DNA from: Escherichia phage DT57C | Sequence record: NC_027356.1 | Strand: one strand, 5' to 3' | Length of the DNA stretch: 64,000 nt | In this document: in pieces, positions 1 to 64,000 of the stretch | Layout of the letters: the number at the start of each line of letters is the position of its first letter | Numbering within the stretch: the stretch's first letter is position 1 | Notes under the pieces: generated by a model | The model's input: only the letters and a program-made list of their open reading frames with translations | Database searches by the model: none | Told to the model about the DNA's origin: nothing | Program-made: the position numbers and the translations under genes

Positions 1-70
1 GCTCACCGCCGGAGGCGAAAATACTTAGTCTGCTAACCGCCACCCCCCGTTACTATTACTCTGCTAACTA

Positions 71-98
71 TTTCACCTTGCAACCATTTTAATTGCAA
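71..98. other. 10-bp perfect inverted repeat (caccttgcaa / ttgcaaggtg) immediately 3' of dmp; possible RNA hairpin
   Basis: Perfect complementarity read directly; no clear U-tract so terminator role uncertain. Confidence 0.3.
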
Positions 99-123
99 GG
101 TGAAACAAATTCAACTGTAATTA

Positions 124-858
124 TTACGCTACTTTTAATTTCTCAATATATTGTTGTGGGCTGCAACTATATTCTGCGCGCTCCTCCTCGGTCATACCTT
201 CCCAACATAATTGCAAGCGGTCGGCTAGGAACTGATAATCATTATCATCTTCAAGAGATTCATCAATAAAGGTTTCGCCGATCAATGTGACGCCTATTGA
301 TAGAATATCGTTAACGGCTTGCGCGTCCAGCGTTTTAAATCCATATGCCGCCGCCGCTGATAATACGCCTTTATGATCATCAATCATCGTGAAATCAGCG
401 TTCGGATATAGCTGTTTGAATAGCTCAAAATAATGGCTTTTATATATAGCGTCTTTACTGTGGTATATTTCGCTAACCTTATCAGCCGTAAAATATTTGT
501 GAAGTGTATCGCGGGAAAATACGCGGATATTGCTATTCCCACGCCCTCGCAGACCTTGTTTGCGCAAATAATAATAATCCGACTTACTCATCAGGCGAGC
601 GGTGCAAATAATGTTTAACGTGTTGGCGTCATTCATGCATTGGCGCATATAGGTAACGAGCGGCAAAAGCGTATCCTGCATTATTAACTCATGTTTGCAC
701 GCTTCATTTTTATACTTATTTAAATCTAAATCGCCTTCAATATCAAAGCAAGGCGCTACACGGTGGGCGGAGTTAATGATCGTGCCGTCCAGATCCCAAA
801 TCATTACGCGGGAAATATGCGGGTAATTGCGGGAAATATTCTTTTTATCTTGATTCAT
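124..858 (-). CDS. dmp: 5'-deoxyribonucleotidase (HAD-superfamily phosphatase), T5 dmp-like
   Basis: 244-aa ORF; N-terminal HAD motif WDLDGTI; context upstream of A1-like gene as in T5 pre-early region. Confidence 0.75.
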   Translation of the reverse strand: MNQDKKNISRNYPHISRVMIWDLDGTIINSAHRVAPCFDIEGDLDLNKYKNEACKHELIMQDTLLPLVTYMRQCMNDANTLNIICTARLMSKSDYYYLRKQGLRGRGNSNIRVFSRDTLHKYFTADKVSEIYHSKDAIYKSHYFELFKQLYPNADFTMIDDHKGVLSAAAAYGFKTLDAQAVNDILSIGVTLIGETFIDESLEDDNDYQFLADRLQLCWEGMTEEERAEYSCSPQQYIEKLKVA

Positions 859-898
859 TTTGTTACGTTCTCCATTAAAGGGATTAAGTTAATTTAAT

Positions 899-921
899 CC
901 AGCCCATACAGTGGGCTGGAG
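899..921 (-). other. Perfect 8-bp stem hairpin (ccagccca tacag tgggctgg) between 133-aa ORF and dmp
   Basis: Inverted repeat read directly; could be attenuator or processing site; lacks strong U-tract. Confidence 0.35.
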
Positions 922-932
922 TATTTCAGTCA

Positions 933-1334
933 TTAAAATACCAGACCATAAGCCAAAGCATCAGCGATAACAGTAATATCCTCGCCAGATACACCGGAAC
1001 GAATACCGGCGCATGTAAATACCTTCGCGCTCATTAACTGATCATCAAGACAAGCGGGGCAAGGCGCGACAACTGCGAAAGCTAAACCAGCTTTTGCGGC
1101 GTCAATAATAGTCGTTTCTTGTTTCATCGTATCAATGTAAACGCCTTTCGCCTTGATGCGGCTAGATAGCTTGCCCGTGGTGTAGGCGAAAGTAGTGATC
1201 TGTAGCGCCTCATTAAATTCGATTAAGTCATCAACAACGTGCCCCGCCTCGACGTGATAGCGCTCACCGGTAGAATAAACTAGGACGATTGCAGACTGCG
1301 CGCGATCGAATGGGATACGGTTGTAAGTAGTCAT
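933..1334 (-). CDS. Pre-early hypothetical protein (possibly A2-like)
   Basis: 133-aa ORF directly downstream of A1-like gene on same strand; assignment to A2 by position/size only. Confidence 0.45.
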   Translation of the reverse strand: MTTYNRIPFDRAQSAIVLVYSTGERYHVEAGHVVDDLIEFNEALQITTFAYTTGKLSSRIKAKGVYIDTMKQETTIIDAAKAGLAFAVVAPCPACLDDQLMSAKVFTCAGIRSGVSGEDITVIADALAYGLVF

Positions 1335-1403
1335 GCGTATAACTCCAATTAATTTAATAAACTTTTATGGCGGCGGTATATTTCGCCCGCCCGCCTGATT
1401 TAT

Positions 1404-3068
1404 TTACGCGAAAAATTTGCCGTTTTTAAAGTCGATTAACGTGCGCTGCCCGTTTGCATATGTAATTACATGCGTTTGCGTCCAGCTTGATGCGCCGACG
1501 TTGTAGCCCATATCGAGGCTGCCCGATACGCCAGCAGTATATACGCCGCCGTAAATGCTGGCGGTATGGGTGTGCCCCGTGTTTAATTTGCCCAACTTTT
1601 TAAATTGCTTCGGATTGCCGCGGCTCCCGTTGATGCCGTTGTGACCGTGTACGCCGCACTCAATGCCTGCAATCTTGAATGATTGATCAGTCGTTAGGAA
1701 TATGGCGTTAAACTCACAGCCTGCAACCTTGCGCAGCGCATAATCCAGCACGTTGAAAGTATCGTCATTTTCTGCAATAGCTCCATAGATCGCGGCGTTG
1801 AGGCGGTGATATAGCTCTGCGTTTGCTGGATCGTCTTTAATGTTAGCGTTGCGATCATCCAGCCAACGGGATAACGCCAGATCGTGGTTTGACTCAACAA
1901 TGATTGTTTGCGAGAAATCGCGCTCCATTGATTCCAATACACGCCCCGTGTCGATAAGATCATCTAAAACCTTATCACGTCCGGCGGCGTACTGTTTTGC
2001 TAGGAATACGCCAGATGCGCGATTGTGGTGGTTGCGTGATGTAAAGTCATGCACATCATGCACGAACTGATATTTAGGTTTAAGAATATCAAGCAAACTA
2101 TTTTCGCCCGCCCATGACGCTTCAGCACACGCCTTATCTAATTTTTCAGCGTGCACGTCGCCATACTGTAAACCTAAAACATGCCCCGATGTTTCATAAC
2201 ATCCGGCGGGAGTGGCGCAAATATTCAAATCATAAAAAACGCCGGTTTCATCCATCGTCTCAAGCTGGCGAACAAAAAATGCCCCGTCCTCGTCAAACTC
2301 GACAATCAGCGCGCCAAAGTTATGTAACGCTTCGGCCTTTTGCCCTGCTTTCTGCTGAATGTAGTTTTTTAGCGTTGCCGCTCCCGTTGAGTACATACGG
2401 CGCACTACTTCACCTTTGAGCGCTGGAACGCTTTCTGCGGTGATTTTAGCTGCTCCAATTGCCAAACCTTCAAGATCAAGCGCTGTTGCAGTCTCAGCGA
2501 ATCCAGAAAGCGGGTAGTCTGCCGTTGGCAAAACATTAATCTCAGCCATGAAAGCAAAGCGGCGACTATTTAAAAACACGTTTTTATTACAGATATATTT
2601 ATCAAAAGCGGAATCATATTTGATCCCGTCCGCACCTTCTCCATTCTGGAATCCTTTTTTGTTATAAATGAACTTGCTAACCAGCAAATCAGCGCCGATA
2701 AATTGGGCGTAATGTTCAAGTGAGGCTAAAAAGTTTTTATGCGGGAACGTGTTGTTCTGGATTGATGTTATAATGAAGCGTTTGCCCTGCTTTACTTCCC
2801 ACTGTTCAACCGTGCTAGAAATAATTCCCGCCGCCTCTGGGCGCTCGTCGTTTTTAACGGCTTTTGATGCTTTCGCCTCTTTTGGTTTCGCTGGTTTGTT
2901 TGCTTCCAGCCAATCACAAATTGCGGTCGAATGTTTTGCCGTATCGTACACCGCTTTTGATATATCGTCGCAGACTTCCAATCTAGTAGCGCGCAGACGT
3001 TTACCGTAAAAATTAAAATCAGCGGCCAGCTTCAGGATAACGGTTTGTTTTTCTGCGGAAATAACCAT
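1404..3068 (-). CDS. A1: A1-like pre-early protein, calcineurin-like metallophosphoesterase
   Basis: 554-aa ORF; phosphoesterase-type motifs (GVHGHNG, NTGHTHTAS); size and position match T5 A1. Confidence 0.7.
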   Translation of the reverse strand: MVISAEKQTVILKLAADFNFYGKRLRATRLEVCDDISKAVYDTAKHSTAICDWLEANKPAKPKEAKASKAVKNDERPEAAGIISSTVEQWEVKQGKRFIITSIQNNTFPHKNFLASLEHYAQFIGADLLVSKFIYNKKGFQNGEGADGIKYDSAFDKYICNKNVFLNSRRFAFMAEINVLPTADYPLSGFAETATALDLEGLAIGAAKITAESVPALKGEVVRRMYSTGAATLKNYIQQKAGQKAEALHNFGALIVEFDEDGAFFVRQLETMDETGVFYDLNICATPAGCYETSGHVLGLQYGDVHAEKLDKACAEASWAGENSLLDILKPKYQFVHDVHDFTSRNHHNRASGVFLAKQYAAGRDKVLDDLIDTGRVLESMERDFSQTIIVESNHDLALSRWLDDRNANIKDDPANAELYHRLNAAIYGAIAENDDTFNVLDYALRKVAGCEFNAIFLTTDQSFKIAGIECGVHGHNGINGSRGNPKQFKKLGKLNTGHTHTASIYGGVYTAGVSGSLDMGYNVGASSWTQTHVITYANGQRTLIDFKNGKFFA

Positions 3069-3165
3069 AATATTAAAACTCCATTAAAGGGATTAAGAAC
3101 GTTTGTTATTGGCAAATATTGCCAAATATAACGCTGCTTATTAACAGCGTTATAATTTGCAATAC

Positions 3166-3411
3166 TTAACTGATCGGCATCAGGCTAGAACTAACACCAC
3201 AAACAACGGCGGTAATAAAACAAAATAAGCCTAAACGCTTTGCTAACTTTGATTTGCGTTTAAAGTAATATGAATCCAGATCATTCTGGAAATAAGCGAA
3301 CAATAATGAGGCCGCTACAATAAATAAACCTAGAATTAACGATTCAGTGGGATAAAAGATCATTTTAATAATTCCAGTTAAAGGGAAATTATAGTGGGGA
3401 ATATTCCCCAC
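3166..3411 (-). CDS. Small membrane protein (2 predicted TM helices)
   Basis: 81-aa ORF, hydrophobic segments; RBS GGAG 8 nt upstream of ATG. Confidence 0.5.
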   Translation of the reverse strand: MGNIPHYNFPLTGIIKMIFYPTESLILGLFIVAASLLFAYFQNDLDSYYFKRKSKLAKRLGLFCFITAVVCGVSSSLMPIS

Positions 3412-3420
3412 TAATTAAAT

Positions 3421-3837
3421 TTATTCACCTGCGGATTGTTTTACTTCATCTGCTACGCCTAGTAATTGCGCTACGGCGTCCAGCGTTTCTAATTTTGCGC
3501 TTTCCAGACTTGCCAGATCGTCGGCGTCTTTGATAATGCCGGAATCAATGGCATGTTTAGCAATAACGCGCACATAATGCGCCTTGCGGATTGAACTACC
3601 GCCGCCAACTTTGCGCGGTTTATCGCTTTTCTGATACGCTTTTGCGCTGGTCAATTTTGAGCGAACAGACACAGGGGAAGTAGCGCCCACTGTTTTGGCG
3701 ATCTCTTTCAGGCCGTCGCTGTTTGCGAACTCTAAACCGTTTTCATTGATTAATTGCTGATACATAGAAACGGCTTTTTGGGTATTTTCTTCATTCCATG
3801 CAAATTTTGCGGATTTTTCGGTTTTAACGTTAGTCAT
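3421..3837 (-). CDS. Hypothetical pre-early protein
   Basis: 138-aa ORF; conserved initiation region tggagtttataccATG shared with ORF 3938-4189. Confidence 0.55.
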   Translation of the reverse strand: MTNVKTEKSAKFAWNEENTQKAVSMYQQLINENGLEFANSDGLKEIAKTVGATSPVSVRSKLTSAKAYQKSDKPRKVGGGSSIRKAHYVRVIAKHAIDSGIIKDADDLASLESAKLETLDAVAQLLGVADEVKQSAGE

Positions 3838-3937
3838 GGTATAAACTCCAATTAATTTAATTTAAGGGATAAGATTAACATAATGTTAATCGTTATATTT
3901 CCCCAATAGTTCGGGGAAATATAAAGTTAACACTAAA

Positions 3938-4189
3938 CTATGCTACAGCTTCCAATTTTTCGTTACGTTGAACAACTTTTACAACGTCGCCAGATTTAAC
4001 GCGAACACTAAAAACGGTTTTTCCGTTGTTGCTACGTTCCGTTTCTGCATATACTGCATCAATTACATCGAACGGCATGAGCGCCGCGCCTTTGATGCGT
4101 TCGGCCTTTCCGGTTGCCTCGTCTGTTTTAGTAACGAAAGGGATGAAAACGGATTGACCAATTTTTGGCGCGGTGATAGCGTTTTTCAT
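3938..4189 (-). CDS. Hypothetical pre-early protein
   Basis: 83-aa ORF; same conserved RBS/start context as neighbour. Confidence 0.5.
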   Translation of the reverse strand: MKNAITAPKIGQSVFIPFVTKTDEATGKAERIKGAALMPFDVIDAVYAETERSNNGKTVFSVRVKSGDVVKVVQRNEKLEAVA

Positions 4190-4422
4190 GGTATAAACTC
4201 CAGTTATTTGATGGATTGTTCCGCATTACCTGCTAAAAAATAATAACAGGTAATAAGAAAAAATCCGCTCACCGTTAAAATCAATTTAAGGAACTCCACA
4301 CAGGCCGCTATATCCCGTTAGGGGGCGGGGCACATTATGGCAAGTACCGGCCGTCAAATTTTACCAAGTTATCGCTCTTGTTGAATCGGGTACATTTTAA
4401 AGCCTATCGGCTAGGGCGTCAA

Positions 4423-4593
4423 ATTATTTTTCGTTTTCTTTTAAATTAGAATTCTCCCAACTGAATTGCATCTCGCAAAATATTTTCCCATCTTTATGAT
4501 GGTAAGCGATCTCGCTCCCGTGGTTAGCACAGAAAGCGATCACTGCCTCAGCTTGTTCTACCGTGATATTGTTGGCCGTTTCTTTGATTTTCA
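4423..4593 (-). CDS. Small hypothetical protein (~56 aa), not in ORF track (below size cut-off)
   Basis: Read by eye: AAGGAGACGACGAT-ATG; translation MKIKETANNITVEQAEAVIAFCANHGSEIAYHHKDGKIFCEMQFSWENSNLKENEK; coordinates approximate. Confidence 0.3.
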
Positions 4594-5220
4594 TATCGTC
4601 GTCTCCTTATAAGGTTAATAAGTTTGCCGCCGATGGGCTTTAAAATGCACCTGATTTTTAAAGAGCGCGGCGGTAAACTTTCCGCCGTGTAGTTCGTCAT
4701 TGCCGCCCTACGAGATAAATAATAGGGAATACCCAAAAAAGGTGCAACCTTAATTTTGTAAAGAAATGTAAAGAAAGCAAATACCCGCACCGCGTCCGGC
4801 GATCGCCCAAGTTTAAAGGAAACAGGCGCGCGGATACCATAAAACCGAGCTGATTGGCAAGTAATTTTTTCATTTTTATTTGCCTTGCCCTACTTGACAA
4901 AACTTAAAAAGCTCGTGGTGACGATAAACGGGCTATCCCTTTATGATGGGATACCTGAAAAATTTACCGCGTTGTAGGACGTTTTAGGCCGCTTATCTTC
5001 GATTTAACAAATATTTAACAAAAGCAAAATTGAAAAATAGTTTGAGAAGGTATTGACTTTTTAAAATCAAGACTAAACGAGTTATTTTAAAAAATTAATT
5101 AATTGACTTTTATTTGTTGTTGTGTAGTAGAAAGATAGCAGACTAATAATTGCTAGAATGATAATCATGCTGGTGATTGTAACAGACTGAACTATTAGCA
5201 GACTACTGATCCCGGAAAAT

Positions 5221-5260
5221 CTCATTAGCCAACTAACTATCTCATTAGCCAACTAACTAT
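5221..5260. repeat. Direct repeat 2 x 20 bp (ctcattagccaactaactat)
   Basis: Identical tandem copies read directly. Confidence 0.8.
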
Positions 5261-5265
5261 TTCAT

Positions 5266-5450
5266 AAGTTATAATAACTATAAAAATAATCACCGTTAAA
5301 ATAATCACTATAAAAATAATCACCATTAAAATAATAACTATAGAAATAATCACCATTATAATAATCACCATTAAAATAATCACTATAAAAATAATCACCA
5401 TTAAAATAATCACTATAAAAATAATCACCATTATTATAATCACTATAAGA
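5266..5450. repeat. AT-rich tandem repeat block (units ~12/24 bp, aataatcac[ct]a[t]taaaa)
   Basis: ~8 reiterations visible; explains spurious I/V-rich ORF 5237-5443. Confidence 0.8.
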
Positions 5451-5486
5451 AACTATCGGCTTAAGTGAGAACCACTATCATTTAAG

Positions 5487-5568
5487 TTATCCACAACGTT
5501 ATCCACAGCACAAAATGATTTGACACGATAGGCGGCGATATAAAGATTTATCCACAGACTTATCCACA
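5487..5568 (+). promoter_or_regulatory. Cluster of four DnaA boxes (TTATCCACA) in direct orientation
   Basis: Exact 9-mers at 5487, 5499, 5548, 5560; followed by LexA-like half-site ctgtatatttatccag (5579-5594). Confidence 0.6.
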
Positions 5569-5872
5569 GGTTATCCTACTGTATATTTATCCAGGGTAAA
5601 AAGATAGTGTTTACAACTGCAATCAATTTTGAGCGGCCTAAAACGCTTTCTAACGAGCTGATCGCTGTAGGGTAATATTAAAGTAAAGCCTTTACCCGTC
5701 GGCCTAGAGGCTTCGCCGTGTTTTGCTCTTTACTGCACCGCTGCGCGGTTAGCATAAAACTAGGTGTTAGGCAAGAAAAATAAAAAGTAAAGTAAACGTT
5801 GCCCCTAGAAAGAAAATAATTTTACCGGTAACATCGAAAGCGGGTAATAATTAACCTAATGTAAAGTTTTGT

Positions 5873-5902
5873 AAGGCCCGCCATAATCAGCGGCCTTTTT
5901 TG
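5873..5902 (+). terminator. Rho-independent terminator-like hairpin with T6 tract
   Basis: aaggcccgcc...gcggcc stem followed by tttttt. Confidence 0.45.
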
Positions 5903-5965
5903 TTATACTGCCCTTACACCGTTTAAGGACGGTTAAAAATTTCCCGAAAAATTTGGAGGCTTAAA

Positions 5966-6145
5966 ATGGTTATTTTTCGATCTATTCTGGCGGGTATCTT
6001 GGGCGCTATTTTAACTCTATTTGCTACCGCTTACGGTATTCAAGATTCTTATTGCGGTTTAGTAAATACTAAACCTATGGTTATTATTGGCGCGGGTATC
6101 GCTGTTTTTTCTTATTTGCTGGGCTGCATGAATAAAGGAGAATAA
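5966..6145 (+). CDS. Small membrane protein (~59 aa), first gene of small plus-strand operon
   Basis: GGAGG RBS then ATG; hydrophobic translation MVIFRSILAGILGAILTLFATAYG...; not in ORF track (size). Confidence 0.35.
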   Translation: MVIFRSILAGILGAILTLFATAYGIQDSYCGLVNTKPMVIIGAGIAVFSYLLGCMNKGE

Positions 6146-6147
6146 AA

Positions 6148-6360
6148 ATGATCCGCAACGTTTCTCTTGCTCGTTCCAAAGGTTTTAAGCTGGTGGATGT
6201 AAACACGTTCGAGCGTCCTGGTTGTAAAATCGAATATATAGCGCGGAATAAAAACGCTTTCCGCGTTACAGAAAAGAGATTCGATAAACGCGGCAACGTG
6301 ATAGCTGAAACGGTTAAATATTTTGCCACCTTTTACGCGGCCTTTCGTGGGGTATTATGA
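6148..6360 (+). CDS. Hypothetical protein
   Basis: 70-aa ORF; AGGAG RBS; translationally coupled to neighbours. Confidence 0.45.
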   Translation: MIRNVSLARSKGFKLVDVNTFERPGCKIEYIARNKNAFRVTEKRFDKRGNVIAETVKYFATFYAAFRGVL

Positions 6361-6483
6361 AGAGCGTTGTTATTGTTATCCTTGCAATGGTTGGCGGTTT
6401 TACCACCACCTTGTTTAGAAATGATCCTCTTTTGCTAGGGATCTTTATGCTTTTATCTGGTTATCTGATCGGGAGGTTATAAA
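6358..6483 (+). CDS. Small membrane protein (~41 aa)
   Basis: ATG overlaps upstream stop (ATGA); hydrophobic; by-eye call. Confidence 0.25.
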
Positions 6484-6828
6484 ATGGTGATTTATGAAGG
6501 TGATCGCCTTGTTGCTGATTGCCGTCCGGCATTGTTAGCAAACTACTTAAACCAGCTTTCGCCAGTATATAAAGGCGTTATAAATATTTATGAAGGCGGG
6601 GCGCATTATAAGATTAATGCGGTCGTTGCCCGTGAACTAGCGTTTCAATTTTTAACCTTTTCATCTTGCAATATTCAGGTCATGGGTGAGGCGTTAATTG
6701 CAGAAAATGAAGATGATTTTATTAATATCTTTCGCAAGATATGCACCGAGCGCCTGATAATGAAAGGGGCATATATTCAATCCACTGCGGATAGTATTGA
6801 AACGGCTTTTCGAAAGGTGGCACAATGA
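6484..6828 (+). CDS. Hypothetical protein
   Basis: 114-aa ORF; GGAGG RBS 6 nt upstream. Confidence 0.5.
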   Translation: MVIYEGDRLVADCRPALLANYLNQLSPVYKGVINIYEGGAHYKINAVVARELAFQFLTFSSCNIQVMGEALIAENEDDFINIFRKICTERLIMKGAYIQSTADSIETAFRKVAQ

Positions 6829-6952
6829 AGCTATATATTTTCGCGGGTAATGTTGAGGCTGCAAATGATTCCGCTGGTGGCGATAGCGTTCGCCATTATT
6901 GGCAAAATTATATTTACTAGGCGTAATGATCACGGGGCACAACTATCAGGGA

Positions 6953-6979
6953 GTGCCCCTGATTCTCAAATGAGAATGA
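6953..6979 (+). terminator. Hairpin (ggggcac...gtgcccc) at end of small operon
   Basis: 7-bp GC stem read directly; weak U-tract. Confidence 0.3.
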
Positions 6980-7182
6980 TTCTCATTTGACCGCGCCCGC
7001 GATGGTTAGCACACTAATGATTAGGGTGTTACGTGTCGCCTTGTGTGATCGTTAGCGGGCTAACTAATTTTCAAGCCTCCTCCAGATTTGCCCTTGTTTT
7101 AGTATCCCCATCAAAATAAAACGCGTTAGAAAGCGATTCAGGGCGTTTTAGGCCTATATTAGAATTATCCACTGCGTAGGAA

Positions 7183-7202
7183 TACTGTATATTTATACAG
7201 TA
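7183..7202. promoter_or_regulatory. LexA (SOS) box-like palindrome TACTGTATATTTATACAGTA
   Basis: CTGT-N8-ACAG with AT-rich spacer, matches E. coli LexA consensus at nearly all positions. Confidence 0.5.
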
Positions 7203-7211
7203 GAATAACCT

Positions 7212-7292
7212 GGGGATAAGTCGGTGGATAACGCTTCAAAATGGCTAGAATTTTGTCAAGGCAAATCGTGCTGTTGATAAGTCTGTGGATAA
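7212..7292 (-). promoter_or_regulatory. DnaA-box cluster in inverse orientation (TGTGGATAA and variants)
   Basis: Perfect box at 7284-7292, 1-mismatch box at 7224-7232, partial ttatc-core boxes nearby. Confidence 0.5.
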
Positions 7293-7309
7293 CTTAAATA
7301 ACAGTGTTT

Positions 7310-7590
7310 CTCACTTCCGTTTTTAAATGCGAATCATTATCATTTGCATTCCACTTCTTAAATGAGAATCATTTCACTTCTTGAATAGTTCTCATTCCCT
7401 TTCTTAAATGAGAATCATTTCACTTCTTGAATAGTTCTCATTTCACTTCTTGAATAGTTCTCATTCCACTTCTTAAATGAGAATCATTCCACTTCTTAAA
7501 TGAGAATCATTCCACCTCTTAAATGAGAATGATTATCATTCGCATTCCACTTCTTAAATGCGAATGATAATCATTCTCATTCGCATTCCG
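7310..7590. repeat. Tandem array of ~22-bp repeats (cacttctt[a/g]aat[g]agaatcatt), ~10 units, flanked by palindromes
   Basis: Repeats read directly; iteron-like organisation next to DnaA boxes. Confidence 0.8.
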
Positions 7591-7594
7591 GCGA

Positions 7595-7612
7595 GCAGGG
7601 CAATTGCCCTGC
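7595..7612. repeat. Perfect 18-bp palindrome GCAGGGCAATTGCCCTGC
   Basis: Self-complementary sequence read directly. Confidence 0.8.
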
Positions 7613-7617
7613 GCTTA

Positions 7618-8361
7618 TGTGCAAATCCGACAATTGCTCCAAGGGTTACGCGAGGGCATGTATGTGCAAATCCGACCCATTTTTTGGTAGTGTGCAAATC
7701 CGACCCCAAAAATTTATAAATTCGTGAGAGTGACAAATCTGTCTCCCAAAAACTCCAGCAATCACGAACTGCGTTCGAATCCTGTGGGGTATGTGCAAAT
7801 CCGACACGGTTTTTCTAGGATTAAGATGTGCGAATCCGATGAAATTTTTGTGACTTCGATGAGAGGGTGTGTGATTGTATAGGTTTGAGGAGAAGATGAG
7901 AGAGCGAGAAAAATTTTGGGGCTAGAAGTGTATGGGCGCAGGATTGGTGCGGAGCACCTGATTTGCGGGGGTTTTGGGGGATAGTGGAGATAATTTGGGG
8001 AAATTTGAGATAGGTGCAGAAAAAGTAAAATTTTATTAGCTAAAGGGGGCAATATAGCTTGACAATTGAAAATTCTTGTGGCTCTAAAAACTCAGGCAAT
8101 CATGGGCCTTCGGCCCGAAATAATGCTGCTATTTTCAGGAGATTATATGTTCCTAAAAACTTAGGCGTTTGTGCAAATCCGACCATAAATTTCTAGAAAC
8201 ACAATGTGCAAATCCGACAGTAATTCCTGGAAATGTGTTTTCAAAAAATGTCTCCTAGAAATAACCGCCCTCCCTATAACCGCCCTCCCTATAACCGGCC
8301 TAGGTATGTAACGTTGGAGGGAAACTGCCCTAGAATATGTGCAAATCCGATTAATATTTTT
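7618..8361 (+). repeat. Dispersed array of 8 copies of 13-mer TGTGCAAATCCGA(C/T), most followed by N4-6 and a T-run; interleaved CCTAGAA motifs
   Basis: Copies at ~7618, 7663, 7692, 7792, 7827 (variant), 8169, 8206, 8347; a ninth inside CDS at ~10394. Confidence 0.75.
8261..8300. repeat. Direct repeat ataaccgccctccct x2 (+ partial third)
   Basis: Read directly. Confidence 0.7.
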
Positions 8362-8725
8362 GTGTGATCCCTAGAATTTGTGCTTATCAATTTCCTAGAA
8401 ACTTAGGAGTCTGCTAGAAAGTGTTGAGCCATCCTAGCAGATGAGCGGCAACCGGTGTATCATCTTGAACACAGATATTGCCTTTAAATTTTTATCAGTT
8501 ATTTAAAAGTAAATAGTCCCCCATTTCATGTGAGATTCCTCGTGGGGCGCGTGAGTATTACGGAAGACTTAGTAATTAGATCTATACTCGTGCTGTCGCA
8601 ACGTATAGACGTAATACTAAGTGTAATAATCATCGCCCCTAGAGTTCAAAACAAGAGTTGTTTTTAATCTATGAGATTATTATAACATGTTTGGGTATGA
8701 GAATGCAAGAACTTTTTGTTAACGT

Positions 8726-9082
8726 TTATACTTCCTCCTCGAGATTGGTATTAGGATCGTAAATTTTCTTGGCTCCTGTATTTAATAGGAATCGCTCTGC
8801 AAGTAGTGGGTGAATATCAAAGAACTCTGTGCATCCTTCGAATCCCTTTAAATTACAGCGGTATTTCTTAAAGTAGATATGAGCAGCGGCTTCTAGATCT
8901 CTAGGATTATGGGTTTCATAAATCCCATACACGTATAAATCGTCAAAACCACGATAAACTATATTATCTAAGTTTAGTGTTTGAATCCTATTATGTGGAT
9001 TCACACTGATACCGATCTTTGTTCTTTTAGGGATCTTCGTCAGATCCCTATTTGCAAGAATATATGCTTTATATAGTGACAT
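8726..9082 (-). CDS. Hypothetical protein; possible GIY-YIG/T5orf172-like motif (YKAYIL...KIGIS)
   Basis: 118-aa ORF; weak motif resemblance only. Confidence 0.45.
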   Translation of the reverse strand: MSLYKAYILANRDLTKIPKRTKIGISVNPHNRIQTLNLDNIVYRGFDDLYVYGIYETHNPRDLEAAAHIYFKKYRCNLKGFEGCTEFFDIHPLLAERFLLNTGAKKIYDPNTNLEEEV

Positions 9083-9809
9083 TCTTTCTAGCCTTTAGAT
9101 AGATTCCTTTAGATGCTAGATAGATATATGTAGCAAGGAATGAAGATGTAGATCCTGTTTCTTCAAGAGTAATAGATCCTTTTGCATAACGCTTAGTTCT
9201 AGGAGCCTGGTTAAGCACAAGTGCAGTGAGACTACCTAATCCTAGCGCATCCATTAAACGTTTGAAGGAGTCCTTTTCATCGTGGATAGCATATAGAATG
9301 TAATCTTCCGCTGTAGTTAGTTCTATATCGCGATGATGTGCCACTGCAATCCGTGCTACTACAGCTCCAATCGTTCTATAAATATCTTCAAACGTAATGC
9401 TAGTTTCAAAAGCTAATGCTGGAAGATGATCGAACTTACATTTCTTAGGCGGAATAAGAAGTTGTTCAGGATAAGCTTCTAGTGCCTGACGAACGTTTGC
9501 TTCTGGGTATGTTGGCAAAGGTTCATCTATAATAACATGTAAGAAATTAGCTCTGTGTCCTTTAGCAGTTGGATCTAAAGACTTCAATACTTTGTTCATA
9601 TCTACGTATGAATACGCTAGATCTGCTTGTGGGGCATTAATATCAAACTTAATCTTCTTACCCTCCCATTTAGCAGGGAACATCTCACAAACAAACATTA
9701 CTGCATGTTTAACCTCTGGCTCCAGCTCTGATAGACATTTGTGATCTGCTGTTACTGCTAGAGCGAGAATATTCTTAAATTTATTAGCTTCTTCAATCAT
9801 ATATCCCAT
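9069..9809 (-). CDS. Hypothetical protein
   Basis: 246-aa ORF, co-oriented, overlapping stop/start with neighbours. Confidence 0.55.
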   Translation of the reverse strand: MGYMIEEANKFKNILALAVTADHKCLSELEPEVKHAVMFVCEMFPAKWEGKKIKFDINAPQADLAYSYVDMNKVLKSLDPTAKGHRANFLHVIIDEPLPTYPEANVRQALEAYPEQLLIPPKKCKFDHLPALAFETSITFEDIYRTIGAVVARIAVAHHRDIELTTAEDYILYAIHDEKDSFKRLMDALGLGSLTALVLNQAPRTKRYAKGSITLEETGSTSSFLATYIYLASKGIYLKARKNVTI

Positions 9810-10138
9810 GCCTGCTGACTATTATCACTAACTTGTGTCTTTTTCTCTCTTCGTGGTTTAAAAGTTCCTGTAGTATTACTTTTACTAGGTTCTAATTTAT
9901 ACCACAGCATTCCTAGCTGGTTAACCATATGAGCAACATTTCTAGGGGTCAATGGCGGTAGGGATTCACAGTTTGATATCTCCCTTAATATATTAAATAG
10001 TTCTGCCTCTTTAGCTTTATTGTTTACTACCACCACGTACTCTAATGTTTCTACCTCAGAATCCTCATCCTTATAGTAGAGGCTAAGAGTAATTAAATTC
10101 TCCCCAGCAGGGGCTATTTTTGTTTTACCAAATATCAT
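9797..10138 (-). CDS. Hypothetical protein
   Basis: 113-aa ORF in operon context. Confidence 0.5.
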   Translation of the reverse strand: MIFGKTKIAPAGENLITLSLYYKDEDSEVETLEYVVVVNNKAKEAELFNILREISNCESLPPLTPRNVAHMVNQLGMLWYKLEPSKSNTTGTFKPRREKKTQVSDNSQQAWDI

Positions 10139-10734
10139 TAACTACCTCTCTTATCTTCGTTAAGAGCAGCTCCTAGTGCTTCCATAATTGCATCTTCTAT
10201 ACTTCCATGCTTACTAGGATTGCTTAAGTGAATAGTATATGAGTTCCTAGAAACTCCAGAGTCCACAGGTGCTGCGCTTTTCCTATCAGACTCAAAAGCT
10301 TCTTGGGTATGTTTCAACTGTACAGAAGGCCCATAGTCTTCCCCAACTCGATAGGACTGATTAGACGACAGCGTACCACCGCAGGGAACATTGTGCAAAT
10401 CCGATGGATTATTTAATAGTGCAATACCACCTCTTGGCCACGAGTCACTAACATGAGTACTAGGACGGTTAACCTCAGTCTTCACGAGTTTATAACCAGC
10501 ATCTATTAATGCATTAATAAGGTTATCAGCTGGAATGCGAGCCTTGCCAAAAATCTCACGAGCGTTGTTGAGCCTACCTTCAAAACCTTTACATGCTCTA
10601 ATATTAGTGTGTGCAAAGGTTAGCTTCATAGATTTGAATTGTACAGTAGCAGTTAAATCTTTAAAGCTATAATCCCACGTATTCAGTTCATGATCTGGTA
10701 CTACTTGAATAGATTGCTGTGCATATAAAGTCAT
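10138..10734 (-). CDS. Hypothetical protein
   Basis: 198-aa ORF; contains one copy of the 13-mer motif. Confidence 0.55.
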   Translation of the reverse strand: MTLYAQQSIQVVPDHELNTWDYSFKDLTATVQFKSMKLTFAHTNIRACKGFEGRLNNAREIFGKARIPADNLINALIDAGYKLVKTEVNRPSTHVSDSWPRGGIALLNNPSDLHNVPCGGTLSSNQSYRVGEDYGPSVQLKHTQEAFESDRKSAAPVDSGVSRNSYTIHLSNPSKHGSIEDAIMEALGAALNEDKRGS

Positions 10735-10919
10735 TATTTATTCTCCAGTTTGTCTAACAGCTTATGAGCTGCTAGATTATATTGTTTAAGCTCACGGTTA
10801 AGAATCTCATTCTCACTATTTAATTCTAAATTCTTAGTATTGAGGCGGCTGCACACAATTATCAAGCCTAGGATGGTTAAGAGTGAGCCACCTAGTAATA
10901 CAAGAAGTAATGTTCCCAT
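10734..10919 (-). CDS. Small membrane protein
   Basis: 61-aa ORF with N-terminal TM segment. Confidence 0.45.
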   Translation of the reverse strand: MGTLLLVLLGGSLLTILGLIIVCSRLNTKNLELNSENEILNRELKQYNLAAHKLLDKLENK

Positions 10920-11152
10920 TATTTGATTCCCATGTAACGTTTGAGATATACGATAAAGTCTTCCGCTTTATGTTCTAGGCTACCTTGAGCCACGAATAAC
11001 TTGAGAGCTTCACGCTGTTGTTTGAGATTAGTAACTTCGCTACGCAACTTCACGTTATCGTCAATAACCTGATTGGCTTCACGAGTCTTATGCACAGCAG
11101 TGCTAATAGCAAATACTAATGCAATTGCTAAGATAATTAATATATATTCCAT
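10919..11152 (-). CDS. Small membrane protein
   Basis: 77-aa ORF with N-terminal TM segment. Confidence 0.45.
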   Translation of the reverse strand: MEYILIILAIALVFAISTAVHKTREANQVIDDNVKLRSEVTNLKQQREALKLFVAQGSLEHKAEDFIVYLKRYMGIK

Positions 11153-11442
11153 TAGTTACTCCAAATTAACATCCAACTCTTATCAAGGTTAGATGCTCTA
11201 TTAATTAATTCGCCCATAGAAATGTTATTGTTGCCTATGGCTTCTTGTACAAACTCTTTACCGAAATCATCTACTAGGTATTCTGTATCATTTATAATAA
11301 TCTTGTAGAGAGCTGGGACTAAAGGATGTTGATGATTAAGAGGACTCTCGTTAACAATTATCTCATTCCTTCCCCACGTCGTCTTGAACATTTTGTGGGA
11401 GAGTAGAGCTAAGTGGTTTGACCATACAATATAGCTACTCAC
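11152..11442 (-). CDS. Hypothetical protein
   Basis: 96-aa ORF. Confidence 0.45.
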   Translation of the reverse strand: MSSYIVWSNHLALLSHKMFKTTWGRNEIIVNESPLNHQHPLVPALYKIIINDTEYLVDDFGKEFVQEAIGNNNISMGELINRASNLDKSWMLIWSN

Positions 11443-11983
11443 TACTTATCTCCATTCTTAACTTTGAGAACTTATTATACCAAACTATATGATTATCGTC
11501 AATTACAAATTTATGATAACATGCTGGTACGGTATAAGTTCCATAATCCGTGACACGCTGCACAACCTTGTGTGCACACAGTCGACATCCATGCCCTTCT
11601 AAATGAGATCTAGCAGTCTGCCAGTAATAACCATCGTGGTCTGGACAATAGATCTCAACTTGCTGTTGCATTGTTTTATAGTTTACACGCTCATACCCAA
11701 AGAAAGCCCCATGAGCTGCAATGGCTTTCTTGATAAATATAAGGTTTAGTGCTTCTTGTTGAAAGTCGGGGTGTAGCTGCTTAATCTTAGTTCTATTAAT
11801 AGACCCATCCGATTTGATGAACCTATTTATTGGAAAGTTATTAGCTTCCTCGATTAATAATTCATTTACTTTCTCTCTCATATTATATGCTCTCACAACT
11901 AAGGTGGAAACATTCGTAAGCATCCCCAGTAAACTCTTTACCCTGTAATAAACACTTAGCCTGGTCTTCTGGTACTCCAACAT
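11435..11983 (-). CDS. Hypothetical Cys/His-rich protein (possible Zn-binding); true start may be internal Met (~11881)
   Basis: 182-aa ORF; 5' end overlaps ORF 11883-12086 so an internal start is likely. Confidence 0.45.
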   Translation of the reverse strand: MLEYQKTRLSVYYRVKSLLGMLTNVSTLVVRAYNMREKVNELLIEEANNFPINRFIKSDGSINRTKIKQLHPDFQQEALNLIFIKKAIAAHGAFFGYERVNYKTMQQQVEIYCPDHDGYYWQTARSHLEGHGCRLCAHKVVQRVTDYGTYTVPACYHKFVIDDNHIVWYNKFSKLRMEISSE

Positions 11984-12086
11984 CTAATAATTGTTGTTTA
12001 CTTGGCTTTTCAGCAAATACCTTTACAAAATACTCACCATCCTGATTATATTCATTTATACCTCTAGTAAGGACATATACTTGCAT
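11883..12086 (-). CDS. Hypothetical protein
   Basis: 67-aa ORF. Confidence 0.4.
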   Translation of the reverse strand: MQVYVLTRGINEYNQDGEYFVKVFAEKPSKQQLLDVGVPEDQAKCLLQGKEFTGDAYECFHLSCESI

Positions 12087-12109
12087 TTGAAGTTCCTTGA
12101 AAACATAAA

Positions 12110-12135
12110 AGGCCAGAACAATTAAGTCCTGGCCT
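12110..12135 (-). terminator. Hairpin (aggccag...ctggcct) between ORFs
   Basis: 7-bp GC-rich stem; T-rich flank on minus strand. Confidence 0.4.
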
Positions 12136-12142
12136 CCTAAAA

Positions 12143-12580
12143 TTAATGAAGTTGTTTACCACTTCTTAACATAGTGGCCGTTTCCATAAGACCTAGCGTA
12201 GTATCACGCTTATTGATCTGTTTACCAAGTTCATCAGTACGTTTACTGATGTAAGCATTAATAGCCATATTCATAGCTGTAGCGAGATCTTCTTTGGTTA
12301 TCTCTTCATCATCTAAAGCTAGGTTAGCCAAAGAATCAAATGTGCTAGAGAGTCCTACAAGATCTGAGGTTTCTCCAGCCAAAATAGGATTAATATTATC
12401 TACTGTTACTTCTAGCATGGAGTTAACAATATCTTCACCGTCTATTAGACCAAATTCAATATTACTCTCCCACTCCTTCATCTGTTCCAGCAATGGATTT
12501 TTCTTTTCTGTCATGATAGAGGTTTCCTGTGTCAGTTGGTAAGAAGGATGATTGTGTCTTAGGAGGATGTTGCTTAGCAA
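12143..12580 (-). CDS. Hypothetical acidic protein (start probably internal)
   Basis: 145-aa ORF overlapping upstream ORF. Confidence 0.45.
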   Translation of the reverse strand: MLSNILLRHNHPSYQLTQETSIMTEKKNPLLEQMKEWESNIEFGLIDGEDIVNSMLEVTVDNINPILAGETSDLVGLSSTFDSLANLALDDEEITKEDLATAMNMAINAYISKRTDELGKQINKRDTTLGLMETATMLRSGKQLH

Positions 12581-12923
12581 TCCAGTTAAGAATCAGCACG
12601 CGACTAGGAACAATATCGGTATTATACCAAAAATCGTGAACCCATTGACGAGCATCTTCAAACTTACCAAATTTATACGCTTTCTTAAACAATTCAAATC
12701 CAAAACAATCTGGTGTAAAGTCTACTTCGCGATATTGAACTACTTTAGAGCCAGTTAGGTCTTGGATCGCTGCATTAATTTCTGTATGTGAGAATTTTGT
12801 TTCATGAAACTTATTAAAGAATCGGTAGTTGAAGCGTCCGTTCGTTTCGACAAATAACTGGATGAAGAGATCGTTAAATTGGTTATCAAACCAGTAATTC
12901 TGTAGTTGTTGTAGTGCTGTCAT
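12462..12923 (-). CDS. Hypothetical protein
   Basis: 153-aa ORF. Confidence 0.5.
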   Translation of the reverse strand: MTALQQLQNYWFDNQFNDLFIQLFVETNGRFNYRFFNKFHETKFSHTEINAAIQDLTGSKVVQYREVDFTPDCFGFELFKKAYKFGKFEDARQWVHDFWYNTDIVPSRVLILNWIAKQHPPKTQSSFLPTDTGNLYHDRKEKSIAGTDEGVGE

Positions 12924-13120
12924 TTACGAACCCCGTTAATTGCCACAATGATGCCTTCGTACATAAAAGGAAGTAACCCAGAAGTATAGAATATATTTTC
13001 CGTTATTCCTAGATGTCGAAAAAGTATATTAAATAATGCTGTTAGAAATACAATCTGAGGAAGTAATACAAAATACTCAGTTACAATCTTTGGTGCTTGA
13101 TAAACAAGACGTTTTATCAT
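12920..13120 (-). CDS. Small membrane protein
   Basis: 66-aa hydrophobic ORF. Confidence 0.4.
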   Translation of the reverse strand: MIKRLVYQAPKIVTEYFVLLPQIVFLTALFNILFRHLGITENIFYTSGLLPFMYEGIIVAINGVRK

Positions 13121-13219
13121 TGTTTTTAAGTCTCCTTATTACTTTGGCCTGCTCCACAATAATGAAAACTGCGAGCACTAATAGTGCTATTAGCCCCGCA
13201 GTAATTGGTACTAAATCAA

Positions 13220-13564
13220 TCATGGGAGACGCCATACGTAATTAGCTGTCTGTAGAACTTCGGAAACATCATCATGTTGCATCACTACAGACGTTGGAGA
13301 GTAACTATCCGCCAGTTCTGTACGAACCATCTCACGTTCTTCTCCAGTATCAATATTTTTAACAATCACTTTCATACTAAGAGGTGTTAATGCAGAAAGT
13401 GGTTTCCAAGAATCCTCAAGTTCAACCCCTACCTTTTTCTCGATTAACATGAGAACTTCTAGTGTATCATCTGGAATACTAATATTATTATTTACAAACT
13501 GTAACAGCTCATGCAAAGTATTTAACTCATTGAAATTAAGTTTCATCTTTAATAATATCCTCAA
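13220..13564 (-). CDS. Hypothetical protein
   Basis: 114-aa ORF. Confidence 0.5.
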   Translation of the reverse strand: MRILLKMKLNFNELNTLHELLQFVNNNISIPDDTLEVLMLIEKKVGVELEDSWKPLSALTPLSMKVIVKNIDTGEEREMVRTELADSYSPTSVVMQHDDVSEVLQTANYVWRLP

Positions 13565-13781
13565 TCATATCACAGGACTGTTGCAATTCGTCAGCAATGC
13601 GCTTAACATCGGTCTTCGTCACTTTACCAATTAACATCACCAGTAACATAGAAAGTATAATAAGTGGTACTGGGATAACAAATAATGCTACCTTAGCTAT
13701 ATTCTTTGGTGTCCAAGTGCGGTACTTAGTAACTAGAACTCCCACCACGACTAGATAAAATGCTAGAATAAACATTATCAT
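13536..13781 (-). CDS. Small membrane protein
   Basis: 81-aa ORF, two hydrophobic segments. Confidence 0.45.
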   Translation of the reverse strand: MIMFILAFYLVVVGVLVTKYRTWTPKNIAKVALFVIPVPLIILSMLLVMLIGKVTKTDVKRIADELQQSCDMIEDIIKDET

Positions 13782-14059
13782 TTTTTAATCTCCGTGATTA
13801 TCTGTGTACGCATTACTTTAGCAGGTAATTTATTATTCCCAACTATTGCTTCTATATTATTTAATTTTTCTTTAAGAATATCCGAGCGTCTTTGTGCTAT
13901 TTCAATATCTTGTTCTTGCTCTATTAACCGGTGGTGTAGTCCATCATTAGTAATAAGCATACTTTCCATGTTTTTCCGTGCGTTTACAATCCCAATAACT
14001 CCACCAATCGCTACTAGCGTAGTAAGGACCAGTAACCCAATAAGAATTTCAATCAACAT
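13778..14059 (-). CDS. Small membrane protein
   Basis: 93-aa ORF with N-terminal TM. Confidence 0.45.
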   Translation of the reverse strand: MLIEILIGLLVLTTLVAIGGVIGIVNARKNMESMLITNDGLHHRLIEQEQDIEIAQRRSDILKEKLNNIEAIVGNNKLPAKVMRTQIITEIKK

Positions 14060-14081
14060 TAATTATATACTCCCCTAGCCC

Positions 14082-14351
14082 TTATTTCTTACCTTTCAGT
14101 TGCTTAACTTCACGCTCAAAAGATGCTGCACGACGTTCGGCGGTTGCCTGATGCTCTTTAGCAAAACGTGCTTCTTGTTTTGCAAGGTTGAATGCCATAG
14201 CGTTCTTATTAAGAGAATCGTACATCTTTTTCATTGCTGGGATGGACATTTTCATCAGTTGCCCCTCAAATCCTTGCATATCGAGGAGAATTGCCAGAAC
14301 GTTAGCCATTTCATTTTTAGTCATGTTTTCCATTATAATTTCCTCTCTCAT
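14082..14351 (-). CDS. Hypothetical protein
   Basis: 89-aa ORF directly downstream of consensus early promoter. Confidence 0.55.
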   Translation of the reverse strand: MREEIIMENMTKNEMANVLAILLDMQGFEGQLMKMSIPAMKKMYDSLNKNAMAFNLAKQEARFAKEHQATAERRAASFEREVKQLKGKK

Positions 14352-14364
14352 TAATTTATGAACT

Positions 14365-14393
14365 TATTATACAGAATTTTGAGGTTTAAAGCA
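14365..14393 (-). promoter_or_regulatory. Sigma70-type early promoter (TTGCTT-17-TATAAT)
   Basis: -10 at 14365-14370 and -35 at 14388-14393 (plus-strand coords), AT-rich upstream, conserved downstream aaattaatgagagagg RBS region. Confidence 0.6.
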
Positions 14394-14411
14394 ACTGAAT
14401 TTTTTAATTAC

Positions 14412-14840
14412 TTACCAATCGTTAACGAAACCTGAGAACTCAGAAGTTAATACTTGTTCAAATTTCTCTGCAATTTCAGGATGATCTTTGCAGATCAGCT
14501 CAATACATGCTTCTGGAGTCATTCCTTCATCTTCAGGATCACCATAATACTTGTCCCAAAGATCATCAGGGATGATGTGCTCTGCCAAATCTTGGAAATA
14601 GACTGCCTGATAACGTGGGGCTTCTTCAGCAAAGAGTTCTTCGATCTCTTCATCTGCCTCACCTTTGTAATCTGCCATTAATAGGGCATCAGTTGCGTAA
14701 CACTCCCAAACCATCAAGCGTTCAGAAATAGGATTAGACTTATCCTGAACGTAAGACTGAAACAGGGTTCGGAAAGTTGCCTTAACTTGTTCAAATTTAT
14801 CTGCTGCTGCGAAAACTAGAGCTTTATCAACTTTGTTCAT
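14412..14840 (-). CDS. Hypothetical acidic protein
   Basis: 142-aa ORF. Confidence 0.55.
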   Translation of the reverse strand: MNKVDKALVFAAADKFEQVKATFRTLFQSYVQDKSNPISERLMVWECYATDALLMADYKGEADEEIEELFAEEAPRYQAVYFQDLAEHIIPDDLWDKYYGDPEDEGMTPEACIELICKDHPEIAEKFEQVLTSEFSGFVNDW

Positions 14841-14870
14841 TTTTATTCCTTCTCATCAATTTATAAAGTA

Positions 14871-14899
14871 ATTATACAGAAACTTAGGCATTTTAGCAA
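14871..14899 (-). promoter_or_regulatory. Sigma70-type early promoter (TTGCTA-17-TATAAT)
   Basis: -10 14871-14876, -35 14894-14899. Confidence 0.6.
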
Positions 14900-15007
14900 A
14901 TAAAACTTTTAATTAAAATGCCTAGTCCTGTACCAACAGCAATACAAATGATTATAAGTATTGCTACTGCTTGTATGATTCGTTTAATAATAACCTCAGC
15001 TATACAC

Positions 15008-15529
15008 TTAGACATTTAACATCCAGCTAGTTTTATCCTGAGAAGTATACTTACCACTCATGATGTCTTCCAGGCGTACTGGTGATTTTGCATACTCTAC
15101 ACAAACGTTAATATAACGAGGGTCTCCCATTAACTCAAAATGGGTATGCCCGTGTAAGTTCTTCTTGCCCCTTAGCTCTCCTGGATGTACTGGAGCGTGG
15201 GAAAGCCAAAAGTTTTTATACTTAACTAGGGATTGTACATTATCTACAATTCCCACTAAGTCTTTGAAAGATAACCCTTCTCGTTCTAAGTCGTGGTTCC
15301 CCAAAACTAATGTAGTTCTAACATTGCTAAAGAGTTTTTCGAACTTCTCCAAACCATTTCTAGATACAAATGCATCTCCTAAAATATAAAATACTGTACG
15401 CTTATCTTTCATGGATGTAATAGTATCCATGATAAATTCATCATGCTCTTCCATAGTAGAGAAGATTGGTCTGAATTTAGTAATATTTGCATGTCCTAAA
15501 TGGAGATCACTCCAAAAGCAGACTTTCAT
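15008..15529 (-). CDS. Calcineurin-like metallophosphoesterase
   Basis: 173-aa ORF; motifs DLHLGH, GDAF, GNHD, GHTH. Confidence 0.6.
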   Translation of the reverse strand: MKVCFWSDLHLGHANITKFRPIFSTMEEHDEFIMDTITSMKDKRTVFYILGDAFVSRNGLEKFEKLFSNVRTTLVLGNHDLEREGLSFKDLVGIVDNVQSLVKYKNFWLSHAPVHPGELRGKKNLHGHTHFELMGDPRYINVCVEYAKSPVRLEDIMSGKYTSQDKTSWMLNV

Positions 15530-16404
15530 TAAAGAATCCTCTGTATGCCACAGCTATCTTCTCGAAGCGTGGTAAATGTTGTGATTTTGCCAGTTTCATC
15601 ATTAACTTGCGCAACCGTCAACTGCCCGTTGAAGACACCGCCAGTATCTAGGTAAACACGATTCTGGTATAAAATAGGGTAAGGTACTCCAGTATGCCCA
15701 TGAAACACAAAGTCTACTCCATTAACTGGAGGTACTTCTACCATGTATTTTTCTTTAAATCCTGCATAACGCTGGAAGTACGGGTGTTCCTCACTATTTT
15801 TGGACAAATGGAAGCCTATTTCTTGTATTACATCTCGATCCCATAAGTATGGTTCAACATGGTATTCAGGATGGTCATGTGGGTCTTCCTTAGCTGCTTC
15901 TACTTGTGCAATAAGGCTATCCCATACTGGGGTTTCTACTTCGTTACCGCATTCTTTGTACGTAAAAGGTACACCACCATGAACAACACCATATTTCTTG
16001 CCACGATGCAGCACAGTCAGAAATACTGGAAGTTTTTCAGCCATGTCTTCGGCAATATTTTTAATGGTATCTGTATCTAGTTCATTCATAGCCCACATAC
16101 CACCGTTATACATCCAGTTAGTCCAATCTCCTCCAATCATAAACTGGTCGTGGTTTCCACGAACGCTACAGAAACGTGGATTATACAGGAATTTGGCTAA
16201 AACTTGCAGATTCTGTGTGCCTCGATCAATTAAATCTCCCACGCATACAACGCAATCTTTCTTGCCGTTATAGCCAGCTAATTGTAGTGCATCTTCTAGC
16301 AAATCGTTGCATCCATGAATATCACCAACAAAGAATAAGTTAACATCATCAGGTACTACTAGTGTTTTATGTACATTAAATTCTTTTTTCATAATTATTC
16401 CCAA
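15529..16404 (-). CDS. Serine/threonine protein phosphatase (PPP family)
   Basis: 291-aa ORF; GDIHG, GDLIDRG, GNHD motifs. Confidence 0.7.
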   Translation of the reverse strand: MGIIMKKEFNVHKTLVVPDDVNLFFVGDIHGCNDLLEDALQLAGYNGKKDCVVCVGDLIDRGTQNLQVLAKFLYNPRFCSVRGNHDQFMIGGDWTNWMYNGGMWAMNELDTDTIKNIAEDMAEKLPVFLTVLHRGKKYGVVHGGVPFTYKECGNEVETPVWDSLIAQVEAAKEDPHDHPEYHVEPYLWDRDVIQEIGFHLSKNSEEHPYFQRYAGFKEKYMVEVPPVNGVDFVFHGHTGVPYPILYQNRVYLDTGGVFNGQLTVAQVNDETGKITTFTTLREDSCGIQRIL

Positions 16405-16640
16405 ATAACATTTAAAATAGTTGTACCATAGTTATTAGATAGTTTGAGAGTATAACCCTCTTTATAAATGGCTTTCATAGCTTCATAACTAATTTCATCA
16501 CGGTTAAACTGCACATAAGAACCACCAATCTCCACAGAAGAAACTATTCTCTTTTTAACATACTTATATGGTTTCTTTCTACTCTTGAGAAGAGTAGCTC
16601 TATTAACCCTAGCTAAATGTTTTGCTTGTTCCGCTAACAT
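16395..16640 (-). CDS. Hypothetical protein
   Basis: 81-aa ORF downstream of early promoter. Confidence 0.5.
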   Translation of the reverse strand: MLAEQAKHLARVNRATLLKSRKKPYKYVKKRIVSSVEIGGSYVQFNRDEISYEAMKAIYKEGYTLKLSNNYGTTILNVIWE

Positions 16641-16667
16641 TTAATCCTCCTATCAATTTATATAAGT

Positions 16668-16696
16668 ATTATACCAAAATTTTTAGCTGAAAGCAA
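16668..16696 (-). promoter_or_regulatory. Sigma70-type early promoter
   Basis: -10 16668-16673, -35 16691-16696 (TTGCTT). Confidence 0.6.
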
Positions 16697-16705
16697 GTAA
16701 AATAA

Positions 16706-16731
16706 AAGCCTGATCCGCTAAGATCAGGCTT
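16706..16731 (-). terminator. Rho-independent terminator (aagcctgatc...gatcaggctt)
   Basis: 10-bp stem, T-rich tail on minus strand. Confidence 0.55.
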
Positions 16732-16737
16732 GATTTA

Positions 16738-17028
16738 TTAATCTTCTGGATTATCATCCAGGAAATTTTTAATGGCTTCGTGCATAGTTTCCTTACGAAG
16801 CTGACGTCCAATCAAAATATGATTAGCTTCTATTCGACCATTAGGTAAGCGATCTGCCAGAACTACTACAGGTACTTGGCGCACACCAAATTTCTGCATT
16901 AATTCTGCATTATCAGTCTCTTTATGGACTTCCAAATTATAGTCATTGACTACTTTATCAAATACTGGCTCAAACATTTTGCAAGGATTGCAAGTGGAAC
17001 CTTTTAATAGATATACTAATTTACTCAT
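16738..17028 (-). CDS. Thioredoxin/glutaredoxin-like redoxin
   Basis: 96-aa ORF; CNPC active-site motif. Confidence 0.55.
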   Translation of the reverse strand: MSKLVYLLKGSTCNPCKMFEPVFDKVVNDYNLEVHKETDNAELMQKFGVRQVPVVVLADRLPNGRIEANHILIGRQLRKETMHEAIKNFLDDNPED

Positions 17029-17452
17029 AGTTATTAATGGCCTCTAAGAAGTTTTTCATAGTTTTTACTGTTGCGGTGCTCAGATCAAGATTTACACCCA
17101 AACACTCGGTTAGTGCTTCCTGATAAGGAGCCTTTAATCTGCCTTCCGGGACTTCTACCTTTTTATATTCTTTATTTTTGACCTTTTTAATCATAGTCTC
17201 TAGTACAAGAAGTGGTAATTTAGCACCTTCAATATCAGTACCCAAAAGTTCAGTTAAAATTTTATTAAGATCAAGACGAGTTAACTTTTTGCCCTTAGAC
17301 ATAGATGCACCTACCTTTGTACCAATAGATTTTTCCGCTTTCTTTTCGAGCTTTTTGTACTCAGGAGAGTCATGATCACGGAGTGCAATGTTTAGCTCGT
17401 AATGTGGTATATGAAAATGTTCAGCCATTTGAGTGTAGAAACGATCAGACAT
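17021..17452 (-). CDS. Hypothetical protein
   Basis: 143-aa ORF. Confidence 0.5.
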   Translation of the reverse strand: MSDRFYTQMAEHFHIPHYELNIALRDHDSPEYKKLEKKAEKSIGTKVGASMSKGKKLTRLDLNKILTELLGTDIEGAKLPLLVLETMIKKVKNKEYKKVEVPEGRLKAPYQEALTECLGVNLDLSTATVKTMKNFLEAINNYE

Positions 17453-17485
17453 AATATATACCTCTCTTAACTAATTTATGTATAT

Positions 17486-17514
17486 ATTATATAATAACTA
17501 GGACTAAAAGTCAA
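17486..17514 (-). promoter_or_regulatory. Sigma70-type early promoter (TTGACT-17-TATAAT)
   Basis: -10 17486-17491, -35 17509-17514. Confidence 0.5.
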
Positions 17515-17527
17515 CTACTTTTTTATC

Positions 17528-17944
17528 TTAATCTACTGTATGTATACATCTTTTCCTAACTAGATACATAGTTATTGGGTAAATTGAGTACATAAGTATC
17601 GGGGAGAAAAGGGTGAAATATGCTGTAACTCCCCCAGCTAACATCAAAGGTATTAATGCTAGAGTAAGGGCCATAAGAATCATACCGAATGAAACAGCCA
17701 AAGCTATGGATATAGGATTCTCTAGTTCCACCCATAACCAACAATATTTCGAATCTCTGTGGCAATTGCATTTACAAACGCCGAATGAACCCATAATTAT
17801 ATACTCTAGTCCGTGAATAACCTTTATTAATAAGCTATTTCGGGTAGTTAATGCAATGATAGTAAAGACTACCATTAAAACGAATACTACTAGACTTATT
17901 TTCCAGATGCCTAGCAGCATCATAGTGAATATTTCTGCAAACAT
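17528..17944 (-). CDS. Integral membrane protein
   Basis: 138-aa ORF with several hydrophobic helices. Confidence 0.45.
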   Translation of the reverse strand: MFAEIFTMMLLGIWKISLVVFVLMVVFTIIALTTRNSLLIKVIHGLEYIIMGSFGVCKCNCHRDSKYCWLWVELENPISIALAVSFGMILMALTLALIPLMLAGGVTAYFTLFSPILMYSIYPITMYLVRKRCIHTVD

Positions 17945-18024
17945 GGCTTTCTCCTATCTTCAAGAAAAAATTATTAAAGCCCCCTTTGACTAAAGAGCGG
18001 GAATATTCCCGCCTAAGTTATTAA

Positions 18025-18438
18025 TTAAACTAGTTCGACATGACCGCCATCATAGGTACCACGTTTTATTTCGTCGTGATAGTCTCCTGAAGCATTCCAA
18101 TCAGCACCAAAACGAAGTTTAATGCCTAGTTCTTTACCAGCTTGTTCAAAAGCCTTTTTAATTGCCCAAAATGCTTCTAAGTCATTCCAATCAATTTTGC
18201 CATTAATATATGGAGCAAAATCGATAGCATCCCCGGTAATATGTTTGCTTTTACTAGGATCTTTTAGAAATGAAGTACCATTAGCAATGTTCTGGGCACT
18301 TTGTGCTACTGTACGAATACCTTGCACGATTGTGAAATCATATGGAGATAATTCTAAAGCCCTACGAGCTACTTTTTGTAGTTCAGGCTTAACGGTTGCT
18401 AATTGTTTTTCGCTATTTTTACCAAATTTAAAACTCAT
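18025..18438 (-). CDS. Endolysin, Zn-dependent L-alanyl-D-glutamate peptidase (EndoT5-like)
   Basis: 137-aa ORF; N-terminus MSFKFGKNSEKQL and size match T5 endolysin as recalled; overlaps upstream holin-like gene. Confidence 0.75.
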   Translation of the reverse strand: MSFKFGKNSEKQLATVKPELQKVARRALELSPYDFTIVQGIRTVAQSAQNIANGTSFLKDPSKSKHITGDAIDFAPYINGKIDWNDLEAFWAIKKAFEQAGKELGIKLRFGADWNASGDYHDEIKRGTYDGGHVELV

Positions 18439-19118
18439 ATTGACCTACCTAAAGATCTCTGTTGTGGGGAACAGAGCTTTGCTAAATATTCCTTGAACTG
18501 TTCAGAATCAGCTGTATCTACCGGATTATCTTTCCAAGCAATACCAATGTACCCAGCATAGATATTTTTTAGATTGAAGTATGGACAAGTGTATATGTAC
18601 TTAAAAGTAACGTTTTTAAACGCTGGTATATTTAACCCCATATATTTATTTACTCTTACCCTTAAATCCGATACGTAGTTAAAGCCCTCTAAATGACGTC
18701 TATATAATTCAGACGTTTTATTTACCGCTTTATCGGCCAAGTCAGCCCTATCTAATTGCGCATTACTTTCCCATGCAATAATATTGGAATAATCATTGAT
18801 AGCATCTGGTTTATACTTGACTACAAAAACAGCATCTGCACCCGTCTGAGAGAAGAGAACCATGCTCTTTTCCCTCGCCACATTAGGGAAGTTATCTATC
18901 CTCTGGGTTTGTAAATCTTGTAAAACTGCAGACGTGGAAAAAGTCTTTAAGAATGACATCACTTCACTGGTATGACTAACAAATAAGAAAATAATGACAG
19001 CAACTAAGATAGTTAGCAGACGTTTAAGAAGCGATGCTGGGTCTTTCGCTTCTTGGAGCAGTACTGTTAATAATTGTAAGAACTTTTCCAATTTGTAACC
19101 TCCTCTAACCATTACCAT
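18435..19118 (-). CDS. Putative holin / membrane protein upstream of endolysin
   Basis: 227-aa ORF with TM segment, position immediately 5' of endolysin. Confidence 0.5.
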   Translation of the reverse strand: MVMVRGGYKLEKFLQLLTVLLQEAKDPASLLKRLLTILVAVIIFLFVSHTSEVMSFLKTFSTSAVLQDLQTQRIDNFPNVAREKSMVLFSQTGADAVFVVKYKPDAINDYSNIIAWESNAQLDRADLADKAVNKTSELYRRHLEGFNYVSDLRVRVNKYMGLNIPAFKNVTFKYIYTCPYFNLKNIYAGYIGIAWKDNPVDTADSEQFKEYLAKLCSPQQRSLGRSI

Positions 19119-19248
19119 TATACTAATTTTGGAGGAAAATTACAATGTGTTTTTAAAGATTTTCTTTGGAGCACAAAATTATGTCGTTGTCAAGAAGAAT
19201 TTTAGATAAAAGAAAAGCCAGAGTCGTTAAACCCTGGCTTAAAATTAC

Positions 19249-19848
19249 TTACTCTTCGTTGTGCTCCTCGGATTGAGGTAACTGAGCTTTATTATATTGC
19301 TCAGATCGATATTTTGCCAAGATTTCAATACGCTTATGGATTTCCTCGCTATCTAGATAGATGTTTTTGTTGTCTTTTACCATCTCGTCGATTTCATCTA
19401 TTGAGAAGAACGGATAGTAGACATCTAGCATCATATCTTCTACGAACTTATTGTAAGATTCATAGGCTTTCTTGATTTCTTGACCTTTCTCACAGAACCC
19501 GCCAGAGAACGTGTGTCCCATTAGTGTAGCATGTGGATGTACTACCCATCCATGACAAGATAAGAAAATTGTGCAGTAAGCAGAAGCACTAGGACCAATC
19601 AGGTGTCCTATAACTGTTCCACGGCAATTAGCAATTAAGTTAGATAACTGTGCAGCGGTATCAACATAGCCACCAGGGCCATTAATCATCAGATTAATTT
19701 CGTCGTCCTCATTTGCCTGCATAAGTACCATTGATAAATCACGGTATTCATCCGGCGGACCTAGTTCTTCATCAAAGAAAAAGGTATACTCGTTAGATTG
19801 GCGAATGGAGTGAAACAGGTTAGTCTTTTCTTCTTTTTTATTAGTCAT
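19249..19848 (-). CDS. ClpP-like serine peptidase (S14 family)
   Basis: 199-aa ORF; GPSASA Ser-nucleophile-like motif and overall ClpP-like pattern. Confidence 0.45.
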   Translation of the reverse strand: MTNKKEEKTNLFHSIRQSNEYTFFFDEELGPPDEYRDLSMVLMQANEDDEINLMINGPGGYVDTAAQLSNLIANCRGTVIGHLIGPSASAYCTIFLSCHGWVVHPHATLMGHTFSGGFCEKGQEIKKAYESYNKFVEDMMLDVYYPFFSIDEIDEMVKDNKNIYLDSEEIHKRIEILAKYRSEQYNKAQLPQSEEHNEE

Positions 19849-19860
19849 AGCAATCCTTGA

Positions 19861-20613
19861 TTATCCAACTAGTGGTTCTAGCTCTAAGTCACAGAAGTTA
19901 TATACTTCTAGTTTAAGGTTATTGATACCATTGAATTTATTAACTAATTCGTGAGTAATATATTTTGCAGGAATACCACTTTCAGATGAATGATCTGATT
20001 TAATAGTGAACTTCTGCTCAGCGGGCACTATATTTACTAGTAAAGAATCCATATCTAAATGGTTCGTTTCTCTGAGTAACTCTCCTTCATTGGGGAATCT
20101 CACATCTGTTACTACGGCGACATCTGGGTCATCTTTAGCGATGGATTGCTCCAGAATTATAAGCCAAATGCGTTCATGTACCAGCTGCCTTCCTAGCTCT
20201 GTTCCTACGAGCTGTAACATTTTTCTTGGAGAAATAAATAAACTATAAAGTCCGTCTTCTTTATTCTCTGAGATAAGTTGTTGAGGATTAAGATATTTTT
20301 TCTCAAAAATCGGCCAAACGTACGAGAAGTCTTCAAACTTATCAATACCGTATTTAGACCATACATCTCTAGCTCGCTCCAATTGAGATTGTGTGATCGT
20401 AAACCATTGGTCAATCTCTTTTCCTCTGCGCTCTCCTAGAAACTCTGGAGTTACACCGAGGATTACGGATGCAAGTTCATAAACGGGCTTAGCAAAACTA
20501 TAACGACGGGGTAAACACGTTGGATACATATCATTACACCAGTCGATAATTAATTTTGCAACAGTGTCTTTTCCAGAACCAGCCCCGCCATGTAAACCTA
20601 CTAATACTGACAT
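19861..20613 (-). CDS. Deoxynucleoside monophosphate kinase
   Basis: 250-aa ORF; P-loop GGAGSGKDT at N-terminus. Confidence 0.6.
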   Translation of the reverse strand: MSVLVGLHGGAGSGKDTVAKLIIDWCNDMYPTCLPRRYSFAKPVYELASVILGVTPEFLGERRGKEIDQWFTITQSQLERARDVWSKYGIDKFEDFSYVWPIFEKKYLNPQQLISENKEDGLYSLFISPRKMLQLVGTELGRQLVHERIWLIILEQSIAKDDPDVAVVTDVRFPNEGELLRETNHLDMDSLLVNIVPAEQKFTIKSDHSSESGIPAKYITHELVNKFNGINNLKLEVYNFCDLELEPLVG

Positions 20614-20966
20614 TAATCTTTCCTATTGTTAATTGGTGGATAGTAAACTAAGCAACGTTTTTCTTGTAAATCTTGGCGGTAGAAGCAAACCATACTAGTT
20701 AATCGTGAGATATATGAATATTCTGCCTCCCGGCATTTTGCTAACATATTCCAATCTTTATAGGGTACAACAACTACTACGCCATCTTCGCCATTTGTAG
20801 CTAATTTCTTTTCGAATTTGAAATCAAAGCTACAAGGCTGAAGTCCTTTAGGCCAATCTACGTGAGCTGTTGGTAGCTCATGTGACGGCTCTGGTACTAC
20901 CGTTTCTGCACAGCCTGTGATTGTGATTGCGGCTGCGAGCAGTATTCCACGCTTCCAGAAAGACAT
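20613..20966 (-). CDS. Lipoprotein; candidate o-spanin
   Basis: 117-aa ORF; signal peptide with lipobox ITGC; 5' end overlaps preceding TM/coiled-coil ORF. Confidence 0.4.
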   Translation of the reverse strand: MSFWKRGILLAAAITITGCAETVVPEPSHELPTAHVDWPKGLQPCSFDFKFEKKLATNGEDGVVVVVPYKDWNMLAKCREAEYSYISRLTSMVCFYRQDLQEKRCLVYYPPINNRKD

Positions 20967-21340
20967 GCTAATCTCTCCTCAAATTCTTTACTCTGCTTTT
21001 TAGCAATTAATGTAACCAATCCAGGCTTTGCAGCGATAATATCTTGACGACTAAGTGCTTTATCAAGCTGACTAATTTTCTTGTCTAGATCTGCTTGCGA
21101 AACATTATTCATAGTGAAATACTGATTCATTCTAGTCTCACGAAGTTCACTCTCAGCCCTCACATTATTAAGGGAGGTTTCTAGAGTAGAGATCTTTTTA
21201 GTAGCTACTGCAAGATCACCTGATAGAGTCTCAACCTTATTAAGTAAGTGATAAGCACCGAATCCGATGCCTATCGCTAGACCTGCTCCCAGGATAAACC
21301 ATTTACCTTGCCATAGAGAACTAATAAAGTTTTTTATCAT
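20897..21340 (-). CDS. N-terminal TM + coiled-coil protein; candidate i-spanin
   Basis: 147-aa ORF; architecture and overlap with lipoprotein gene typical of spanin pairs. Confidence 0.4.
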   Translation of the reverse strand: MIKNFISSLWQGKWFILGAGLAIGIGFGAYHLLNKVETLSGDLAVATKKISTLETSLNNVRAESELRETRMNQYFTMNNVSQADLDKKISQLDKALSRQDIIAAKPGLVTLIAKKQSKEFEERLACLSGSVEYCSQPQSQSQAVQKR

Positions 21341-22017
21341 CTTTTCATATTCCTAAAAGAAGTAACAGTATCAAATCCATGTGCTGCTAGGCGGTCTTTA
21401 TCTGATACAGTAATCATATCAGGCTCACCAGTACCTAGTACTCCCCAAATATACTGTTCTATAACCTGATGTAAACGGTATAGGTTAGGTTCCACACTCT
21501 GCCACGGAATACCTGATAGGTGTAGACGCGGATTAGTTATAACCTTGAAGTATTTATTGTTATCTTTATCATTTGGAACTAATGAATCTAGAATCGCTAA
21601 CGGTACTCTTATCTCAGATAATGCTTCTTTAGCTTTCGGGGTAACTTCCTCTTGCCATGCTAGGATAGACTCTTTTGGCTTCTCCCTATTTATGTCTAGT
21701 AAAGAAAATCCTGCTGACCATCCATTCTCCTCCAGAATTTCTAATGCTTCATCCAGACTGAAGGTTTTTACTTGGGTATCCAGTACATCAATGTGGTATA
21801 ACCAGTAAATCTCTCCAGCTAGGAAGAAAGGCAAAATTTTAAAGTAGCCAATCTTTCCCTCAATACGAGCGACCATACGTTCCTGCATGATCATATAGTT
21901 GCCATCATCTGGGGCTTTTATTGTTAGCTCTTCAGTTTTACGCTCCCAAACACGATCTGAGTCAAATAAACTGTTCTGCAAATCATACACATCTGCAAAT
22001 TTAGAAATGATTCTCAT
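21337..22017 (-). CDS. Hypothetical protein
   Basis: 226-aa ORF directly downstream of early promoter. Confidence 0.55.
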   Translation of the reverse strand: MRIISKFADVYDLQNSLFDSDRVWERKTEELTIKAPDDGNYMIMQERMVARIEGKIGYFKILPFFLAGEIYWLYHIDVLDTQVKTFSLDEALEILEENGWSAGFSLLDINREKPKESILAWQEEVTPKAKEALSEIRVPLAILDSLVPNDKDNNKYFKVITNPRLHLSGIPWQSVEPNLYRLHQVIEQYIWGVLGTGEPDMITVSDKDRLAAHGFDTVTSFRNMKR

Positions 22018-22048
22018 ATTTAATCCTCTTGCCTCAATCTATGAATAT

Positions 22049-22077
22049 ATTATACAAAAGTTTGGGCATCTATGCAA
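22049..22077 (-). promoter_or_regulatory. Sigma70-type early promoter (TTGCAT-17-TATAAT)
   Basis: -10 22049-22054, -35 22072-22077. Confidence 0.55.
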
Positions 22078-22098
22078 CTAAAATTTTATCACAAAAAT

Positions 22099-22127
22099 AG
22101 CCCAGTCGCAAAAGTGCAAGCTGGGCT
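22099..22127 (-). terminator. Rho-independent terminator (agcccag...ctgggct)
   Basis: 7-bp stem, T-rich tail on minus strand. Confidence 0.5.
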
Positions 22128-22171
22128 TTGTCATTATTTGCTTTTGCTAGTAAGTTGACTTAGAGTCAATC

Positions 22172-22552
22172 TTATGTAATATTAGTTTCTCTAGCTTTGC
22201 GTAGTACCCCTGCATTTCTCCATAATTTGATATTAGCAACTGTTTCTTTATACGGAGCAATAGTAGAACCAATTGGGCCAGCAATTAATAACCCCAAGAA
22301 CCCTATAATACGTAGGTAGAATAAACATTCTTTGGCTGTCAGTTTCTCTATTGCCTTTTTCTGTTTTTCATCCTTAAATTCACGTTCCTGATCATCAATA
22401 CGAAGGTGTTTAATGAACCATTCAGCAGAATATTCATCTAAGTGTCTAAGTATGGCTACTGCATACCCAGCACCAATTAAAAACCAGGTGGTAATAAGAA
22501 TTAATACTATAGTCATATCATCTCCAGTTAGGGCTAGCAGCCACCTCACCAC
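22172..22552 (-). CDS. Membrane protein
   Basis: 126-aa ORF with TM helices. Confidence 0.5.
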   Translation of the reverse strand: MVRWLLALTGDDMTIVLILITTWFLIGAGYAVAILRHLDEYSAEWFIKHLRIDDQEREFKDEKQKKAIEKLTAKECLFYLRIIGFLGLLIAGPIGSTIAPYKETVANIKLWRNAGVLRKARETNIT

Positions 22553-22626
22553 TCACCGCACTAAGGGGCACGACTCCCTTATCCGTAACAGTTGCAGGTG
22601 ACGCAACTCGGTCCTACGCGAGTTCT

Positions 22627-22911
22627 TTACTTCCCAAAGTATTTAGCTTTGAGTTGTTTCATCTTGCGGGTTTTACGATAGAATCCGTAGAGAGCTACTG
22701 GCCCCAATAATGTGTCAATTATAATAAACATCGCTAGGGCGATCTTGTATCCCTTTTCCGCACCAAAGAAGATTAAGGTATCTGGGGAAGTTCGCCACAG
22801 ATGCTCTAATAATACAGCCTTGTTTTTCGAGAAGAACACATCGTCAACACAGCTGTAAATCGCAACGACTGCACCAATGACGAACCAAAGAGCAAATGGA
22901 GAGATAATCAT
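22627..22911 (-). CDS. Membrane protein
   Basis: 94-aa ORF with TM helices. Confidence 0.45.
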   Translation of the reverse strand: MIISPFALWFVIGAVVAIYSCVDDVFFSKNKAVLLEHLWRTSPDTLIFFGAEKGYKIALAMFIIIDTLLGPVALYGFYRKTRKMKQLKAKYFGK

Positions 22912-23064
22912 CTCAGATCCTTTTCATTAATTAGAATATCAGTAAACAGAGGGGCAAATTCTAAACTCATAGTAGGTCCAAATGTTTTCATAACTACAGA
23001 GTAATCATGCCATCTTTAATTTCTAGATCATATATCAGCAATTCTTTTAACCTTTCTTGTGTAA

Positions 23065-23472
23065 TCATTCTTCCACCTCAATATCACAATCGTAACGACA
23101 AGTAAAAGAACTAGAGCTATTAGTACGTTGAGTAGTTATCTCACCACGTTTGCTAACAGTAACAGCCGGAGTAGAGAAGTTTTTGTTAGTATATATCTCT
23201 ACTTTACCATTACGTTCTTTAACATCACGAACTTTACCATATTCGGTAATAATGCCGTTCTGTTGTATCCTAACACTACCGTTTTTCATAAAAACTTTGG
23301 TAGATGCTAGAGAACCGAAACTAACTGCGGAGATCATCAGTGCAATAATAAACTTATTCATCTTCATCCCCCCCACTACAATCACGACATACATCATAAT
23401 CGTTGAAGGAATGTTCGTGAGCTTCACACCACCAGGAGCAGGAATCACAGAGGAATATTTCTGTTTTCTCAA
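23065..23472 (-). CDS. Secreted/periplasmic protein (signal peptide after internal Met)
   Basis: 135-aa ORF; MNKFIIALMISAVSFGSLAST signal-like segment. Confidence 0.45.
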   Translation of the reverse strand: MRKQKYSSVIPAPGGVKLTNIPSTIMMYVVIVVGGMKMNKFIIALMISAVSFGSLASTKVFMKNGSVRIQQNGIITEYGKVRDVKERNGKVEIYTNKNFSTPAVTVSKRGEITTQRTNSSSSFTCRYDCDIEVEE

Positions 23473-23635
23473 GTGCTTGACCTAAAAGATCATCAGCTTC
23501 ATCAGCAGTAATCTTCAATCCACATACATCTGCCACACGTTCTTTGATTAAGCGACCTGCTTCATGGTAAGACATACAGGTTCCAACAACACTATGCTCG
23601 ACAACGTGAATAGCACAGTCTAGACGATTTTTCAT
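23354..23635 (-). CDS. Cys-rich acidic protein (putative Zn-binding)
   Basis: 93-aa ORF; CxxC-type Cys pairs; downstream of early promoter. Confidence 0.5.
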   Translation of the reverse strand: MKNRLDCAIHVVEHSVVGTCMSYHEAGRLIKERVADVCGLKITADEADDLLGQALEKTEIFLCDSCSWWCEAHEHSFNDYDVCRDCSGGDEDE

Positions 23636-23664
23636 TTCAAACCCCTCTCATCAATTTATATAAA

Positions 23665-23693
23665 TATTATAACAAGAAAAGAGAGGTTTAGCA
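23665..23693 (-). promoter_or_regulatory. Sigma70-type early promoter (TTGCTA-17-TATAAT)
   Basis: -10 23665-23670, -35 23688-23693. Confidence 0.6.
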
Positions 23694-23711
23694 AATGAAT
23701 TATTTCAGAAG

Positions 23712-24059
23712 TTAATCATATGCCCACCATAACCCACGCTTACGCATGTCATGATCGCGATTATAGTCGTAATTTTCTGGATCTTTCATCACGCGGTGGA
23801 GTTCTTGACGATTCCCTTGACGAACCATTTTATTAGAATGCCACTTAACATTCTTACTAACAGAATTCCAGTTATAACCATCCTTTTTCTCATTACGAAT
23901 GGTTGCTTCTTCCATTTCCTGTTCTACCACATCCCAGGATTTAGCATAAGTAACACGAATCCAGCAGCCACTTGCTTTGAGGAAAGTATATCCCTGGGTG
24001 TAATTAGCTTTAGACTTCCACCACTGATCACCAGATTGTTTGCGATAAGTACGGCTCAT
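23712..24059 (-). CDS. Hypothetical Trp-rich protein
   Basis: 115-aa ORF. Confidence 0.5.
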   Translation of the reverse strand: MSRTYRKQSGDQWWKSKANYTQGYTFLKASGCWIRVTYAKSWDVVEQEMEEATIRNEKKDGYNWNSVSKNVKWHSNKMVRQGNRQELHRVMKDPENYDYNRDHDMRKRGLWWAYD

Positions 24060-24138
24060 ATTACCTCCATTAAGTCTTTTGAATTAACCTAATGTGGATG
24101 AATTTTATTATACATAAATTATTTACCTGTATACAGAA

Positions 24139-24172
24139 AAACCCCAGACTACTTATTCAATAGCTGGGGTTT
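24139..24172 (-). terminator. Rho-independent terminator (aaaccccag...ctggggttt)
   Basis: GC stem with T-rich tail on minus strand. Confidence 0.5.
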
Positions 24173-24180
24173 GTTATTAA

Positions 24181-24495
24181 TCACAGATCGGGGTACTTAT
24201 CTTCTAAACAGTCCGAGCTAATATATTCTTCGAGTCCTACAAAGCCATCAAATTCATCATTTGAAATATCCGTAATCAGTGCTTCCATTTTCCTAATTTC
24301 CGAGGTTTTCATGCCTGCTTTACTATTCTTAAAGTATTTGCGAGGATTCCCGCACATCCAACAAGAACAGATGCAAGGAGTAGTAGCGATAATACCTAAC
24401 CGCGTAGGACTTTCTTCATGAGGGAAGACTGTCCAATACTTCTTGCGGTTGTTCTTTACACGTTGCCGGTGATGACGTCTTAATGCTCGATCCAC
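24181..24495 (-). CDS. Cys-rich basic protein
   Basis: 104-aa ORF. Confidence 0.45.
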   Translation of the reverse strand: MDRALRRHHRQRVKNNRKKYWTVFPHEESPTRLGIIATTPCICSCWMCGNPRKYFKNSKAGMKTSEIRKMEALITDISNDEFDGFVGLEEYISSDCLEDKYPDL

Positions 24496-24576
24496 ACATT
24501 TCTCCTAAAACTTGGGAGATAAATGGAGTTTGCTCGACTACCTTACGTAGTTCGTAGAAACCGTATCCAAGCCCCA

Positions 24577-25020
24577 TTACATCGCCTGAGTAAATGTACG
24601 ACTAATAACATCGTTCTGCTGTTCACGCGTCAGTGCGTTAAAACGTACAGCGTACCCTGAAACACGGATAGTTAATTGAGGGTATTTTTCAGGATGTTTC
24701 TGTGCATCCAAAAGCTGATCACGACTTAACACATTGACATTTAGGTGTTGACCCCCTTCAATTTGAGGGGCGACTTCCACCTTGACTTCACGAAAGGATT
24801 CAGAGTCAAAGTGAGGTGTGATACCTTCTAGATCTTCAACTAGAACTTTCTGCTTAAGTTCGCCATCTTTAGAGTACAGTTGAATAATCTGATTATTATG
24901 AACAATATTAATCACGCCAGATTTAAGATTTTGATATGCTTTCATTAGCTCTCCTGTTTGGTAGTTAGTATTGGATTTGAACCACTGTAGTCGCTCCGTA
25001 TGAAGGAGGTGCATAACCAC
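24577..25020 (-). CDS. Autonomous glycyl radical cofactor (GrcA/YfiD-like)
   Basis: 147-aa ORF; C-terminus [29 protein letters not shown] closely matches the glycyl-radical domain of E. coli GrcA/PflB as recalled. Confidence 0.8.
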
Positions 25021-25220
25021 TATGCCAACTAACTATTATGTTTTACTAGACTAAGTAAGTATTCTTTATACTCTTTAGACCAGCTAGCTTTTTTAAACTT
25101 TCCTGGACGCATAGTCTTAATTCCTAGATTTGGTACTCCGGGAGGGATTTAACCCTGATCTCTCGGTTATCCGCCGAGTGCTTTGGATCGCTAAGCTACC
25201 GAAGCATTAAAATATTTACA

Positions 25221-25511
25221 TCACACACTGTCTAAGTAAGAAGTATAATGGAATTTAGTTTCTCCAGTCTTATCTACTTCTACCTCAGTTCGTGGTACTT
25301 GACGAACCACACCATGAATCATCTTATAGCGAATGCCTTTAGCTGGTTCATGATCTTTTGGAAATACTTGTTTAACCGTTACTACTTTATATCCTTCACG
25401 CGGTGTTAACACTACTACTTGATCCCCCTCTTTGATTTTCCAAGAGGGTGGAAATTCATAGGTGTATCTTTGGCCACCAATTTGTAATACTACAGAAAGA
25501 TAACGTTTCAT
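25221..25511 (-). CDS. Hypothetical protein
   Basis: 96-aa ORF directly downstream of early promoter. Confidence 0.5.
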   Translation of the reverse strand: MKRYLSVVLQIGGQRYTYEFPPSWKIKEGDQVVVLTPREGYKVVTVKQVFPKDHEPAKGIRYKMIHGVVRQVPRTEVEVDKTGETKFHYTSYLDSV

Positions 25512-25541
25512 TTGGTTTCCCTCTCATTAATTTATATAAAT

Positions 25542-25570
25542 ATTATAGCAATAAATAAGAGAGAAAGCAA
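25542..25570 (-). promoter_or_regulatory. Sigma70-type early promoter
   Basis: -10 25542-25547, -35 25565-25570 (TTGCTT). Confidence 0.6.
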
Positions 25571-25585
25571 ATGAATTTTTAAATT

Positions 25586-25660
25586 TGGTGCGGGATACGA
25601 GAGTCGAACTCGTGTCTACTGGTTGGAAGCCAGTTATTCTAGCCGCTGAACTAATCACGC
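25586..25660 (-). tRNA. tRNA, probable tRNA-Gly (anticodon UCC)
   Basis: By-eye cloverleaf: T-arm ACGAG-TTCGACT-CTCGT, acceptor with 1 mismatch, 3' CCA encoded. Confidence 0.45.
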
Positions 25661-25671
25661 ATTAATTTGGC

Positions 25672-25749
25672 TGGCAGGGGATATTGGATTTGAACCAATG
25701 ATCTCGACTTCAAATGCCGTAGCTTTAGGCCAAGCTAAGCTAATCCCCA
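25672..25749 (-). tRNA. tRNA, probable tRNA-Gln (anticodon UUG)
   Basis: T-loop TTCAAAT, U8, U33; 1:72 U-U mismatch. Confidence 0.45.
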
Positions 25750-25755
25750 ATTGTT

Positions 25756-25831
25756 TGGCAGAAGGTAGTGGATTTGAACCACTGATCAGGATTTCAGAGA
25801 CCCCGGCCTTAACCGACTTGGCTCAGGTTCT
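25756..25831 (-). tRNA. tRNA-like, possibly tRNA-Gln (CUG); acceptor stem imperfect
   Basis: Good T-arm and anticodon arm (CU-CUG-AA), two C-C mismatches in acceptor; overlaps 3' end of ORF 25786-25995. Confidence 0.3.
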
Positions 25832-25995
25832 TCAAGGCGCTTACCTTCATGATCTACTCGAATGACTCCGCATCCTTCGCAAACCACAACTGCACCATAA
25901 CCTTCTTTGACTTCGGCTTCTGTAATTAGACCAGATAAGTCACCAGTATCTCTGCCCCACATATCAATGGAGCATTGTTTGCAGAAATCAGCCAT
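25786..25995 (-). CDS. Small Zn-ribbon protein (CxxC...CxxC)
   Basis: 69-aa ORF; two CxxC pairs; C-terminal codons overlap tRNA-like sequence. Confidence 0.4.
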   Translation of the reverse strand: MADFCKQCSIDMWGRDTGDLSGLITEAEVKEGYGAVVVCEGCGVIRVDHEGKRLEEPEPSRLRPGSLKS

Positions 25996-25997
25996 AA

Positions 25998-26225
25998 TTA
26001 ATCCTTATTACAAGTGGTAGAGAGGATGGTACGATCGGAGATCCAACCGCCAGTGTAAGCACCATTGACTTTATATTCAGTCAAAGTACCGTGACCACGA
26101 ATAGCGAAAACTGTTAGGGTTTTCGTGCCCCCATAACCATCTTTAACAGTTACGGTACAATCTAATGATGTGCCGATAGTGCAGCCAGCTAAAGTCAGAG
26201 CAGCAATCAATACTAAGTATTTCAT
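25998..26225 (-). CDS. Small lipoprotein
   Basis: 75-aa ORF; signal peptide with lipobox LAGC. Confidence 0.45.
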   Translation of the reverse strand: MKYLVLIAALTLAGCTIGTSLDCTVTVKDGYGGTKTLTVFAIRGHGTLTEYKVNGAYTGGWISDRTILSTTCNKD

Positions 26226-26248
26226 GTTGTTATCCTTGTTAAGTTAAT

Positions 26249-26323
26249 TGGTGCATCCTCAGGGAATCGAACCCCAATCGTAAAGTTCGTGGCTTTACAT
26301 TCTTTCCATTGAAATAAGGACGC
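26249..26323 (-). tRNA. tRNA, probable tRNA-Arg (anticodon ACG)
   Basis: Acceptor 7/7 (with G-U), T-loop TTCGATT, anticodon loop CC-ACG-AA, CCA encoded. Confidence 0.5.
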
Positions 26324-26329
26324 AATATT

Positions 26330-26406
26330 TGGGGTGGCTAGTGGAATTCGAATCCACATAGGCCTGATTCACAATCAGGATCATTAACCAATTATGATAT
26401 AGCCAC
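26330..26406 (-). tRNA. tRNA, probable tRNA-His (anticodon GUG)
   Basis: Perfect acceptor GTGGCTA/TAGCCAC, T-loop TTCGAAT, anticodon loop TT-GTG-AA. Confidence 0.55.
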
Positions 26407-26630
26407 AATTGAAAACTCGCAGGGTTAGCGAAACCATCCTCAATTAGCATGTTCTAGAATACTAATCAAGTTATCTACTATTGCACGCAGCTCAAGACGA
26501 GTACGAATTTTCAATTGTGGCGGCTCTCAGAAACTCTTCTACTCTAGTCTTAGCAGCTTACTCCCGAACGCATGTCGGGGAAGTCTTACCAAGAGCATCA
26601 AATAGCACCGTTACACTTTGAGCCATTATT

Positions 26631-26725
26631 TGGAGGTAGGTAAGGGGATCGAACCCTTACACCGTATCACTACGATCAACCGATTTCAAGTCGGAGTCCA
26701 GCGCCAGCCGTTGGATTGACTTACC
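26631..26725 (-). tRNA. Long tRNA, probable tRNA-Ser (anticodon UGA)
   Basis: T-arm AAGGG-TTCGATC-CCCTT, long variable region, anticodon loop CU-UGA-AA. Confidence 0.4.
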
Positions 26726-26737
26726 ATATAAGTTGTT

Positions 26738-26829
26738 TGGCGGAAGAGGAGAGATTTGAACTCTCAAGCCGTTTTACCAGTCAGCCACTTTCCAAGCGGT
26801 TTTCGTCGCCAATTCGATTTGCTCTTCCA
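26738..26829 (-). tRNA. Long tRNA, probable tRNA-Ser (anticodon GGA)
   Basis: Perfect acceptor GGAAGAG/CTCTTCC, T-arm GAGAG-TTCAAAT-CTCTC, long variable arm. Confidence 0.5.
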
Positions 26830-26940
26830 ATAATAAGATGATGCCTCTATCACGCCAGGCAGTTACGCCTCGCTGGGATTCGAACCCATTAAAACAGCTC
26901 AACCGAGATAGTAGGTTTAATTTACTCTGACCATCAAATT

Positions 26941-27017
26941 TGGTGCGTGACAAGGGATTCGAACCCTCAAAACCCGACTTCTAGGGACGGTATGTATGCC
27001 AATTCCATCAATCACGC
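26941..27017 (-). tRNA. tRNA (anticodon uncertain, possibly UAG)
   Basis: Acceptor GCGTGAT/GTCACGC, T-loop TTCGAAT, CCA encoded. Confidence 0.45.
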
Positions 27018-27022
27018 GTATT

Positions 27023-27096
27023 TGGTGGAGAAAGAGGGAGTTGAACCCTCGTCTTCTGCGTGCAAAGCAGATGTTCTACCATTAAACTATATCCCC
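27023..27096 (-). tRNA. tRNA, probable tRNA-Ala (anticodon UGC)
   Basis: Perfect anticodon stem TCTGC/GCAGA with loop TT-TGC-AC, T-loop TTCAACT. Confidence 0.5.
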
Positions 27097-27334
27097 AAAT
27101 TCTTTAGTTTACTAAGGCTATTAGCTCGGCGTAACTATAGCACCTTCGCTTCGAGCGGAAGGAACTACGTCATCTCGCAAACCCGATACACTATTCAGTT
27201 GCCGCTGAATCTAGTGGACTAATCTAGAACCTCTCCCGAGTCATAGGGATCGTGCTTTTTGGCAGCCAGTCCTAGGTCGAGCTAATACCTTAGTGAACTA
27301 TGATGAGGATTTCTCCCCATCAATTTATATAAAT

Positions 27335-27363
27335 ATTATAACAAGAAATTAAGCATTAAGCAA
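27335..27363 (-). promoter_or_regulatory. Sigma70-type early promoter driving an ORF-free stretch
   Basis: -10 27335-27340, -35 27358-27363; downstream minus-strand sequence has only a 12-codon ORF. Confidence 0.55.
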
Positions 27364-27383
27364 ATGAGTTTTTTCTTGAAATT

Positions 27384-27460
27384 GGTAGCGGGTTCCAGTA
27401 CTGCCCTGGACTTACTTAGCTTATGAGACTAAGAAGAACTCTATGCCTTCCACCCGCAAT
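27384..27460 (-). tRNA. tRNA-like, possibly CAU anticodon (Met/Ile2); non-canonical T-loop
   Basis: Anticodon loop CU-CAU-AA with stem TTAGT/GCTAA; T-loop GGCAGTA atypical. Confidence 0.35.
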
Positions 27461-27463
27461 TAT

Positions 27464-27540
27464 TTGGTCAGTGCGGCAGGACTCGAACCTGCGACCCGCA
27501 TCATCCGAGGGTCCCACGCTACCAACTGCGCTACACACTG
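27464..27540 (-). tRNA. tRNA (anticodon not resolved)
   Basis: Acceptor CAGTGTG/CGCACTG, T-arm GCAGG-TTCGAGT-CCTGC, D-loop AGTTGGTA, CCA encoded. Confidence 0.45.
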
Positions 27541-27548
27541 AAATTTTA

Positions 27549-27896
27549 TTAGTTTAACCGTAAAGTATTATCTACTTCACCATTAATTGTTCGGCATTCC
27601 TCTGGGATTGCTGGGGTGGCCTTGTATTCCCACCACTCAGCACCATCATATTCCCCACGTTCTAGCCAAGTTCCATCGGCAAACCATATATTACCATAAA
27701 GTAATTGTCCACCGTACCCAGAATCATATTCAAAGTCTAGGTTATTAAGAAAATCCTCAATATCTTCTTCTGTATAACCTAAAGGTAGTACCCAAACTTT
27801 TTTATCCCCATAATACCCGAATTCTATTTTAATACACTTAACTTCAGAATTAATATTTTTTAAGGCGAGTAACAGCTCTTCTTTAGCATTACGCAT
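27549..27896 (-). CDS. Hypothetical acidic protein
   Basis: 115-aa ORF. Confidence 0.5.
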   Translation of the reverse strand: MRNAKEELLLALKNINSEVKCIKIEFGYYGDKKVWVLPLGYTEEDIEDFLNNLDFEYDSGYGGQLLYGNIWFADGTWLERGEYDGAEWWEYKATPAIPEECRTINGEVDNTLRLN

Positions 27897-27921
27897 AGTA
27901 TATTCTCATACTGAGTTAATT

Positions 27922-27996
27922 TGGCGCGACCGATGGGATTTGAACCCACATTCCCCGTGACAGGGGAGTACCATTACCAAGCCAGCCCCTGTCGCA
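27922..27996 (-). tRNA. tRNA (anticodon not resolved)
   Basis: Acceptor GCGACAG/CGGTCGC (1 mismatch), T-arm GTGGG-TTCAAAT-CCCAT, CCA encoded. Confidence 0.45.
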
Positions 27997-28004
27997 TAAT
28001 TCAT

Positions 28005-28190
28005 TTACTCATATTTGAGTTTTTCAATAGCTGCATTAAGTTCTTTTAGAGCTTCACGACGTTCTACCTGACCTTGAAGTTCTTCAAGAAGTTCCGCTTT
28101 CAGAGTCTCAATAATTTTACCACGAACCTTGATATTATTAATCAGATTATCACGATCAGCTTCTAGTCGAGCAATTGCATGAGTTGTCAT
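28005..28190 (-). CDS. Small coiled-coil protein
   Basis: 61-aa ORF. Confidence 0.4.
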   Translation of the reverse strand: MTTHAIARLEADRDNLINNIKVRGKIIETLKAELLEELQGQVERREALKELNAAIEKLKYE

Positions 28191-28292
28191 ATCTATTTCC
28201 TCAGTTATTAATGAAAATGGTATCTGTGGCTGAATTCGATGTCAGCAATGATAGCTGGTTGGCTACCGGTTTACTTAACTCTACACAGAATT

Positions 28293-28372
28293 TGGCGGGC
28301 CGTGTAGGATTCGAACCACCAACCCCGAAGGGCACGGATTTACAGACCGCTGCAATAGCCATTCTGCCAACG
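28293..28372 (-). tRNA. tRNA-like element (possible tRNA-Tyr-like anticodon loop CU-GUA-AA); stems imperfect
   Basis: T-loop TTCGAAT and variable-arm hairpin CCC-TTCG-GGG present, but acceptor/T stems do not pair cleanly. Confidence 0.25.
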
Positions 28373-28448
28373 ATGTATATTTAAAAGTATTCAAATACTT
28401 GTTTAAACACTTTTAAATATGTTTCCAACTTAGATAACTATTATATCT

Positions 28449-28487
28449 AGTTTTAAGGCACTGAGCAAGTCAGATTTTGAAGAATTT
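28449..28487. other. 10-bp perfect inverted repeat (cactgagcaa...ttgctcagtg) in promoter-proximal leader
   Basis: Read directly; lies between promoter at 28572-28601 and the tRNA-like element. Confidence 0.6.
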
Positions 28488-28571
28488 GCTCAGTGCTATA
28501 TTAGTTAGTCGAACTTAGGAGTAACAATTAAAGAGAATGGGAGTTCGAAAACTTCATCAATTTATATAACT

Positions 28572-28601
28572 ATTATATCAGAAATTTAAAGCAAAAGGCA
28601 A
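28572..28601 (-). promoter_or_regulatory. Sigma70-type early promoter (TTGCCT-18-TATAAT)
   Basis: -10 28572-28577, -35 28596-28601. Confidence 0.45.
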
Positions 28602-28631
28602 GTACTTTTTTAAAAATTCTGTTTGGAGGAG

Positions 28632-28838
28632 CTAAACTCCAGATTCTTCAGCCAAGTCTAGACTAATAAGAGTTATAGCCATAATTGCCGCACCGTGTTC
28701 TTTTTCTCCGGTGTTTTTAGCAGAGTCTATAATACCCTTAATCTGTTCGTAATAACTTTTTACTTCTTGTTCAATGCCGGCCTCGGCTATCATGCCTTTA
28801 GTCATGAGTCGTTGCATGGTAATTTCACGGTTAGCCAT
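28632..28838 (-). CDS. Hypothetical protein
   Basis: 68-aa ORF. Confidence 0.45.
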   Translation of the reverse strand: MANREITMQRLMTKGMIAEAGIEQEVKSYYEQIKGIIDSAKNTGEKEHGAAIMAITLISLDLAEESGV

Positions 28839-29013
28839 GATGTTTCTCCAGTTTCATCTTTAATAGTTTACAAATGAAGTCAATATCTTCATCCGTGCCT
28901 AGATCTCTATCTTCAAGAGTTGCCTTGAAGTTTTTAGTCAACTCCATAAGGATGACTTCCCTAGAACGACGTGTTGGCGGAGGTGGATGTCTATACATCT
29001 TATTTCCTTAATT

Positions 29014-29088
29014 TGGTGGGTCGGAGGAGAATCTAACTCCTACTCGTTAGCTTATGAGGCCACCGCTTTAACTTTAAGCTACCGACCC
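29014..29088 (-). tRNA. tRNA, probable CAU anticodon (Met or Ile2)
   Basis: Perfect acceptor GGGTCGG/CCGACCC, T-arm AGGAG-TTAGATT-CTCCT, loop CU-CAU-AA. Confidence 0.5.
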
Positions 29089-29094
29089 TATGTT

Positions 29095-29183
29095 TGGCGG
29101 AAGAAGCGGGAATCGAACCCACAAGGCTATATTTCAAACCGACAGATTAGCAATCTGCTGCAATACCGTTATGCTATTCTTCC
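29095..29183 (-). tRNA. Long tRNA, probable tRNA-Ser (anticodon GCU)
   Basis: Perfect acceptor GGAAGAA/TTCTTCC, T-arm GTGGG-TTCGATT-CCCGC, loop TT-GCT-AA, long variable arm. Confidence 0.5.
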
Positions 29184-29204
29184 GAATTTATAAGATATAT
29201 TATA

Positions 29205-29741
29205 TTAGAAATTTAGCTTCATAGCAAGAAAATTTTTCAAGTTTTCGGTAGACATCTCATCCACATCTACAGGAGAAACAAACCCATCTAATTGTCTAGC
29301 AAATTTTTCACCGGCAGGATCATTATCCCCAACAGCTACCAATTTAAAAGGTAGTAATTTCAATTGCTTTAACAACGCTTTTCCGGGGGAAGAACCCAAC
29401 ATTGCTAGGGCAGGATAACCAGCATTATGTAATGCTACAGCCTTAAATACAGATTCAGCAATCAATACTACTTTTTCATCCCCATTGAGAGTTTCTAGCC
29501 CCCATACACACTGTGTGGTAGAATAAGTAAAATATCTAGCTTCAGAGGGGCACTTACCATGACCTTTTGGAGCAGAAGGATTATAAATCTGATAGCCTCT
29601 CAGCATCCCAGAGAAGTCGTACAATGGGACTGTTAGCCATCCCTCCGGGCTTAACCAGCAATGATATTTATCTGTATCAAACCCTCTGGATAAGAGATGT
29701 TCTGTTAGTTCATCAACAGTCATATTAGATTCCTCTCTCAA
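29205..29741 (-). CDS. Hypothetical protein with TOPRIM-like motifs
   Basis: 178-aa ORF; LIAESVFKA and VAVGDNDPAG resemble TOPRIM E / DxD motifs. Confidence 0.4.
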   Translation of the reverse strand: MREESNMTVDELTEHLLSRGFDTDKYHCWLSPEGWLTVPLYDFSGMLRGYQIYNPSAPKGHGKCPSEARYFTYSTTQCVWGLETLNGDEKVVLIAESVFKAVALHNAGYPALAMLGSSPGKALLKQLKLLPFKLVAVGDNDPAGEKFARQLDGFVSPVDVDEMSTENLKNFLAMKLNF

Positions 29742-29761
29742 ATTATAAATATATTATACAG

Positions 29762-29790
29762 AGAATTTAGCATTCAAGCAATTGAATTTT
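29762..29790 (-). promoter_or_regulatory. Sigma70-type early promoter
   Basis: -10 29762-29767, -35 29785-29790 (TTGCTT). Confidence 0.6.
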
Positions 29791-29867
29791 TAAACTTTTT
29801 AGTGGAAAATCTCAAGACATTTAATGGCAGCACGTTGTTGCTGTAATAAGAGTATATGGTTCTAAAG

Positions 29868-29910
29868 AACCAAACAATAAAGCCCTGCGCTCTCCAGGGA
29901 ACGCAGGGCT
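29868..29910 (-). terminator. Rho-independent terminator (agccctgcg...cgcagggct)
   Basis: 9-bp stem followed on minus strand by T-rich tract. Confidence 0.55.
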
Positions 29911-29934
29911 TACTTCAGAGATTACATGCGGGTG

Positions 29935-30882
29935 TTATTTGTTACGCATGTCCATGATCATCTGGCCATCGTAACCAGTTCCCACAACTGTTTGCGGTAC
30001 ACCACCTTGATACTTCTGAGCACGAATCATTTCAACTTCTAGTTGTTTCCAACGAATCATCTCAGGAGTAATGGTACGTTGCAGAGCGGCGTTAGCCTCA
30101 GCTTCTTTCTTAGCTGCGTACAGTTTAGCATCTGCATCACGTTCGTTTGCAATAGCTTGGTTGTTACGAGCTTCACGATCTGCTTCTGCTTGTTTAACCT
30201 TCTGCTGTGCTTCTTGTTCAACACGAGCCAACTCAGCTTTCGCAGCATTAACTTGTTCTTCACGAACTTTGGTATTCTGTACCTGTTCCATGATTACAGG
30301 CGGCAAAGTAATATCCTGAAGGAACACTTGCTTAACTGTGTAACCATAAGGGCGTGCATACTCTTCAACTTCCTGTTGAATTGCAGTTTGTAATTGAGCC
30401 TGAATTTTAGCATCAAACAAATCTTGTGCTTTAGGAACAGACTTGCCGAACTCACGAATAGTAGACAGTAATTTTTCAGTTACATATTTGTCTAACGCTT
30501 GATCCTGAGTACCTGCATTAATACGGTTAATCGGTGCCTTAGAACCATCAAATTGTAACATAACAGTCAGGTCAACAGTGGATTTAAACTTATCCTGACT
30601 AGGAACCTGAAGTTTATCTAATTTTACAGCAATATCTTTTGTACTAAAAGTATCGAAAGATGCAAAGGGGTTTACAAGATGGAAGCCAGGTAATACTGGG
30701 TTAGGATCTACTTTACCAAGAAATGTTTGGGTTTTAACCGTACCATCGGAAACAATAGTATATGAATTAAAAGCTAGGATTAAACCTGCTAAACCAACTA
30801 CAGCACCAATACCCCAACGTTTAATAGTGCGCATTACTTTTTGCTCAGAAGTCAGTTCTTTCATATTTTTAGTATTAAACAT
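29935..30882 (-). CDS. SPFH/band-7 family membrane protein (HflC/prohibitin-like)
   Basis: 315-aa ORF; N-terminal TM helix, long Ala/Glu/Gln-rich coiled-coil C-terminus typical of SPFH proteins. Confidence 0.55.
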   Translation of the reverse strand: MFNTKNMKELTSEQKVMRTIKRWGIGAVVGLAGLILAFNSYTIVSDGTVKTQTFLGKVDPNPVLPGFHLVNPFASFDTFSTKDIAVKLDKLQVPSQDKFKSTVDLTVMLQFDGSKAPINRINAGTQDQALDKYVTEKLLSTIREFGKSVPKAQDLFDAKIQAQLQTAIQQEVEEYARPYGYTVKQVFLQDITLPPVIMEQVQNTKVREEQVNAAKAELARVEQEAQQKVKQAEADREARNNQAIANERDADAKLYAAKKEAEANAALQRTITPEMIRWKQLEVEMIRAQKYQGGVPQTVVGTGYDGQMIMDMRNK

Positions 30883-30916
30883 GTATTTCCTTTGTTTTAG
30901 TTACAGTTAATAAAAT

Positions 30917-30991
30917 TGGCCGAGGTGACAGGATTCGAACCTGCATAAAGGAATTTAGAAGACTCCTGCCTCTCCCTTAGACTACACCCCG
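30917..30991 (-). tRNA. tRNA, probable tRNA-Arg (anticodon UCU)
   Basis: Acceptor CGGGGTG/CACCTCG, T-arm GCAGG-TTCGAAT-CCTGT, loop CU-UCU-AA. Confidence 0.5.
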
Positions 30992-31492
30992 TTTAAGTAT
31001 TTTTAAGAACTCTCGTAAAAACTCTTAAAAATACAGACGATACCGGGAGAGTCATAAGTCTCACTCATTAAGTATTTCAAGACAAAATACAGTAACGTCT
31101 ATTATTTTCCAGTTTAAGTCAAGGTGACTTAGTGGTTATGCCCTGCGGTATACTGAGGACTCGGTTAGGCTAGGGTCATGACTCCCCGCTTTTTGCTGCT
31201 ACTCAACAGGAATTATCGCGAATTACCTGTGCTATTGTGCACCATTAGTGGCATCTCTCATGCCAGCATTTCCCACTTTGTGGATAGTTTGAAAAACTAC
31301 TCCGATATGGAGGGAGAACTTCACTATCCTAGAATACCTTCTAAAGTTCTTCTTTAGCCTGGACATAGTTAAATCGTAATAAAACTATTCAGCAGACTGG
31401 TTGATTAGCCTGGAACCAACTACCGCGTGGTTTAGGCAGTGCGCAACTAACCTCGGAAGCTTTTACGTTAAAAGCACCAGTTATCCAGCTCT

Positions 31493-31562
31493 TACCGATC
31501 GTAGGATTCGAACCTACATCTTCCACCAGTTACGGCTTGATAATACCGTTTATACTAGATCG
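31493..31562 (-). tRNA. tRNA-like (anticodon not resolved; no encoded CCA)
   Basis: Perfect T-arm GTAGG-TTCGAAT-CCTAC and acceptor GCCGATC/GATCGGT. Confidence 0.35.
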
Positions 31563-31640
31563 GCAGTGTTACTACATAAGTGATTTCCACACCCCACCAT
31601 CAATAAATTAGGGAAGAATTACTCTCTAATTTATGAATAT

Positions 31641-31669
31641 ATTATACAGAATTTATAAGCATTTAGCAA
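31641..31669 (-). promoter_or_regulatory. Sigma70-type early promoter (TTGCTA-17-TATAAT)
   Basis: -10 31641-31646, -35 31664-31669; transcribes toward tRNA-like gene and ORF-free 31000-31490. Confidence 0.55.
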
Positions 31670-31677
31670 ATGAATTT

Positions 31678-32112
31678 TTAGAAAAATTCACTAGCAATCA
31701 GAGCGGCTGTTTTACCATCATAACGCCCTGGAAACTCTGCCTTAATAGTTTTCATTAAGAGAGCTTTGGTAATACCTGGGTTTAGCTTAACCAATTCTGC
31801 AAAATATTTACGAATTTCGGTTTCAGTCAGTTGACTTGGCTGATACTCTTGCAGCATGAAATAAAGCAGTTGCTCGTAGTCTACATCAGTAGGAACTTTC
31901 GTACCAACTTTAATAGCACGCTGCTTTGCAGTTTCTAGAGCTTTAATCTGGGCTTTCAGATAAGCTACGAACTCGGTTCGAGTAACAACGTCTTTATTAA
32001 TGCGTTGCAAGTCACCAATCATAGTCTGGAGATTGATTGCCCGCTCTTTGTCACCGTGGATACGTGCTAGACTAAGCAGTCCACGAAGGGTCATTAGAAT
32101 ATTTTCACCCAT
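31678..32112 (-). CDS. Hypothetical protein
   Basis: 144-aa ORF; start overlaps stop of upstream small ORF. Confidence 0.5.
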   Translation of the reverse strand: MGENILMTLRGLLSLARIHGDKERAINLQTMIGDLQRINKDVVTRTEFVAYLKAQIKALETAKQRAIKVGTKVPTDVDYEQLLYFMLQEYQPSQLTETEIRKYFAELVKLNPGITKALLMKTIKAEFPGRYDGKTAALIASEFF

Positions 32113-32282
32113 TATTTCATCCCCAATGCTTGGTTGAAAGATTGTTCTGTCATAACTGCTGAGACTTTGGCGAAATCAAACTTTTTAGGGTTCGTAGTGA
32201 TCTCAGCAACGTTGGAAGTTTTAACAGTTTTCGTAGTACGAATACCGCGAGTGTTAACACCAATAATTACAACTGATTTCAT
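32112..32282 (-). CDS. Small hypothetical protein (~56 aa), not in ORF track
   Basis: By-eye: GGAAGCGAAAT-ATG context; MKSVVIIGVNTRGIRTTKTVKTSNVAEITTNPKKFDFAKVSAVMTEQSFNQALGMK; downstream of promoter. Confidence 0.35.
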   Translation of the reverse strand: MKSVVIIGVNTRGIRTTKTVKTSNVAEITTNPKKFDFAKVSAVMTEQSFNQALGMK

Positions 32283-32313
32283 ATTTCGCTTCCTCTCATT
32301 AATTTATGAAAGT

Positions 32314-32342
32314 ATTATACAGAAGTTTAAGTATTTAAGCAA
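32314..32342 (-). promoter_or_regulatory. Sigma70-type early promoter
   Basis: -10 32314-32319, -35 32337-32342 (TTGCTT). Confidence 0.6.
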
Positions 32343-32350
32343 ATAAATTT

Positions 32351-32818
32351 TTAAGTTTTAGTGACAGCAGGCTTATAAAATGTATGTCCCTTAATCTTGG
32401 TTGTTTTCTTAAACTTCTTTGTCCAGTATGGTTTATCTTTACCACTATGGAAGTATAAGGCCCCATGTGTAGGATCTTGTGGTAAATCAACGTAGTATAT
32501 CACTCTAGCTAAATTCTTGGCGGTTTGCCAAGCCTCATCGGTTTTATCAACTTTTGGTCTCTTAGATACCCAAGAGAACTGGTTAGACTGATATACTACT
32601 TTACAGTAGGAATCTGGGAATTTACCGGAGTTTACACGGTTTTTAGTAACGTGTGCAATCGCCGTCATTCCCTTTATGCCCTCACCACGACTTTCGAAAT
32701 AGATATTTTTAGCAATGCAATCTATTTCTTTTGCATCGTGCGATGCTTGACTACTAAAGCTGAAGGTAAGGGCAGCTACTAAAAGCAAAGCTGCCTTCAT
32801 TCTTTTTACTCCTGCCAA
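32351..32818 (-). CDS. Cell wall hydrolase (SleB/CwlJ-like) with signal peptide
   Basis: 155-aa ORF; signal peptide, motif CIAKNIYFESRGEG. Confidence 0.55.
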   Translation of the reverse strand: MAGVKRMKAALLLVAALTFSFSSQASHDAKEIDCIAKNIYFESRGEGIKGMTAIAHVTKNRVNSGKFPDSYCKVVYQSNQFSWVSKRPKVDKTDEAWQTAKNLARVIYYVDLPQDPTHGALYFHSGKDKPYWTKKFKKTTKIKGHTFYKPAVTKT

Positions 32819-33123
32819 TCGTATTCAATACGATTGGGGTTTTCTTTGTATCCCAAGTCAAGCAAATCATTACGCATAGTTTGCTTAGCTACGGGATTCG
32901 AGGTTACTAGTACCACTTTCTTTGGTCTCTGCCCAAATTCTAAGAGTAAACGAAGAATTTGATAACCTTCCATACCATCTACAGCCAAATCGTTGTCGAA
33001 ATAAACAAAATGGCCAGTGGTATCAGTCTTATTCAGAAACTCAACAGCGGCTTCTGGGGTTCGAATGATAATGTCCATTCCGTGAAGATTACGCACATCA
33101 TCAATCAAAATATGAAAAGTCAT
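32806..33123 (-). CDS. Hypothetical protein
   Basis: 105-aa ORF downstream of promoter. Confidence 0.5.
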   Translation of the reverse strand: MTFHILIDDVRNLHGMDIIIRTPEAAVEFLNKTDTTGHFVYFDNDLAVDGMEGYQILRLLLEFGQRPKKVVLVTSNPVAKQTMRNDLLDLGYKENPNRIEYDWQE

Positions 33124-33153
33124 AATAGCCTCGTTTCATCAATTTAAAAATAT

Positions 33154-33182
33154 ATTATACAGAGAACTTAATAAATTAGCAA
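33154..33182 (-). promoter_or_regulatory. Sigma70-type early promoter (TTGCTA-17-TATAAT)
   Basis: -10 33154-33159, -35 33177-33182. Confidence 0.6.
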
Positions 33183-33565
33183 ATACATTTTTAAATTGTG
33201 AAACTAGTAAACCGATAAACAGCCTAGGGGCGCCACAGGCCATATCTTACGAGCCATGTACCTTTGATCTAGGGTTTGAATCATCAACGAATACTTTGCA
33301 TCTTTTAGCTTTAGAAGTTTAGAAGTTTGAGTTCTTTAAACTTTTCAGCTTTCATACTTAAATGTTGATCTTTGAAGTTGTGTCGGTAATATCAACGACT
33401 CTTTGTTTTTACGTGTCAGATTAAATGTCCGATGTAATAAACATAATCTCCAATAGATTATACTTTATAGTATGGTCAGCGGTCTTATTTAACCTCGTAT
33501 TTCAACCGCTGCTGCGAGGTAAGATGCTTGGGCTTTCGTCTACCGATTTACTAGCTTTTAAATTA

Positions 33566-34204
33566 TTACTCTACTTCAATGAAAGTAGAGGCGTTAGACT
33601 CGGACAGAACAAAGTCAACATTAGTTGCAAAGTCCTGATATTCCTCGTCATGTTGTTTAATCAGCTTCTCCAGTTCCAGCGGATCAATCAAGAATGGGGT
33701 ATTCTTGAGTTCCAACAGGTTGAGCTGCATTTTAACTTCATCTTCGGAAGTTTTCTTATCGCGGGTAGCCATGCTATCCTGCAAACGCTCATATTTAGCA
33801 TCAAACTGTGCTTTCTGCGTATTAAACTTAACCGTAGCGGCATGGAACTGCTTACGCATATTAGCCAGCAACTGAGCTTTAAGCTCCATAGAACGCTTAG
33901 CTTCAATTGCTTCTGCAACAGTCATTTTACGAGAGCCAATCTCAACGATTGTTTCCGCATTGCTCTTAATCAATGCTGCTTTGATACGATCACGCTGGGA
34001 CATCATATCCAGCAGAGACTGGAAATCTGTCTTAATACGATTAGACAGATCTTCTACTTCGATTGCAGCGCCAACTACAACCTTATTTTTATCCTTACCT
34101 TCACCAACAGCGATCAGAAGCTGTTGTTCAGTAGCTTTACGGATTTTAGCTTCCAGAGATTTGATGGTTGCCAGAGCACGAGTTTTAGAGATACGAGCGG
34201 GCAT
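33566..34204 (-). CDS. Hypothetical coiled-coil protein (host-optimal codon usage)
   Basis: 212-aa ORF; codons dominated by ctg/cgt/gct/ggt; plus-strand 265-aa ORF on opposite strand judged antisense artefact. Confidence 0.6.
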   Translation of the reverse strand: MPARISKTRALATIKSLEAKIRKATEQQLLIAVGEGKDKNKVVVGAAIEVEDLSNRIKTDFQSLLDMMSQRDRIKAALIKSNAETIVEIGSRKMTVAEAIEAKRSMELKAQLLANMRKQFHAATVKFNTQKAQFDAKYERLQDSMATRDKKTSEDEVKMQLNLLELKNTPFLIDPLELEKLIKQHDEEYQDFATNVDFVLSESNASTFIEVE

Positions 34205-34256
34205 TGTTTATTCCTTACATGAAGTTTAAGATTTGAATTTGTTTAAAGTTGGTCTA

Positions 34257-34439
34257 TTACAGACCCATTGCCAGTAAGGTACGCAGAACAGTATCTTTAC
34301 TGTTATCAATTTTAGGATTAACACGATTTAGCAGATCAAAGATTTTCTGGACACCTGATTGACGTTCAGCCATACGACGGATACCCAGATTACGAGTAGC
34401 TTTCTTACCATTTTTACGGACATTTTTAGATACTGGCAT
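34257..34439 (-). CDS. Small basic protein
   Basis: 60-aa ORF downstream of promoter. Confidence 0.45.
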   Translation of the reverse strand: MPVSKNVRKNGKKATRNLGIRRMAERQSGVQKIFDLLNRVNPKIDNSKDTVLRTLLAMGL

Positions 34440-34467
34440 ATTTGTTTTCCTTTTGTTGTTTTCTCAA

Positions 34468-34511
34468 ATTTATGAATATATTATACAGAATTTATGAATA
34501 TATTATACAGA
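34468..34511. repeat. Tandem duplication of 22-bp promoter -10 region (tttatgaatatattatacagaa x2)
   Basis: Identical tandem copies read directly. Confidence 0.8.
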
Positions 34512-34530
34512 ATTTTGGAGCCGGAAGCAA
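34502..34530 (-). promoter_or_regulatory. Sigma70-type early promoter
   Basis: -10 34502-34507 (second copy), -35 34525-34530 (TTGCTT). Confidence 0.55.
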
Positions 34531-34531
34531 A

Positions 34532-35233
34532 TCAAATTTTCATTTTTTCGATCATAGCTGCAACACAATAGCTCTCAACTAAGGCATCGAATGCTGGGTC
34601 GTGCTTAACCGGATATATCCCGTAACGAATGGTGTCCATCTTCTCCATCTTGGCTTTTGCCCAGCTAATACCTTCGGTCTCTAGAGCCTTATAACTGTAT
34701 CCAGCTTGCATCCAGAGATTACGAAGAGATCGAACATTACCCAAATTCCAGAATTTCCACGGAACTATTTCTTCATTGGTTCCAGCATGGAAAGTGTTTG
34801 CAGAGTAGATAGTCATATCAAACTCTGGGCCATTGCCGTAATATAAAGCATTTTCGCCTAGAGCCAACTCCATAATATTTTGGGTCATAGAGAAGGCAGC
34901 ATGGTTAGAGCCGAGCTTATTAGTACAGTGATGTTTACCATCTCGAAAAGCAATCAGCTTTGGATTATGCTCATTCATAGCTTCCATAATGTGGAGAGCA
35001 GACGGACTATTTTTAGCTTGATCCATCCAGAATGCTAGAGTAGATGCCGTAACTTTAGCTCCAGAATTAAGCTGGTCTTGCACATCCAAAGTAACAAACA
35101 CTAGATCAGGGTCTTTATCAATTCCATGCATAGCCACAAAAGCGAAGGAAGGCATTGCGATATGAGTAGTACCACAATCTCCTGGAGTTCCTAGAGATTC
35201 AATATCTAACATACCAAATGGTTTTACTTTCAT
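34532..35233 (-). CDS. Putative 3'-5' exonuclease (DEDDh/DnaQ-like)
   Basis: 233-aa ORF; MLDIESLG (Exo I-like), HDPAFD (Exo III-like H-x4-D). Confidence 0.4.
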   Translation of the reverse strand: MKVKPFGMLDIESLGTPGDCGTTHIAMPSFAFVAMHGIDKDPDLVFVTLDVQDQLNSGAKVTASTLAFWMDQAKNSPSALHIMEAMNEHNPKLIAFRDGKHHCTNKLGSNHAAFSMTQNIMELALGENALYYGNGPEFDMTIYSANTFHAGTNEEIVPWKFWNLGNVRSLRNLWMQAGYSYKALETEGISWAKAKMEKMDTIRYGIYPVKHDPAFDALVESYCVAAMIEKMKI

Positions 35234-35261
35234 AACTTATCCTTTATTGTGTAGAAAACTA

Positions 35262-35498
35262 TTAAAGAGCTGTCTCTTTAATAGACTCCCACTTCTTGGG
35301 GTCTTTAAAACCAGGAAGCATATCTTCACTAACATCCCAGTTTTCTTCCGTAGAAAAGTCTGGCCATTCATTCCAGTTACCTTCCAGCTCTTCATACCAG
35401 GTATCCATTACCTCGCGATTAGAAAGTCGTGTATAGTCTCTAGCGGACTTATGAGTGCTAGCACGGTTAAAATCATTCTTTGCTACAAAATTACGCAT
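35262..35498 (-). CDS. Hypothetical acidic protein
   Basis: 78-aa ORF. Confidence 0.45.
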   Translation of the reverse strand: MRNFVAKNDFNRASTHKSARDYTRLSNREVMDTWYEELEGNWNEWPDFSTEENWDVSEDMLPGFKDPKKWESIKETAL

Positions 35499-35514
35499 AG
35501 TTTCTCCAAAAATA

Positions 35515-35532
35515 TGAGGGGCTTTCGCCCCT
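35515..35532 (-). terminator. Rho-independent terminator (gaggggc tttc gcccctc)
   Basis: 7-bp GC stem, tetraloop, T-rich tail on minus strand. Confidence 0.55.
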
Positions 35533-35540
35533 CTTATCTA

Positions 35541-36056
35541 TTACTTCGCTTTACGTTTACGAGCTGGTTTAGCAGATTTACGAGCAGAATCACCCGTAAA
35601 TTTAATACCCACACCATAGCACAGAGCACGAACGTTATCTTTGCTATATTCTACGCCGAAGATATTTGGCTTAACAGAACCAAACTGGCCACGAGTATCA
35701 CGCAGTACATCTGCCGTTGGTTTACGCTTCTGGTTAACTGCTTTTTCGTAATCTTTCATGGCCATGCCATTACGAGGGAACAATTCAGCTCCAGCATTGA
35801 AACTCAGTGTTACTGGAACAGATTTGTGACCGTAACCCTGTACATAGGTTACGAGGCGGACTACAGAACGAGTAGCATTCTTAGCCTTCGGCTTTTGACG
35901 AATCGGAGCCGGACGATTCAGTGCCTGTGCAGCTTGAGCATCAGTAGGATGCTTGCGCAGGTGGCGTTCCAGACGAGCTTTGCGGTTAGCCTCAGTCTGT
36001 GGGAAAGTTTTAACTGCCGGAGCTGCTTGAGTTTTTGCGTTTTTCTGCTTAGCCAT
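35541..36056 (-). CDS. Basic hypothetical protein (host-optimal codon usage)
   Basis: 171-aa ORF; plus-strand 280-aa ORF opposite judged antisense artefact. Confidence 0.55.
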   Translation of the reverse strand: MAKQKNAKTQAAPAVKTFPQTEANRKARLERHLRKHPTDAQAAQALNRPAPIRQKPKAKNATRSVVRLVTYVQGYGHKSVPVTLSFNAGAELFPRNGMAMKDYEKAVNQKRKPTADVLRDTRGQFGSVKPNIFGVEYSKDNVRALCYGVGIKFTGDSARKSAKPARKRKAK

Positions 36057-36094
36057 TATTTGTTTTCCTTTTTGTTTATCAATTTATGAAGTAT

Positions 36095-36123
36095 ATTATA
36101 CGAGAATTTGAAGCGTTCAGCAA
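36095..36123 (-). promoter_or_regulatory. Sigma70-type early promoter (TTGCTG-17-TATAAT)
   Basis: -10 36095-36100, -35 36118-36123. Confidence 0.55.
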
Positions 36124-36139
36124 ATGAATTTTTTAAAAA

Positions 36140-36418
36140 TTATCTGCCAACCATCTTAGCTTGTTCGGCATCTGAGACATATTGATACGCTCCTTTATTA
36201 TACGCTGGAGCAGTACACATTTTCTTACGCTCAATCTCTTCTTGAGCTTTTCTTTCGCGTTCAGCTAATTCTTCATCCAGATAAACTAAACGTTGTTCTG
36301 GAGGAGGTGGAAGACGTGTTTCTGGCTCACCAATATTAGCCTTTCTTATTTGACGAGGTGATTGTGCACGTTTTCTCAACGGTTTAAATCCTAATGAATT
36401 TGAGTTATAAATTCGCAT
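36140..36418 (-). CDS. Hypothetical protein
   Basis: 92-aa ORF. Confidence 0.5.
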   Translation of the reverse strand: MRIYNSNSLGFKPLRKRAQSPRQIRKANIGEPETRLPPPPEQRLVYLDEELAERERKAQEEIERKKMCTAPAYNKGAYQYVSDAEQAKMVGR

Positions 36419-36445
36419 AAAGCCCTCCTCACTTTCAATACGAAT

Positions 36446-36474
36446 ATTATACTAAATTAGAGGGCTTTAAGCAA
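36446..36474 (-). promoter_or_regulatory. Sigma70-type early promoter enclosed by 8-bp inverted repeat (aagccctc...gagggctt)
   Basis: -10 36446-36451, -35 36469-36474. Confidence 0.55.
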
Positions 36475-36494
36475 CTGAATTTTTAAATTATTTA

Positions 36495-36971
36495 TTACAT
36501 CTCCGCAAGTTCTTGCTCAGTAATAACTGTATTACACAGTGCATCTACAGCTTCATTACCACTAATACCAGAATGTCCTTTAACCTTAATAAAGGTAGGA
36601 TTAGTATTGTGAAAGTTGATATACTGCTGTGTTAATTTAAATGCTTCCTGCCAAAGTTCTAGATTAAGAGGAACCTCACCATCTGCTTTCTTCCAGCCTT
36701 TCCTTTGCCAAGAAAACATCCAGCTTTCCATGCCATTTTTGCAATAAGCAGAGTCAGTATAGATAACAATTGGTCTATTATCCTTTTTAACGGACCAACG
36801 TAGAGCTTCTACAATAGCTGTGAGTTCCATCTCATTATTTGTAGTTTTAGGACTATAGCCAGATTTAGAGCCTAGACGATCGTCATTATCATCATAGACA
36901 ATAAAACCCCAAGCACCGGGACCTGGGTTGGACTTACAAGCACCATCTGTGTAAATGTGGAAAACCGACAT
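36495..36971 (-). CDS. rnh: Ribonuclease H (RNase HI)
   Basis: Motif DGACKSNPGPGAWG; start set at ATG 36971 (GGAG RBS) rather than upstream TTG of track ORF 36495-36983. Confidence 0.75.
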   Translation of the reverse strand: MSVFHIYTDGACKSNPGPGAWGFIVYDDNDDRLGSKSGYSPKTTNNEMELTAIVEALRWSVKKDNRPIVIYTDSAYCKNGMESWMFSWQRKGWKKADGEVPLNLELWQEAFKLTQQYINFHNTNPTFIKVKGHSGISGNEAVDALCNTVITEQELAEM

Positions 36972-37032
36972 TATTTGCTCCAATTAATAGTTACCCAATA
37001 GCCTTCACGCTAATTACGATCAAGTAAAATAT

Positions 37033-37062
37033 ATTATATTTGAAATTATACCTAATAAGCAA
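37033..37062 (-). promoter_or_regulatory. Sigma70-type promoter embedded in ~20-bp inverted repeat
   Basis: -35 TTGCTT (37057-37062), -10 TATAAT (37033-37038); flanking IR atattatatttgaaattatac / gtataatttcaaatataat. Confidence 0.45.
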
Positions 37063-37080
37063 GTATAATTTCAAATATAA

Positions 37081-37096
37081 TAGCCCCGAAGGGCTA
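37081..37096 (-). terminator. Rho-independent terminator (tagccc cgaa gggcta)
   Basis: Hairpin after thyA stop with T-rich tail on minus strand. Confidence 0.5.
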
Positions 37097-37102
37097 TTTA
37101 AG

Positions 37103-37942
37103 TTAAGAGGACATTTTAGCTTTAAGAGCTGGATGAGGATCGTACCCCTCTAAGTGGAATGACCAGGCTGCTGTATTATTTTCTAATAAGTCGTAAAGAT
37201 CTACAAATTCTGGCATTACTAGAGTTGGTAAAGAACGAGGTTTACGTTTTACCTGTTCTTCTACCTGTTCCATGTGGTCATTATAGATATGAGTATCACC
37301 GCCACTAAAGATAAGATAACGAGGTTTTAATCCTGTCAGTTTTGCTAATATATGCGTTAATAAAGCATAACTAGCGATATTGAAAGGTAAACCGAGGAAA
37401 CAATCCACAGAGCGTTGTGTCCATTTAAGATCTAAGTACCCATCATTACTTACATAGCACTGGAAGCCGTAGTGACAGGGTGGTAATGCCATTTTATCAA
37501 GTTCAGCTACGTTCCATGCAGAAACTAGATGTCTGCGGCCATGTGGATTATTCTTGAGTCCTTCAATAAGTTCTAGAATCTGATCTCGCCCACCAAAGTT
37601 ACGCCACTGTTTACCATATACTGGTCCTAGATTACCATTATCATATCCCATACTTATAGCTTGGTCTTCATAATTTGGAGTCCAGATGGTCCACTGTCCT
37701 TCGTCACGACCAAATGTGAATACACGTAGATCATGAAGATTTGTGGAACCAGACAAGAACCATAAAAGTTCTCCAACTACCGATTTCCAAGCTAGACGTT
37801 TAGTAGTTACAGCCGGGAACCCGTCACGTAGATCGAACTTAGCATAGGAATCAAAAATTGAAACTGTGCCTGTTCCTGTACGGTCATTACGGGGTTCACC
37901 TAGTAAAATTACATCTGTCAAAATTTTTAAGTATTGTTGCAT
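37103..37942 (-). CDS. thyA: Thymidylate synthase
   Basis: 279-aa ORF; active-site motif LPPCHYGFQCYV. Confidence 0.8.
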   Translation of the reverse strand: MQQYLKILTDVILLGEPRNDRTGTGTVSIFDSYAKFDLRDGFPAVTTKRLAWKSVVGELLWFLSGSTNLHDLRVFTFGRDEGQWTIWTPNYEDQAISMGYDNGNLGPVYGKQWRNFGGRDQILELIEGLKNNPHGRRHLVSAWNVAELDKMALPPCHYGFQCYVSNDGYLDLKWTQRSVDCFLGLPFNIASYALLTHILAKLTGLKPRYLIFSGGDTHIYNDHMEQVEEQVKRKPRSLPTLVMPEFVDLYDLLENNTAAWSFHLEGYDPHPALKAKMSS

Positions 37943-38475
37943 TAATAAGTAACCAATTCCTGTACAAATCGCAGGCTGTTATCACTGTTTGCGCCAGTTG
38001 CGTAAACTAATCGAGTAGATTCATAGTTGTAATCTAGAATCGTATTATCCAGATGTACATCTGCCTCTAGCTTCTGTTCGCTAAAGATTGTAGATACAAA
38101 AGCACTTTCTATATGCCCATGTTGGTACATCTCTAGAAGAAGATTAGCTCCGCCTAGAACTACTGTTTGCTGATCTTTTAAGAACGTGGGCAATGTATCC
38201 CCAATCTTAGAAATTGGGGTGTAAATATCATGTGTAATATCGTCTGGCAATGGACGATCAGCACGAATAAATAGGTCAGAAGTTCCAATCATACGTTCCC
38301 TAACGGCGTATGGAAGAGCTAAATAAGTACCAGCACCAATAATAATATTATTAGGATTTAGTACATCTAATTGTGAATAAAAAGCACCTAGTTCTTCTTT
38401 AAAAGAACCCCAGGGAAGCTTACCTCGGAGGCCGAACTCCCCATTCGGCCCAACTGCATACATTGCTGTAATCAC
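37942..38475 (-). CDS. frd: Dihydrofolate reductase
   Basis: 177-aa ORF; size, position next to thyA, DHFR-like N-terminus. Confidence 0.6.
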   Translation of the reverse strand: MITAMYAVGPNGEFGLRGKLPWGSFKEELGAFYSQLDVLNPNNIIIGAGTYLALPYAVRERMIGTSDLFIRADRPLPDDITHDIYTPISKIGDTLPTFLKDQQTVVLGGANLLLEMYQHGHIESAFVSTIFSEQKLEADVHLDNTILDYNYESTRLVYATGANSDNSLRFVQELVTY

Positions 38476-39617
38476 AGGAAATCTCCAAATTCATTGCCCA
38501 GATCTTTCAGAGTATCAGTAGAAGTCTCAGTTACCTGACCTACACGATAGGCTGCACCAATCTGGATTTCTTGTGGAGCAGGCTGTAGAGAAGTAGTATC
38601 CAACCAGTTCATGATCCACGGAATAGGGTTTTTAGTGATTACTGGTAAGTGACTAGGCCATTCTACGCCAATGTGCATAAACGCGTTGCGTCCTACAAAG
38701 TACAGGTACTCTTCTAACAGTTCTGCATTCAAACCAATCAGGCTACGACCGTTGAAAATGAAATGACCCCATTCAATTTCAGTTTTCAGAGTTTTCAGGA
38801 GCTGTGCTGGTGCTTTAGCCACTGCTTCATCTACCAGATCTTTGTCAAACTGCTGGAACATAATCTGGATGATTGTTTTAGACATCTGAGTATGTAAGGC
38901 TTCATCTTTAGCAATCAATTGCAGATTTTTAGCAATACCTTGCAGAATATCGTTCTCTGCTAACGCAAAGGTACATGCAAAGGATGCGTAAAACTGCATT
39001 GCTTCCAGACCGTAGATTGCAAAATAAGCATCTAACAGTTTAGCCTGAGTTTCACGCTTAACTTCAGGGAACTCAGTTTCTGGATACGTATTGTCACCAC
39101 GATGATCACGTACTGCGATGAAATACTGACCTAACTGGTACAGTTCATCAAACAGTTCAACAGAATCTGCGATACGTGCGAATGCTTCTTGGTTTTTGGT
39201 TACAGAATCAATAAATTCTGCTGGATCAGTCAGCACATTACGAATAATATTACTATATGCACGGCTATGCAGATCTTCGAAGTAGCTCCACTGCTTGAGC
39301 ATACCTTCCAATTCTGGACGGCTTACCAGCGGCATAATAGCTGCTTCAGGCGCTCGACTGATAAAGGAATCAGTTTGAGTCTGCCATGCTAAGTTCAGGA
39401 GTGTGATTTCCTGAATTTCACGTGGGAGATTGGGCCATTGTTTCTTATCGGCTTCTAAACTGATTTCTGTCTCAGTCCAAAATTGAGAGCGAGCTAATAA
39501 CGCCAGCCTTTCCAGCTCTGGATGGGCTACTCGTACATAATCTGCGATACCTAGAGAATCACCGAGAAATAGATCTTTATTGGTATGATCCCAGTTTAAG
39601 TTAAGTAAAGTTGTCAT
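38472..39617 (-). CDS. nrdB: Ribonucleotide reductase class Ia small subunit
   Basis: 381-aa ORF downstream of nrdA; ferritin-like pattern. Confidence 0.7.
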   Translation of the reverse strand: MTTLLNLNWDHTNKDLFLGDSLGIADYVRVAHPELERLALLARSQFWTETEISLEADKKQWPNLPREIQEITLLNLAWQTQTDSFISRAPEAAIMPLVSRPELEGMLKQWSYFEDLHSRAYSNIIRNVLTDPAEFIDSVTKNQEAFARIADSVELFDELYQLGQYFIAVRDHRGDNTYPETEFPEVKRETQAKLLDAYFAIYGLEAMQFYASFACTFALAENDILQGIAKNLQLIAKDEALHTQMSKTIIQIMFQQFDKDLVDEAVAKAPAQLLKTLKTEIEWGHFIFNGRSLIGLNAELLEEYLYFVGRNAFMHIGVEWPSHLPVITKNPIPWIMNWLDTTSLQPAPQEIQIGAAYRVGQVTETSTDTLKDLGNEFGDFL

Positions 39618-39625
39618 TAGTTCTC

Positions 39626-40141
39626 CTATTTATCTGTGTTTCTAAGTAGTGTTGGATCTTTGGTTATAGAGAGGATTAAAGAATCTCGATACTCTATCGC
39701 CTCTTCTAGAGTTGGAAGAGTTTTCACGTATTCTTTTCCGTTAATGGATTTTCTAACTTGAAATCCAGACCCTTTCTTCCGAATATTCTTAGTACCCAAT
39801 ATATTGTTTTTACTGGTTTTTCTATTTTGACTATTTAACTGCCAGTCTGCTTCTCTTAGATTAGTCCACTTATAGTTTAGTGGATCTCCATCTATATGGT
39901 CAACCATAACTTTGGGTAAGTTTCCTGTCATGTACAGAAAAGCAATATTTTGTGCAGGGTACTTCTTACCCTTGATTTGTATTACTAAGTCTTTTCGGTT
40001 AGGATCTACTGAGTGTGGTTTTAAACAACCAGCAGGTAGTCCTCTTACTTTATTGTGTACTTCTTGGTTATTTAACCAAGTAAATGTTCCTTCATCTGGA
40101 TTATACTCCAGAATCCTTTTTAATTCATCTTGTGTTATCAA
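39626..40141 (-). CDS. HNH homing endonuclease (AP2-like C-terminal domain), TTG start
   Basis: 171-aa ORF between nrdA and nrdB; HIDGDPLNY HNH-like motif; own promoter and AAGGAG RBS. Confidence 0.6.
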   Translation of the reverse strand: MITQDELKRILEYNPDEGTFTWLNNQEVHNKVRGLPAGCLKPHSVDPNRKDLVIQIKGKKYPAQNIAFLYMTGNLPKVMVDHIDGDPLNYKWTNLREADWQLNSQNRKTSKNNILGTKNIRKKGSGFQVRKSINGKEYVKTLPTLEEAIEYRDSLILSITKDPTLLRNTDK

Positions 40142-40167
40142 AACTAATCTCCTTAACTAATAGAGAT

Positions 40168-40196
40168 ATTATAGCAAATCAGATAGCGATTAGCAA
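40168..40196 (-). promoter_or_regulatory. Consensus sigma70 promoter for HNH endonuclease gene (TTGCTA-17-TATAAT)
   Basis: -10 40168-40173, -35 40191-40196. Confidence 0.6.
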
Positions 40197-40213
40197 GTAA
40201 AATTTCAAAGAAA

Positions 40214-40243
40214 AAGGAGACCCGAAGATCTCCTTGTTTTTAT
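40214..40243. terminator. Hairpin terminator (aaggaga cccgaag tctcctt) with T-runs on both sides
   Basis: 7-bp stem; candidate bidirectional terminator after nrdA. Confidence 0.5.
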
Positions 40244-42573
40244 TAAATAGTACAACCGCCTGATGCACAACCGGCTGCTTCTTCACCAGCCCCACCACCA
40301 TTTGCAGTGTTGAAGTTAGCATAATACCAAGTTTTCCACCCGTATTTAACAGCAGTCATGAAATCACGAACTACTACTGGGCCAGGAATAATTTCATTCT
40401 CAAACTTGGTGTAGTCATAGTACATATTCGTACTGATAGACTGACTGAAGAATTTCTGCATAGTTGCTACCCATTTGATCCATTCAATACGATCCACATC
40501 GTAAGCCAGTTTATAGCTCATGAGAGTATCCCAATCAGTTGCACCTGGAGCGATTGCAATTACTTTATTCACTGCACTACCCTTAATAGATACAATCTTA
40601 CGGGGTGGTTCAATAGAGTTAGTAACCCCTAACAGAACGGAAGAACTTTCTCCTGGCATCTGAGCAGTCAGAACAGAGTTACGCATACCGTATTTCAGAA
40701 TATCTGCACGCAGAGATTCCCAATCCATTTCTAGACCTACTGATACCAGCTCATCAACAGTTTTCTTGTACGTGTCGATTACCAGAGTTCCTTTGGATGG
40801 TTTAGTACGATTAAACCATTCACATGCACCTTGCTCTTTGGCTAGACGTACAGAGGCTTTATGCAGGAAGTAAGACAGTTTTTCAGCTTCACGATGAATC
40901 CAGTTACGTGCTTCAACGCCTTCATAAGCCAAACCTTCCGCCGCCATTGCACCTGCTGCGTTCATCAGACCAATACCAACGTTACGACGTTTCTTAGCTG
41001 TATATTCCATAGTTGGGAACGGATAATCCTGAATTTCAATAATTGTATCAACGAATTTCAGGAGGATGTAGCAAGTTTTTTCCCACTCAGCCAGAGATTC
41101 CATGCGTCCAAGTACAACACCACCTAAGTTACACAGAGATACTTCACCAATATCCTCCGGCTTCATTTGATCAAGTTGTTCTTTTGTTTTATACAGCTCT
41201 GTAATGTGGTGGAATGGGCGTGTAGGCTGATTAATTTCAAGGCATAAATTACTCATACGGATTGGATCAAGGAAGTTACCGTGACGATTAGATTCCCCGA
41301 TGTGGTGCGCATACATACGTCCTGTTTCCATTCTGATACGTAGCCAAGTATCTAGGATTTCTTTTGCAGAGACTTTAGGAGCTGCTGGAACTGTTTTTCC
41401 TTCATGGTCGATCTTTGTAAGAGATGCCACACGTTTCTCCGCTGCCACATAGATTTCTTCAAATTTAGCCTCGTCATCACTATAAAACGCTTCATGAACT
41501 TCTGGAGCATAGAAGTATGACATTAGCGTAATATCTTCATTTTTCAGATAACGTTTTAACAAAAGATTATTAAAGTTCAGAGAATAATCCATCTTATCGA
41601 TTTTATTCTCGTCTGTAGCACGTTGCTGCTTAACCTGCATCAATTGGATGATTTCAGGGTCAAAGTAAGGATAGGATACAGTAGCAGAACCACCACGAGT
41701 TTGCTGAGTATTAGCCTTTACTGATCGGTCAATGTGTCGATAATATGGCAGTTTTCCGGAATGCGGGAATGCCCCGTTTCGCACCGGATCAGCAATTGAT
41801 CGGCTTTCAAGATGATACCCGATTCCCGCTCTGGCTGCAACCATTTTGAAGACGATGTGTTCGGCTGTGTCGATTGAATCCAATGTGTCAGTGGAATCAA
41901 CGAGGCAACAACTAGCAAATCCACGGTCACTAGAGCGCAAGCCAACCAATGGCGGCGTAGGAACGTTGATCTTGTGGAGCGACATTGCATTGTAGAGATC
42001 GATTGCATCTAGAATTGTCCAATTAGGTTGAGATAACATCGCCATTGCCATACCCATATAGGCAAATTGCGGGGTTTCGTAAATTTCGCCAGTTGCGATA
42101 TTACGACGGGAATACTTATCAAAGAATTGTTTCAGTCCTCCACTAGTGAAAAGACGGTCGCGATCATGGTCGATAACCTGATTCAGAGCTTCAAATTGCT
42201 CATCGGTAATCCATGCACTCATGTCTTCCCATGCACCTACACTAACCATATGATCGTGGAAGAAGCGTAGGGAAGGTGGTTCGAAGGAATCATAAAGACG
42301 TTTACGCATCTGCGCAAGACGTAATTCCTTTGCGGGCACGTCGTATGCTGGGTTATCTTTGATAAGACTTTCAGCAGCTTTAATTAACGCATCCATCAGA
42401 GTATCGGAATCTACAACCCCTTTAGGTAGAGTTTTTTGAGCAGCCATAGTAATGGCTGACCAACTTACATCAACTGTTTTGCAACCATACTCTGCCCAAC
42501 CATTGAGTTTTTCAGGAGCAAAGTCTTCTACAGTACCGTCACGTTTAATTACTTTTTCAATGCGATGGCTCAT
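40243..42573 (-). CDS. nrdA: Ribonucleotide reductase class Ia large subunit
   Basis: Motifs incl. SNLCLEINQPTRP; start moved to ATG at 42573 (MSHRIEK..., AAGGAAA RBS) from track ORF 40243-42678. Confidence 0.8.
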   Translation of the reverse strand: MSHRIEKVIKRDGTVEDFAPEKLNGWAEYGCKTVDVSWSAITMAAQKTLPKGVVDSDTLMDALIKAAESLIKDNPAYDVPAKELRLAQMRKRLYDSFEPPSLRFFHDHMVSVGAWEDMSAWITDEQFEALNQVIDHDRDRLFTSGGLKQFFDKYSRRNIATGEIYETPQFAYMGMAMAMLSQPNWTILDAIDLYNAMSLHKINVPTPPLVGLRSSDRGFASCCLVDSTDTLDSIDTAEHIVFKMVAARAGIGYHLESRSIADPVRNGAFPHSGKLPYYRHIDRSVKANTQQTRGGSATVSYPYFDPEIIQLMQVKQQRATDENKIDKMDYSLNFNNLLLKRYLKNEDITLMSYFYAPEVHEAFYSDDEAKFEEIYVAAEKRVASLTKIDHEGKTVPAAPKVSAKEILDTWLRIRMETGRMYAHHIGESNRHGNFLDPIRMSNLCLEINQPTRPFHHITELYKTKEQLDQMKPEDIGEVSLCNLGGVVLGRMESLAEWEKTCYILLKFVDTIIEIQDYPFPTMEYTAKKRRNVGIGLMNAAGAMAAEGLAYEGVEARNWIHREAEKLSYFLHKASVRLAKEQGACEWFNRTKPSKGTLVIDTYKKTVDELVSVGLEMDWESLRADILKYGMRNSVLTAQMPGESSSVLLGVTNSIEPPRKIVSIKGSAVNKVIAIAPGATDWDTLMSYKLAYDVDRIEWIKWVATMQKFFSQSISTNMYYDYTKFENEIIPGPVVVRDFMTAVKYGWKTWYYANFNTANGGGAGEEAAGCASGGCTI

Positions 42574-42611
42574 TTGGTTTTCCTTTTTATGGTTATCAGA
42601 ATTTAGGAAAT

Positions 42612-42640
42612 AGTTTACTTTATTCTCAGTCATTTGGCAA
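42612..42640 (-). promoter_or_regulatory. Putative promoter for nrdA (TTGCCA-17-TAAACT)
   Basis: By-eye match; weaker -10. Confidence 0.35.
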
Positions 42641-42660
42641 ATAAAATTTTCTGATAGAAA

Positions 42661-42689
42661 AGGCCTGGGTATTTTCATACCCAGGCCTT
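42661..42689 (-). terminator. Rho-independent terminator (aggcctgggta...tacccaggcct)
   Basis: 11-bp perfect stem, T-rich tail on minus strand. Confidence 0.6.
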
Positions 42690-42717
42690 CTGTGTTGTCA
42701 GTCTAGTTTTTGGCCAC

Positions 42718-42915
42718 TTAAGTTCTCAGCAGAATATCTATTGAGGTACTTAGTTCATTATAATTGAAGGGCCGATTTGGATTTGAGGTTACAATTTTCC
42801 ACGCTAGGGTAGTCTTAGGACTATCTTCCCCTTCCTTACGTGTAATCATATTAGCAGCACTCAATGAGGTATGATGAATTTTAGTTTTTCGGCGTAGATG
42901 TACAACGTTTCCCAT
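42718..42915 (-). CDS. Hypothetical protein (start at internal Met of track ORF 42718-42984)
   Basis: ATG overlaps phoH stop; ~65 aa. Confidence 0.35.
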   Translation of the reverse strand: MGNVVHLRRKTKIHHTSLSAANMITRKEGEDSPKTTLAWKIVTSNPNRPFNYNELSTSIDILLRT

Positions 42916-42916
42916 A

Positions 42917-43678
42917 CTACACCTTCCCCATGTCTTTAAAAATATCGTAGAATGCTTTAGACTCAGCAGAACGAACGTTATCAATCAATTCGATCATTGA
43001 GAATGGGGCATTTTCATACTTCTCATAAACTTCCATAAGAAGTGCTAGACCTGAGTCACCTTTAATGTCTTTTTGGGCTATATCTCCACAGATAATTAAA
43101 CGGCAGTCTTGTCCTACACGAGTTAGGAGACAAACCATTGCCTCAACGGAAATATTCTGAGCTTCATCGACAATTACATAGGAGTTGTTGAAAGTTCTGC
43201 CACGAGCATGTTCTATAGCCAAAAATTTAATTTTCTGACGTTCGACATATCCCTTATAGGCGTGATCACCGATGGCCCATTTCATACCATCAGCTATTGG
43301 CTCCAACCAAGGCTCTAGCTTTTCTGCTAGATCACCAGGAAGCATACCAAGAGACTTACCTAGAGGTTCATTAGGACGGACGAGAATCACTTGCTCAATA
43401 TCTGAGTGAATGTCTACGAGTTCCTGAGCTGCAAGAACGGACGGAATAAAGGTTTTGCCAGTACCTGGCTCACCGATACCCACAGTCACTGTGTTGTTCT
43501 TGATCATATTGATATATGATTTTTGCTCGCGGTTTTTACCTACTAGGGATTTAGCAACTGGGTTGACGTAATCATTAGAAAAATCAGCCTGAATTACGTT
43601 ACTCTCATATTTGTTGCCACGCTTTCTTGAACCATTGCGGTTCTCTCTTTTTTGACGTGCTTTTCCCATAAATAACAC
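42917..43678 (-). CDS. phoH: PhoH-like ATPase
   Basis: 253-aa ORF; Walker A GEPGTGKTF. Confidence 0.75.
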   Translation of the reverse strand: MLFMGKARQKRENRNGSRKRGNKYESNVIQADFSNDYVNPVAKSLVGKNREQKSYINMIKNNTVTVGIGEPGTGKTFIPSVLAAQELVDIHSDIEQVILVRPNEPLGKSLGMLPGDLAEKLEPWLEPIADGMKWAIGDHAYKGYVERQKIKFLAIEHARGRTFNNSYVIVDEAQNISVEAMVCLLTRVGQDCRLIICGDIAQKDIKGDSGLALLMEVYEKYENAPFSMIELIDNVRSAESKAFYDIFKDMGKV

Positions 43679-43744
43679 TCCTATAGTGTACTTTGCTTCT
43701 AACAGAGGATCAACAAAAGATCTTGTTTATCAACTTACAAATAT

Positions 43745-43773
43745 ATTATACCAGTATATACAGTAAAAAGCAA
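43745..43773 (-). promoter_or_regulatory. Sigma70 promoter for phoH operon (TTGCTT-17-TATAAT)
   Basis: -10 43745-43750, -35 43768-43773. Confidence 0.55.
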
Positions 43774-43818
43774 CTACAATTTTAAATAAGCCTATGATAT
43801 TGCATTTAAATAAAAAAT

Positions 43819-43847
43819 TTGCTTGCTTATAAAGGTAAAAGTATGAT
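43819..43847 (+). promoter_or_regulatory. Sigma70 promoter (TTGCTT-17-TATGAT), rightward
   Basis: Read directly in divergent intergenic region. Confidence 0.45.
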
Positions 43848-43910
43848 ACTAGATAATCATTTATTTATACGCGAAATATTACAGTATTAGATGGCGAAAG
43901 AAAAATTTAA

Positions 43911-43939
43911 TTGACATAGTGGGTAATATTTAGTATAAT
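43911..43939 (+). promoter_or_regulatory. Consensus sigma70 promoter (TTGACA-17-TATAAT), rightward, upstream of nrdD
   Basis: Perfect -35 and -10 hexamers with 17-bp spacer. Confidence 0.65.
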
Positions 43940-44073
43940 AAGTGTAAAAATTCTGAGGAGAAAACTAATCCACAGTAACTACTGTAAAGAGTAGAACTGT
44001 CAGTACAGAAGTTTTAACGGGGGTATAGAGGTCCTCGGTACTGTAGCTACAAAATTTATAGAGGAAATAATTA

Positions 44074-45900
44074 ATGACAGAGAATGAATTAATTGAGAAT
44101 TGCAAAGGTCTGCTCACTCTAACTGCGGATAAAGACTTACAACATAATAATGCTAATAAGCCTAGTGAGATGTTCCATACTCAAAGAGACTTATTGGCCG
44201 GAGAAATCAACAAGTATCTAGTATCGCAGGAATTACCCAAACATCTATTAGACGCCCATAATCTAGGTAAGATACACATTCATGATATGGATTACAGAGC
44301 GCAGGGGTACACTAACTGTTGCTTAGTAGACCTTGGTGGCATGCTGAAGAATGGTACTAAAATTGGTAATGCAAATATTGAAACTCCTAAATCCATAACT
44401 ACTGCGTGTGCAATCACTGCTCAGATTATTGCCCAAGTATCTGGTGCTCAGTATGGTGGCACTTCTATTGATCGTATCGATGAGGTTCTAGCACCATATG
44501 TCAGAAAGTCTTACAATAAACACCTGGGTCGTGGTCTACGTTGGCTCAAGGATGAAAGAAAAGCTGCTGTGTACGCTACTGAGCTTACTGAAAAAGAGTG
44601 TTATGATGCATTCCAAGCCCTAGAGTATGAAACTAATTCATTATTTAACTCTAACGGACAGACTCCTTTTGTTACGCTTGGCTTTGGGCTAGGACAGGGG
44701 TGGGAGGAAAGGATGATTCAGAAAGCCATCCTCCAAAACCGTATTAAAGGTTTAGGTGCTGCTGAGTCAACCCCTATCTTCCCTAAACTAGTATTCTCAG
44801 TTAAAGAAGGATTAAATAAAAATCCAGGCGATCCTAACTACGATATAAAACAGCTAGCACTTGAGTGTTCTGCTACCCGTATGTACCCGGACTATTTAAG
44901 TTACGAGAAAGTTGTAGCTGTTACTGGTGATTTTAAAGCCCCTATGGGTTGTCGTAGTTTTTTATCTGCCATCCCCTCTGGAGAAACCGCAGGGCGTAAT
45001 AATTTAGGTGTTGTGTCTATCAATCTACCTATGGTTGCTGCTGAGGCAGATGGAGTTTTTGAAGATTTCTGGGATATTCTAGACAAATATGTGGATGAGG
45101 CTTTTGAAGCGCATGACTTCTTCTTAAACAGACTGAAGAAAGTTAAGGCTAAACAAGCCCCTATTCTTTATATGCACGGTGGTTTTGGTGTGCGTTTAGA
45201 TGGGGAAGAGTATGTATGGCCTATTTTTGAAGGTAGATCTTCTGTATCTCTTGGGTACATTGGGGTCTATGAGATGTGCCAAATAATGTTTAGTCTACCA
45301 CAAACTCATAGGGACTGTATTGAATTTACAGAGGAAGTTCTCACTCACCTAAAAAATCGTTGCGAAGTTAAAGCTAATGAGACTAATCTTGGGTTTAGCT
45401 TGTATGCTACTCCTAGTGAGTCTCTATGTAATCGCTTTAATAAACTACTGGAACGTAGATTCCCAGAGTATTCTTGGTTAACAGATAAAGGCTATCTTAC
45501 TAATAGTCACCATTTGGACGTAAGAGAGAAGGTAGCTCCAGATACTAAATTTGAGTATGAAGCTCATTTCACCAAAATAGCTAATGGTGGTAATATATCA
45601 TTTGTGGAACTACCACAAATGAAAAAGTTCCATAAAGCTCTTGAATACGTAGTAGATAAGGGACTAGAATGTAGCCATTATATTGGTGTTAATATACCGA
45701 TTGATGAGTGCTTCAACTGTGGGTATATGGGTGAATCTGTTGCCTCTGAACGTGGGTTTGTATGTCCGAGTTGTGGATCTGAAGAAATAGAGGTTACACG
45801 TAGGGTTTGCGGGTACCTGGGGTCCCCGGGCAGTAGGCCTTTCAATTCTGGGAAACAAAAAGAAGTGCTTGGTAGAGTAAAACACTTAAATCTTAAGTAA
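44074..45900 (+). CDS. nrdD: Anaerobic ribonucleoside-triphosphate reductase
   Basis: 608-aa ORF; C-terminal Zn-ribbon CxxC...CxxC and glycyl-radical motif RVCGYLGS. Confidence 0.8.
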   Translation: MTENELIENCKGLLTLTADKDLQHNNANKPSEMFHTQRDLLAGEINKYLVSQELPKHLLDAHNLGKIHIHDMDYRAQGYTNCCLVDLGGMLKNGTKIGNANIETPKSITTACAITAQIIAQVSGAQYGGTSIDRIDEVLAPYVRKSYNKHLGRGLRWLKDERKAAVYATELTEKECYDAFQALEYETNSLFNSNGQTPFVTLGFGLGQGWEERMIQKAILQNRIKGLGAAESTPIFPKLVFSVKEGLNKNPGDPNYDIKQLALECSATRMYPDYLSYEKVVAVTGDFKAPMGCRSFLSAIPSGETAGRNNLGVVSINLPMVAAEADGVFEDFWDILDKYVDEAFEAHDFFLNRLKKVKAKQAPILYMHGGFGVRLDGEEYVWPIFEGRSSVSLGYIGVYEMCQIMFSLPQTHRDCIEFTEEVLTHLKNRCEVKANETNLGFSLYATPSESLCNRFNKLLERRFPEYSWLTDKGYLTNSHHLDVREKVAPDTKFEYEAHFTKIANGGNISFVELPQMKKFHKALEYVVDKGLECSHYIGVNIPIDECFNCGYMGESVASERGFVCPSCGSEEIEVTRRVCGYLGSPGSRPFNSGKQKEVLGRVKHLNLK

Positions 45901-45909
45901 GCTAATCAG

Positions 45910-45940
45910 CCAGGTTGCTAGTCGACCTGGCTTTTATTTT
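45910..45940 (+). terminator. Rho-independent terminator after nrdD
   Basis: ccaggt...acctgg hairpin followed by cttttatttt. Confidence 0.5.
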
Positions 45941-45942
45941 AT

Positions 45943-45971
45943 TTGCTTTCAGCCAAAAATTTATATATAAT
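45943..45971 (+). promoter_or_regulatory. Sigma70-type promoter (TTGCTT-17-TATAAT)
   Basis: Followed by aaatttgagaggag RBS region and ATG at 46000. Confidence 0.6.
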
Positions 45972-45999
45972 AGATTTGTAAATTTGAGAGGAGAAAGCT

Positions 46000-46212
46000 A
46001 TGAGGATTCATAAGGTAGATAAAGATCGTATCTATTTTGTTATGGACTCCGGAGCATATGGATCTATTCTAAGAGAAGATGTTACTAAATTTTGCTTAGT
46101 AAATACTTGGATGGATAAGGAGAAGATTGACCCTAGATCAGGCATATGCTTATCGGAACCAGCTCTTTTAATTGCAAATGCAGAAATTGAATTGTTTGAG
46201 GACATAGAATGA
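46000..46212 (+). CDS. Hypothetical protein
   Basis: 70-aa ORF with GAGGAG RBS. Confidence 0.5.
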   Translation: MRIHKVDKDRIYFVMDSGAYGSILREDVTKFCLVNTWMDKEKIDPRSGICLSEPALLIANAEIELFEDIE

Positions 46213-46439
46213 AAAACGTAAAACACCTTAAATATCGTTTAATCTATAACGGACGTATGGAAACTGAAGAGCTAGCTCAATTAGCTATTAACTCTAATGA
46301 GGTTATGGTGCGTGCGCTAGCAATTGAAAAGTTGCGGGCTTCTTATGAAAGTCATATTATGGAACTAGAGGAGAAACTTTATGGACTTCTCGAAGCCGAA
46401 GCTAGAAGCAATCCAGAGGACAGGCCTACTAAGCAATAG
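46209..46439 (+). CDS. Hypothetical protein
   Basis: 76-aa ORF, ATGA overlap with upstream gene. Confidence 0.5.
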   Translation: MKNVKHLKYRLIYNGRMETEELAQLAINSNEVMVRALAIEKLRASYESHIMELEEKLYGLLEAEARSNPEDRPTKQ

Positions 46440-46492
46440 AAGGTATGTATATGGGGAGTAATTTTACCTCAAAACATTATCGAAGGATTTAA

Positions 46493-46765
46493 GTGAGGGA
46501 TTGTACAGTGTTTTTGACTGGTAATACCAGTCAAGATATGATTATTGTGGTTGGTTGCTCTAACCAAGTAATTAACTTCTACTGGGAATTATTCCCTGTT
46601 CTTAACCGTACTGCTGCGAAACTTATGGTAGTTAACTACTATGATGTATCAGTATCCAACGGTAGAACTGGAATAAATCTTCAAGATTTAAGAGCTGTTA
46701 GCTATATGCTAGAATTTAGTCCAGATCTTGAAATGTGTAAAGCCCTACAACAATTTAAGGTGTAA
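46493..46765 (+). CDS. Hypothetical protein (start codon uncertain, GTG or internal ATG)
   Basis: 90-aa ORF. Confidence 0.4.
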   Translation: MRDCTVFLTGNTSQDMIIVVGCSNQVINFYWELFPVLNRTAAKLMVVNYYDVSVSNGRTGINLQDLRAVSYMLEFSPDLEMCKALQQFKV

Positions 46766-46767
46766 AT

Positions 46768-47196
46768 ATGTTTAATAATGTATTCTCTAAAGAAGCTAAC
46801 CCAATATTGGTTAATTTTTGGCGTACTCTTCCAGACAACCTGTACAATGAGGCTATTAATGCTCTGAAAATATGGTGTGAGAATAATGAAATCTCCTTTG
46901 CTTTTAAGGGTGAGATTGAAGAAGCTCCCTGTATTGGTTTAATTGTGCAGGTAGAGGATGATCTGGAAGAGATTGTCGGATGGAAAGAGTTGGATGAAAT
47001 GGGATTGGTTTTTGCATTAAACTATAAGCTGTTTATGCCTAATAAACACCGTATTGTTGTTAATTATAAAACCAGTGAATCTCCGGGCTTTCAAGTTAAT
47101 GAACATTACGGTTGGTCTTACTCACCGGAAGAAGTAAATGATGGTATCCAAAGACTTCGTCGTTTTGGTTATCAAATTCCGGGTTTAACCGCCTAA
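46768..47196 (+). CDS. Hypothetical protein, paralog of 47206-47598
   Basis: 142-aa ORF; shared blocks (C[IV]G..., W.EL..MGL[IV].ALN..LF.P) with neighbour. Confidence 0.55.
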   Translation: MFNNVFSKEANPILVNFWRTLPDNLYNEAINALKIWCENNEISFAFKGEIEEAPCIGLIVQVEDDLEEIVGWKELDEMGLVFALNYKLFMPNKHRIVVNYKTSESPGFQVNEHYGWSYSPEEVNDGIQRLRRFGYQIPGLTA

Positions 47197-47205
47197 GGGG
47201 GCACA

Positions 47206-47598
47206 ATGGAACAAGTATATTGGCGTCAGATTGATCCTAGTTTGGTGAAGCGTGCGGAGAAGCTGCTACAACGTTGGTTGGGGGTAAGACAAGCCTCCTT
47301 CACTTTTCCGGAGCAGCAAATAGACGATCCCTGTGTTGGTGTTTTCCTATCAGGCTACGCTAGGGAAGTGGAATTGGATTGGAATGAATTGTCTGCTATG
47401 GGTTTAATTGTTGCACTAAATTTCTCTTTGTTCCATCCACGTGGCTTGGCCATAAGTCGTGTGCCTGATGACGGTTGTTCGCCCCATCTTTTACAGGTGG
47501 AAGATGATATTTGGGAGTACCCTCCAGATATTCTCAAAGAAGCTAAAGAACAATTAAATCGTGTTGGGATTTATGTTCTAGGCCTGAATGATGAATGA
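47206..47598 (+). CDS. Hypothetical protein, paralog of 46768-47196
   Basis: 130-aa ORF. Confidence 0.55.
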   Translation: MEQVYWRQIDPSLVKRAEKLLQRWLGVRQASFTFPEQQIDDPCVGVFLSGYAREVELDWNELSAMGLIVALNFSLFHPRGLAISRVPDDGCSPHLLQVEDDIWEYPPDILKEAKEQLNRVGIYVLGLNDE

Positions 47599-47619
47599 TT
47601 TTTATTAGCTGAACTCTAA

Positions 47620-47648
47620 TTACCGAGTCATTTTGGCTCGGTTTTCTC
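47620..47648 (+). terminator. Terminator-like hairpin (ccgag...ctcgg) with T-run
   Basis: Read directly after 47598 stop. Confidence 0.4.
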
Positions 47649-47689
47649 TATGTTCAAAGACACTGGTAGCAGCCCCTGGAAAAATTTAC

Positions 47690-47718
47690 TTGCTTGATGC
47701 TCAAAATCTTGATATAAT
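47690..47718 (+). promoter_or_regulatory. Sigma70-type promoter (TTGCTT-17-TATAAT) followed by ~600 nt without ORF
   Basis: Exact hexamers with 17-bp spacer; no start codon/ORF until ~48315. Confidence 0.55.
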
Positions 47719-48314
47719 ATTTATATTGAATTGAGAGACATTAGTAAAAATTGATTTTGCTAATTTTTCTTAGTGAAGCTGACAAGGGATTTACGGCGAG
47801 AGGAATCGATGACCCGTAAATAGCTGCATAAGGTACGTTGCTAGAGCTTTACGAAAAAGTTTTTTCTTGTTTACAATCCGCGATACGGAACAGTTAGGCT
47901 GCCCCATTAAGGGTTGTTTTAACTGTTACGTGTTAGTTTTTAAACAAATAGTTAATAGAATACTTAGCGATCTACACCCCGTAGGAACCCTGGTAAGGCC
48001 TCGAAGCAACCTAGTGTGAGGTGGTTGTGAAGTGAGACGGGAAGAGTGAAAAACTCTGAGAAGTGATGACGTAAGGTATACTGCATCTAGTATGAGCTAG
48101 TACATGAAGCATTAGGTGAGCAAATCTGGCTTAGCGGCCATCCTCAAGGATTTGTGCGGTATAGTGAAGCGGCAGTGTAGCGTGAAAGTGGAAGTTGCCA
48201 CCCCACTTCAGTATTTGCGATTAATTTGTTGAGAAATTGACAGTAACAGTTGTTCTATTCTTTCTGAATAGTCCTAAAGAAAACTTATTTCATTTCCAAC
48301 ACAGGAGTATTGTT

Positions 48315-51104
48315 GTGTTTTCAATCCTACAAGGTCATGCAGGATTTCATCGCGATTTAGCCACAGGCAATTGGCGAGAAGTTAAAGCAGAAGATTATCT
48401 TTTTGCTAAAAGATTTTCCTCAAAGCATCCTGAAGGTAAACCAGCTTCAATGCCCTTCAAGTTTGATGTAATTGATGAAGTTGATCCTCAAACCCTAGTA
48501 GAAATGCTCCCTCTTATGAGACGTTTAACGTCTGATCCTCATATCGTTGCGGTACGAGGTCGATGTCTTGCACCTAAAAATAATGTGCGGCGTAAGAAGG
48601 GCAACTTTAATGTATCTAATCCTAGTAGTATTATTGCTATGGACGTGGATGGTATTGTAGATACAGGTGGTTGTAACAAGTTTGATCTTGTTGGCATGGC
48701 TCGTCATATTATTAGGATGTTAAATAGTATTAGTGAGGATATGTTTCCTCTTGATGCAGGGTTTATTGCTCATGCATCGTCTTCGGCTGGGCTAAAACCA
48801 GGTATCCGAATGCACTTAATACTAGAATCTAATGTTAAAGTAACTCAGGGTCAAATCAAGTTCTTATTTACATCTATCAACGAAAGTAGTAGACAAAAGT
48901 ATGGCTTTGATATTGCCGACTTAGCTTATTACTCTTCCGTACAGCTCCATTACTTTGCAGATCCTTTATTTACCGATGGTATAGTTGATCCGTTTAAAGC
49001 GGAGGGTGCTTCACGTCTGGTATTTGTTAAAGGCTCAAAAGTAAATTTACCTAATAATCTAGTTGACTATGAAACAACTAGAGGGGAGTTTAAAGAGGAA
49101 TTCTATTCTTTACTCGACCAAATTAAAGGTAAAAAAGCTGCTTCTGATAAAGTAGAGGAAACTATCAGTGAGCTAGAAGAGGCTGATGATGGGGTATACT
49201 TACGTATTATTCCAAAGCTATATCACCGAGCGTTAGAGGATGGGGTAGATTTTGGTTGGCTAGAAAAAGAAATCCGCCCAGCTTTATCAGAATATATTGC
49301 AACTAAAGATAATAGCCGTAATATTCAAGACTACTTTAACAACGGTCGAAAACAGGCTCTGAAAGCATTTGTTAATAATTCTAAACGTGATATACCCGAT
49401 GTTTTAAAAGGTATTCCGCTTAAAAAGCTAGAAACTAATTCACTAGAGACCGACAACTTCTTGAAATTAAATACTGTACCACCAGAAGGCTATATGACTT
49501 TTGTAAAAGCAAGTCTAGGTACAGGTAAAACCACGGCTGTTGTGCGTTGGTTAGATTCAGGAGTTATTAAAGGTAATTTCTTAGCAATTACCAACACTAG
49601 AGCACTGGTATCTTCAAATGCTAAGAAATTTAGTGCAGGACAATACGATAAGTCTGTAGATATGCTTAATTTTAAGCGTGGTGCTATTGACCGTATGTCC
49701 ACAACCATTCACTCTTTGCATAAGTTTAAGAGTTTTATTGGTCAAATTGATGCAATCTTTATAGACGAATGTGATGCAGTAATGAATGACCTATTATTCG
49801 CCCCCGTTGTTAAACAACGTCGTGAGTGTATTCAGGTTCTTCGTGATATTCTTGCAACTGCAAAAATCATTATACTATCCGATGGTGACATTAGTTCTGA
49901 GACGATTGAAGCATATGGTTCTTTGATTGAGTTCGATAAACCAGTTGCATTCTATAATCACCACCGTAAAATGCTGTCAAAAGCTCATGCTTATGAGTTC
50001 CCTGATGAGTCCAGTATTTGGGTTGCACTTCAGACCTCTCTAGAGATGGGTGAGAAATCTATTCTAGTATCTGATTGTGGCCCAGATGAGCTGAATGAGA
50101 AGGGTATGGCACTACGTCGTAATACTGGTGCATTAGTTAAAGAAATCCATTCAAACTCCACTTCAGATGTGGATATTCGACGTATTCTGGATTATACAAC
50201 TAATGAGCTAATTGATCAACAAATTGATTGCTTATTATGTAGTCCATCCGTAACGAGTGGAGTTGACTTTAACTATTTTGATAACGTATTTGTTATTACT
50301 AGAACCAGTAATCAGGCGCCAAACATGCGTTTCCAAGCAATCAGGCGCGACCGTGGTGCTCAGAATATCTATTATTTTATTGATAAATCCACTAGTGGAT
50401 TCTCTGCAGGTTCTGAACAATATAATATTGATGAAGGTTGGCTGGAGTTAGCGCAGCAATTATATGCACGTCGCAGGGAGCTGGAATCTAGAAACTATAC
50501 TAGTACTTTACGTTATTACTTGCTTGATCAAGGTGCAACTATTGATATTTTCAGTGAAAGCTGGGGAACTATTGAAGGTGCTGGTAAAGAATACACAGAA
50601 GAGCGAATCAAAGCTATTCTGCACTCAACTCCTGATTATTGTGCTCCACGTCATGCGGATGCGTATGAGGCTAAACTACTTATTGTTCGCTATTATCATC
50701 TTGAGTCTATTAAAGATGTAACAGTTGAGCATGTTGAACAATATATCAAAGATAAGCCGAATGATCGAGCTGCATTCTTCCATAAGATGCACGAGATGTT
50801 CTGGGAAGATATTAAGAAGTGTTCAAATGTGACCATTAAACCATTCATAGAAGCTCTGAAAGGTAAGAAGAAAGATTTCTTCCTTAAAACGGGTCAGAGT
50901 GCTAACCCAAAATATGCTAGAATGTATCTTGGTATGATGGGTATTGGTAAAGATATGAACACGGAGAATATCGTAGACTGGTACAGAACCTATTGTAAAA
51001 TCGAGTGTATGCCAATTCCTTTCAAATTTATGACAGAGGAAGAGAAGGCTATGGCAGAAGAAGCAATGTCAGAGCTAGGTGCTAGAAATGACAGTGAAGA
51101 ATAA
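48315..51104 (+). CDS. Large P-loop ATPase / helicase-like protein (possible replication initiator)
   Basis: Track ORF 48237-51104; start proposed at GTG 48315 (AGGAG RBS 7 nt upstream); Walker A GTGKTT, Walker B-like IFIDECD. Confidence 0.5.
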   Translation: MFSILQGHAGFHRDLATGNWREVKAEDYLFAKRFSSKHPEGKPASMPFKFDVIDEVDPQTLVEMLPLMRRLTSDPHIVAVRGRCLAPKNNVRRKKGNFNVSNPSSIIAMDVDGIVDTGGCNKFDLVGMARHIIRMLNSISEDMFPLDAGFIAHASSSAGLKPGIRMHLILESNVKVTQGQIKFLFTSINESSRQKYGFDIADLAYYSSVQLHYFADPLFTDGIVDPFKAEGASRLVFVKGSKVNLPNNLVDYETTRGEFKEEFYSLLDQIKGKKAASDKVEETISELEEADDGVYLRIIPKLYHRALEDGVDFGWLEKEIRPALSEYIATKDNSRNIQDYFNNGRKQALKAFVNNSKRDIPDVLKGIPLKKLETNSLETDNFLKLNTVPPEGYMTFVKASLGTGKTTAVVRWLDSGVIKGNFLAITNTRALVSSNAKKFSAGQYDKSVDMLNFKRGAIDRMSTTIHSLHKFKSFIGQIDAIFIDECDAVMNDLLFAPVVKQRRECIQVLRDILATAKIIILSDGDISSETIEAYGSLIEFDKPVAFYNHHRKMLSKAHAYEFPDESSIWVALQTSLEMGEKSILVSDCGPDELNEKGMALRRNTGALVKEIHSNSTSDVDIRRILDYTTNELIDQQIDCLLCSPSVTSGVDFNYFDNVFVITRTSNQAPNMRFQAIRRDRGAQNIYYFIDKSTSGFSAGSEQYNIDEGWLELAQQLYARRRELESRNYTSTLRYYLLDQGATIDIFSESWGTIEGAGKEYTEERIKAILHSTPDYCAPRHADAYEAKLLIVRYYHLESIKDVTVEHVEQYIKDKPNDRAAFFHKMHEMFWEDIKKCSNVTIKPFIEALKGKKKDFFLKTGQSANPKYARMYLGMMGIGKDMNTENIVDWYRTYCKIECMPIPFKFMTEEEKAMAEEAMSELGARNDSEE

Positions 51105-51330
51105 AAAATGGGAAACAAGGAAGTTTCCAGTAAAAGAACGTAAAGTTCCTGTTTACGATACTTCGGAAAAGCTATGTAGGGTGGTACCACCTAGATTAGC
51201 TGGCATCCCTAACATATCCGAGTGGTTACTTAAACAACGGAGGACTAGCGTATCCCTTCGCATAGGGTTTGAGTTAGATAAAGTATATGCTGAACTTTCT
51301 TCTTTGCTCAAAGAATCATAAAAAATTTAT

Positions 51331-51359
51331 TTGCTTTCAGGAAAATTTTTCTGTATAAT
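51331..51359 (+). promoter_or_regulatory. Strong early promoter resembling T5 PN25 as recalled (TTGCTT-17-TATAAT with A-rich upstream element)
   Basis: Sequence tcataaaaaatttatttgctttcaggaaaatttttctgtataatagattcataaatttgagagaggag read directly; identity to PN25 is from memory, not a search. Confidence 0.65.
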
Positions 51360-51390
51360 AGATTCATAAATTTGAGAGAGGAGTTTAAAT

Positions 51391-52095
51391 ATGGCTGGTT
51401 CTCGCAGAAAGAAACATATCCATGAAATCCCGGATGAAGTCTTTAAAAAGGTTATAGAGCATCTGGAGAACGGTGGTACTAAGAAAGCAGCATGTGAAAT
51501 GCTCGGCGTATCATCCAATCCGACTATGGAAAGGATGATAGAAGAGTGGCAAGATCGCCAAATTCAAGTTGCCGAGATGAAGAAAAAGAAACGTGGCACA
51601 CTCATTGAAGGCATCGAGTTAGCTAACGTTATTGAACAGTATTTATCTGGTGATTCTTTTGAAGAGATTGCCGATCGTAATTACCGCTCTGTAGCAATGG
51701 TTAAATCTGTTCTGGAACGATATGGTGCTCTACTTCGTTTAAACGATATTGTAGACCCGTTGAATCCACCAATTATTCCTGATGATGCTGTAGCAGAAGA
51801 ATTTGAAGTAGGTGAGCTAGTTTGGGTTCCTGGATACCAGTGTATCGGTGAAATCAAAAAAGCAATGGATAATCCTGTTGGTTGTTACCGTGTATGGCTT
51901 CTATCAGAAGGCAAACAACAGAACGTTCATTATATGAATTACGAGCTGGCTTCTGTTAAACATCTGGAAAAGCTAGGGGTTGACGTAAAATCTCTGGGGT
52001 ATAAATGGTCCCGGGAAGAAGTTATCACACTGATTAACGAAGCTGTTAAGGCTGCCTTGAAACTTGATAAAGAAAAAGGAAAACGCCGTGAGTAA
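51391..52095 (+). CDS. Hypothetical early protein
   Basis: 234-aa ORF immediately downstream of PN25-like promoter with GAGAGGAG RBS. Confidence 0.6.
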   Translation: MAGSRRKKHIHEIPDEVFKKVIEHLENGGTKKAACEMLGVSSNPTMERMIEEWQDRQIQVAEMKKKKRGTLIEGIELANVIEQYLSGDSFEEIADRNYRSVAMVKSVLERYGALLRLNDIVDPLNPPIIPDDAVAEEFEVGELVWVPGYQCIGEIKKAMDNPVGCYRVWLLSEGKQQNVHYMNYELASVKHLEKLGVDVKSLGYKWSREEVITLINEAVKAALKLDKEKGKRRE

Positions 52096-52339
52096 ACTAA
52101 CTGATTTGCTTAAAGATGGGGAAGTAAAAACACTATATCGTAGAAGCTGGGATAACGATAATAACGGCTTAGTGTTACTAACTTTAGATGCTGACTCGGA
52201 TGTAGTTACTCAACATACTTGGGTAGCCGGTAACTATCCATATAGTGAGATTGTTTCATTAACAGTATGCGAAGCTGTTGCAGACGATTGGGAGATTGCC
52301 AGCATTGATGATATGCTCGCTGTTGGCCTGGTGGAGTAA
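52088..52339 (+). CDS. Hypothetical protein (GTG start overlapping upstream stop)
   Basis: Track ORF 52064-52339; AAGGA RBS 7 nt upstream of GTG. Confidence 0.4.
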   Translation: MSKLTDLLKDGEVKTLYRRSWDNDNNGLVLLTLDADSDVVTQHTWVAGNYPYSEIVSLTVCEAVADDWEIASIDDMLAVGLVE

Positions 52340-52356
52340 CTACTTAAAAATTTCAG

Positions 52357-52385
52357 TTGCTTAATCCTACAATTCTTGATATAAT
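52357..52385 (+). promoter_or_regulatory. Sigma70-type promoter (TTGCTT-17-TATAAT)
   Basis: Read directly. Confidence 0.6.
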
Positions 52386-52442
52386 ATTCTCATAGTTTGA
52401 AAGAACTATTCTGTTTAATTCTTAATTAAGGAAATATAAAAT

Positions 52443-52853
52443 ATGACTACTCCAACTCAGTGGACTGATGAACTGTTCGAAAAAATGTCTTCCGAATACG
52501 TTGCTCGTATGGAGCAATTCCCAGAGGATGAACGTCCGAGTGTTAGCATGGAAATTGTTAGTGAAATTGCCCAGGAAAATGGTGTAACTCCGAACGGTTT
52601 TCGTATGAAGCTGACTAAAGCAGGTTTGTATATTAAGAAAGCTGCTGGCTCTGCTTCTAAATCTAGTGCATCTACTGGAGAAAAAGCTTCCGGTGGTTCT
52701 CGTACCTCCAAAGCCCAGGCTCATGCCGACCTTCGTTCAGCGTTCTCTGATGCTGGCTTAGCACCAGATTTTCTGGATGATGCAATTATCGACAAACTGA
52801 CCGGTAAAGCGGCTGCTCATCTGGCAGAAGCAATCCGAGCTATCACTAAGTAA
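52443..52853 (+). CDS. Hypothetical protein (host-optimal codon usage)
   Basis: 136-aa ORF; antisense track ORFs 52422-52724 and 52457-52711 rejected. Confidence 0.6.
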   Translation: MTTPTQWTDELFEKMSSEYVARMEQFPEDERPSVSMEIVSEIAQENGVTPNGFRMKLTKAGLYIKKAAGSASKSSASTGEKASGGSRTSKAQAHADLRSAFSDAGLAPDFLDDAIIDKLTGKAAAHLAEAIRAITK

Positions 52854-52867
52854 TAGGGAGATTATAC

Positions 52868-53155
52868 ATGAATAAACAAGAAATTATCTCCGCATGTGAA
52901 GCCCATAATGAGTTCTACCTTCATTATGAGAAACTACGCCAAAAGGGTACTACATACCTTCAGGGTACTATGGATTTTTCTGATAAGTACCTAAGTAAAC
53001 GTTTTGCTCAGGAGCGTATCCGTCAACCAAAAGATGACGAAATTCTAGTGTTTAGTCGCACTAATGACAGCTTCCGATTTATTCCTGTTGCGAAAGTTCG
53101 TCGCATTACGAGCCTTCAGTCAGAGTTAGATCGTGCTTCTCCAGTAGGCCGATAA
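52868..53155 (+). CDS. Hypothetical protein
   Basis: 95-aa ORF with GGGAG RBS. Confidence 0.5.
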   Translation: MNKQEIISACEAHNEFYLHYEKLRQKGTTYLQGTMDFSDKYLSKRFAQERIRQPKDDEILVFSRTNDSFRFIPVAKVRRITSLQSELDRASPVGR

Positions 53156-53164
53156 GAAACCAAT

Positions 53165-53188
53165 TAGCCCCTATATGGGGCTTTTTGT
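53165..53188 (+). terminator. Rho-independent terminator (agcccc tatat ggggct ttttt)
   Basis: Read directly. Confidence 0.6.
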
Positions 53189-53205
53189 GTATTTGAGAAA
53201 CGTAA

Positions 53206-53514
53206 ATGAGCGATCAGGTAAACCAAAACTATGAAGGACACGTTGATGATCAGTCAATCCTTCTATGGGAAAAAGAAGGGGAACAAGTAAGATTGACAGT
53301 ATCTGAATTTCGTGGGAATCTATACATGGGAATTAGGTATTGGCTCCAGGATATTACTGGAGAATGGTTTCCAACGAAATCCGGCTTCTCTTTTCCGTAC
53401 ACTCTAGAAACTACTTCGCAGCTATTCTATGCTTTTACGCAAATCCTTAGTGAATCTGAGGTTTTACATGAAGTACAGAAACGAGCTGAAGAACTCAAAG
53501 CCAAGAATGCCTAG
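53206..53514 (+). CDS. Hypothetical protein
   Basis: 102-aa ORF. Confidence 0.5.
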   Translation: MSDQVNQNYEGHVDDQSILLWEKEGEQVRLTVSEFRGNLYMGIRYWLQDITGEWFPTKSGFSFPYTLETTSQLFYAFTQILSESEVLHEVQKRAEELKAKNA

Positions 53515-53528
53515 TTCTTGGCTTTTTC
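53500..53528 (+). terminator. Rho-independent terminator (gccaagaa...ttcttggc ttttt)
   Basis: 8-bp stem plus T-run, overlaps 3' end of CDS. Confidence 0.55.
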
Positions 53529-53541
53529 TTTATAAATGTAT

Positions 53542-53570
53542 TTGCTTTCAACTCAGTTTTGATATATAAT
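53542..53570 (+). promoter_or_regulatory. Sigma70-type promoter (TTGCTT-17-TATAAT)
   Basis: Read directly. Confidence 0.6.
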
Positions 53571-53599
53571 ATTTATATAAATTAATGAGAGGATCAATC

Positions 53600-53800
53600 A
53601 TGGCAATGACAGTAACACTTCCCAAGATTCAAGCAAAACTTAATCTGCTTTCCACAGCACGCATTAATTATCAAGATAACATAGGCACAGTAAATCAAAA
53701 GGCGTACAAAGATGCGTTTCTGAAAGAATCTGCTGATTTGATGGATATGGTTACACAATATAATAAAGAACTCAAGATGGAAATCGCCGATGATGAATAA
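53600..53800 (+). CDS. Small hypothetical protein (start at ATG 53600)
   Basis: Track ORF 53585-53800; GAGAGGA RBS favours internal ATG. Confidence 0.45.
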   Translation: MAMTVTLPKIQAKLNLLSTARINYQDNIGTVNQKAYKDAFLKESADLMDMVTQYNKELKMEIADDE

Positions 53801-54764
53801 TGTAAAAGGCTTTATTAAGCGTTGTCAAGAAGCATATTATCAAGGCATGTCTTTAATCTCTGATGAAGAATATGATCGCCTAGTAAAACGCTTCCCGTTA
53901 GAGGAAGAGATCGGGCCTAAGGGTGATATTCCACATCTGTACCGTATGTATTCTTTACAGAAAGTTTATTATAATCGTGGAGATAAACCCCCATTTAACC
54001 CATTAGGTCAAGTAGAAACTGATAAGTTAGATGGTTGTGCAATTTCCTTATTATATATTAATGGCGAATTTGTTCAAGCATTAACTCGTGGTAACGGTAT
54101 TCTAGGTAATGATGTCACAAGCAACGTAAGATTGCTGAACATCCCTAAAAAGATTTCTCAAAAAGTACCTACTCAAATCACTGGTGAAGTTCTAATTACA
54201 AAAGAAGTAGAAAATAAACGTAACTTTGCCTCTGGTGCTATTAACCTCAAAGATAGTGATGATTTCGTACAGCGTATCGGGGAAGGTGGTTTAATCTTCG
54301 TTGCATACGGTATCCAGTGTTCTGCTGAATCTGTAGGTATTACAGAAGCGTATTTAAAAGATATGCTTTGGCTAGAGAATGAGAACTTCTTAACAGTTGT
54401 TAATGTACGTTCCTTCTTTAAATGGATTCCAACGGACGGTAAAGTTGTTCGTATTAATGATAACAACAAATTCTTCCGTGAAGGCTGGACTAATAAATTT
54501 CCTCGCGGTGCATTTGCTATTAAAGAGGATGAAGAAGGTGAGACTACAACTCTTACTAAAGTTGAATGGAATGTAGGGGCTTCTGGTAAAGTAACTCCAG
54601 TCGGTTATTTTGAACCAGTAATTATTGATGATGCTACAATTGTTAAAGCGACTCTTAATAACGTTGATTATATTAACTCTCTCGATCTAGAGATCGGTTG
54701 CCAGATTCGAGTGATTCGTGCTGGTGGTGTAATCCCGTGCATAGTAGAGCGAGTTTACGATTAA
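53790..54764 (+). CDS. lig: NAD-dependent DNA ligase, N-terminal (adenylation/OB) part
   Basis: 324-aa ORF; adenylation motif KLDG (ETDKLDGCAISL). Confidence 0.7.
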   Translation: MMNNVKGFIKRCQEAYYQGMSLISDEEYDRLVKRFPLEEEIGPKGDIPHLYRMYSLQKVYYNRGDKPPFNPLGQVETDKLDGCAISLLYINGEFVQALTRGNGILGNDVTSNVRLLNIPKKISQKVPTQITGEVLITKEVENKRNFASGAINLKDSDDFVQRIGEGGLIFVAYGIQCSAESVGITEAYLKDMLWLENENFLTVVNVRSFFKWIPTDGKVVRINDNNKFFREGWTNKFPRGAFAIKEDEEGETTTLTKVEWNVGASGKVTPVGYFEPVIIDDATIVKATLNNVDYINSLDLEIGCQIRVIRAGGVIPCIVERVYD

Positions 54765-54907
54765 TACATAACCCTTTGCTACCCCTCTACCATATCGGAA
54801 TTATAAAGTGGTTATTGACATTTTCGCCGCTTAGGTATATACTATTATCATTCAGTTGAGGGATAGAAAGTTATGGCGAGGGTAAGCAAAGTTAGTTAAA
54901 ATTGTAG

Positions 54908-54936
54908 TTGCTAAATGCTTAAATACTTGCTATAAT
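54908..54936 (+). promoter_or_regulatory. Sigma70-type promoter (TTGCTA-17-TATAAT) between the two ligase ORFs
   Basis: Read directly. Confidence 0.55.
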
Positions 54937-54966
54937 ATTTATATAAATTGATAAGGAAGAAATTTG

Positions 54967-55746
54967 ATGAAAATCGAAATTCCAACACAATGTCCCTCTT
55001 GTGGTTCTAAGCTAGATCTTGTCAACGGACAATTATTCTGTCGTAATAAGTCCAACTGTCCAGCGCAATCAAGTAAGTTAATTGAGAACTTCTGTTCAAA
55101 AATGAAGTTAAAGGGCTTTGGCCCGAAAACTATTGAGAAGCTGGAGCTGACGAAGATTTCAGAACTATTTTACCTAACCGAAGAAGATTTGGTTAGAGCC
55201 GTGGGTAGCAAGGTTGCCGCTAAGTTAATTAGCGAATTAAATACTAAAGTTCGCGGAGACATTGACTTTGGTTCAGTTCTCGGTTCTTTAGGAATCCCTC
55301 TAATTGGAGAGGTTGCAGCAAAGAAATTATCCCAAAATTGCACTAGCTTCCACGATGTGAAGGCTGACGGCAAGGCTGGAGAAAACTATAAAGCCTGGCT
55401 AAATTCCCCACAAGGCAAGGATGTTATCGAATTACCGTGGAAATTCTCAAATGGTATTAAAGGTGCTAAAGCTGACATCATCATTACAGATGAATTAGTT
55501 GCCCCGCCAAATGGAATCACGGTGTGTATTACCGGATCTTTGCAAGATTTTGCAAATCGAACGGATGCAACAAACTATCTAGAAGGTCTAGGGTATACTG
55601 TTAAAAAATCAGTTACCAAAGACGTTAAATACCTCATCTGTGAGGATGAATCTAAGCGTTCTTCCTCATCTTATAAGAAAGCCGAAACGAATGGGATAGA
55701 AATCCTGTCGATTAAAGAACTATTGGAGAAAAATAATAATGTCTAA
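54967..55746 (+). CDS. lig: NAD-dependent DNA ligase, C-terminal (Zn-finger/HhH/BRCT) part
   Basis: Cys4 Zn finger CPSCGSKL...CRNKSNC; ATG 54967 with AGGAAG RBS. Confidence 0.65.
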   Translation: MKIEIPTQCPSCGSKLDLVNGQLFCRNKSNCPAQSSKLIENFCSKMKLKGFGPKTIEKLELTKISELFYLTEEDLVRAVGSKVAAKLISELNTKVRGDIDFGSVLGSLGIPLIGEVAAKKLSQNCTSFHDVKADGKAGENYKAWLNSPQGKDVIELPWKFSNGIKGAKADIIITDELVAPPNGITVCITGSLQDFANRTDATNYLEGLGYTVKKSVTKDVKYLICEDESKRSSSSYKKAETNGIEILSIKELLEKNNNV

Positions 55747-56506
55747 ACTGAACTGGAACGTAGAAGGTGTAACCGAGTCTCTGAAAGCAAAAGCCACTGC
55801 TCTGGGTGTTGCTGTAATCTCTCAAGAACAAGTAGCTGCTATCGCTGCTGAACTGGCTGCTGAAACTGGCAAAGACGTTACCGCTCGCTCTGTTGGCTCT
55901 AAGCTGCGTAAAGAAGGTTTCGAAGTACAGAAAGCTAACGAAGTACAGAAATCCCCGTGGACTCCTGAGCAGGAAGCTGAACTGGTTGATTTCCTGAACT
56001 CTCATGCTGGTCAGTATACTTATGCTGAAATCGCTGCTGCTGTAGCTGGTGGTCAGTTCGGTGCTAAACAGGTACAGGGTAAGATCCTGAGTCTGGAAAT
56101 GACCGCCTCTGTTAAACCAACTGAAAAAGCTGCTGCTGTTCGTTCCTTCACTCCGGATGAAGAAACTGATTTTGTTAATCAGGTTGTTGCTGGTGCTACT
56201 ATTGAAGCTATCGCTGCCCACTTCGGTCGCAATATTAAGCAGATCCGTGGTAAAGCTCTGAGTCTGCTTCGTGAAGGTCGTATCGCCGCTATGCCGGTAC
56301 AGGAAACTTCAAGTGCTAAAACTCGTGAAGATCTGCTAGAAGGTCTGGATCTGGCTAACATGACTGTTGCTGAGATCGCTGAGAAAACTGGTAAGTCTGA
56401 GCGCGGTGTTAAATCTATGCTGTCTCGTCGTGGTCTGGTTGCTAAGGACTATGATGGTGCCGCTAAGCGTGCTAAACTGGATGCAAAAGCTGCGGCTGCT
56501 GAATAA
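55739..56506 (+). CDS. Abundant early protein with host-optimal codons (possibly D5-like DNA-binding protein)
   Basis: 255-aa ORF; Ala-rich; codon usage ctg/gct/ggt/cgt; strong terminator downstream. Confidence 0.4.
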   Translation: MSKLNWNVEGVTESLKAKATALGVAVISQEQVAAIAAELAAETGKDVTARSVGSKLRKEGFEVQKANEVQKSPWTPEQEAELVDFLNSHAGQYTYAEIAAAVAGGQFGAKQVQGKILSLEMTASVKPTEKAAAVRSFTPDEETDFVNQVVAGATIEAIAAHFGRNIKQIRGKALSLLREGRIAAMPVQETSSAKTREDLLEGLDLANMTVAEIAEKTGKSERGVKSMLSRRGLVAKDYDGAAKRAKLDAKAAAAE

Positions 56507-56523
56507 TCTGGTAAATTAAACCT

Positions 56524-56557
56524 AAGGGGAGGGGGCTATGCTCCTTCCCCTTTTTGC
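56524..56557 (+). terminator. Strong rho-independent terminator (aaggggagg...cctccttcccc ttttt)
   Basis: GC-rich stem plus T5. Confidence 0.6.
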
Positions 56558-56588
56558 ATTTAGAAGGCACGAAAGCGTGCAAAGGAGA

Positions 56589-58061
56589 ATGACCTTGTTT
56601 AACGTGCAAGCTGTAGTGTTGAAGATGCTTCTAGCTTCCGAACAGAAGCAAATAGCATTGGAAACATTCTCAAAACTGCATAAAGATCATTTTAATGACG
56701 CTTTCTCCTCAATTTACCAAGCCGTCCAGAATTATTATAAAAAGTATAACACAATGCCGTCCATTGACGCACTGATGCTTGAGGCTAATAGGAACGCCCG
56801 CCTTTCTCAAGCTCTAGTCGTTTTAGCTAACACTCAAATTCCAGAAGTTAGCATGGAACAGGCACTTGAAGTCCTAGAGGCCGAGTATACACAGGATTTA
56901 TTCCTGAAGCTTCTAGAAACAGACGTGCTTCAAGATTTAACAATGCTGGATCAGGGAGAAATTCTTAACCGAGTTGCCTCCCTTCACTTAAAATTAGAAG
57001 AGAAAGTAACGAATACTGGAAAAGTATTCAACGCAGATAACATGCGTATTTTCCAGAGAGAAGAAGATACCAAACTGAACTTAATCGCTCTTGGTATTTG
57101 TAATGAGTTCGACGCTCAAATTGGTTTAGCTCGCACAGAAACGTTACTGCTTGGTGGTTGGCGTGGTACTGGTAAATCCATTATCTGTTCAAACATACAG
57201 GTTCAGCAATATTTGAATGGAGATATTGCTCCATACTTCTCAATTGAGATGAAAGAACATGAAGTATTTAGACGTAATCTAGCTATGTTAGCTGGTGTAT
57301 CAGCACTAGCAATGCGTAATAATACTCTAGAAGGTGCAGCTCTGTTGAGATTAGCCAGAACTAGAGCTAGGATGTTTAACGGTGGTGAAGAGCTTTTCGA
57401 TAACTTCGTTAAACAGTATACAATGGCTAAGATGTGTGATTTCTACGATATGGAAAGTAAGCTAATAGAAGGGTATGAGCTACATACTCCTATGATTATT
57501 GTTTATGATCCTGAGCTGTCTATTACAACAGTTGACGTAGAATTAAATAAATTAGTTGCTAGATATGGGGATAAAGTTACAGTAGCTTTACTAGACTATA
57601 TTAACCAAACCCGACTTCCAGACTCTAAAACCATTGATATGTATGACTGGAAAGAACAGATGGTTGTTAGCTCGTCTTTCAAATCTATCTGCCAGAAACA
57701 TAACGTGGCTGGTGTAGCTCCTTACCAGATCGATCAAGATGGTAGAACACGTATGTCGAAGGGGATTCTTGATTCCGCAGACATGGCTGCTAATCTTAAT
57801 GCTGCAAAAGCTGATAATGGTCAAGGTGCTATTATGTTTGACTTCGTTAAGACTCGGTCTTCTGATAGCGTGAAGTTTATGCCTAAAATGAACTGGGAAA
57901 CCCTGCGGATGGATAACACTACCAACCTAGCAATGGAAGATATATCTCAAATGGAAGCTGAGTTCGTTATCCCTATTGAGAAGGATAAGCCGGCTCAATC
58001 TAAACGTGCTAAGAAAGACAAAGCTGAAAATTCAACAGGTGAACAGGCCAGCGATATATGA
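56589..58061 (+). CDS. Replicative helicase-like ATPase (DnaB/RecA-fold)
   Basis: Track ORF 56538-58061 begins inside the terminator; start moved to ATG 56589 (AAGGAG RBS); Walker A GGWRGTGKS. Confidence 0.5.
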   Translation: MTLFNVQAVVLKMLLASEQKQIALETFSKLHKDHFNDAFSSIYQAVQNYYKKYNTMPSIDALMLEANRNARLSQALVVLANTQIPEVSMEQALEVLEAEYTQDLFLKLLETDVLQDLTMLDQGEILNRVASLHLKLEEKVTNTGKVFNADNMRIFQREEDTKLNLIALGICNEFDAQIGLARTETLLLGGWRGTGKSIICSNIQVQQYLNGDIAPYFSIEMKEHEVFRRNLAMLAGVSALAMRNNTLEGAALLRLARTRARMFNGGEELFDNFVKQYTMAKMCDFYDMESKLIEGYELHTPMIIVYDPELSITTVDVELNKLVARYGDKVTVALLDYINQTRLPDSKTIDMYDWKEQMVVSSSFKSICQKHNVAGVAPYQIDQDGRTRMSKGILDSADMAANLNAAKADNGQGAIMFDFVKTRSSDSVKFMPKMNWETLRMDNTTNLAMEDISQMEAEFVIPIEKDKPAQSKRAKKDKAENSTGEQASDI

Positions 58062-58948
58062 GTAGAATAACAGAACTACTTGATCTGAAAGGCATTGAGT
58101 ATAAAGACACAGGTGGGGACATCCTCATCTGTTGTCTCAACCCAGATCATGACGATAAACACCCAAGTTTGCGTATTGACCCTGAAACAGGTATTATGCA
58201 CTGCTTGAGTTGTGGCTTCGGTAAAGGTATACCGAGCATTTACCATTATTTTAATGAGACTCAGTACCGACAGTCCCCAAGACTATCCCAAGTACGTAAA
58301 AAGATTTCAGAGATTAGAAATGGATCTACAAATCTTGCAATCCCAGAATCTGCTTTTCTTTTTGAAGGTGATTTCCGGGGTATCAGTTCTAAGACCTTAA
58401 AGAAATATTTTGCTTTCCAACACCAAGAGGACTGGGAGGGCAGAATTGTATTCCCAATCACAGATGCTGTTGGACGCAATATCCTATTTTTGGGTCGTTC
58501 TATAAACAGTTCTGCCCCTCCTAAATACTTAGTAAAACCAAAACAAGTTTCACCACCAATTTTCCCTGTACGATATAATACTCCAGTTCTTATTCTAGTT
58601 GAAGGCATCTTTGATATGCTGAAGCTAGAGGATAATGGTATAGACTATGCTTCCTGCTGCTTTGGTACACATCAGTTTACTTCTGATAACATTGCAGATA
58701 AGTTCAGTCCTTATATTATTGCCGGCGTAAAAGTTGTTGTTATCTTACTAGATAATGATGCTTCTGGTAATAAAGCTGCACAAGCACTGGCCAAGCTAAT
58801 TCGTACAAAAACACGTTTAACACCTGTAGTTGCTAACTTTCTTCTGCCTGAAGGTAAAGACCCTGGTGACTTAAATAAAGAAGAAGTCGATACGTTAGCA
58901 AAACGTATTGAAATTTTAGTTGCTGAATCACTTAAAGATTTGGTATAA
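58058..58948 (+). CDS. DNA primase (Zn-ribbon + TOPRIM)
   Basis: 296-aa ORF; CCLNPDHDDKHPSL...CLSCGF Zn-ribbon; TOPRIM-like VEGIFD and LDNDASG. Confidence 0.65.
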   Translation: MSRITELLDLKGIEYKDTGGDILICCLNPDHDDKHPSLRIDPETGIMHCLSCGFGKGIPSIYHYFNETQYRQSPRLSQVRKKISEIRNGSTNLAIPESAFLFEGDFRGISSKTLKKYFAFQHQEDWEGRIVFPITDAVGRNILFLGRSINSSAPPKYLVKPKQVSPPIFPVRYNTPVLILVEGIFDMLKLEDNGIDYASCCFGTHQFTSDNIADKFSPYIIAGVKVVVILLDNDASGNKAAQALAKLIRTKTRLTPVVANFLLPEGKDPGDLNKEEVDTLAKRIEILVAESLKDLV

Positions 58949-59010
58949 TATATTGGTAAGTTAGAGAAGAAACACTGAAGTTATACTTACTTACCAAGAG
59001 GAGATTAAAT

Positions 59011-61578
59011 TTGAAAATCGCAGTAGTTGATAAAGCTCTAAACAACACTCGTTACGATAAACATTTCCAGCTATACGGCGAGGAAGTTGATGTATTCCAT
59101 ATGTGTAACGAGAAGTTGTCCGGTCGTTTGCTCAAAAAGCATATTACTATCGGGACCCCGGAAAACCCATTTGACCCGAATGATTATGATTTTGTTATAC
59201 TGGTAGGTGCCGAACCTTTCCTGTACTTTGCGGGTAAGAAAGGTATTGGTGATTATACTGGTAAACGTGTAGAGTATAATGGATATGCTAACTGGATTGC
59301 TAGTATCAGCCCAGCCCAGCTACACTTTAAACCTGAAATGAAACCAGTTTTTGATGCAACAGTAGAGAATATCCACGATATTATCAATGGTCGTGAGAAG
59401 ATTGCAAAAGCTGGTGATTACCGTCCTATTACTGACCCTGACAAGGCAGAAGAATATATCAAGATGGTGTATAATATGGTTATCGGACCTGTCGCATTCG
59501 ACTCCGAAACCTCAGCACTATACTGTCGAGATGGTTATCTGCTTGGTGTTTCTATGTCTCACCAAGAGTATCAGGGTGTATATATCGATTCTGATTGTCT
59601 CACAGAAGTTGCAGTATATTATCTCCAGAAAATTCTGGATAGTGAAAACCATACTATTGTTTTTCACAACTTGAAGTTTGATATGCACTTTTATAAGTAC
59701 CATCTGGGACTTACTTTTGATAAAGCACATAAAGAACACAGGCTCCATGATACCATGTTGCAGCATTATGTTCTAGATGAACGTCGTGGTACTCATGGCT
59801 TGAAATCTCTAGCAATGAAGTATACCGATATGGGTGACTATGACTTCGAACTAGATAAGTTCAAAGATGATTACTGCAAAGCACATAAAATCAAGAAAGA
59901 AGATTTCACCTATGATTTGATTCCATTTGATATTATGTGGCCTTACGCTGCAAAGGATACAGATGCTACCCTACGTTTACACAACTTCTTTTTACCAAAA
60001 ATTGAGAAGAATGAAAAACTTTGCAGTCTGTATTACGATGTTCTAATGCCTGGTTGTGTATTCCTACAGCGTGTCGAAGATCGTGGCGCACCTATCTCTA
60101 TTGATCGTTTGAAAGAAGCTCAGTATCAATTGACTCATAATTTGAATAAAGCCCGTGAGAAACTGTACACTTATCCAGAAGTTAAACAGCTAGAACAAGA
60201 TCAGAATGAAGCATTTAACCCGAACTCTGTTAAACAACTTCGTGTTCTTCTATTCGATTATGTTGGTTTGACTCCAACTGGTAAGTTAACGGATACTGGT
60301 GCAGATTCTACAAACGCAGAAGCTCTGAATGAACTGGCAACCCAGCATCCGATTGCTAAAACTCTTCTAGAGATTCGTAAGCTGACTAAGCTGATCTCTA
60401 CTTATGTTGAGAAGATTCTACTGAGTATTGATGCAGATGGTTGCATTCGTACTGGTTTCCATGAACATATGACTACTTCTGGTCGTCTGAGTTCTTCTGG
60501 TAAACTGAACCTGCAACAGTTACCACGTGATGAATCTATCATTAAGGGTTGTGTAGTTGCACCACCTGGATACCGTGTAATCGCATGGGACTTAACAACT
60601 GCGGAAGTTTATTATGCTGCTGTTCTATCTGGTGATAGAAATATGCAACAAGTATTTATTAATATGAGAAATGAACCTGATAAATACCCTGACTTCCACT
60701 CTAACATCGCTCACATGGTATTTAAATTGCAATGTGAACCTCGTGATGTTAAAAAGTTATTCCCAGCTCTGCGTCAAGCAGCTAAGGCAATTACCTTTGG
60801 TATTTTGTACGGTTCTGGCCCGGCTAAAGTAGCACATTCTGTTAACGAAGCATTGCTAGAACAAGCAGCCAAAACTGGGGAACCATTTGTTGAATGTACT
60901 GTTGCAGATGCTAAAGAGTACATTGAGACTTACTTTGGTCAATTCCCACAGCTTAAGCGTTGGATTGATAAGTGCCACGATCAGATCAAGAATCATGGAT
61001 TTATCTATAGTCACTTTGGTCGTAAACGTCGTCTGCATAATATCCACTCCGAAGACCGTGGTGTTCAGGGTGAAGAAATCCGTTCTGGATTTAACGCAAT
61101 CATTCAGTCTGCTTCTTCTGATAGTCTCCTTTTAGGTGCTGTAGATGCAGATAATGAGATCATTTCTCTTGGCCTAGAACAAGAGATGAAGATTGTTATG
61201 CTGGTTCATGACTCCGTAGTTGCTATTGTTCGTGAAGACTTGATTGATCAATACAATGAAATCCTGATTCGTAATATTCAGAAAGACCGTGGTATCAGTA
61301 TTCCTGGCTGTCCGATTGGTATTGATTCAGATTCTGAAGCTGGAGGTTCTCGTGACTATTCTTGTGGTAAGATGAAGAAACAGCACCCATCAATCGCTTG
61401 TATTGATGATGACGAATATACTCGTTACGTTAAAGAAATGCTTCTTGATTCTGAATTCGAGTATAAGAAATTAGCTGCAATGGATAAAGAGCATCCAGAC
61501 CACAGCAAGTACAAGGATGATAAGTTTATTGCTGTATGTAAAGATCTGGATAACGTGAAAAGGGTTCTCGGTGCTTAA
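59011..61578 (+). CDS. DNA polymerase, family A, with 3'-5' exonuclease domain (T5-type, TTG start)
   Basis: 855-aa ORF; Pol A motifs (RLSSSGKLNLQQLPR, KAITFGILYG, VHDSVV); size matches T5 DNA polymerase as recalled. Confidence 0.85.
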   Translation: MKIAVVDKALNNTRYDKHFQLYGEEVDVFHMCNEKLSGRLLKKHITIGTPENPFDPNDYDFVILVGAEPFLYFAGKKGIGDYTGKRVEYNGYANWIASISPAQLHFKPEMKPVFDATVENIHDIINGREKIAKAGDYRPITDPDKAEEYIKMVYNMVIGPVAFDSETSALYCRDGYLLGVSMSHQEYQGVYIDSDCLTEVAVYYLQKILDSENHTIVFHNLKFDMHFYKYHLGLTFDKAHKEHRLHDTMLQHYVLDERRGTHGLKSLAMKYTDMGDYDFELDKFKDDYCKAHKIKKEDFTYDLIPFDIMWPYAAKDTDATLRLHNFFLPKIEKNEKLCSLYYDVLMPGCVFLQRVEDRGAPISIDRLKEAQYQLTHNLNKAREKLYTYPEVKQLEQDQNEAFNPNSVKQLRVLLFDYVGLTPTGKLTDTGADSTNAEALNELATQHPIAKTLLEIRKLTKLISTYVEKILLSIDADGCIRTGFHEHMTTSGRLSSSGKLNLQQLPRDESIIKGCVVAPPGYRVIAWDLTTAEVYYAAVLSGDRNMQQVFINMRNEPDKYPDFHSNIAHMVFKLQCEPRDVKKLFPALRQAAKAITFGILYGSGPAKVAHSVNEALLEQAAKTGEPFVECTVADAKEYIETYFGQFPQLKRWIDKCHDQIKNHGFIYSHFGRKRRLHNIHSEDRGVQGEEIRSGFNAIIQSASSDSLLLGAVDADNEIISLGLEQEMKIVMLVHDSVVAIVREDLIDQYNEILIRNIQKDRGISIPGCPIGIDSDSEAGGSRDYSCGKMKKQHPSIACIDDDEYTRYVKEMLLDSEFEYKKLAAMDKEHPDHSKYKDDKFIAVCKDLDNVKRVLGA

Positions 61579-62068
61579 TTTCAAATTGCCCGTCTATGCG
61601 TTACGGGCGTTTGTATCAATTGAGCAAGAAGGTGATTATTCCGTAATTACAACAAGATATAATAAATATGTGCTAGATAACAGGAAGTTGCCTGGCACGT
61701 TTTCTCAACGTAGGCTTATTCTATTTGAGAAACGGAAAGAATTACCATATAAGCTCTATCCTATTAGAGGTAGAATATCAATGTTGTCTCAATTAGTTGG
61801 GTCAAAGCGTAACCAATTTGTAGATTCTGATGGAAATCTTATTAATTGGAAGAAAACTACGTTCTATGATGTTGTCACCTCTAAAGTTTTGCATTCAGCT
61901 AGAATTTACAATGGAAAATACCAATGCTATGTGGCTAAAGTCCCTTATCCATTTGTATTATCCTATGTTCCAGCTTATATAAGCTATATTCTGGTAAATA
62001 ATAGCCCTGTTATTTATCAAGTCCATCAAGAGGAGCCTGAAATTCCTAGACTTAGAATAAAATTATGA
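61571..62068 (+). CDS. Hypothetical protein
   Basis: 165-aa ORF overlapping pol stop. Confidence 0.45.
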   Translation: MLNFKLPVYALRAFVSIEQEGDYSVITTRYNKYVLDNRKLPGTFSQRRLILFEKRKELPYKLYPIRGRISMLSQLVGSKRNQFVDSDGNLINWKKTTFYDVVTSKVLHSARIYNGKYQCYVAKVPYPFVLSYVPAYISYILVNNSPVIYQVHQEEPEIPRLRIKL

Positions 62069-63417
62069 AGGTTGTTATATCTAATAAAGCCTATTTCAAG
62101 CCCGATGATGAACTTTGGGATTATTGTAGTAAGCAAACCACTTACCACATAGAGACAATGACTAGTAAATACCCTATTATGTATAAGAATAGTGGTGTTG
62201 TTGCCAAAGAGATTAAGTGGATTCCTATTACACGTCTGGATTTACTAGATGCTAAAGGAATAAAATACGAATTAGTTGATAAACGCACGTTAGCTCCGGT
62301 AGATATACCAAAACCGTCGTTTAAACTGCGTGAAGAAGATCAGCTTCCAATATATGAAGAATGCGATGATACCTGCATTATTAATGGTAAGCCTGGGTTT
62401 GGTAAAACTATCCTAGCCCTTGCACTTGCGTATAAATTTGGCCAGAAAACTTTGGTAATCTGTACGAATACATCCATTCGTGAAATGTGGGCAGCAGAAG
62501 TTCGTAAATGGTTTGGGTTTGAACCGGGCATCATAGGTTCTGGGAAATACAATATCGATCCACCAATTGTAGTCAGTAATATTCAAACAGTGAATAAACA
62601 TGCGAATAATCTTTCTAAAGTATTCGGTACTGTTATAGTTGATGAAGTTCACCATTGTGTGGCTACAACTTTCACTAACTTCCTAGAAATATCATGTGCT
62701 CGCTATAAAATTGGACTATCTGGTACGTTAAAACGTAAGGATGGCTTGCAAGTTATGTTCAAAGATTTCTTTGGATATAAAATATTTAGCCCGCCGGTTA
62801 ATAATACTGTTGCACCTACAATCCATAGGTACTCCGTACCAGTTGAATTGTCTGGAAACCAAAACGTACCGTGGGCATTACGTGCTAACGATGTGTATAA
62901 CCACCCTGAATATCGAGGAGCTATTATAAACCTAGCACATTTATATGTGAATATGGGACATAAAGTACTCATTGTAAGTGATAGAACAGAGTTAATCCAA
63001 ACAGTACTAGAAGCTCTTACGCAGCGGGGTGTCACAACATATGAAATTATAGGGGCAACCCACTTAGATGACCGATTAAAAATTCAGGAAGATATAGCAA
63101 AAGGTGGGCCTTGTGTACTTGCAGCAGCTCAAAGTATCTTCTCTGAGGGTATTTCCCTTAATGAGCTATCTTGTTTAATAATGGGAAGCCTCATTAATAA
63201 TGAATCTCTCATTGAACAGCTTGCAGGCCGTGTTCAACGTATTGTCGAGGGTAAACTCGACCCTATTGTTGTAGATCTAATTATGAAGGGTGGCACTGGG
63301 CTAAGACAGGCTTCTGGACGTATGGCAGTATATCGTAACAACGGGTGGAAAACTATTACTATGACTCCAGAGAAAGCAGTTCAATTAGCTAAAATTGCAT
63401 TTGGCAACAGCTCATAA
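62065..63417 (+). CDS. SF2 DNA helicase (DEAH-type)
   Basis: 450-aa ORF; Walker A GKPGFGKT, Walker B VDEVHH. Confidence 0.65.
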   Translation: MKVVISNKAYFKPDDELWDYCSKQTTYHIETMTSKYPIMYKNSGVVAKEIKWIPITRLDLLDAKGIKYELVDKRTLAPVDIPKPSFKLREEDQLPIYEECDDTCIINGKPGFGKTILALALAYKFGQKTLVICTNTSIREMWAAEVRKWFGFEPGIIGSGKYNIDPPIVVSNIQTVNKHANNLSKVFGTVIVDEVHHCVATTFTNFLEISCARYKIGLSGTLKRKDGLQVMFKDFFGYKIFSPPVNNTVAPTIHRYSVPVELSGNQNVPWALRANDVYNHPEYRGAIINLAHLYVNMGHKVLIVSDRTELIQTVLEALTQRGVTTYEIIGATHLDDRLKIQEDIAKGGPCVLAAAQSIFSEGISLNELSCLIMGSLINNESLIEQLAGRVQRIVEGKLDPIVVDLIMKGGTGLRQASGRMAVYRNNGWKTITMTPEKAVQLAKIAFGNSS

Positions 63418-63429
63418 ATGATGTATAAT
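63401..63429 (+). promoter_or_regulatory. Sigma70-type promoter (TTGGCA-17-TATAAT)
   Basis: Read directly; followed by small hairpin tttcgga...tccgaa. Confidence 0.45.
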
Positions 63430-63500
63430 ATATACATAAATTTGAGAGAGAAAGTTTCGGATTGATAAGAAAGTCCGAAGCAGAAAAATAAAAATTTTAG

Positions 63501-63530
63501 TTGCTAAATTCTCTCGAAATCTAGTATAAT
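63501..63530 (+). promoter_or_regulatory. Sigma70-type promoter (TTGCTA-18-TATAAT)
   Basis: Read directly. Confidence 0.5.
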
Positions 63531-63637
63531 ATATACATAAATTCGAGGAGAAAACAAAAATTAAATTCTTCGATTATGAAAGGCTATATTTACTAGCTAG
63601 AGGAAATTCCGACCTAATTATTAAGCTATTCAAAAGA

Positions 63638-63922
63638 ATGCTTACAGAGCCTGATGCTCACCAATTATTGGTCGGTTCCTCATTCATTTTGAATGAATCA
63701 ACAATAGTTGATAATCCAAATAAATTGTCTAATAGACAACTGGCAGAATATCTAGGAATTTTAAGTCTACGAAATTATGCCGAATACAAGTTTACAAACG
63801 ATCCTAGTTTGGACATACAATATGTTCCAGTATGGATACCACGTTTAGTAATCGACACTAACCCACTAATCGCAATTAACAAATCGAAATTAATCTTTAA
63901 AGAGGAAATAAAATATGGCTAA
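63638..63922 (+). CDS. Hypothetical protein (weak start context)
   Basis: 94-aa ORF; no clear RBS. Confidence 0.3.
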   Translation: MLTEPDAHQLLVGSSFILNESTIVDNPNKLSNRQLAEYLGILSLRNYAEYKFTNDPSLDIQYVPVWIPRLVIDTNPLIAINKSKLIFKEEIKYG

Positions 63923-64000
63923 GTCTTGGGGCGAAACTACTGGCGGTTCTAACGATAAAATCGAATTCCTGAAGTTCAACAACGGTATCACTCGTGTTCG
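63916..64000 (+). CDS. Hypothetical protein, 5' partial (continues beyond window)
   Basis: AGAGGAAA RBS then ATG; MAKSWGETTGGSNDKIEFLKFNNGITRV... Confidence 0.45.

What the first reader, a model, noticed from the sequence alone, without database searches (positions are those of the whole stretch)
8726..14059. Promoter-less, tightly packed block of 15 unknown genes at the distal end of the early array
From 14059 down to 8726 the ORFs overlap or abut with no internal consensus promoters and one weak hairpin, unlike the promoter-per-gene pattern elsewhere. The block is AT-rich and contains several tiny membrane proteins, a Cys/His-rich protein and a possible GIY-YIG/T5orf172-like protein. It could be a single long operon of host-takeover or anti-defence factors.
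Basis: inference. Interest (0 to 1): 0.45.

Follow-up and report, generated by a model that had tools for sequence, protein, structure and literature searches.

The report
T5-like phage left early gene cluster

Summary
The window is phage DT57C or a near-identical T5-like phage. The block 8726-14059 (minus strand) matches T5 genes T5.019-T5.030, plus a swappable three-gene cassette at the far end.

The tight packing is real. There are 16 ORFs and almost all junctions are overlapping stop/start codons. The six tiny membrane proteins, the Cys/His protein and the T5orf172 protein are also confirmed.

"Promoter-less with one weak hairpin" is only partly right:
- No T5-type early promoter lies inside the block.
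- The unit starts outside it, at the strongest such promoter in the window (14394), upstream of the T5.032 homologue.
- It contains a strong conserved intrinsic terminator (12139-12106).
- It contains a near-consensus sigma-70 promoter with an extended -10 (11502-11474). This is invariant in 26/26 relatives and already annotated as a promoter in T5.

One gene is not unknown: gpT5.026 is a published host-RNA-polymerase-binding regulator. The other products have no known fold or family. AT-richness is marginal.

The host-takeover reading is the standard, untested view. No anti-defence evidence was found.

Just beyond the block (8708-8500) sits an unannotated conserved promoter followed by a highly structured, sequence-variable element. 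It is a candidate small RNA.

The parts
14366..14394 (-). T5-type early promoter (TTGCTT-17-TATAAT with an upstream A-tract and a downstream ATAAATT box). This is the real start of the unit and lies outside the reported block.
   Evidence: Highest matrix score in the window, 72.9 bits. Sequence read. Conserved in all 28 related loci. T5 annotates a promoter at the matching place.
14082..14351 (-). T5.032 homologue (89 aa, Pfam DUF7179). First gene of the unit, 22 nt upstream of the reported block.
13778..14059 (-). T5.030 homologue, 93 aa: one transmembrane helix followed by a coiled-coil-like tail.
13536..13781 (-). T5.029 homologue, 81 aa: two-pass membrane protein (Pfam DUF7442).
13220..13546 (-). 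T5.028 homologue, 108 aa, acidic, function unknown.
13077..13223 (-). 48-aa single-pass membrane ORF. It fills the 'gap' left in the T5 and DT571/2 annotations. Its start overlaps the T5.028 stop (ATGA).
   Evidence: 94-100% aa identity in close relatives. In the divergent relatives the start codon is TTG or GTG and the ORF ends in an ATGA overlap with the next gene. Variable columns by codon position are 13/5/18; differing codons are 56 synonymous and 41 non-synonymous in this frame against 10/88 and 2/93 in the other two frames. Annotated in Bas33 as bas33_0158.
13170..13200 (-). Weak hairpin followed by a U-run, embedded in the 48-aa ORF. T5 and Lindwurm annotate it as a terminator.
   Evidence: z -0.9. 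The outer stem is kept by different sequences in the divergent relatives. Annotations.
12920..13120 (-). T5.027 homologue, 66 aa, annotated in T5 as having two transmembrane domains.
12462..12923 (-). gpT5.026 homologue, 153 aa: host RNA polymerase beta-subunit-binding protein that affects the early-to-late transcription switch.
   Evidence: 98% aa identity to T5 and 88-99% across 28 loci. Function from PMC7472727.
12143..12514 (-). T5.025 homologue, 123 aa, acidic (net charge -12), function unknown.
12106..12139 (-). Intrinsic terminator: GGCCAGGAC-TTAATT-GTTCTGGCC inside a 14-pair stem, followed by UUUUAUGUUUU.
   Evidence: -22 kcal/mol, z -5.2. Conserved in 27/28 loci whatever gene follows; the few changes keep pairing. 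Annotated in T5 and Lindwurm.
11883..12086 (-). T5.024 homologue, 67 aa. Accessory gene, absent from 9 of 28 relatives. Almost no reads in Bas33 RNA-seq.
11435..11881 (-). T5.023 homologue, 148 aa, the Cys/His-rich protein. Residues 1-103 match the non-nuclease N-terminal half of a T5orf172 endonuclease.
   Evidence: 63% identity to residues 4-106 of the 242-aa endonuclease P0129. PHROG endonuclease profiles match residues 47-106. 97-100% conserved in close relatives.
11474..11502 (-). Internal sigma-70 promoter TTGACG-17-TGgTATAAT, inside the 3' end of the T5.023 homologue.
   Evidence: 18.7 bits against a shuffle maximum of 9.1. Invariant in 26/26 loci while nearby synonymous sites vary. Falls inside the T5 promoter feature 13212-13286.
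11152..11442 (-). T5.022 homologue, 96 aa, GTG start. Divergent allele (54-60% to most relatives); absent from DT571/2.
10919..11152 (-). T5.021 homologue, 77 aa: transmembrane helix plus coiled coil (Pfam DUF7237). Absent from DT571/2.
10734..10919 (-). T5.020 homologue, 61 aa: transmembrane helix plus coiled coil.
10138..10734 (-). T5.019 homologue, 198 aa, function unknown. Found only in T5-like phages.
   Evidence: The AlphaFold model was poor, mean pLDDT 43.
9797..10138 (-). 113-aa ORF. Part of the variable end cassette; not present in T5.
9069..9800 (-). About 243-aa ORF, identical to DT57C_000013. Part of the variable end cassette. No known fold.
8726..9082 (-). 118-aa protein consisting only of a T5orf172/MUG113 (GIY-YIG clan) nuclease domain. 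Sporadically present among relatives.
   Evidence: 37% identity to the C-terminal nuclease half of P0129. Presence or absence is independent of neighbouring genes.
8676..8708 (-). Promoter just after the last gene: TTGCAT-18-TGtTATAAT here, TTGACA-17/18-TGnTATAAT in most relatives.
   Evidence: A near-consensus promoter at this position scored in 24 of 29 related loci regardless of which gene is last. An extended -10 element was found in all 29. Hexamers are conserved while the spacer varies.
8500..8669 (-). Candidate unannotated structured RNA: a 5' hairpin, a 95-130-nt long hairpin, then a small GAA-loop hairpin and a U-rich tail.
   Evidence: MFE -51 kcal/mol, z -5.6. Eight unalignable sequence types all fold the same way, z -3.4 to -7.1. 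Compensatory changes in the 5' hairpin. Rank 26 of 2128 windows for excess structure. No Rfam match. No feature under the match in most of the listed phage records, out of 257 that match.

Best explanation
WHAT IT IS. This is the left-most early (second-step-transfer) gene cluster of a T5-like phage. The window is DT57C or a near-identical phage. The cluster lies about 640 bp to the right of the predicted end of the left terminal repeat. It is collinear with T5 genes T5.019-T5.032. At the far end it ends in a swappable cassette (113-aa, about 243-aa and T5orf172 genes) where T5 carries T5.018.

HOW IT IS READ (shown from sequence and conservation; transcription activity is inferred).
- Host sigma-70 RNA polymerase starts at the strongest T5-type early promoter in the window (14394). 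This promoter lies upstream of the T5.032 homologue and outside the reported block.
- Seventeen genes follow. Nearly all are joined by overlapping stop/start codons, so translation is coupled.
- A conserved intrinsic terminator (12139-12106) closes a proximal segment running from the T5.032 to the T5.025 homologue.
- A conserved near-consensus promoter with an extended -10 sits inside the 3' end of the T5.023 homologue (11502-11474). It can restart transcription for the distal genes and the variable cassette.

WHAT IT MAKES.
- Shown elsewhere: the gpT5.026 homologue binds the beta subunit of host RNA polymerase and promotes the early-to-late switch.
- Shown here: six very small membrane proteins, and two proteins that correspond to the two halves of one T5orf172 homing endonuclease. 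The T5.023 homologue is the non-nuclease half and the 118-aa protein is the nuclease domain.
- Inferred: the remaining products are non-enzymatic accessory proteins that act on host structures. The far-end cassette is cargo exchanged by recombination next to a mobile nuclease gene.
For: - Identity: 99% DNA identity to DT571/2 at the same coordinates. One protein is 100% identical to DT57C_000013.
- Collinearity with T5 and position next to the repeat.
- Conservation: core genes are present in all 28 related loci; the variable genes sit at the far end and at T5.021/022/024/031.
- Promoter map.
- Terminator.
- Internal promoter.
- Coupled junctions.
- gpT5.026 function: PMC7472727.
- Endonuclease halves.
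- Expression in a relative: in Bas33 RNA-seq at 20 min the homologues are all expressed at 140-1740 TPM. There is no decline toward the distal end (T5.019 homologue 1732, far-end gene 1200). All fall about 6- to 18-fold when second-step transfer is blocked.
Against: - No transcription start or 3'-end mapping exists for this phage.
- In Bas33 the T5.023 homologue is as abundant (1136 TPM) as the genes before the terminator, yet it lies after the terminator and before the internal promoter. Its neighbour, the T5.024 homologue, has only about 2 TPM. So either the terminator leaks, or a start or processing site exists that I cannot recognise.
- Only one of 17 products has a tested function.
- Structure prediction failed for the T5.019 homologue (pLDDT 43).
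- The about 243-aa protein matched no known fold.
Confidence: 0.72

Rival explanations
1. One reading: one uninterrupted 5.7-kb operon. The hairpin at 12139-12106 would be only an RNA-stability or attenuating element, and the 11502 site would be a coding-sequence coincidence with no promoter activity.
For: - No T5-type early promoter lies inside the block.
- Nearly every junction is translationally coupled.
- In Bas33 the gene after the terminator region (T5.023 homologue, 1136 TPM) is as abundant as the genes before it (T5.025 homologue, 789 TPM). This is what read-through would give.
Against: - The 11502 site matches 11 of 12 positions plus an extended -10. Both hexamers are invariant in 26/26 loci, including divergent ones where neighbouring synonymous sites change.
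- The terminator is a 14-pair, -22 kcal/mol stem with a U-run. It is conserved in 27/28 loci independently of the downstream gene.
- The first gene after it has about 2 TPM in Bas33.
- The most distal Bas33 genes have the highest TPM, which simple polarity from one promoter would not give.
Confidence: 0.22
2. An anti-defence island: the block, especially its variable far end, encodes inhibitors of bacterial immune systems.
For: - The far-end cassette and several small genes (T5.021, T5.022, T5.024, T5.031) are swapped, divergent or absent among otherwise close relatives. That pattern is common for counter-defence genes.
Against: - No member matches a known family apart from domains of unknown function and the nuclease domain.
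- The about 243-aa protein has no fold match.
- I found no paper assigning an anti-defence role to T5.019-T5.032.
- The core genes are highly conserved (T5.026 88-99%, T5.023 97-100% in close relatives) rather than diversifying.
Confidence: 0.15
3. Much of the distal part is debris left by homing-endonuclease traffic (split or truncated nuclease genes and hitch-hiking ORFs) with no function for the phage.
For: - The T5.023 homologue and the 118-aa protein match the two halves of one 242-aa endonuclease.
- In two relatives the intact enzyme sits at the far end, and T5.022-T5.024 are missing.
- The nuclease-domain gene is sporadic.
Against: - The T5.023 homologue is among the most conserved proteins of the block (97-100%).
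- All distal homologues are well expressed in Bas33.
- ORFs are intact in all loci.
Confidence: 0.08

Closest known systems
Phage T5 early genes T5.018-T5.032 (AY543070 10936-16238; ORF018-028 of AY587007)
   Same: - Same order and strand.
- Same position just right of the left terminal repeat and its repeat-rich non-coding region.
- Same promoter upstream of T5.032, same terminator after T5.025 and same promoter inside T5.023.
- 70-99% protein identity for T5.019, T5.020 and T5.023-T5.030.
   Different: - T5.018 is replaced by three other genes (window 8470-10150 has no T5 counterpart).
- T5.031 is absent.
- T5.021 and T5.022 are divergent alleles (54-57%).
- The 48-aa ORF is not annotated in T5.
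gpT5.026, RNA polymerase-binding protein of T5 (Klimuk et al. 2020, PMC7472727)
   Same: The product of 12462-12923 is 98% identical over its full length. The T5 protein binds RNA polymerase with Kd below 1 nM through the beta subunit. It is non-essential, and its loss lowers burst size five-fold, raises early transcripts and lowers late ones.
   Different: Nothing was tested for this phage's copy. No solved structure exists.
Host-takeover module of Bacillus phage SPO1
   Same: Both are clusters of many small early genes of mostly unknown function. [quoted passage not shown] From my own knowledge, the SPO1 module includes a small membrane protein (gp56) that blocks the division machinery.
   Different: No sequence relationship was found. 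From my own knowledge, the SPO1 module lies in the terminal redundancy and has several strong promoters. Here the cluster is in unique DNA behind one strong promoter. The toxicity of these products is untested.
T5orf172 (GIY-YIG clan) homing endonucleases of T5-like phages, e.g. the 242-aa endonuclease of Salmonella phage S124 (P0129)
   Same: The 118-aa protein has the nuclease domain (37% identity). The T5.023 homologue has the N-terminal Cys/His region (63% identity).
   Different: In this phage the two parts are separate genes about 2.3 kb apart. Neither has the full two-domain architecture. The T5.023 homologue carries an unrelated 45-residue tail that contains the internal promoter.
Stable small RNAs of T5-like phages (RNAI, RNAIII, RNA2H, RNAX annotated in the tRNA region of DT571/2)
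   Same: The candidate RNA at 8669-8500 would be another phage-encoded, promoter-driven, highly structured non-coding transcript.
   Different: It lies at a different locus, between the early cluster and the terminal repeat. It is not annotated in the records examined, has no Rfam family, and its sequence is hypervariable while its shape is kept.

Membership tests
Tequintavirus left early cluster (T5.019-T5.032) | Collinear homologues of the T5 genes | tested here: met
   tblastn matrix over 28 loci including T5; blastn T5 11912-15830 to window 10151-14066 at 88% identity.
Tequintavirus left early cluster (T5.019-T5.032) | Position in unique DNA directly right of the left terminal repeat and injection-stop region | tested here: met
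   The T5 repeat end (10219) maps to window position about 8084. The block starts at 8726.
Tequintavirus left early cluster (T5.019-T5.032) | Expression only after second-step DNA transfer (early class) | not testable with these tools
   In the relative Bas33 all homologues are transcribed at 20 min. They drop about 6- to 18-fold when infection is arrested after first-step transfer.
gpT5.026 RNA polymerase-binding protein | Full-length sequence homology to T5 gpT5.026 | tested here: met
   98% identity over 100% of the length; phrog_4215 E 2.8e-74.
gpT5.026 RNA polymerase-binding protein | Binding to the E. coli RNA polymerase beta subunit | not testable with these tools
   Shown for the T5 protein only (PMC7472727).
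T5orf172 / GIY-YIG-clan homing endonuclease | T5orf172 or MUG113 domain above the Pfam cut-off | tested here: met
   T5orf172 32.3 bits (cut-off 20); MUG113 46.1 bits (cut-off 22.3).
T5orf172 / GIY-YIG-clan homing endonuclease | A DNA-binding or targeting domain joined to the nuclease domain | tested here: not met
   The 118-aa protein covers only the nuclease part: profile positions 1-102 of 236 in phrog_18411, and residues 131-242 of P0129.
T5orf172 / GIY-YIG-clan homing endonuclease | Sporadic presence among close relatives | tested here: met
   An orthologue at 89% identity or more is present in 4 of 28 loci, independently of neighbouring genes.
Intrinsic (Rho-independent) terminator | G+C-rich stem-loop immediately followed by a U-run | tested here: met
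   14 pairs, 6 of them G-C, -22 kcal/mol, z -5.2, tail UUUUAUGUUUU.
Intrinsic (Rho-independent) terminator | Termination in vivo | tested here: inconclusive
   In Bas33 the first gene after the hairpin has about 2 TPM, but the second has 1136 TPM.
Sigma-70 promoter (internal site at 11502) | Hexamers, 17-nt spacing and extended -10 | tested here: met
   TTGACG-17-TGgTATAAT; invariant in 26/26 loci.
Sigma-70 promoter (internal site at 11502) | Transcription initiation | not testable with these tools
   Annotated only as a predicted promoter in T5.
Single operon (one promoter, no internal signals) | No internal terminator or promoter | tested here: not met
   Terminator at 12139-12106 and promoter at 11502-11474, both conserved.
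Known defence or anti-defence protein families | Significant match to a catalogued family | tested here: not met
   PADLOC gave only weak matches: the nuclease domain to PDC-S57 (E 2.5e-5) and the T5.030 homologue to PDC-S05 (E 0.005). No dedicated anti-defence library was available.
FtsB/DivIC-type division proteins (for the transmembrane plus coiled-coil proteins) | Match to the Pfam DivIC model | tested here: not met
   The T5.021 homologue scores 16.8 bits against a cut-off of 28.9.
Any Rfam RNA family (for 8669-8500) | Covariance-model match | tested here: not met
   Only a chance mir-357 match elsewhere in 6500-15000, at E 0.41.

The most novel reading that the evidence does not exclude
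The early array does not end with the last gene. Directly after that gene, whichever gene it is, T5-like phages keep a near-perfect sigma-70 promoter that drives an unannotated RNA of about 170-210 nt (window 8708-8500, minus strand). The sequence of this RNA has diverged into at least eight unalignable types, while its shape is preserved: a 5' hairpin, a very long hairpin, then a small terminal hairpin and a U-tail. It points toward the terminal repeat. It could be a regulator (for example of pre-early shut-off by reading antisense into the repeat), a replication primer, or a decoy for a host factor. Within the block itself, the terminator, the nearly silent T5.024 homologue and the internal promoter could form a regulated switch rather than a passive operon.
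Probability: 0.4. Interest if true: 0.55.

Novelty: already known. Interest (0 to 1): 0.2.

Why it matters
For the block itself it matters little. It is a sequenced, conserved and mostly uncharacterised accessory cluster, and the idea that such genes serve host takeover is already the textbook assumption.

What this check adds is practical:
- A corrected transcription map: the true promoter, a conserved terminator and a conserved internal promoter.
- A conserved 48-aa membrane ORF that is missing from the T5 and DT571/2 annotations.
- The recognition that the Cys/His protein and the T5orf172 protein are the two halves of one endonuclease architecture.
- A concrete candidate small RNA beside the terminal repeat.

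The candidate RNA, if real, bears on how T5-like phages coordinate events at the boundary between first-step and second-step DNA.

Tried and rejected
- The generic sigma-70 scan is uninformative as a count: 60 sites against 62.6 expected. I therefore built a T5-specific matrix.
- Pfam, PHROGs and PADLOC on all 18 products gave only domains of unknown function, the nuclease domain and endonuclease-profile fragments.
- The precomputed Pfam label PF05265 on T5.023 homologues was not reproduced by hmmscan, even at E 10. I do not rely on it.
- The PDB sequence search for the T5.026 homologue found nothing.
- The AlphaFold model of the T5.019 homologue was too poor to search (pLDDT 43).
- Similarity between that protein and T5.018 is marginal (E 0.011), so it is not claimed.
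- No paralogy was found among block proteins.
- A DivIC-like reading of the coiled-coil membrane proteins falls below the Pfam threshold.
- A promoter-like site at the T5.024/T5.023 junction (11910-11882) would start inside the T5.023 coding sequence and is not conserved in Bas33, so it was rejected.
- Multi-mapping as the cause of the T5.024 read gap in Bas33 is excluded; the gene is single-copy.
- Literature searches for T5.019-T5.032 other than T5.026 found nothing functional.
- A peptide-coding reading of the candidate RNA was rejected, because the ATG and frame exist in only some sequence types.

Full report
**What the window is.** The block matches 441 phage records, all of them T5-like. 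The best match is Escherichia phage DT571/2, at 99.0% identity and at identical coordinates (8726 onward). That match covers 89% of the block, because DT571/2 lacks about 520 bp. The roughly 243-aa product of 9069-9800 is 100% identical to DT57C_000013. The window is therefore DT57C or a near-identical Tequintavirus.

In T5 the homologous genes are T5.019-T5.032. They lie just right of the left terminal repeat and its repeat-rich non-coding region. T5 aligns to the window over 10151-14066 at 88% identity, and again over the non-coding stretch 7091-8469. Window 8470-10150 has no T5 counterpart; T5 carries T5.018 there. The T5 repeat end maps to window position about 8084, so the block lies wholly in unique, second-step-transfer DNA.

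**Checking the observation: packing and gene content.**
- Sixteen minus-strand ORFs fill 8726-14059.
- Thirteen of the fifteen internal junctions overlap (ATGA or TAATG type) and one has a 1-nt gap. The only real spacer is 56 nt.
- Six products (93, 81, 48, 66, 77 and 61 aa) are strongly hydrophobic small membrane proteins.
- The 148-aa T5.023 homologue is Cys/His-rich.
- The 118-aa product of 8726-9082 has a T5orf172/MUG113 domain above the Pfam cut-offs.
- GC content is 36.95% against a window mean of 39.0%. That is only the 11th percentile of equal-sized windows, so 'AT-rich' is marginal.

**The 'gap' is a gene.** The 99-nt space that T5 and DT571/2 leave between T5.028 and T5.027 holds a 48-aa single-pass membrane ORF (13077-13223).
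- Its start overlaps the T5.028 stop.
- It is 94-100% conserved in close relatives.
- In the divergent relatives the start codon is TTG or GTG, and the ORF ends in an ATGA overlap with T5.027.
- Variable columns fall 13/5/18 by codon position. Differing codons are 56 synonymous against 41 non-synonymous in this frame, compared with 10/88 and 2/93 in the other two frames.
- Bas33 already annotates it as bas33_0158.

**Promoters.** A generic sigma-70 scan finds no more sites than chance, 60 against 62.6 expected. T5-type early promoters are unmistakable: an A-tract, TTGCTw, 17 nt, TATAAT, then ATAAATT.

A matrix built from 26 of them scores them 36-73 bits. Inside the block the best site scores 18.7 bits and the next best -13. 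So there is indeed no T5-type promoter in the block.

The unit nevertheless begins outside the reported coordinates. The promoter at 14394 has the highest score in the window (72.9 bits). It lies upstream of the T5.032 homologue, which sits only 22 nt from the block. It is conserved in all 28 relatives.

Elsewhere on this strand there are 20 such promoters between 14.4 and 43.8 kb. The matching DT571/2 annotation has about 50 coding genes there, so the ratio is about 2.5 genes per promoter, with gaps up to 4.6 kb. 'Promoter-per-gene elsewhere' is therefore overstated. The 5.7 kb here is the longest promoter-free stretch, but not a qualitative outlier.

The 18.7-bit site is a different kind of promoter: TTGACG-17-TGgTATAAT at 11502-11474, inside the 3' end of the T5.023 homologue. 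Both hexamers and the TG are invariant in all 26 loci that carry this gene. These include divergent phages in which neighbouring synonymous positions have changed, and one of them has a perfect TTGACA. T5's own annotation places a promoter there. 'No internal consensus promoter' is therefore wrong.

**Hairpins.** The 56-nt spacer holds a 14-pair stem followed by UUUUAUGUUUU (-22 kcal/mol, z -5.2). It is conserved in 27 of 28 loci whatever gene follows, and the few changes keep pairing. It is annotated as a terminator in T5 and in Lindwurm. The second hairpin (13200-13170) is weak (z -0.9) and lies inside the 48-aa ORF.

**Gene content across relatives.**
- T5.019, T5.020, T5.023, T5.025-T5.030, T5.032 and T5.033 homologues are near-universal.
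- gpT5.026 is 88-99% conserved, and T5.023 is 97-100% conserved in close relatives.
- T5.024 is absent from 9 loci.
- T5.021 and T5.022 are divergent alleles or absent, as in DT571/2. T5.031 is absent from this window.
- The far end holds alternative cassettes: T5.018, or combinations of the 113-aa, about 243-aa and T5orf172 genes.

**Functions.** gpT5.026 is a published RNA polymerase beta-subunit-binding protein with Kd below 1 nM. It is non-essential. An amber mutant has a five-fold lower burst, more early transcripts and fewer late ones (PMC7472727).

The other products match only domains of unknown function or function-less PHROGs, and PADLOC adds nothing meaningful.

The Cys/His protein and the T5orf172 protein turn out to be related to a single enzyme. 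Residues 1-103 of the T5.023 homologue are 63% identical to the N-terminal half of a 242-aa endonuclease of Salmonella phage S124 type (P0129). The 118-aa protein is 37% identical to that enzyme's C-terminal nuclease domain. In two relatives the intact enzyme sits at the far end of the block, and T5.022-T5.024 are missing.

Structure prediction did not help. The T5.019 homologue model had pLDDT 43. The roughly 243-aa protein model had pLDDT 72 but matched no known fold.

**Expression in a relative.** Published RNA-seq of the Tequintavirus Bas33 at 20 min (PMC13250531, Dataset S1) can be mapped gene by gene. TPM values in the two untreated replicates:

| Gene (homologue) | TPM |
|---|---|
| T5.033 | 1281 / 1332 |
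| T5.030 | 535 / 623 |
| T5.029 | 502 / 569 |
| T5.028 | 1020 / 1089 |
| 48-aa ORF | 140 / 137 |
| T5.027 | 703 / 743 |
| T5.026 | 1444 / 1483 |
| T5.025 | 789 / 799 |
| T5.024 | 1.8 / 2.5 |
| T5.023 | 1136 / 1186 |
| T5.021-like | 154 / 159 |
| T5.020 | 366 / 369 |
| T5.019 | 1732 / 1737 |
| far-end gene | 1200 / 1121 |

All values fall about 6- to 18-fold when infection is arrested after first-step transfer, so these are early genes. There is no decline toward the distal end. This fits an internal promoter, or efficient read-through.

The near-empty T5.024 homologue is unexplained. It lies right after the terminator, it is single-copy, and it is no shorter than well-counted neighbours. I find no promoter between it and the T5.023 homologue.

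**Beyond the block.** Directly after the last gene, whichever gene that is, 24 of 29 related loci score a near-perfect promoter: TTGACA-17/18-TGnTATAAT, 12/12 in eleven loci. All 29 loci have the extended -10 element. The window has TTGCAT-18-TGtTATAAT at 8708-8676. The hexamers are conserved while the spacer varies.
- The next roughly 170 nt in the window fold at -51 kcal/mol against -30 for shuffles (z -5.6).
- Eight mutually unalignable sequence types from different phages all fold into the same three-part shape, with z from -3.4 to -7.1.
- The 5' hairpin shows compensatory changes.
- The region ranks 26th of 2128 windows for excess structure.
- It has no Rfam match.
- No feature lies under the match in most of the listed phage records, out of 257 that match.
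- It lies to the right of the repeat region analysed by Davison (9194-10409 of AY587007).

This is a candidate small RNA. It is not demonstrated.

**Verdict.** The block is a known, conserved early accessory cluster of T5-like phages. It is partly wrong on the internal promoter, the strong terminator, the boundary and the one known gene. The host-takeover reading is the conventional assumption and is supported for one gene only. I found no evidence for the anti-defence reading.

Noticed in passing
window 8500-8708, minus strand (also L031/T5, L035/Bas33 and 26 other loci): A conserved near-consensus promoter sits directly after the last gene of the early array. It is followed by a roughly 170-210-nt highly structured element. 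Its sequence falls into at least eight unalignable types, but its three-hairpin shape is kept. Most listed phage records have no feature there and there is no Rfam match. It is a candidate small RNA.
   Followed up: partly
L035 16304-16507 (Bas33 bas33_0162; homologue of window 11883-12086): In published Bas33 RNA-seq the T5.024 homologue has 7-8 reads, while both neighbouring genes have thousands. The gene is single-copy and is not unusually short. No promoter is recognisable between it and the next gene.
   Followed up: partly
window 13077-13223, minus strand: A conserved 48-aa membrane ORF lies in the annotation gap between the T5.028 and T5.027 homologues. Codon-position bias and the ATG/TTG/GTG start variants support coding. 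It is annotated in Bas33 but not in T5 or DT571/2.
   Followed up: yes
window 11435-11881 and 8726-9082; L019 12606-13322: The Cys/His protein and the T5orf172 protein correspond to the N- and C-terminal halves of one 242-aa endonuclease. That enzyme is present intact at the far end of the block in some relatives.
   Followed up: yes
window 10734-11442 compared with DT571/2 (L001/L005): The otherwise 99-100% identical DT571/2 lacks the T5.021 and T5.022 homologues, and its T5.020 homologue is only 72% identical. This recombination patch begins right at the internal promoter.
   Followed up: partly
window 7391-7690 and 5200-5470: These are the most over-structured 180-nt windows of the whole 64 kb (GC-corrected z down to -5.7). 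They coincide with the palindrome-rich injection-stop and repeat regions described for T5.
   Followed up: no
window 14893-15015, minus strand; Bas33 bas33_0152: A 40-aa hydrophobic ORF lies between the phosphoesterase gene and the promoter at 14899. Its Bas33 homologue is annotated but has 0-1 RNA-seq reads, so it may not be a real gene.
   Followed up: no
L035 13511-13783 and 16948-17235 (Bas33): The Bas33 GenBank record leaves the T5.032 and T5.022 homologues unannotated, although intact ORFs are present.
   Followed up: no

Follow-up and report, generated by a model that had tools for sequence, protein, structure and literature searches.

A predicted lambda-family phosphatase and a small metallophosphoesterase encoded side by side in the early region of a T5-like phage

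Introduction

Lambda-type phosphatases occur in well over a thousand deposited phage genomes, and so do small metallophosphoesterases. In the laboratory lambda phosphatase is a routine reagent, yet to our knowledge no phage member of either family has an established in vivo substrate. Phage T5 offers a handle because C2, one of its classical developmental genes, has reportedly been mapped to the phosphatase. Klimuk et al. 2020 place the C2 mutation in an ORF whose product is a putative Ser/Thr phosphatase of 32 kDa, tie C2 historically to RNA-polymerase modification and late-gene regulation, and note that C2 mutants lack an early protein of 90 kDa that is otherwise co-purified with RNA polymerase (PMC7472727). 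From the 90-kDa protein data the authors conclude that the effect of C2 on the polymerase must be indirect (PMC7472727).

The small esterases have a described counterpart in aq_1665 of Aquifex aeolicus (PDB 1xm7), which belongs to COG4186, ‘predicted phosphoesterase or phosphohydrolase’, and is itself uncharacterised. Among phage enzymes, the mycobacteriophage Gp48-type metallophosphoesterase is likewise an early protein, with reported phosphodiesterase activity and a reported counter-defence role (PMC12287305). Acb1 and Apyc1 offer a functional analogy, both being early phage hydrolases that act on phosphodiester bonds.

Here we analyse a pair of such genes in Escherichia phage DT57C (NC_027356.1), in a window of 64,000 nucleotides to which all positions refer. 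A preliminary description of this DNA had suggested that the two enzymes dephosphorylate host proteins or nucleotide second messengers, possibly countering signalling-based defences.

Results

The pair sits among the early genes of a Tequintavirus and has been seen before. By megablast against deposited phage genomes, positions 14300–17100 match Escherichia phage DT571/2 at 99.8% identity with 100% coverage and T5 at 93% identity, and 439 T5-like records match this segment. The surrounding ORFs are the T5 early-region set, including endolysin, holin, Clp-like protease and dNMP kinase; these neighbours and the megablast relatives therefore place the pair in a Tequintavirus (Demerecviridae), within its early region. 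It consists of two minus-strand ORFs, 15008–15529 (173 aa) and 15529–16404, the larger being the orthologue of T5.035 (orf5c) and the smaller of T5.034 (orf4c). Both genes are already known and have been annotated as phosphatase and phosphoesterase since 2004. The labels Ser/Thr protein phosphatase for T5.035 and phosphoesterase for T5.034 stand in the four T5 records that we inspected and in DT571/2, whose record also names the phosphatase gene C2. As a genome-scan result, the locus amounts to annotated genes found again, with a functional reading that is speculative.

As read from its sequence, the locus is a T5.036–T5.035–T5.034 early transcription unit. Upstream, a Rho-independent terminator hairpin at 16706–16731 (minus strand), with an 11-bp stem followed by a T-run, closes the thioredoxin unit and is the counterpart of a terminator annotated in T5 records. 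The T5-type sigma-70 early promoter that follows, at 16668–16696 (minus strand), was read directly as TTGCTT, a 17-nt spacer and TATAAT. Its position is that of ‘putative early promoter T5P10’ in AY587007, and a consensus scan missed it because its -35 hexamer matches at only 3 of 6 positions. The unit’s first gene, an ORF at 16395–16640 (minus strand) with an AGGAGG Shine-Dalgarno sequence, encodes an 81-aa basic protein orthologous to T5.036 (phrog_7354, E 1e-53; dN/dS 0.16 vs T5). Next come the predicted lambda/NinI-type PPP phosphatase at 15529–16392 (minus strand; 287 aa, 32.65 kDa; PF00149 and 1g5b matches) and the predicted small binuclear metallophosphoesterase at 15008–15529 (minus strand; 173 aa, 20 kDa; PF00149 match). 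A 40-aa hydrophobic ORF at 14893–15015 (minus strand; phrog_21849, E 3e-24) is the last gene ahead of the next promoter. That promoter, a sigma-70 site at 14871–14899 (minus strand; TTGCTA, 17-nt spacer, TATAAT; consensus 10/12), is the equivalent of T5 P-F30, drives the T5.033/DUF7020 gene and lies where T5 records place ‘promoter P-F 30’.

Gene junctions within the unit are tight. The T5.036 orthologue and the phosphatase meet at TAA-TT-ATG, with 2 nt between stop and start, and the phosphatase and esterase at TAATG, a 1-nt overlap at position 15529. At the junction of the esterase and the 40-aa ORF, ATGTCTAA, the start of the ORF overlaps the esterase stop by 8 nt. Between 16706 and 14300 the minus strand has no terminator-like site inside the unit, whose 12 internal promoter-like matches are no excess over the 13.0 expected from shuffled sequence. 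Checks of the locus for opposite-strand ORFs and for Rfam families returned none. Co-transcription, which the preliminary description had assumed, is thus supported as a prediction from sequence alone by a terminator followed by a promoter, tight junctions and the lack of an internal terminator. Its placement in an early operon agrees with the T5 records, T5P10 lying upstream and P-F30 downstream. The ORFs, PF00149 and PHROGs likewise bear out its claim of two adjacent, co-oriented and tightly packed genes of the metallophosphoesterase superfamily.

Several neighbouring genes carry observations of their own. The 40-aa ORF at 14893–15015 is absent from the T5 RefSeq annotation between T5.033 and T5.034; it is probably a real small membrane protein, with a single predicted transmembrane segment, encoded last in the unit. 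The T5.036 orthologue, a basic protein (pI 9.8) of 9.4 kDa, is called ‘major head protein’ in RefSeq and PHROGs, an implausible label for an early protein of this size, and the CRISPRi-ART authors also treat its annotation as ambiguous (PMC11879866). About 2.6 kb downstream of the phosphatase, in the same early region, the window encodes at 12462–12923 (minus strand) the orthologue of gpT5.026, an early protein that binds RNA polymerase and has been linked to the early-to-late switch (PMC7472727). The dNMP kinase (dnk) orthologue lies at 19861–20613 (minus strand); according to recent papers, T5 Dnk, Dmp and NrdAB trigger or evade the Kongming and Clover defences. The T5 pre-early protein A1, a predicted metallophosphatase/nuclease, adds one more metallophosphoesterase-superfamily gene in these phages.

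T5.035 is predicted to be a binuclear enzyme of the lambda-phosphatase (bacterial PPP) family with all catalytic residues intact. Its start is most likely ATG 16392 (287 aa), because the T5.035 annotation is equally long and every aligned homologue starts at that Met; this corrects TTG 16404, which is merely the start of the longest ORF. The protein matches Pfam Metallophos (PF00149) at 60.9 bits (cut-off 21.5) and, in PHROGs, phrog_246, ‘NinI-like serine-threonine phosphatase’ (E 6e-93). It is 96.2% identical in amino acids to T5 T5.035, with a dN/dS of 0.085. The PPP signature GDIHG/GDLIDRG/GNHD is complete. When T5.035 is aligned with 15 diverse homologues and lambda NinI, ten residues (D24, H26, D53, D56, R57, N80, H81, H138, R186 and H233) do not vary; they comprise the metal ligands and the phosphate-binding arginines (R57 and R186; lambda R53 and R162). 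By analogy with lambda phosphatase, H81 would be the general-acid histidine. The nearest solved structure is lambda phosphatase itself (1g5b, E 2.3e-33), matched in two blocks that cover both halves of the protein with an unaligned stretch between them.

Two narrower assignments of T5.035 were tried and rejected. Against the E. coli PrpA/PrpB equivalog models (NF008516 and NF007425) it scores 98.3 bits vs a cut-off of 326 and 80.4 vs 332. Against the ApaH models (NF001204 and TIGR00668) it scores 56.4 vs 176 and 34.4 vs 222.85 bits, with residues 19–87 alone covered. Because these scores fall far under the cut-offs, T5.035 is an equivalog of neither PrpA/PrpB nor ApaH.

T5.034 is a predicted minimal binuclear metallophosphoesterase of the aq_1665/COG4186 clade, as judged by profile similarity and by the close structural match of its model to 1xm7. 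It matches PF00149 at 31 bits (cut-off 21.5) and phrog_547 ‘phosphoesterase’ in PHROGs (E 3e-55), and its motifs run DLHLGH/GD/GNHD/H/GHTH, without the DRG element. Our search recovered 722 homologues, the majority metagenomic. Thirteen residues (D8, H10, H13, D52, N78, H79, D80, H111, P113, H115, H128, H130 and Y139) are invariant across 39 homologues; the conserved ligands indicate that the dimetal site is intact, and the family has extra conserved histidines. The AlphaFold model reaches a pLDDT of 95.4 from the 39-sequence alignment, compared with 37.8 from the single sequence. Among characterised proteins, nuclease MPE/PdeM, SbcD and Mre11 are some of its nearest neighbours in fold. Together with the absence of a DRG element, the motif sets confirm the two distinct enzymes of the preliminary description, one PPP-family phosphatase and one small calcineurin-like esterase, each with its active-site motifs intact.

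More specific origins and functions for the esterase were also examined. The model for PdeM, a ligase-associated DNA-damage-response endonuclease (TIGR04123), gives T5.034 34.7 bits vs a cut-off of 150, and among PDB sequences the Pseudomonas putida nuclease MPE 6nvo matches the T5.034 family profile at chance level (E 0.35). The genes near T5.034 are small phage ORFs, thioredoxin and lysis genes. A tandem duplication giving rise to the phosphatase and esterase was considered and set aside, hhalign returning a probability of 56% over motifs I–III only. For T5.034 we weakly favour a role on nucleotides or nucleic-acid ends, as phosphodiesterase or pyrophosphatase, over that of a protein phosphatase.

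Both genes are under strong purifying selection relative to T5 (dN/dS about 0.08; 0.081 for the esterase). Motifs, structure and selection pattern together indicate active enzymes, and we regard both genes as real, conserved and predicted to encode enzymes that are probably active.

The two genes keep a conserved order without being obligate partners. They belong to distinct subfamilies and are not recent duplicates of each other. Each family is widespread independently of the other, with 1611 phage records carrying the phosphatase family and 1392 the esterase family. The phosphatase family extends to lambda-type phages (434), P1, Escherichia myoviruses of ~145–150 kb and jumbo phages; the esterase occurs without the phosphatase in Staphylococcus Kayvirus, Ackermannviridae and Acinetobacter T4-like phages. 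Within Demerecviridae both genes are always present in the order phosphatase then esterase, and they are kept in three lineages: Markadamsvirinae, Mccorquodalevirinae and the 114-kb Vibrio phages. Their spacing varies. The phosphatase directly abuts the esterase in Tequintavirus, and the genes also abut, with a 4-nt overlap, in two divergent metagenomic relatives whose proteins are 38–41% and 50–52% identical to those of the window. One small ORF separates them in My1, two in EPS7 and 6 kb in the 114-kb Vibrio phages. The arrangement is conserved synteny without obligate coupling.

Two side observations concern the esterase. Within Markadamsvirinae its identity is bimodal, at least 90% in Tequintavirus vs ~53% in Epseptimavirus (for example L013, 3643–4158); the adjacent phosphatase ranges from 77 to 100% identity in the same subfamily. 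Taken with the extra ORFs of EPS7, this bimodality suggests allele replacement or mosaicism at the esterase site. In the T4-like Acinetobacter phage ZZ1 (L009, 3992–4531), an esterase homologue sits between gp47 (Mre11-like) and gp46 (Rad50-like), a neighbourhood that hints at a link to DNA-end metabolism.

The published C2 assignment is the best-supported biological lead. It is one secondary statement, and a targeted literature search on C2 returned nothing beyond it; it points to developmental control, not counter-defence. Our literature search found no enzymology for T5.034 or T5.035. In the T5 CRISPRi-ART screen, T5.034, T5.035 and T5.036 were all scored ‘Not Fit’ (PMC11879866, supplementary file 16), although by its authors’ own account the screen overlooked several replication genes too (PMC11879866). 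The reported placing of amber-defined C2 in the T5.035 ORF (PMC7472727) and the ‘Not Fit’ score upon CRISPRi-ART knock-down of that gene (PMC11879866) are in conflict.

Discussion

We favour an account in which the two enzymes of one T5 early unit have independent roles. T5.035 would be a Mn2+-dependent phosphomonoesterase acting on phosphoproteins in the infected cell and, on the mapping of Klimuk et al. 2020, would be encoded by classical gene C2. Its removal of phosphate from a factor of phage or host origin would indirectly change how the host RNA polymerase is composed or modified, and through the polymerase the T5 early-to-late switch. T5.034 would more likely act on a nucleotide or nucleic-acid end, as a phosphodiesterase or pyrophosphatase, than on proteins. 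The two would act independently, in phage development and in nucleotide or nucleic-acid housekeeping, and would form no dedicated anti-defence pair. Taken as a whole, we judge this account evenly poised between right and wrong. A bolder version, which we regard as a long shot, joins the genes into a conserved two-enzyme early module that controls the T5 early-to-late switch or evades a nucleotide- or phosphorylation-based host response; its lineage-specific insertions would guide the phosphatase to a factor associated with RNA polymerase, and the task of the esterase would be to remove a signal or modification derived from a nucleotide.

The structural part of the preliminary description stands, whereas its proposal that the pair degrades second messengers or counters signalling defences found no direct support and meets some evidence against it. 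Under that proposal the enzymes would destroy cyclic oligonucleotides, cCMP/cUMP or gcADPR, or would reverse phosphorylation by defence kinases. Like many counter-defence genes, both are early and dispensable for fitness on a laboratory host, as scored by CRISPRi-ART; bis-pNPP and 2',3'-cyclic nucleotides are in vitro substrates of lambda phosphatase (PMC2190708); and a counter-defence role has been reported for another phage metallophosphoesterase, mycobacteriophage Gp48 (PMC12287305). Yet Pycsar restricts T5, and supplying Apyc1 rescues it fully (Hobbs et al. 2022, PMC9117128), so T5 does not neutralise cCMP/cUMP. On a screen of 57 phage lysates that included T5 relatives, the text names T4-like and SBSphiJ-like phages alone as degraders of cyclic nucleotide signals (PMC9117128). 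The genes are also family-wide, syntenic and core-like in Demerecviridae, unlike the patchy pattern of accessory genes. Gp48 and Bxb1 gp47 come from an unrelated subfamily, phrog_221, a different PHROG, which reaches an hhalign probability of 7.6% against the T5.034 family; BLASTP gave an E of 0.98 and no similarity to T5.035. We rejected a transfer of function from Gp48 because its metallophosphoesterase subfamily differs from those of T5.034 and T5.035. PADLOC models found no match in the pair, and a Pfam search of the two proteins returned Metallophos alone, with no resemblance to Acb1 or Apyc1. The HIDEN-SEQ and Acb4 screen preprints make no mention of T5.034 or T5.035, and neither features in recent work on T5 with Clover, with Kongming or on the degradation of host DNA, which covers Dmp, Dnk, NrdAB and A1. 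On balance we find an anti-defence pair distinctly improbable.

Other substrates lead to other readings of the same fold. Processing of nucleic-acid ends, through removal of 2',3'-cyclic or 3'-phosphates from RNA or DNA or with T5.034 as a small Mn2+ nuclease, could serve healing after host anticodon or mRNA nucleases or the processing of T5 DNA nicks. It would fit the match of the N-terminal part of T5.035 to bacterial Pnkp (TIGR04075), whose lambda-phosphatase-like module heals 2',3'-cyclic ends, and to a PHROG of phosphatase-fused RNA ligases, as well as the nuclease MPE/PdeM, SbcD and Mre11 fold neighbours of T5.034 and the gp47–gp46 setting of its ZZ1 homologue. These matches are weak, however, and far under their cut-offs (Pnkp 33.5 vs 750 bits, PdeM 34.7 vs 150), the neighbouring ORFs include neither a polynucleotide kinase nor an RNA ligase, and the T5.034 profile meets 6nvo only at chance; we consider end processing unlikely. 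That T5.035 is no protein phosphatase at all but an ApaH-like dinucleoside-polyphosphate hydrolase or an Np4-cap decapping enzyme strikes us as very improbable. Its N-terminal 70 residues do reach 56 bits with ApaH models and E 3e-9 to 1e-4 with ApaH structures, and COG0639, ‘diadenosine tetraphosphatase and related Ser/Thr phosphatases’, is cited in the T5 record, but the match spans only motifs I–III, which all PPP enzymes share. With lambda phosphatase the alignment runs over the full length, the C-terminal GHT/DTG region included (E 2e-33), and ApaH, whose 176-bit cut-off is missed, is outscored by PrpA/PrpB (98 and 80 bits). Both enzymes might instead be generic, largely redundant phosphatases with no specific role in most conditions, as their shared ‘Not Fit’ score would allow; lambda ninI is likewise dispensable. 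A dN/dS of about 0.08, catalytic residues invariant across very divergent phages, retention of both genes in three Demerecviridae lineages and the conserved lineage-specific insertions of the phosphatase all argue the other way, and we hold this reading to be quite doubtful.

Neither family is known to have a defined in vivo substrate, and in this lies the residual value of the locus. A substrate for T5.035 could explain the late-transcription switch of T5, which relies on host sigma-70 RNA polymerase only. The two-enzyme module, if true, would be the first case of a substrate for a phage phosphatase of the lambda family, and COG4186 would gain its first function.

Set beside the known systems, both proteins combine familiar cores with features of their own. 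Apyc1 is a phosphodiesterase of the metallo-beta-lactamase fold and Acb1 hydrolyses its targets independently of metal (PMC9117128), whereas the only models that the two proteins match are those of Metallophos. P. putida nuclease MPE/PdeM is encoded in a ligase/Lhr repair-operon context that T5.034 lacks. Within the esterase family, H115 (in HAPIHP) and Y139 are invariant and R120 and R138 near-invariant, features not evident in the alignment with aq_1665. T5.035 shares with lambda NinI (ORF221; 1g5b) the PPP fold family and the GDxHG, GDxxDRG and GNH[DE] motifs, retains equivalents of lambda H139, R162 and H186, and is 34% identical to it. The T5.035 protein is nonetheless 66 residues longer. 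An insertion of about 25 aa, at about residues 150–174, is absent from lambda phosphatase and recurs in many homologues with variation in form; at the C terminus a tail some 20 aa long (residues ~268–287) extends beyond the lambda enzyme. A further insertion of about 25 aa, at about residues 191–215, also absent from lambda phosphatase, carries a conserved PYF[QD][RK]Y that among aligned homologues is restricted to T5-, Epseptimavirus- and My1-like phages, and it may be a substrate- or partner-binding element. Lambda phosphatase is encoded in the lambdoid nin region, whereas T5.035 sits in the early operon of a virulent phage.

Follow-up and report, generated by a model that had tools for sequence, protein, structure and literature searches.

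What does a phage gain from a small protein that ends in a glycyl-radical signature, and which enzyme does that protein serve? The question arises at a minus-strand locus of Escherichia phage DT57C (NC_027356.1), of which we analysed one stretch of 64,000 nucleotides (here called the window, to which all coordinates refer). The initial annotation of this locus had described a GrcA-like glycyl-radical spare part of 147 aa in the same window as a gene for anaerobic ribonucleotide reductase (nrdD), had proposed that the protein may rescue damaged host pyruvate formate-lyase (PFL) or the phage's own NrdD, and had been unable to name an activase gene nearby.

The phage and its relatives

By nucleotide comparison, the window belongs to a Tequintavirus (T5-like; family Demerecviridae), of whose genome it forms the left 64 kb. 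Phage DT571/2 (KM979355.1) is collinear with it from base 1 at 98.7-99.9% identity in a local comparison, a few indels excepted. The region around grcA is matched by 447 phage records, nearly all of them T5-like phages of Escherichia or Salmonella; the top match is Escherichia phage Gostya9 (97%), and T5 itself stands at 95.5-95.7%. Two kinds of record label stand out among the relatives: MG065692.1, labelled 'Campylobacter phage C13', carries a T5-type grcA at 94% identity, and the left arm of the window also has matches in 16 records under the name 'Listeria'. Both are probably mislabelled or contaminated T5-like sequences.

Segments at ~10835-11445 and ~24998-25174 are missing from DT571/2, which is otherwise 99% identical; the tRNA region that separates grcA from the T5.058-like ORF described below lies in the second segment. 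On the 3' side of nrdD, at 46493-46765 (plus strand), ~1.2 kb is missing compared with DT571/2 and Gostya9 (breakpoints ~46510 and ~46657). The missing sequence comprises most of a Sir2-like gene and the homologues of T5.104 and T5.105, and what is left is only a 90-aa ORF, a Sir2 C-terminal remnant (PHROG 18062, E = 2e-43; PHROG 2162, positions 187-241). At 31492-31565 (minus strand), ARAGORN places a tRNA-Ser whose anticodon, ACT, is unusual (Rfam tRNA, 39 bits); the DT571/2 equivalent is annotated within a stable RNA named 'rnaX'.

Gene model and transcription unit of grcA

The features on which the argument rests are as follows, given in the direction of grcA transcription and ending with nrdD.

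25542..25570, minus strand: promoter like the T5 early promoter P11 (TTGCTT, 17-nt spacer, TGcTATAAT with extended -10), identical to the P11 region annotated in NC_005859
25221..25511, minus strand: T5.058-like ORF, 96 aa, first gene of the unit (PHROG 4760, E = 7.6e-54; T5 annotation)
25134..25205, minus strand: tRNA (tRNA-Ile in T5 and Gostya9; Rfam tRNA, 43.5 bits)
24959..25034, minus strand: tRNA-Met (CAU), directly upstream of grcA (ARAGORN; Rfam RF00005 at 24962-25034, 46.3 bits; annotated in T5 and Gostya9)
24951..24955, minus strand: Shine-Dalgarno sequence AGGAG of grcA, read from the sequence, seven bases upstream of the ATG
24577..24945, minus strand: grcA-like coding sequence, corrected model, 122 aa plus stop, ATG at 24945
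24580..24780, minus strand: glycyl-radical domain, residues 56-122, equivalent to YfiD 61-127 and PflB 693-759 (beta-strand, Gly loop and C-terminal helix)
24655..24657, minus strand: codon of Gly97, the predicted radical site by its position in the motif TIRVSGYAV, equivalent to PflB Gly734
24181..24495, minus strand: T5.055-like ORF, 104 aa, last gene of the unit (ORF list; PHROG 4499)
24136..24170, minus strand: rho-independent terminator (ACCCCAG, 16-nt loop, CTGGGGT, TTTTT), homologous to a terminator annotated in T5
44074..45900, plus strand: nrdD, class III (anaerobic) ribonucleotide reductase (Pfam NRDD, E = 1.7e-157; Gly_radical, E = 7.7e-14)

The YfiD and PFL domain limits used to assign residues 56-122 were taken from PMC8683613.

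The protein of 147 aa described initially corresponds to a maximal ORF that does exist at 24577..25020 (minus strand, GTG start), but its codons 1-25 (24946-25020) overlap the same-strand tRNA-Met gene, which rules out this gene model and leaves a coding sequence of 122 aa. The AGGAG sits within the 13-nt gap between the 3' end of tRNA-Met and the grcA ATG, and the same 122-aa start is annotated in T5 (T5.056), Gostya9 (T59_00049c) and DT571/2 (grcA). With its own Shine-Dalgarno sequence and ATG, a tRNA upstream and a stop downstream, grcA is a stand-alone gene rather than the last part of a longer one for a glycyl-radical enzyme. A further ORF of 53 aa at 24416-24577 (minus strand), annotated as a CDS in DT571/2, has an ATG that overlaps the grcA stop (TAATG) and itself overlaps the T5.055-like ORF in a different frame.

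Identity to features annotated in T5 puts grcA in one short predicted early transcription unit on the minus strand (P11-type promoter, T5.058-like ORF, tRNA, tRNA-Met, grcA, T5.055-like ORF, terminator). A simple promoter and terminator consensus scan found no minus-strand element; it missed the P11-type promoter because the -35 hexamer has only 3/6 matches, and the terminator because its loop is too long. The placement of both elements is a prediction from their homology to features annotated in T5. ARAGORN called no tRNA at 25134-25205, where Rfam detects one; this tRNA carries a 2-nt deletion relative to T5 in the T-arm region, owing to which it may be impaired or a pseudo-tRNA. The T5.055-like ORF at the end of the unit encodes a cysteine cluster, CICSCWMC (CX3CX2C), and a very basic N-terminus. 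Its homologues are found also in Rhizobium, Acinetobacter and Erwinia phages, and neither this ORF nor the other neighbours of grcA have counterparts near T4 vs.6.

Identity of the 122-aa protein

The C-terminal half of the 122-aa protein copies the radical-bearing C-terminal domain of PFL, and the likeness is much too strong to be due to chance. Residues 62-103 match Pfam Gly_radical (PF01228; E = 3.7e-18), and phmmer searches of the PDB aligned residues 48-121 with residues 51-126 of E. coli GrcA (6owr, E = 1.3e-30) and residues 61-122 with residues 698-759 of E. coli PflB (1h16, E = 4.3e-27). The initial reading of a GrcA-like glycyl-radical spare part is borne out by these matches and agrees with GenBank, where DT571/2, Gostya9 and other phages have the gene as 'putative autonomous glycyl radical cofactor GrcA'. 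In amino acid sequence the protein is 100% identical to the product of DT571/2 grcA and 99% to that of T5.056 in T5. It also matches PHROG 1209 over its full length (E = 4.6e-48; residues 1-122 on positions 1-121 of a 121-position profile), a family labelled 'unknown function'.

The top NCBIfam match is TIGR04365 (IPR011140; autonomous glycyl radical cofactor GrcA; E = 1.9e-35), in which only residues 49-122 align and the score, 121.9 bits, lies below the equivalog cut-off of 170 bits. As controls, E. coli GrcA scored 234 bits and T4 Vs.6, the Y06I of the biochemical literature, scored 151.1 bits. Since the validated Y06I is likewise under the cut-off, that threshold delimits bacterial GrcA rather than spare-part function. 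Of the two phage types, the T5-type protein is more divergent than the T4 type.

The gene also goes under other names. In T5-like GenBank records it appears as 'pyruvate formate-lyase', '2-ketobutyrate formate-lyase', 'acetyltransferase-related' or 'hypothetical protein', and T5-like genome papers just tabulate it, for example as 'putative acetyltransferase-like protein'. Identity as a formate-lyase (PflB or TdcE, TIGR01255) is ruled out by a score of 86 bits against a cut-off of 994 and by a length of 122 aa, which covers only positions 683-744 of the 744-position model. The formate-lyase and acetyltransferase names are over-annotations, because the catalytic barrel (~700 residues) with its Cys418/Cys419 pair is absent.

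When all six frames of the window were searched for [STIV]xR[IVT][CSA]GYx[GACV], the signature of glycyl-radical proteins, two sites only were returned, one in the grcA ORF and one in nrdD. In an alignment of the protein with its T5 counterpart, T4 Vs.6, E. coli GrcA and PflB, 47 columns are invariant, among them a 10-residue stretch at the radical site and a 19-residue core. The Gly97 column is invariant across T5, T4 Vs.6, GrcA and PflB, and with Gly97 and its flanks unchanged, the conserved radical glycine on which the initial annotation had staked its reading is present on alignment.

Homologues were found by tblastn in 1584 phage records, ~426 of them at at least 90% identity (T5-like phages) and the remainder mainly in T4-like phages of Escherichia, Klebsiella, Shigella, Aeromonas and others. 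The window gene differs from Gostya9 grcA by 12 nt and 1 aa and from T5 grcA by 16 nt, and the single amino acid change that accompanies the 16 differences from T5 argues for strong purifying selection. The GC content of grcA (39.3%) equals the phage average (39.1% in the window), which argues that the gene is an old resident and not a recent capture. On sequence grounds, the T5-type protein belongs to an older, distinct lineage of this device and is no fresh copy of host grcA. Among the best 80 loci of representative bacterial genomes, which ordinary PFL C-termini saturate, none matched residues 1-23 of the phage protein; the T5-type N-terminus may, on this slight hint, be phage-specific.

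Comparison with known spare-part proteins

According to reviews and a 2021 mechanistic paper (PMC8683613; PMC13450708; both citing Wagner et al. 2001), no spare-part proteins other than YfiD of E. coli and Y06I of T4 have been validated. The PFL-activating enzyme PFL-AE installs the radical on these two proteins, which then restore the activity of oxygen-cleaved PFL. Residues 1-60 of YfiD are disordered, yet they aid its binding to cleaved PFL and also aid activation (PMC8683613).

Like T4 Vs.6, the T5-type protein is a stand-alone phage protein of ~120 aa; the two are 52% identical over residues 1-122 and have in common a MKAYQ start, an identical 19-residue core and membership of PHROG 1209. 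The N-terminal region has, at 60 residues, the length expected from YfiD; its comparison with T4 Vs.6 gives 19 identities and a global alignment score of 40.5, and that with YfiD, where similarity is weaker, gives 19 identities and a score of 13. In its C-terminal domain T4 Vs.6 hardly differs from E. coli GrcA (59/62 identical), whereas the T5-type domain is equidistant from GrcA, PflB and T4 (48-49/62) and closest to TdcE: its last 62 residues are identical to the E. coli proteins at 51 positions in TdcE, 49 in PflB and 48 in GrcA, and to T4 Vs.6 at 48. T4 also has its own activase, NrdG, encoded two genes from nrdD, whereas the T5-type phage is without one in the window and in DT571/2 bases 1-100000.

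Like E. coli GrcA (YfiD; 6OWR), the T5-type protein is small and duplicates PFL 693-759 in its C-terminal half, with 74% identity over residues 51-122. It differs from GrcA in its N-terminal 50-60 residues, which are marginally similar, in its TIGR04365 score of 121.9 bits against the cut-off of 170, and in being encoded by a phage-borne gene of 39% GC that is predicted to be co-transcribed with tRNAs. The likeness to the radical domains of E. coli PflB and TdcE (79-82% identity between residues 61-122 and the C-termini of the two enzymes) includes the activase-recognition motif RVSGYAV; unlike these enzymes, the T5-type protein has no ten-stranded catalytic barrel with the Cys418/Cys419 pair.

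Activases and NrdD

The nrdD gene reported initially was recovered at the same place, and its product is 52% identical to E. coli NrdD. As the initial annotation had indicated, no activase can be named: with three queries (PflA and NrdG of E. coli, NrdG of T4), tblastn returned nothing under E = 2.8 either in the window or in bases 1-100000 of DT571/2, and in the positive control the T4 locus was found at 3e-45 and 5e-107. No activase is annotated in the relatives Gostya9 or DT571/2. When PflA was searched by tblastn against all phages, T4-type NrdG genes were found, and only 30 Salmonella-phage records matched, against 288 carrying GrcA. The T5.055-like ORF, flagged by a six-frame scan for CX3CX2C, was considered as an activase or partner and rejected: its 104 aa leave no room for a radical-SAM core, it matches no Pfam or NCBIfam family, and it has homologues in Rhizobium and Acinetobacter phages.

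Since the phage lacks an activase in the window and in DT571/2 bases 1-100000, GrcA and NrdD must depend on the host activases PflA and NrdG. Two observations fit such reliance. The phage GrcA contains the exact PFL-AE recognition sequence RVSGYAV, as expected of a protein activated by host PFL-AE, and in phage NrdD the segment around the Gly loop is nearer to E. coli NrdD (26/32 identical, counted on the sequences) than to T4 NrdD (19/32), which suggests that host NrdG may activate the phage NrdD. The nrdD gene is a separate system and not the partner of GrcA.

Proposed function and alternative interpretations

We consider it very probable that the gene encodes a T5-type autonomous glycyl-radical cofactor, that is, a GrcA/YfiD-like spare part for PFL. 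That such a gene is present is already known, as it is annotated (T5.056 in T5; grcA in several T5-like genomes) and the mechanism is established for E. coli YfiD and T4 Y06I; our literature searches found no experiment on any T5-type protein. The spare-part function is most likely, by analogy with T4 Y06I at 52% identity. In the mechanism we propose, grcA would be transcribed together with two tRNAs from the T5 P11-type early promoter. The phage protein would bind host PflB, or its paralogue TdcE, once oxygen had cut that enzyme at the radical glycine; host PflA (radical-SAM) would abstract a hydrogen from Gly97 within RVSGYAV, and the phage domain would supply the missing beta-strand, Gly loop and helix, so that pyruvate could again be converted to acetyl-CoA and formate. 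T5 degrades the DNA of its host and halts the expression of host genes, and an infected cell is therefore unable to remake the 85-kDa PflB. The benefit would be that a cheap 14-kDa phage patch keeps up the fermentative supply of acetyl-CoA and ATP in the fluctuating oxygen of the gut.

Of the two rescue targets proposed initially, host PFL stands as the predicted client (49/62 identities to PflB, 51/62 to TdcE), but phage NrdD does not. A spare part that replaces the oxygen-cleaved radical domain of NrdD would make sense of the presence of nrdD in the same genome, ~19 kb from grcA, and of the fact that T4-like and T5-like phages carry both a grcA-type gene and nrdD; spare parts for glycyl-radical enzymes other than PFL have also been speculated on, although never found (PMC8683613; PMC13450708). 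We nevertheless consider it very improbable, because a BLASTP comparison between the 122-aa protein and NrdD of the phage gave no alignment in the radical domain (the best match, E = 7.3, lay elsewhere), whereas the GrcA domain is 79-82% identical to PflB and TdcE instead. The radical region of NrdD has a zinc ribbon and reads RRVCGYLGSPGSRPFN, unlike the motif region of GrcA; the motif and its flanks differ as well (RVCGYLGSP in NrdD, RVSGYAVRF in GrcA), and the two genes are non-adjacent and on opposite strands.

Which PFL paralogue is served is a narrower matter. That the protein serves TdcE (2-ketobutyrate/pyruvate formate-lyase) specifically, or both paralogues, and not PflB alone, is favoured by the identities in the last 62 residues (TdcE 51, PflB 49), by those in the 25 residues after the radical glycine (TdcE 23/25, PflB 20/25, counted by eye) and by the top nucleotide match in E. 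coli genomes, which is tdcE at 76% against 73% for pflB. This is a variant of the main explanation and not a different mechanism, and we hold it to be unlikely: the difference amounts to just two to three residues, the part before the glycine is slightly nearer to GrcA and PflB, and of the two targets PflB is much the more plentiful in E. coli. Decidedly improbable, and a little more so than the TdcE variant, is that the T5-type protein, with its possibly phage-specific N-terminal half and TdcE-like tail, in a phage with NrdD and without an activase, forms a functionally distinct branch of spare parts, tuned to another client (for example TdcE), to displacement of the radical domain of undamaged enzyme, or to host activases in the shut-off cell. 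An interpretation without any repair, in which the protein would shut down or redirect host fermentation, either by tying up host PflA as a decoy substrate or by competing with the radical domain for its place in intact PflB, could draw on the exact PflA recognition motif RVSGYAV, on an N-terminal half unlike that of bacterial GrcA and on a report of in vivo activity of GrcA towards full-length, inactive PflB (Kammel and Sawers 2022, as cited in PMC13450708). We find it hardly credible, the least so of these interpretations, because the T4 homologue is described in PMC8683613 as restoring PFL activity, not inhibiting it, and because the residues of the radical loop and docking helix are all conserved, which a pure decoy would not need. 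The repair of oxygen-damaged host PFL is thus the function that we favour for the T5-type protein.

Significance

The naming of grcA is inconsistent across hundreds of T5-like genomes and could be harmonised. Two spare parts have been validated to date, and the divergent T5-type protein offers a cheap third test case. If it were to prove a distinct branch, it would amount to a tool by which the phage controls host fermentation and not to a simple copy of host GrcA. T5-like phages, with two glycyl-radical proteins (GrcA and NrdD) and no activase, would also provide a clean natural test of cross-activation.
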